A stretch of DNA of 11,792 nucleotides from Candidatus Bathyarchaeia archaeon (GTDB taxonomy: Archaea; Thermoproteota; Bathyarchaeia; Bathyarchaeales; Bathycorpusculaceae). The notes below the pieces were generated by a model. It did not search any database. It saw only the letters and a list, made by a program, of their open reading frames with translations, and had not been told where the DNA came from. Of the stretch, positions 1 to 11,792 are shown one piece after another. A program made the position numbers and the translations under genes. The first letter of the stretch is position 1. Every line of letters starts with the position of its first letter. The DNA is taken from assembly GCA_038883775.1 (NCBI GenBank), contig JAVZLM010000015.1, positions 1 through 11,792 on the forward strand. Direction: 5' to 3'.

Positions 1-261
1 ATGCCCAGAAAGGGGGCGCAAATCGGCAACTTCAGCTCGAAAGACATTTTTTGCAAGTTCTTCGCCGTACTGTTCAATTTCGTCTGTGAAGCGTGTTCCC
101 ATGTAAAAATGATCTCTTGCCGTGTAGCGGTTTCCAAGTTCTGATGAGAGAAGACTCCTTACTGCTGGACTCATAACGTTTTCTGATGGTATAAGGTTTA
201 AACACTGTTTTCCTCGCCACTCTTCGTGCTTCTTAACTAAACTTAGAATTTCACTAATCAT
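1..261 (-). CDS. glyA: Serine hydroxymethyltransferase-family PLP enzyme, N-terminal 87 aa (runs off the window start); divergent
   Basis: Manual translation from ATG 261-259: MISEILSLVKKHEEWRGKQCLNLIPSENVMSPAVRSLLSSELGNRYTARDHFYMGTRFTDEIEQYGEELAKNVFRAEVADLRPLSGH. LNLIPSENxxS and ADLRPLSG match archaeal SHMT motifs. GAGGA RBS at 272-268; in-frame TAA upstream at 300-298. Not in the ORF track. Confidence 0.88.
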   Translation of the reverse strand, partial: MISEILSLVKKHEEWRGKQCLNLIPSENVMSPAVRSLLSSELGNRYTARDHFYMGTRFTDEIEQYGEELAKNVFRAEVADLRPLSGH

Positions 262-267
262 GCTAAG

Positions 268-302
268 TCCTCGCAATTTTAGGCAATAATGGCATTTTTA
301 AA
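268..302 (-). promoter_or_regulatory. Putative TATA box (TTTAAAAA, 302-295) and RBS (GAGGA, 272-268) for the glyA-like gene
   Basis: Minus strand reads TTTAAAAATGCCATTATTGCCTAAAATTGCGAGGACTTAGC-ATG; spacing is compatible with an archaeal promoter and short leader. Confidence 0.4.
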
Positions 303-653
303 CATTTAACTCATTCTTACCATTTTTATCATTTTAGAAGTTTGCTTATGTTGAAAAATAAAAGGTAAAGCTTACAACATTCCCTGCTGGAGTCTCTCCC
401 GCGCAATCCCCCTTTTTCTATATTTGCAGCCTTTCGTTTTCTAATTTTAAGGACGGCGAAAGCGTTGTTAAAGCTCAGTATAACTTCTTGGAAGTATTAG
501 CTGGTTTCAAGTTAACACATATCCTTTTTCGTGATGAATATGTCCTTTTTCAGATACTGTCCATTGCGAGCCTCGCCAAAGGATACTATCCTTTGCCGAA
601 GGCAGAAAATTCATGTGGTTTTGTATTGGAATAGTTTGTTTGGTGTAAAAAGG

Positions 654-1508
654 CTGTCAAAAGTAAAATTTTACAATTGGAGTATTCGGAAAAGGCTTAT
701 TCCAATCTTGAAACTAATTGACGAAAATTATCCTACGAAAGTAGCTAAGCTTCTCGGAATGAGCCGCCAACACATGCATTACTACTTGAAAAAGTTGGAG
801 AAGGCAGGCTTAGTCAAGCGTACTGGACCGAGGTGGCCAGCATTTTACGAGACAACTGAGCAATGTAAAAAGTTTCTCAGTGGATGTGAGGGTTTAACGC
901 CTAGCTTTGTTTTTAGGCTTCATAATTGTGTTTTTAAGTATCCTATTTTGCAGGAGCCTGCTGTGCTTGTTGATTGGCGGAGAGTGGAGAAGATGAATTG
1001 GAGTAGCCTTATTGGTTCTGAGTTGGGGTTGACGGTTGAGCAGACTACTAGGCATGTTTTGGTTTATTGCGATGTAGTTGAGGGTATGGATCCATGTGAG
1101 CTTTTGTTGTTGGCTAAGGATGCTGCTGATCGTGTTGCTGCTCATCTGCAGTTGAAGTATGGTGTGCGTTTGGGTGACGGTCGACTAGCGCGTAAGATTC
1201 ACTTAGGCGTTTATGATCCTGTTGCTGCTTTGGTTTCTCGTTATTGGCAGGTTAGTGATGATGTGGCTAAGGTTGACGAGTCTGAAGGTTTTGGCGAAGT
1301 TGACTGGTTAAGCGTCGAAGCAGCCAAGGATTATTTGCTTATGCCTCAAAATGTTAAGCGACTCATCCAGATTCAAGAAAAGTTTGCCAATGCCATGAAT
1401 GAACATTTGAGGCTTATCAAGGCTCTTCAAGCTTTGACAGAAAAGATGGACAAGGTTATTGAAAAGTTAAGTTTGGGCGTTACAAATTCTGAAAAGGTTC
1501 GCACTTGA
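654..1508 (+). CDS. Winged helix-turn-helix protein with an uncharacterised central alpha/beta domain and C-terminal coiled coil; possibly mobile-element associated
   Basis: YPTKVAKLLGMSRQHMHYYLKKLEKAGLVKR...FYETT is a MarR/ArsR-type wHTH; the C-terminus is heptad-like (LIQIQEKFANAMNEHLRLIKALQALTEKMDKVIEKL). The frame is open from 531 but the first 41 codons look non-coding. Start placed at CTG 654, 8 nt after GGTG (642-645); the start is uncertain. Confidence 0.75.
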   Translation: MSKVKFYNWSIRKRLIPILKLIDENYPTKVAKLLGMSRQHMHYYLKKLEKAGLVKRTGPRWPAFYETTEQCKKFLSGCEGLTPSFVFRLHNCVFKYPILQEPAVLVDWRRVEKMNWSSLIGSELGLTVEQTTRHVLVYCDVVEGMDPCELLLLAKDAADRVAAHLQLKYGVRLGDGRLARKIHLGVYDPVAALVSRYWQVSDDVAKVDESEGFGEVDWLSVEAAKDYLLMPQNVKRLIQIQEKFANAMNEHLRLIKALQALTEKMDKVIEKLSLGVTNSEKVRT

Positions 1509-1523
1509 AAGTATTGCCCCTGC

Positions 1524-1685
1524 TTGACACATGTGTGGCGGTTTTTATTACGCATGTAATAGATAGGTTAAGGCAGAGGCAAGAAATAGGAGAAGGATGC
1601 TTCCTAACTTGCGAAGCATGACACGTGTCATAACACGTGTTATAACAATTATGTTCCAAGCTTTAAATTTTATAACGCGCGTGAT
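1524..1685. repeat. Cluster of five related 14-bp palindromic sites, consensus ATDAC-RCRY-GTNAT
   Basis: TTGACACATGTGTG 1524-1537 (degenerate); ATTACGCATGTAAT 1547-1560; ATGACACGTGTCAT 1618-1631 (perfect); ATAACACGTGTTAT 1630-1643 (perfect, 12-bp period); ATAACGCGCGTGAT 1672-1685; additional ATAACA half-site at 1642. Confidence 0.8.
1548..1631 (-). CDS. Possible 27-aa hydrophobic micro-protein MTRVMLRKLGSILLLFLASALTYLLHA
   Basis: ATG 1631-1629 to TAA 1550-1548; basic N-terminus followed by one hydrophobic segment; TTTAAA at 1667-1662 upstream. Short enough to be chance. Confidence 0.25.
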   Translation of the reverse strand: MTRVMLRKLGSILLLFLASALTYLLHA

Positions 1686-1911
1686 AATTTTGAGCTACCA
1701 TTGCACGAGTAGCCTCCGCGCACTTTGAAAGGTCTCACCGTGGAGGGTTTTAAGTCGTCTCACACTATAAAACAGCTGGGTAGATGAACAAACAAACCTT
1801 GGGGCAACTTTAGTTTTCCAATAAATAATTAAGAAGGCTATATCTCATTAGTGTTTGTTCTGAATTGAGAACGGCATCTTAGTTATTATTTTTCTTTTAG
1901 GAGGTGATGTG

Positions 1912-2102
1912 TTGCCTAGGCCTAGGAAATATGTGGATACTGTCGTTAAGTCCTTCTGTGTGGAGCTGACTCTGAGCGTGTGTCAGACGCTGGAGACATA
2001 CGTTTCTTGAAGGATGGGAGAATCAGCCTGCCGTATAACCCAAACCAAATAATCTTCATAGAAACCATAGAACCGCCAAAATCCAACAAACATGAAAAAT
2101 AG
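1912..2102 (+). pseudogene. Broken or chimeric small gene: RHH/CopG-like N-terminus (MPRPRKYVDTVVKSFCVE) followed by an out-of-frame tail (DAGDIRFLKDGRISLPYNPNQIIFIETIEPPKSNKHEK*)
   Basis: GGAGGTGA RBS at 1900-1907 and TTG at 1912; this frame stops at TGA 2008-2010 after 32 aa. The -1 frame is open 1950-2102 and looks protein-like. Confidence 0.45.
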
Positions 2103-2497
2103 GCTAAAAATCAATTTCTTCCTAGTCTACAATAGCCCAGAAAAGTGAAAACATCTATCTCACATAGAAACTGAAAATCACGCGCAAAGGAGAAAACGTG
2201 TGCTGGGAAACCTTTATAATATAGGATTTTTCTGGTTTTTTGAAATTTTTCTAAATATATAATCTTTTGATGGTTTCTTTTAATATTGCTTAACAGAACA
2301 TAATCTTCCATGACTGAAAACGTGGGGGCGGAATTTTCTTATAGGAAAAGCCTTTCAAAAAGCAAAATCGGCGAAACAGAGAGAGTATAAGTATATAATT
2401 TCTTACATACTATGCGCCTAGGGAGCCCCCAAAACAACATTTTCTATTTTTTAAATAGAAAATAACTGAACCACATCAAACCGCCTTCTCTAAAACC

Positions 2498-2659
2498 ATG
2501 TATTTAACCTTGAGCAAGCCGACCATTGAGTTATTGAAACTCTCCCTACTCGACTTAGGATGCTTCTATGCTAAAACTAATGATATTAACCACTATGCAA
2601 ATATGCCAACCTGCAACGAATGCTTGCATAGCGTTAATTTGGCACAATGCAACATTTAA
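2498..2659 (+). CDS. Possible 53-aa Cys-containing small protein (C...H...CNEC...C)
   Basis: ATG 2498 to TAA 2657-2659: MYLTLSKPTIELLKLSLLDLGCFYAKTNDINHYANMPTCNECLHSVNLAQCNI. Ends 5 nt before the convergent RLP stop. No clear RBS. Confidence 0.25.
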   Translation: MYLTLSKPTIELLKLSLLDLGCFYAKTNDINHYANMPTCNECLHSVNLAQCNI

Positions 2660-2664
2660 ATATG

Positions 2665-3978
2665 CTATTCAAGGAGCAGAGAGACAGGACCAGCCTTCCA
2701 GGCTTCTATGGCGGCTTTCAGTTCCGGGTGTTGCTCAGCATACTGTTCCAGTATGGTCTTATTCATTGCGGCTTCTATTGCTTGCCTAAAGGCTTTCGCG
2801 CCAGCCCTTGGCCCCATCGGATGCGCGTGAATGGCTCCGCCGGCTCCTATGGCTATGTCTGTGCCTAGATCGCTTATAAGCTGTGGTACGTGGAGCTGAG
2901 TTATTCCGCCAGAAGGCATGGGAAGTGTGGGCTTAATGTTGTGCATCGGGAAAAGCATGGTTTTGCCAGTTTTCAAGTACTTCTCCCTTAAGAAGAAGGG
3001 TTGCTTACCATAAGGCGCTGGATAAACTAGTATGTCTGCACCAGCGAGTCTTGGAAGCTTCGCCAAAGTCAAGTGGGAGGACATGCCCGACTCTGGGTCC
3101 TCATAAATGGCTCCAGCGAAGTCCATGTGGCCTAAAATTGGAACCTTTATGCTTGGATCTTCGGCTAAAGCCTTTAAAACGCCTATGCCGGCTACTAGAT
3201 GATTAACCATTATGGCATTGGCTCCAAGCTCTATGACTTTCTCTGCAAACTCGAAGATTTTCGGCGCGTCTGCAGTCACATTTATCGTGTACATTTTCTT
3301 TTCTCCAGTTTCTTGAGCCGCTCTGTCAACGACCTCCATGTACTTTACGATTCTGCCTTCCACCGTGTTAAAGGGTGCGTTGGCTAAGAGCTCGTCGTCT
3401 TTAACGAAGTCTGCGCCGCCTACCAAAGCCTCATATGCAAGTTTTGCGCCGACCTCTGGTGGATAACCAGTACACGGCTTAATCATGTTGTTAAGTATTG
3501 GTCTCTTATCAATTTTCAAATATTTCCTTAAGCCTTGAACCCCAAATTTTGGTCCCTTAAACATTTCAAGATAGCTTTTTGGGAAAGCTAAATCAACAAG
3601 TTTCAGTCTTCCAGCCATGGAAATGTTGCCGATAACAGTTGTTAAAAGCATTGAAATTTCATTCATAAAATTCTCGTAGGGATAAGCTATCTGAACAATG
3701 TATCGCCTCAGCTTTACGTCTACTGGAACTTCATACTCGAAGTCCGGAATCTCGTTTATGGCGATTACTTTGGCTATGTGTTTTTTCCGCAAATCAACAG
3801 TTTCGCCTGGAACACGGATCCACGTTCCAGTGCTTTGTTCAACAGCCACAGCCATGGCAATTTTGTCAATTGGCCAGTCTCTTGGTATAGCTGCATAATA
3901 CGTGGCTATCACATATTTATCGTAATCTACTCCTTCTGGAAGAGCTGTTGGAAGAGCTTCAATATTCTCTTCTGTCAT
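2665..3978 (-). CDS. RuBisCO-like protein (form IV RLP), 437 aa, resembling the Archaeoglobus fulgidus-type RLP
   Basis: Motifs AVEQSTGTW, IGNIS, MIKPCTG, FVKDDELL, GHMDFAG, YPAPYGK, PMPSGG, GGAIHAHPMG. KDDE is intact but the carboxylase motifs KPK, HRA and IHxGT are altered. Start moved from TTG 3996 to ATG 3978, which follows a GTGGTGA RBS. Confidence 0.95.
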   Translation of the reverse strand: MTEENIEALPTALPEGVDYDKYVIATYYAAIPRDWPIDKIAMAVAVEQSTGTWIRVPGETVDLRKKHIAKVIAINEIPDFEYEVPVDVKLRRYIVQIAYPYENFMNEISMLLTTVIGNISMAGRLKLVDLAFPKSYLEMFKGPKFGVQGLRKYLKIDKRPILNNMIKPCTGYPPEVGAKLAYEALVGGADFVKDDELLANAPFNTVEGRIVKYMEVVDRAAQETGEKKMYTINVTADAPKIFEFAEKVIELGANAIMVNHLVAGIGVLKALAEDPSIKVPILGHMDFAGAIYEDPESGMSSHLTLAKLPRLAGADILVYPAPYGKQPFFLREKYLKTGKTMLFPMHNIKPTLPMPSGGITQLHVPQLISDLGTDIAIGAGGAIHAHPMGPRAGAKAFRQAIEAAMNKTILEQYAEQHPELKAAIEAWKAGPVSLLLE

Positions 3979-3991
3979 GAATTCACCACTT

Positions 3992-4023
3992 TTCAATAAT
4001 TAATTATTGAAGCATGTAATAAA
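3992..4023 (-). promoter_or_regulatory. Putative internal promoter for the RLP gene: TATA-like TTTATTA (4023-4017) and a perfect 20-bp palindrome TTCAATAATTAATTATTGAA (3992-4011)
   Basis: The palindrome was read directly from the sequence. It lies between the TATA-like element and the RBS, over the expected transcription start. Confidence 0.6.
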
Positions 4024-4047
4024 TGCATACCTTTGAGTTTCGTAAAA

Positions 4048-4584
4048 TTATAAGTTAGTGGATTTGCTTCCAAATTCCTCAAAACTTACAATTTCTGACA
4101 GCTTTTTCCTTCTTCTCACCAAATGAAGGATTTTCCCTGTAAGGTTTAATTTTTCACGCGGATAGCCAACAGCCAATAAAGCAACAACTCTATATTTTTC
4201 CGGAATTTTTAGCAACTTTTTAACTTCATCTTCGTTGAAGCTTCCAACCCAGCATGTTCCCAGTCCTTCGCTTGTAGCTGCCAAAACAATGTTTTCCATT
4301 GCAATTGCAACATCAACTGTGAACCATTTTGGAGAAGCCTTCTGATCGCCGCAACCAACAATTACTACTGGAGCTTCTGCTAGGAACTTAGCCCATCTAG
4401 TCTTCGCTAATCTCTCGCGTTTCTCAGTGTCTCTTACGACAATAAAGTGCCAAGGTTGAATGTTGCCCGCAGAAGGTGCCAATCTTCCTGCTTCAAGAAT
4501 TTTCATAAGCTTTTCTTCCGGTAGGGGTGTTGATTCATAAGCACGGATGGAATGTCTTTTTTGAATGGCTTCAAACGTGTTCAA
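4048..4584 (-). CDS. Nitroreductase-family FMN-dependent oxidoreductase, 178 aa
   Basis: AIQKRHSIRAY, GRLAPSAGNIQPWHFIVV, DVAIAMENIVLAATSEGLGTCWVG and LLAVGYP are canonical nitroreductase motifs. TTG start 20 nt after the FGGY stop. Confidence 0.95.
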   Translation of the reverse strand: MNTFEAIQKRHSIRAYESTPLPEEKLMKILEAGRLAPSAGNIQPWHFIVVRDTEKRERLAKTRWAKFLAEAPVVIVGCGDQKASPKWFTVDVAIAMENIVLAATSEGLGTCWVGSFNEDEVKKLLKIPEKYRVVALLAVGYPREKLNLTGKILHLVRRRKKLSEIVSFEEFGSKSTNL

Positions 4585-4604
4585 AGCTTATCCCAACACT
4601 AATT

Positions 4605-6158
4605 TTAACTTGCTTTCATGTTGAGTCTACGATACATTTTTCTATTGTTCTTGTAAATGTTTTGAAATTCTCTAAAAATTTCCTCGTAAATATGAGCGTT
4701 TTTGGGGTTTGGCTCATGAACCTCATCAATTTTGACAAGTTTTTCGGCTTCTTCAAAGCTTTTAAGGTAACCTAAAGCAATCATGGCTATCACTGCAGCT
4801 CCTTTAGCACCAGCCTCTTTCGAATCACTGACTCTATTTATGTTTCTGTTCATGACATCTGCGAAGATTTGGCACCAAACGTTGGACATGGCGCCTCCGC
4901 CTATGATGTTTATGCTTTCAACTTTTCCTGCAAGCTTCTCCAGGTAGAATAAAGCCCACTTCATGTTTAGGGCTACGCCTTCAAGCACTGCCCTAACCAT
5001 GTGCTCTCGTGCGTGTTCGAGGCTGAGATTGTGAAAGCCTCCCCTAACCGTTGGATCGTCAAGTGGCGCTCTTTCACCGAAAAGCCAAGGCGTAAATATT
5101 AAGCCTTCAGCGCCTGGCTTAATTTTTGCAGCCATCTCGCTGAAAAGTTTGTAGACTTCTTCTCGGCTTTCCTTAAACATTGTGTTTTTAAGCCAGTCTA
5201 AGCATGCTCCAGCCGTTTCTTGTTCCGCTACGCATAAGTACATGTCTGGGTTTGCACTGCAAATGCAGCCGATATAGTGAAACAAGTCCTTTTTTCTCTC
5301 TGATAGGTGGCAGCCAAGCCAGCCACTTGTTCCAACGTAAGCGTGGATTTTTCCCTCTGTCACAGCGCCGGAGCCTATGGCGGCTGAAGTAACATCGCCA
5401 GCTCCAACAATCACAGGTGTGCCTTCACATAATCCCATTTCTGCAGCTGCTTCCGGCTTGAGTTTGCCGGCTATATCTGTTGCCTTCATTATTTCTGGAA
5501 GTTTAGCTCTGTCTATTCCATATTTTTTGAGGATTGCGTCCGACCAGTTGAATTTCCCCTTTCGTGTATCCATCATCCACCAAATGTTGGCGTAGTCTCT
5601 GCTTATTACGGGTTTTCCAGTGCACTTTAAAATCAAGTAGTCTTTGCAGTCTAAGAACTTGTAGGTTTCAGCGTAAATTTTCGGCTGTTCTTCCTTAACC
5701 CATAAGATTTTGCATAGGGGGTCTTTTCCCGCGTGCCCGTAAATTCCGCCGGTTATGCTTAGAAACTTTATGAGGGTAAGTAGCCCGTATCCTGCAATTT
5801 TTATAATTCCGCGACTCATTTTTTCCGCTTGCTCTTTAGCTCTTGTGTCAAGCCATATCATACATGGCATGAGGGGTTCGCCGTTGCTGTCCACCGGCAA
5901 TGTGCCAGACATTTGCGTTGCAAACACGATGGCGGTAATGTCCGAGGGCTTAATATTTGCCTTTTCCAGAAGCGCCTTTGTGGTTTCGGTGACTGCGTTC
6001 CACCAGTCTGATGGCTTCTGCTCGGCATATCCACTTTTTGGATAGTATACCGAGTATTCTGCCGAGGCATATCCGACTATTTCGCCGTCTAACTGCACAA
6101 GCACAGCCTTGTTACTCGTTGTACCAGTGTCATGAGCGAGAATATATTTATCTTTCAA
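4605..6158 (-). CDS. FGGY-family carbohydrate kinase (xylulokinase-like), 517 aa; substrate unknown
   Basis: AHDTGTTSNKA, AEQKPSDWW, WLDTRA, GAGD, GTSG, PWLFGERAP, RAVLEG, IGGGA. TTG start overlaps the upstream stop (TTGA, 6158-6155), suggesting translational coupling. Confidence 0.95.
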   Translation of the reverse strand: MKDKYILAHDTGTTSNKAVLVQLDGEIVGYASAEYSVYYPKSGYAEQKPSDWWNAVTETTKALLEKANIKPSDITAIVFATQMSGTLPVDSNGEPLMPCMIWLDTRAKEQAEKMSRGIIKIAGYGLLTLIKFLSITGGIYGHAGKDPLCKILWVKEEQPKIYAETYKFLDCKDYLILKCTGKPVISRDYANIWWMMDTRKGKFNWSDAILKKYGIDRAKLPEIMKATDIAGKLKPEAAAEMGLCEGTPVIVGAGDVTSAAIGSGAVTEGKIHAYVGTSGWLGCHLSERKKDLFHYIGCICSANPDMYLCVAEQETAGACLDWLKNTMFKESREEVYKLFSEMAAKIKPGAEGLIFTPWLFGERAPLDDPTVRGGFHNLSLEHAREHMVRAVLEGVALNMKWALFYLEKLAGKVESINIIGGGAMSNVWCQIFADVMNRNINRVSDSKEAGAKGAAVIAMIALGYLKSFEEAEKLVKIDEVHEPNPKNAHIYEEIFREFQNIYKNNRKMYRRLNMKAS

Positions 6159-7384
6159 GGCCCTTTAACCAGCGATTCCAAACTTAACCGGTGAACTTTG
6201 CCGTCCTTATCGATGTGCTCAACGAGTATGGGCAAGCCTACAGTTCCGCCTATTCTTATCTTCTCTTTGGCAAGTATAAATAACTCAACTGGGTTTACCG
6301 CGGCTTCAGGTGGAAAAACGCCCTTCAGCTTTATCTTTCCCATAGCCATAAGCATAGTTCCCAAAGTAGCGGGCACGCCCGTGCCTTCCCGCATACCCAT
6401 GCCCCTCGAAGCCATCGAGAAAACATACGTGCTTGGCTGGCCTTTCTTCTTGCCCTTAACAACTATTTTTAGGCATCCCATAGGCTCGGTTATCCCAGCC
6501 TCCTTCAAAAGTTTAGGTCTCTGATGCAAAGCAAACGCTACTGCAAAGTCTATGGGCACAATCTTCTTTCCATCAACTTCTATAGGCTCCTCATTTGTCA
6601 TTCCCAGACGCACAATGCCTTTGATGAGTTCCGCATAAGCCGGAGGCAAAACCAAACCAAGGTTTGTAACGCGACGTACGCCCTTAATGTACCTTGGAAG
6701 CGTTATCGTTTCCGGATGGGGATAGGCATAGACTTTGTACGTTCCGACATCTACAAACTCAACATCCTCTTCTAAGGCTTTACCGCTTTCCTCCAAAACC
6801 TTAACAGTTTTAAATTCTCCATGGAGAAAAACTGGAACCGGAATTATCATTGAATGAATCCTATGCTTAACAACAGCTGGTCCTTCGGCTTCTTCTCCTC
6901 CATGAGCATGGTAAATGTCTATGGCTTCAACTTCGTCCAGGAGCATGTCGGCGCAAAATCTGACGAGAACGTTTGCAACTCCTGGGGAGCTGCCCATGCC
7001 TATAAGCGCTGAAATTCCAGCCATTTTGGCTTCCCTATCCATCTTTAAAAGAGCCTCTGTTGCATCGACATCATCACATATGTCCACGTGGTTCACTCCA
7101 GCTTTGATGGAAGCTCTTAGGACTATTGGTGCAAACTTGTAGAAGGGGCCTACACAACTTAGTATAACATCAGAACCCTTAATTGCTTTCTGCAATTTAT
7201 CCGAGTCTGTAACGTCAACCTTAACCACCGACACTCCTTTGACACCGATTTCGGAAGCAAGCTTTTTCGCCTTCTCAAAGGCAACATCGCCTATGACAAC
7301 TTCAGAAAATATTCCGCTCGAGGCGAGAATTTTTACAGCCATGCTTCCAATAGTTCCAGCTCCACCCAAAACAGTAACCTTCAC
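6155..7384 (-). CDS. Saccharopine dehydrogenase / lysine 6-dehydrogenase-family NAD(P)-dependent oxidoreductase, 409 aa
   Basis: Rossmann motif VLGGAGTIG with acidic IGD at the end of beta-2; SCVGPFYKF, HVDICDD, GMGSSPG, YPHPETITLP, GVFPPE. GTG start after GGTGTGA. Confidence 0.9.
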   Translation of the reverse strand: MKVTVLGGAGTIGSMAVKILASSGIFSEVVIGDVAFEKAKKLASEIGVKGVSVVKVDVTDSDKLQKAIKGSDVILSCVGPFYKFAPIVLRASIKAGVNHVDICDDVDATEALLKMDREAKMAGISALIGMGSSPGVANVLVRFCADMLLDEVEAIDIYHAHGGEEAEGPAVVKHRIHSMIIPVPVFLHGEFKTVKVLEESGKALEEDVEFVDVGTYKVYAYPHPETITLPRYIKGVRRVTNLGLVLPPAYAELIKGIVRLGMTNEEPIEVDGKKIVPIDFAVAFALHQRPKLLKEAGITEPMGCLKIVVKGKKKGQPSTYVFSMASRGMGMREGTGVPATLGTMLMAMGKIKLKGVFPPEAAVNPVELFILAKEKIRIGGTVGLPILVEHIDKDGKVHRLSLESLVKGP

Positions 7385-7498
7385 AACTCACACCAACCTT
7401 TTCAGAAATTAGTGTTTCAGCTTTAGATTATTTAGCATTTATGGAAAGCCCGAAAAACAGCAAAACATATCAATGCAAAGACTACAAACAAAAGAAAC

Positions 7499-8743
7499 AT
7501 GGAAAAACCAGAAGCGTATTCTTACCGTTGGGTTGTCCTGCTCACATATATGCTTGTGGCAGTTGTTTCCCAAATACTTTGGCTAAACTTCGCTCCAATA
7601 ACAAGGCCAATAATGACATCCATATTCGGAGTAACGGAATCCGATGTTGGACTCCTATCAATGGTTTGGCCTCTACTCTTCATACCAGTCTCCATTCCAG
7701 CTGGAATACTCATCGACAAAAAAGGTTTCAAATTCGGAGTTTCAGTAGGCGCTCTAATAATGGCGATTTTCGCTGTTTTAAGAATCTTTTCCAGAGAAAA
7801 CTTCACAGTGCTTCTTTTCTTCCAATCCTTTGCGGCACTGGGTCAACCTTTCGTTTTTAACGCCATATCAAAACTTGTGACCTTATGGTTTCCTTTTGAA
7901 GAACGGGCTTTAGCCACGGGAATCGGGATAATGGGTCAATACATTGGAATGATAGTGGCTATGATGCTTACACCGTTTCTTGTGCCAACATCAGACATCA
8001 CATTGTTGACAAACATGCTTGTAATTTACGCCGTAATATCTGTAATAGGCGCTATGCTTTTCATAGTATTGGCTAGAGAAAAACCAAAACTATCCCGGGA
8101 TGAAGCCTCAAGAGAAGAAGTTAAGGCATCCATTTCACTTAAAGACATTAAGGGTTTCTTTGGACAAAAGGATTTCATGATCCTTGAAGCCCTATTTTTT
8201 ATTGGAGTTGGACTTTTCACAGCCCTGCTCACATGGCTGGAAACAATCTTAAACACGCACGGGTTAACAGCCACAGATGCTGGGTTGATTGGAGGAATAA
8301 TAATAATCGGTGGAATTTTTGGGTCCATGGCAATTCCGGGACTTTCGGACAAGACTGCGAAGAGGAAGACCTTCATAATTATGGATTTGGCTGTTGCCGC
8401 AGCCATGCTCTTCTTTTTAGCCGAAACAAACAATTTCCTAATTTTGGCTGTGGTGGGCTTTATTTTGGGATTTTTCCTCATGTCAGCCTTGCCTATAGGC
8501 TTAGAAATGTCAGCAGAAATTGTGGGCTCAGCATTGGCTGGAAGCGCATCAAGCTTCCTTTGGCTTTTCTCCCAAGCTGGTTCAGTAATCTTCATTCTGT
8601 TTATGGATGCTGTTAAATCCGCCACAGAAAGCCTTTACCCGTCAAACCCATACTATCTCTCAGTCATATCCATATTCATATTCGACATAATCGCCCTAGC
8701 ACTCTGCTTACTCCTAAGGGAGACAGCGAAAATCAAGGGCTAA
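7499..8743 (+). CDS. Major facilitator superfamily transporter, ~12 TM, SLC49/FLVCR-like
   Basis: Motif A-like GILIDKKGFK and GLSDKTAKRK, N-terminal YRWVVL, WFPFEERALAT, two hydrophobic halves. Divergent from the dehydrogenase gene across a 114-nt gap. Confidence 0.93.
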   Translation: MEKPEAYSYRWVVLLTYMLVAVVSQILWLNFAPITRPIMTSIFGVTESDVGLLSMVWPLLFIPVSIPAGILIDKKGFKFGVSVGALIMAIFAVLRIFSRENFTVLLFFQSFAALGQPFVFNAISKLVTLWFPFEERALATGIGIMGQYIGMIVAMMLTPFLVPTSDITLLTNMLVIYAVISVIGAMLFIVLAREKPKLSRDEASREEVKASISLKDIKGFFGQKDFMILEALFFIGVGLFTALLTWLETILNTHGLTATDAGLIGGIIIIGGIFGSMAIPGLSDKTAKRKTFIIMDLAVAAAMLFFLAETNNFLILAVVGFILGFFLMSALPIGLEMSAEIVGSALAGSASSFLWLFSQAGSVIFILFMDAVKSATESLYPSNPYYLSVISIFIFDIIALALCLLLRETAKIKG

Positions 8744-9429
8744 ATTCTGAAAACTTTAAACTTGCTCTTAAGTGCCTCCAAATCTATGCTTCCAATCTTA
8801 GATTGCAACTTCTTCTTTAAGGCTTCCCAGCTTACAGCATCATGTCCAGCAAGCAGTGTGGCAACAAACTGAACTTTCGCACATTCCTCCACCATCCTGT
8901 TTAGAAGACAAGCCTCCTCAATTGATGAGCCAACAGCAATAATGCCATGATTCTCCAAAATAACGGCATTAAAATCCCTAATCATCTTTTGAACAGCTTC
9001 AGCCAACGCCTTGGAACCTGGCAACTCAAAAGGCACTATGGGAACCCCATTTGGGATATACAAAAACATTTCCACCTGCAATGGAATTATCTCAGTTCCA
9101 GCAATCCCAAAAGCCGTGGCAAACGGAGCATGCGTATGAACAACCCCTTGAACATCACTTCTAACACGGTAAATCGCAGTATGCAATGGCGTCTCTATCG
9201 AGGGAACCAAATCACCCTCAACTCTATTTCCATCCAAATCGACAACTATGAAATCCTCAGGCTTCAAAAAACCCATAGAAACACCTGAAGACTTTATCAA
9301 AACCCTATCTGTTCCAGGAATGCGCACACTTATATTTCCTTCTGACCCGACCACGAGGCCATGGTTGTATAAAAGCTTGCCAACGTTCACCATTTTATCT
9401 CTTACAACGCAAATGATATCTTCTTCCAT
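8740..9429 (-). CDS. Class II aldolase/adducin-family metalloenzyme (FucA-like), 229 aa
   Basis: GSEGNISVR, KSSG, PSIETPLH (catalytic Glu as in FucA rather than Asp as in AraD), HTHAPFATA and LENHG (three metal-binding His), PFELPGSKALA. Stop overlaps the convergent MFS stop (8740-8743). Confidence 0.93.
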   Translation of the reverse strand: MEEDIICVVRDKMVNVGKLLYNHGLVVGSEGNISVRIPGTDRVLIKSSGVSMGFLKPEDFIVVDLDGNRVEGDLVPSIETPLHTAIYRVRSDVQGVVHTHAPFATAFGIAGTEIIPLQVEMFLYIPNGVPIVPFELPGSKALAEAVQKMIRDFNAVILENHGIIAVGSSIEEACLLNRMVEECAKVQFVATLLAGHDAVSWEALKKKLQSKIGSIDLEALKSKFKVFRI

Positions 9430-9611
9430 GCTGGACCCTTCGAATATGAATTAAAGACACTCGTTCATTTAATACTTTTTAGAAGATATAATTAGAAGAA
9501 CCCGTAGTCAAAACAAAATTTTCCGTTAAACGTTACTAACAGAATGGTATATTAAATATTTTCCGCAAAACTTATTTCTGGTCTCCATCATTTTATTTTA
9601 AGGGAGAAAGT

Positions 9612-11454
9612 GTGAAAAACTCAATTTTTGCGATGGTTTTGGGTTTAACGTTAGTTGGTCTATTGATTTTGATACAGAGTATAAATCCTGTCTTGGTGGG
9701 GAGCAGCAAAAGTGATGGAAAACATGTTGCAGAAAACACTATCAAGTTAATCTTAGGAACTGATAAGGATGTCTATATTTTGGGGGAAAATATTTCTATA
9801 ACTCTTAAGAATGTCGGCGAGGAAAAAGTAAGCGTAGGGGGTTATCCACCTTGGCAAATATTTACTTATCCAGATGAAGAACCTGTATATCCAAAGATTT
9901 TCGCTTTTTTAGCATGGTTCCTGGACAAAGCGACACATATGTCTGGAACCAATACAACGATTTTACAGGGGCGTTTTGCAAGCCTGGAAAGTATGTTATT
10001 AAGGATACGCAAGGATGGAATTTATCCGCATACTTTGAGATTGTTCCGATGGGAGTAAAAATAATTAACACGGGAGTTCTGGGGATGGCACCAAAGGTTT
10101 ACGGCGATATTATAACATTTTTTACTGATGAAAAATTGGCTGACGAAGATCTGAACGGTGATGGAGAAAGGGATGATTTAATTATCAGATATTATAACAT
10201 TACTTCGCAAAGTCTAATTAACACTGAGGTAGTAGGGCATTACTCTGCAATATATAAAAACATAATCACCTTTACAGGCTTAACCGTTAAATATTTCAAT
10301 CTTACAAGCAGAAGTCTTGTGAATACTGGTGTTTTGGCTTTCGTTGACATTCCTTCAATTTATGGAAGCATAATAGCCTTCCCAACTTACGAGATAAACG
10401 GGGCATGGATTTGAATGGAGACGGAGACAAAGACGACTCTGTAATTAGATACTATGATATTTTAACAGGAGCCCTCACCAATACCAAAAATGTCGGATTG
10501 GGCGCATCCATCTACGGGGAAATAATAGCCTTCTCAACTTTTGAGTGGCAAGCTGGTCAAGACCTTAACGGCGACGGTGACATGGACGATTCTGTAATCA
10601 GATACCTCAACATAACGTCAGGAACCACGGTGAATACACGGGCTGAAGGATGGTGGCCTACGATATACGGGAACATAATAGCTTTTGAAGCTCTTTACAG
10701 CGCATACACAGCTATTACATACTACAATATTTCTGATGGTTCGTTAGTTGACACGAAGATAGACGGACGCATGGCATGCGTATATGAAAACTTGATAGTA
10801 TTTTCAACTCCAGAGGCTGATTTTGGAGTTGGAGATCTCAATGGCGACGGAGACTGTGAAGACTGGGTGGTTAGATATTATGATATTTCAACCAAGACTT
10901 TAGTCAACTTAGGAGCGGAGGGAACCAGTCCATCCATTTATAAAAATGTCATCACCTTTGAAACATATGAAAAAGACGCAGGAAAAGATCTTAACAACGA
11001 TGGAGACATGGATGACAACATCATTCGATACGCCCTGCTCAGTTCACCTCAAGTTGAAGCTTCTGTTAAAATTTCTCCTAAAGCTTTAAATCTCCTAAGT
11101 AAAGGTAAATGGGTAACTGCTTCAATTGAACTTCCAGAAGGATACAAAATTGCGAATGTAAACGCCTCAACAATCTTGTTAAACGACAGTATTCCAATAG
11201 ATGTTAACGCACCCATAACAATAGGAGATTATGACAATGATTCCATTCCAGATCTAACAGTTAAATTCGAAAGAGCCAAAATCATGCAATACATTCACGC
11301 AAACATAAACATAAAAGAACTATCAAAGCGGTTTATGACAATAACATTAACCATAACAGGCAAACTCAATGATGGAACAACATTACAAGGAAGCGACACA
11401 GTTAAGATAATAATGCCAATGCCAAGGTACACCAGATTCATCCACTTCTACTAA
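9612..11454 (+). pseudogene. Single secreted/cell-surface protein gene (~615 aa when repaired) split into three ORFs by two -1 frameshifts: signal peptide, Ig-like domain, DxNGDG repeat region, C-terminal beta domain
   Basis: ORFs 9612-10058, 9914-10414 and 10405-11454 join into a continuous protein: ...AFLAWFLD/PGQSDTYVWNQ... near 9919-9926 and ...PTYEIN/GMDLNGDG... at 10400-10403. The same repeat unit continues across the second junction. GTG start after AGGGAG. Confidence 0.85.
10148..11016 (+). repeat. Five DLN(G/N)DG(D/E)xxD Ca-binding-type loops in repeats of the form IYGxIIAFxTxE...DLNGDGD.DD.VIRYY (probable beta-propeller blades)
   Basis: Copies start at 10148, 10408, 10561, 10834 and 10987, with two intervening units lacking the loop. 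A further DYDNDSIPD loop lies in the C-terminal domain. Confidence 0.85.
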
Positions 11455-11643
11455 ACATCTATTATTTTTAACAGACGTGAAACTTTTTCTATTAGTGTCT
11501 CCTAACAGAAGTTGCAAAACTTTGGATGTTTTTGCTTTTAATTTGTTGATGTTATGGTTGTGCTGTGAGATGAATGGATAGAAGAATCTTCCGTAAATTT
11601 TAAGCCAACTTGCGGTGATAAAATATTGTTGCCAAGAGGAGAC

Positions 11644-11792
11644 ATGAAAGTGAAGAGAATAGTTTCTGGAATAATGCTGATACTGCTTGTAGCCAGTATG
11701 CTAACGTTGACTTTTAGCATTCACCCAGCAAAGGCAGAATATTTGTTTTTCGATAATTTCGATACGGGGCTTGTCCAATGGAACAATTTTGG
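11644..11792 (+). CDS. Secreted protein, N-terminal fragment (runs off the window end)
   Basis: ATG 11644 after AGAGGAG: MKVKRIVSGIMLILLVASMLTLTFSIHPAKA-EYLFFDNFDTGLVQWNNF. Sec signal peptide with AKA cleavage site; FxDNFD start typical of beta-sandwich extracellular domains. TTTTAAG upstream near 11598. Not in the ORF track. Confidence 0.85.
   Translation, partial: MKVKRIVSGIMLILLVASMLTLTFSIHPAKAEYLFFDNFDTGLVQWNNF

Follow-up and report, generated by a model that had tools for sequence, protein, structure and literature searches.

Genetic organization of the locus

The window analysed here is the whole of contig C15 (11 792 nt), from a Bathyarchaeia genome of 1.69 Mb in 28 contigs that is 91 % complete. 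Inspection of the sequence together with Pfam searches confirmed six ORFs, with the strands and spacings originally assigned to them in the first-pass annotation. Four genes are co-oriented on the reverse strand. The first encodes an NAD(P) oxidoreductase of the saccharopine/carboxyspermidine-dehydrogenase family (positions 6155..7384; PF03435, 56.9 bits; PF16653, 47.2 bits), and overlaps by 4 nt (6155–6158) with the gene for an XylB-like FGGY sugar kinase (4605..6158; PF00370, 184.7 bits; PF02782, 111.3 bits). After a gap of 20 nt follows a small nitroreductase-family flavoprotein (4048..4584; PF00881, 140.8 bits), and then a form IV RuBisCO-like protein (RLP) of an uncharacterized clade (2665..3996; PF00016, 186.8 bits; PF02788, 51.7 bits). 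The nitroreductase and RLP genes are separated by 51 nt if the RLP begins at an upstream TTG at position 3996, and by 69 nt if it begins at the ATG at 3978. The ATG is the likely start, as it is preceded by a GGTGA motif and gives a product of 437 aa, matching the 436–437 aa of homologues.

Upstream of the dehydrogenase gene, an AT-rich intergenic region of 114 nt (7385..7498, read from the sequence) leads to a divergent gene for an MFS transporter on the forward strand (7499..8743; PF07690, 132.6 bits). This region is presumed to be the shared promoter region of the dehydrogenase operon and the MFS gene. The MFS gene in turn converges on, and overlaps by 4 nt with, a reverse-strand gene encoding a class II (zinc) aldolase-family protein (8740..9429; PF00596, 178.4 bits). 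The six genes had been read as a single cluster for the catabolism of an amino-polyol or amino-alcohol, a reading that is partly supported by the analysis below.

Family membership and active site of the RLP

As judged by model scores, the RLP falls outside every characterized clade that has a testable model. It scored below the cut-offs of two MtnW models (344 bits against a cut-off of 409, and 294 against 513.6; NCBIfam NF007095, TIGR03332), the NCBIfam form III model (288 bits, cut-off 497) and the OiaX model NF042437 (191.9 bits, cut-off 700). The best solved relative is MtnW/YkrW of Geobacillus kaustophilus (2oek; E 5.2e-72, 247 bits), a 2,3-diketo-5-methylthiopentyl-1-phosphate enolase whose family also supplies the best NCBIfam model; the DeepYkr-type structure 2qyg scored lower, at 201 bits.

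The active site was compared by alignment with two form III RuBisCOs that pass the form III cut-off, using RuBisCO residue numbering. The RLP keeps the equivalents of E60, T65, W66, N123, K175, K201, D203, E204, H294, K334, S379, G381, G403 and G404, and carries the substitutions K177 to C, R295 to M, H298 to A and H327 to V. The residues for Mg/carbamate binding, enolization and the proximal phosphate are thus retained, and those for the distal phosphate are lost. Loss of the distal-phosphate residues is shared with MtnW, as are the RuBisCO large-subunit fold and the KDDE Mg/carbamate motif. However, MtnW has Ser at the position equivalent to K334, which the RLP keeps, and the catalytic Lys98 of MtnW corresponds to Asn124 in the RLP, a residue that is invariant across the RLP clade. 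The retention of the K334, N123 and E60 equivalents suggests that the reaction may be other than a simple isomerization. The gene setting also differs from that of MtnW: none of mtnK, mtnB, mtnX or mtnD was found near the RLP, and the partners in the window are instead an FGGY kinase and an amine enzyme.

The kinase and its linkage to the RLP

The kinase scored 362.3 bits against the XylB model TIGR01312, just below the cut-off of 380.25, and its best PDB match is the xylulose kinase 2itm (1.3e-55). Five distant RLP-linked kinases likewise fell just short of the XylB cut-off (332–358 bits against 380). The kinase is the sole PF00370 match in its own genome. The RLP clade was surveyed in 81 loci (80 public genomes plus the window) with a neighbourhood radius of 6 kb around the RLP. 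Of these loci, 71 have a kinase inside that radius, and in 50 it lies within 150 nt on the same strand. In seven of the 10 loci lacking a kinase, the available sequence upstream of the RLP is shorter than 1.4 kb.

A conserved unit of three genes

The RLP clade is patchily distributed: among the genomes sampled, it occurs in 3 of 251 from Bathyarchaeia and 8 of 201 from Dehalococcoidia. The kinase–RLP pair, accompanied by an amine-handling enzyme, recurs in Bathyarchaeota, Thermoproteota, Hadarchaeota, Chloroflexota, Actinomycetota, Bacillota, Cryosericota and others, and this recurrence across many phyla argues that the arrangement of dehydrogenase, kinase and RLP is not due to chance. The complete six-gene order is found only in the window and in close relatives (RLP identity of 89 % or higher). 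The conserved unit is therefore three of the six genes: the amine enzyme, the FGGY kinase and the RLP. Of the six-gene cluster first proposed, this core stands; the nitroreductase is rare in its position between kinase and RLP, and the MFS transporter and aldolase are not conserved beyond close relatives.

An amine-handling enzyme lies beside the kinase–RLP pair in 64 of the 81 loci. This is the dehydrogenase in 34 loci and a class-III aminotransferase in 31, and only one locus (L078) has both. The aminotransferases belong to two unrelated subfamilies with a mutual identity of 22–24 %, HemL-like in 10 loci and GabT-like in 18. On the RLP tree (80 rows), the three amine-enzyme states require at least nine changes, and the distinction between dehydrogenase and any aminotransferase requires seven. 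For 19 of the 80 rows no single amine enzyme could be clearly assigned within 6 kb, and some of these contigs are incomplete. In three loci (L026, L068 and L072) no amine enzyme was found within 6 kb despite 10 kb of sequence on each side. The position of the amine enzyme also varies: some lineages have it upstream of the kinase, others downstream of the RLP.

The linkage was also examined reciprocally in the 201 Dehalococcoidia genomes, with a dehydrogenase threshold of E<=1e-80. Eight genomes carry the RLP and six the dehydrogenase, which in all six lies approximately 50 nt from the RLP; at this threshold it was found in none of the 193 genomes lacking the RLP. The two RLP genomes without the dehydrogenase both encode a HemL-like aminotransferase, 85 nt from the RLP in one (G268) and on a different contig in the other (G352). 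The proposed link between dehydrogenase, kinase and RLP is thus tight and repeated, both across the 81 loci and within Dehalococcoidia.

The Pfam matches of the dehydrogenase are above cut-offs yet weak (57 and 47 bits). Its nearest structures are 4ina (2.5e-23) and the carboxyspermidine dehydrogenase 8deb (9e-21), and it scored only 49 bits against the carboxynorspermidine synthase model NF043000 (cut-off 800). Given these weak and sub-cut-off scores, we infer an amine substrate from the interchange of dehydrogenase and transaminase and not from the dehydrogenase sequence. The earlier suggestion of an amino compound gains independent support from this interchange, in which class-III aminotransferases of two unrelated types stand in where the dehydrogenase is absent, and we propose that the dehydrogenase is the amine–carbonyl enzyme of the module. 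The nearest named relatives, carboxy(nor)spermidine dehydrogenase/synthase, belong to a family that uses NAD(P) to form or cleave the imine linking an aldehyde to an amine; no carboxyspermidine decarboxylase was present among the annotated neighbour clusters. Lysine epsilon-deamination, performed either by L-lysine 6-dehydrogenase (an NAD enzyme of the saccharopine-dehydrogenase family) or by lysine 6-aminotransferase (class-III), offers a precedent for one terminal amine-to-aldehyde step served by either enzyme type, although the partners in the module studied here are sugar-type enzymes.

Accessory genes of the Bathyarchaeia lineage

The nitroreductase gene lies between the kinase and RLP genes in only three of the 81 loci (the window, L009 and L012), and is a lineage-specific insertion. 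Its product scored 102 bits against BluB (cut-off 150). Given its presence in so few loci, recycling of NAD(P)H by the nitroreductase as a core role, as first suggested, is unfounded.

The closest NCBIfam models to the MFS transporter, all below cut-off, are TIGR00903 ('MFS transporter') and the D-galactonate, L-lactate and phosphoglycerate transporters. This resemblance to anion carriers makes a carboxylate or acid a better fit than the cationic amino-polyol for which the transporter had been named as importer. Twelve of the 81 loci have an MFS transporter of the window type near the RLP, and all but two of these twelve are the window itself or close relatives. The protein is probably an importer, encoded by an accessory gene of the Bathyarchaeia lineage.

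The aldolase scored below the cut-off of every NCBIfam equivalog model. Among PDB structures it is closest to 6btd (7.5e-30), and the alignment matches both the His motifs that bind the metal and the catalytic Glu; the PDB title is 'fuculose phosphate aldolase', and the structure is that of the 5-deoxyribulose-1-phosphate aldolase DrdA. Cleavage of a ketose-1-phosphate to DHAP and an aldehyde is its likely chemistry, as in the DHAP shunt and 5-deoxyribose salvage, pathways that have no RLP, FGGY kinase or amine enzyme. An aldolase was found near the RLP in 13 loci (the window, nine close relatives, L051, L071 and L079). The close relative L009 carries other genes where the MFS transporter and aldolase would be. 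These two genes, first taken as members of the cluster, occur mainly in close relatives within Bathyarchaeia.

The first-pass statement that mtn genes are missing holds within the window but not across the genome, which encodes both MtnA (390.7 bits, cut-off 279) and MTAP (mtnP; 285.6 bits, cut-off 274.85) on contigs other than that of the window. Since the aldolase gene is also the only PF00596 gene, and the only class II aldolase, found in the genome, its product may serve salvage of S-adenosylmethionine (SAM) by-products. It is possible that the aldolase is the exit step of the RLP pathway, or a separate SAM by-product salvage enzyme.

A candidate pathway for a small amine-bearing sugar-like compound

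Our favoured interpretation, with a probability of roughly 0.5, is that the module serves the inducible catabolism or salvage of a small, sugar-like molecule of approximately C4–C6 bearing a primary amine. The substrates first named, namely aminopentanetetrol, ribitylamine, serinol and opines, are speculative candidates. The amine enzyme, which in the window genome is the NAD(P) dehydrogenase of the saccharopine/carboxyspermidine-dehydrogenase family, would turn the amine of the substrate into a carbonyl, and the kinase would phosphorylate a terminal hydroxyl. The RLP, whose proximal-phosphate and Mg-carbamate site is intact, would then bind the monophosphate there and rearrange the compound through an enediolate, by isomerization or possibly (de)carboxylation. 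The presence of a dedicated kinase suggests that the substrate is free and still unphosphorylated. In the Bathyarchaeon, the route may be extended by import through the MFS transporter and by the aldolase splitting a ketose-1-phosphate into DHAP and an aldehyde; such an exit makes sense because no match to the transketolase N-domain was found in the genome (91 % complete). The nitroreductase is an addition specific to its lineage, and may reduce an aldehyde or enone. The analysis shows the gene identities, their linkage, the exchange of amine enzymes and the active-site pattern, whereas the catabolic direction, step order, the type of RLP reaction and the membership of the aldolase are inferred.

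Known systems offer partial parallels to this scheme. The RLP of the Rhodospirillum rubrum type is a 5-methylthioribulose-1-phosphate 1,3-isomerase of the MTA-isoprenoid shunt, and provides a plausible mechanistic model, in which the carbonyl of a ketose monophosphate whose tail bears no phosphate migrates by way of an enediolate. Its ribulose-1-phosphate-type precursors could be supplied in the window genome, where MtnA and MTAP are present. However, the R. rubrum route can do without a kinase and includes no amine step, and the related structure 2qyg scored below MtnW. D-apionate catabolism, in which the RLPs OiaC/OiaT receive their substrate from a kinase, shows that RLPs can decarboxylate. 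To our knowledge, no other catabolic cluster has been described in which an RLP for a sugar-acid monophosphate is supplied by a dedicated kinase. The D-apionate kinase belongs to the DUF1537 family, a different family from that of the kinase in the window, and the pathway has no amine step; the RLP of the window also falls far short of the OiaX cut-off.

As the first-pass annotation had stated for the RLP and the dehydrogenase family, no description of an RLP combined with a kinase and an amine enzyme was found in the literature searched. Many anaerobes, both archaeal and bacterial, carry an uncharacterized RLP beside these partners, which suggests a pathway not yet described for an amine-bearing, sugar-like compound. 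Our overall judgement is that the module represents a new and widespread RLP pathway with an amine-to-carbonyl step.

Alternative explanations

The direction of the pathway could be reversed. A free ketose or polyol would be phosphorylated and rearranged by the RLP, and the carbonyl then aminated by the dehydrogenase or transaminase, yielding an amino-polyol phosphate as a lipid head group, compatible solute or iminosugar precursor, from which an HAD phosphatase would strip the phosphate in some lineages. Gene order does not fix the direction, since the amine enzyme lies on either side of the kinase–RLP pair. Class-III transaminases act on sugar phosphates in biosynthesis and HAD phosphatases/hydrolases occur in three of the 81 loci, which together make a biosynthetic direction possible. 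The HAD and Zn-alcohol dehydrogenase context, the latter in L040 with matches in L049 and L067, resembles the transaminase–phosphatase–dehydrogenase set of 1-deoxynojirimycin biosynthesis. In seven Dehalococcoidia-type loci the pair is flanked by PlsY and fatty-acid-type genes, but this context is limited to one related group. Biosynthesis would usually start from a central sugar phosphate, for which a kinase is needless, and the patchy distribution of the clade is unlike that of a housekeeping lipid or cofactor pathway. TetR or MarR regulators within 6 kb of the RLP in 15 of the 81 loci, and MFS transporters in 16, also suit inducible catabolism better, and we consider the biosynthetic direction unlikely.

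It is improbable that the module is a variant of SAM by-product salvage, acting on 5'-methylthioadenosine or 5'-deoxyadenosine. The RLP would act on a 5-substituted ribulose-1-phosphate, like that of R. rubrum, the aldolase would be a DHAP-shunt aldolase and the kinase would rescue dephosphorylated pentulose. MtnA and MTAP in the genome, the single class II aldolase with 6btd (DrdA) as closest structure, the methionine-salvage enolases as closest characterized relatives of the RLP, and the hydrophobic distal pocket of the RLP (M, A, V and C replacing R, H, H and K) are consistent with this. Yet an FGGY kinase features in none of the known salvage routes, which also lack the terminal-amine dehydrogenase or class-III transaminase that are conserved partners here. 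The catalytic Lys98 of MtnW is Asn in the RLP, the DeepYkr-type score is below that of MtnW, mtnA and mtnP lie on other contigs, and the aldolase is missing near the RLP in 68 of the 81 loci.

We regard it as quite improbable that the module detoxifies or consumes a reactive dicarbonyl sugar, for example one resembling 4,5-dihydroxy-2,3-pentanedione. In that case an LsrK-like FGGY kinase would trap the sugar as a phosphate, the MtnW-like RLP would enolize the 2,3-diketo-1-phosphate and amination or reduction would quench the carbonyl. The nearest relatives of the RLP are indeed 2,3-diketo-1-phosphate enolases, and the AI-2 kinase, itself an FGGY member, is a detectable relative of the kinase (NCBIfam model, 183.9 bits; PDB 5ya0). 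Flavin reductases or nitroreductases (12 of 81 loci) and the TetR or MarR regulators are typical of electrophile-stress operons. However, the XylB model fits the kinase far better (362 bits) than does the AI-2 kinase model (184 bits; cut-off 528), the RLP lacks the MtnW base Lys98, amination would be unusual as a detoxification step, and the annotated neighbour clusters included no LsrG- or LsrF-like genes.

That the six genes share no pathway and are adjacent by chance or shared ancestry alone is highly improbable: ancestry could suffice for the six-gene order of the close relatives, and the idea may still apply to the nitroreductase and partly to the MFS transporter and aldolase, but for the three-gene core it is already contradicted by recurrence across phyla with rearranged orders and repeated replacement of the amine enzyme, and by a dehydrogenase found only alongside the RLP in the Dehalococcoidia sample.

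Three further genes in the survey are single-lineage hints of polyol or amine chemistry. A Zn-alcohol dehydrogenase gene lies between the kinase and RLP genes in L040, and its translation also matches DNA, at an unrecorded place, in L049 and L067. A GNAT acetyltransferase gene occupies the position between kinase and RLP in L053, and a carbon-nitrogen hydrolase gene is found downstream of the RLP in L011.

Gene content of the RLP cluster

The best supported conclusion of our analysis is that an orphan clade of RuBisCO-like proteins (RLPs) works together with an XylB-like kinase and an amine–carbonyl enzyme, in a module of neighbouring genes that is found across both domains. We infer the substrate of the module, its direction and the reaction of its RLP.

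The window is the complete contig C15 (11,792 nt) of a 1.69-Mb, 28-contig genome that is 91% complete. All six genes reported in the first-pass annotation were confirmed at the same positions. On the minus strand are the RLP gene (2665–3996; PF00016, 186.8 bits against a cut-off of 30.1; PF02788, 51.7 bits against 20.7), a nitroreductase gene (4048–4584; PF00881), a gene for an FGGY kinase with both the N and the C domain (4605–6158) and a gene for a protein of the saccharopine dehydrogenase family, hereafter the dehydrogenase (6155–7384; PF03435, 56.9 against 25.1; PF16653, 47.2 against 31). These are followed by a gene assigned by family to the MFS transporters on the plus strand (7499–8743), and by a class II aldolase gene on the minus strand (8740–9429; PF00596, 178.4 bits). 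The 4-nt overlap between the dehydrogenase and kinase genes and the 20-nt gap between the kinase and nitroreductase genes were borne out, and the 69-nt gap described between nitroreductase and RLP is obtained with the ATG at 3978 as the start of the RLP; this ATG is preceded by a GGTGA motif and yields a protein of 437 aa, the same length as its homologs. Neither an Rfam family nor a tRNA was detected in the window.

Conservation of the gene neighbourhood

A profile built from 28 homologs of the RLP was used to scan one genome per prokaryotic species, and recovered at least 535 relatives from Chloroflexota, Actinomycetota, Bacillota, Bathyarchaeia, Thermoprotei, Asgard archaea and other groups; among the matches listed, the closest homologs were labelled Bathyarchaeia. 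The best 80 of these (at least 535) relatives, taken with their flanks, and the window itself made up a set of 81 loci, to which all locus counts in this text refer. The set was searched by tblastn with the window proteins and with neighbours found in the loci, within a distance limit of 6 kb from the RLP.

An FGGY kinase was encoded within 6 kb of the RLP in 71/81 loci, and in 50 of the 81 it lay no more than 150 nt away on the same strand, mostly directly upstream. In seven of the ten kinase-less loci the DNA upstream of the RLP is shorter than 1.4 kb, and the remaining three (L026, L069 and L080) lack the kinase despite having enough room. The dehydrogenase was found within 6 kb in 34/81 loci. 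Only three of the 81 loci (the window, L009 and L012) have the nitroreductase between kinase and RLP, and an MFS transporter of the window type was restricted to the window, nine close relatives, L044 and L067 (12/81). The aldolase was present in the window, the same number of close relatives (RLPs at least 89% identical), L051, L071 and L079 (13/81). Locus L009, a close relative, has genes for a DHH-family and a V4R-domain protein where the MFS transporter and aldolase would be.

On the basis of these neighbour counts, the conserved unit is dehydrogenase–kinase–RLP, and not six genes. The first-pass annotation had read the whole cluster as a pathway for the catabolism of an amino-polyol or amino-alcohol; its observation of the cluster stood and its pathway reading was supported in part, as the expected co-occurrence was seen for the dehydrogenase, kinase and RLP and failed for the nitroreductase, MFS transporter and aldolase. 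A single conserved operon of six genes is ruled out because recurrence is limited to the first three, and the rarity of the nitroreductase between kinase and RLP excludes it as a core redox partner and leaves no basis for a core role in NAD(P)H recycling, as had been proposed for it.

Three amine enzymes in one position

Clustering of all neighbouring ORFs revealed that loci without the dehydrogenase mostly carry a class-III aminotransferase (PF00202). Such an enzyme was encoded in 31/81 loci, and together with the dehydrogenase only in L078. Alignment divided the aminotransferases into two subfamilies with a mutual identity of only 22–24%: a HemL/glutamate-semialdehyde-aminomutase-like type in 10 loci, among them L048 (NF000818, 294–322 bits, under the cut-off of 398; best PDB match 4e77, 9e-66), and a GabT/omega-transaminase-like type in 18 loci, among them L046 (best PDB match 7vno, 3.6e-58). 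Loci L042 and L078 carry singletons, of which the former, 5.4 kb off and on the opposite strand, is probably unrelated to the module. The aminotransferase of L059, cut by a contig end, is counted within the 31 and outside the subfamilies.

A quick IQ-TREE tree was made of 80 RLPs, leaving out L013 (only 329 aa available), and its rows were labelled dehydrogenase (33), GabT-like (18), HemL-like (10) and none or ambiguous (19). At least nine changes between the three amine-enzyme states are needed on this tree, and seven for dehydrogenase against any aminotransferase; because related rows are not independent, these counts should be read as a description of the pattern, not as a statistical test. 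Swaps were seen between sister lineages, namely L022 versus L027 in the Thermoprotei and L011 versus the Bathyarchaeia clade, and at L076 within an aminotransferase-bearing clade of Dehalococcoidia. The three non-orthologous enzymes fill one slot, and their common trait is amine–carbonyl interconversion. The family of the dehydrogenase and both transaminase types act mostly on terminal amines or aldehydes. A fixed kinase combined with three interchangeable amine enzymes offers an unusually sharp handle on the substrate of the pathway, which should be the compound that all three accept.

Reciprocal tests were carried out in a sample of 201 Dehalococcoidia genomes, with thresholds of E<=1e-120 for the RLP clade and E<=1e-80 for the dehydrogenase. 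The RLP clade was detected in 8/201 genomes and the dehydrogenase in 6/201. All six dehydrogenase-bearing genomes have the RLP, with the two genes ~50 nt apart, and the dehydrogenase was absent at this threshold from all 193 RLP-less genomes. The genomes with an RLP and no dehydrogenase encode a HemL-like aminotransferase, which lies 85 nt from the RLP in G268 and on a separate contig in G352; no ortholog of this enzyme was found in the two dehydrogenase genomes checked (G251 and G309). Because of this pattern of co-occurrence, the dehydrogenase subfamily appears to be dedicated to the RLP module. In the class of the window itself co-occurrence was uninformative, because the RLP clade is rare there: a RuBisCO-superfamily match was present in 107/251 Bathyarchaeia genomes, and in only three at 55% identity or more.

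Two further features of these genomes were observed. One Dehalococcoidia contig (G437:C21:5793-15810) contains two identical-scoring RLP–dehydrogenase pairs, inverted and ~5 kb apart; this arrangement could reflect an inverted duplication or an error of assembly. The genomes of L042 and L071 (G255 and G253) encode 3–5 more paralogs of the saccharopine dehydrogenase family, 27–42% identical to that of the window and situated away from the RLP.

Kinase, dehydrogenase and aldolase

The window kinase scored 362.3 against the XylB model TIGR01312, short of the cut-off of 380.25, and five distant RLP-linked kinases scored 332–358 bits; FGGY gluconokinase was the second-best match for the RLP-linked kinases, and the best PDB match of the window kinase was the xylulose kinase 2itm. 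By these scores the RLP-linked kinases form a consistent FGGY subfamily that is XylB-like but not XylB. The dehydrogenase belongs to the saccharopine dehydrogenase-like family by both its NADP-binding and its C-terminal Pfam domain, and is a remote relative of 4ina (2.5e-23) and of the carboxyspermidine dehydrogenase 8deb. It fell far below the cut-off for carboxynorspermidine synthase/dehydrogenase (NF043000, 49.4 against 800), and a search of the ESM Atlas returned generic family names only. The nitroreductase belongs to its family by PF00881 and fell below the equivalog cut-offs (BluB, 102 against 150; NfsA-/NfsB-type models, 62–66 against 223–227), and the MFS protein gave sub-cut-off matches to anion carriers and to TIGR00903, a model with no name beyond 'MFS transporter'.

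The aldolase is a member of the class II aldolase/adducin family and is closest to 6btd. Its PSxE, HTH and NHG motifs, with the catalytic Glu and metal-binding His residues of class II aldolases, align with those of 6btd and 4c25. It scored under every equivalog cut-off, the best being PRK06557 (160 against 251), and the tests for the FucA, AraD, MtnB, OtnC and Ru1P aldolase functions all failed (OtnC, 131/250; archaeal FucA, 125/250; MtnB, 85/137; Ru1P aldolase, 117/300). The genome of the window has no FGGY gene and no class II aldolase gene other than those in the window, and gave no match to the transketolase N-domain (at 91% completeness) and a marginal, partial match to ribulose-phosphate 3-epimerase (24.9 bits). 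Given this genomic context, with its single class II aldolase and lack of a transketolase match, an exit to DHAP through the aldolase makes sense in this organism. MtnA and MTAP, the two methionine-salvage genes searched for, scored above their cut-offs on other contigs of the same genome, and it is equally plausible that the aldolase serves an MtnP–MtnA–aldolase route for SAM by-products and lies beside the module by happenstance, although it is also found near the module in two loci of Actinomycetota and one of Cryosericota, which weakly favours a link.

Accessory neighbours and direction of the pathway

Other genes recur near the module at lower frequency. TetR or MarR regulators were present in 15/81 loci, MFS transporters of any type in 16/81 and, as a loose recurrence, nitroreductase or FMN-reductase flavoproteins in 12/81. 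An acyl-CoA dehydrogenase was found in 7/81 loci, a DUF401 membrane protein in 5/81 and a HAD hydrolase in 3/81. A Zn-alcohol dehydrogenase is encoded between kinase and RLP in L040, and L049 and L067 also gave matches to it; a GNAT acetyltransferase occupies that position in L053. Locus L011 has DUF2848 and carbon–nitrogen hydrolase genes after the RLP, and L019 has a carbamoyltransferase gene. The combination of repressors, transporters and a dedicated kinase points to a free compound that is catabolized or salvaged by an inducible route. We keep alive the opposite direction, in which the module would make an amino-polyol, as phosphatases and the alcohol dehydrogenase near the module support a biosynthetic reading.

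A small protein of ~120 aa consisting only of an HMG-CoA-reductase N domain (PF25653) is encoded in 7/81 loci from three phyla. Its gene is ~60 nt after the RLP in L022 and L026 and is also present in L035, L040, L043, L053 and L056; the window has none.

Class and active site of the RLP

The RLP is a member of the RuBisCO large-subunit superfamily (form IV/RLP) by its catalytic and N-terminal Pfam domains. It scored below the cut-offs for form III (TIGR03326, 287.7 bits against 497.45), for MtnW (NF007095, 344.2 against 409; TIGR03332, 293.6 against 513.6) and for the 3-oxo-isoapionate-4-phosphate decarboxylase OiaX/OiaC (NF042437, 191.9 against 700). The MtnW and OiaX scores speak against a place in either characterized clade, the contingency that the first-pass annotation had weighed against its own reading. 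In a phmmer alignment to 2oek, Lys98 of Geobacillus kaustophilus MtnW, the catalytic general base of that enzyme, corresponded to Asn124 of the RLP, which is invariant across 28 clade members. The structure 2qyg, related to the Rhodospirillum rubrum type (DeepYkr), gave 201 bits with the RLP, below the 247 of MtnW. A methionine-salvage enolase is ruled out by the sub-cut-off scores, the replacement of Lys98 by Asn and the unfitting gene context.

As active-site reference we used two form III enzymes encoded by Bathyarchaeia genomes, which pass TIGR03326 at 551 and 564 bits; residue numbering and roles are those of RuBisCO. The RLP clade has kept the equivalents of E60, T65, W66, N123, K175, K201, D203, E204, H294, K334, S379, G381, G403 and G404. 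Clade members are defined by the motifs NMIKPCTG and GG[AG]IHAHP, and the carbamylated lysine of the RLP would be Lys199. Five positions carry other residues (Cys at K177, Met at R295, Ala at H298, Val at H327 and Asn at T173), the first four of which leave the set of substrate-binding residues expected of a carboxylating form III enzyme incomplete, and an invariant Asp292 has been gained just after the His. In our reading, the Mg/carbamate site, the enolization machinery and the proximal phosphate site are intact, and the distal phosphate site has turned into a mainly hydrophobic pocket that has gained a single acidic residue. Because the proximal site is kept and the distal site turned hydrophobic, the predicted substrate that fits is a monophosphate, with its phosphate beside an enolizable carbonyl and with a phosphate-free tail. 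The retained equivalents of K334, E60 and N123 leave (de)carboxylation by the RLP open. We speculate that Asp292 may bind an ammonium group.

The residues for enolization and for stabilizing a carboxylated intermediate are kept, and the distal site has been exchanged for a hydrophobic pocket and a clade-specific Asp; these features allow the idea, to our minds an improbable one, that the RLP is a true carboxylase, decarboxylase or C–C lyase with the monophosphate of an amino- or deoxy-pentulose as its substrate. The module would then be a previously unrecognized amine-sugar route of anaerobes in more than 10 phyla and both domains, for which three analogous deamination enzymes were recruited independently.

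Other RLP types occur in Bathyarchaeia. Those of L092 (G014:C8) and L093 (G073:C4) are 39–42% identical to the RLP of the window, have differing motifs (LKPPTG and MKPKLG) and pass none of the curated cut-offs. Further RuBisCO-superfamily matches from this class mostly score like these two or like form III, and two that were tested pass the form III cut-off. A second RuBisCO homolog was not found in the genome of the window.

Novelty of the module

Few RLP functions are known, and the form IV clades are mostly orphans. A search of the openly accessible literature, in its main texts, found no description of an RLP with an FGGY kinase or xylulokinase, or with a saccharopine dehydrogenase, and none of the module, in agreement with the earlier statement that no described pathway joins an RLP to this dehydrogenase family. 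A passage of a 2024 study of Chloroflexota describes the functions of form IV RuBisCO as still not fully understood (PMC11650866). We regard the module as a sugar-phosphate pathway built on an RLP, with partners that are a new set, and the reaction of its RLP is probably new. Metagenome sources usually label members of this clade 'methionine salvage enolase' or 'RuBisCO', and by the evidence above neither label is correct for these genes. If the module were solved, the RuBisCO superfamily would gain a new reaction, and inferences on carbon and sulfur cycling that rest on these genes in sediment metagenomes would be corrected.

Remainder of the window

The ~1.15 kb at 1509–2664 is without an ORF of 80 aa or more, an Rfam match or a tRNA, and its only repeats are a direct one of 18 nt and an inverted one, both weak. 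Three plus-strand ORFs of 148, 166 and 349 aa at 9612–11454, the first two overlapping, have no Pfam match; the 349-aa ORF gave a single sub-threshold match to a beta-propeller repeat. The plus-strand gene at 531–1508 (325 aa) matched no NCBIfam family and had only weak winged-helix matches (HTH_24 and MarR_2; E ~1e-4). Close relatives do not keep this gene next to the RLP; L003, L005 and L006 have radical SAM/SPASM, ThiS-like and aldehyde:ferredoxin oxidoreductase genes in its place. Finally, a minus-strand ORF at 1–276 runs off the contig end and has an N-terminal motif, LIPSENV, like that of serine hydroxymethyltransferase; the ORF looks like the start of glyA.
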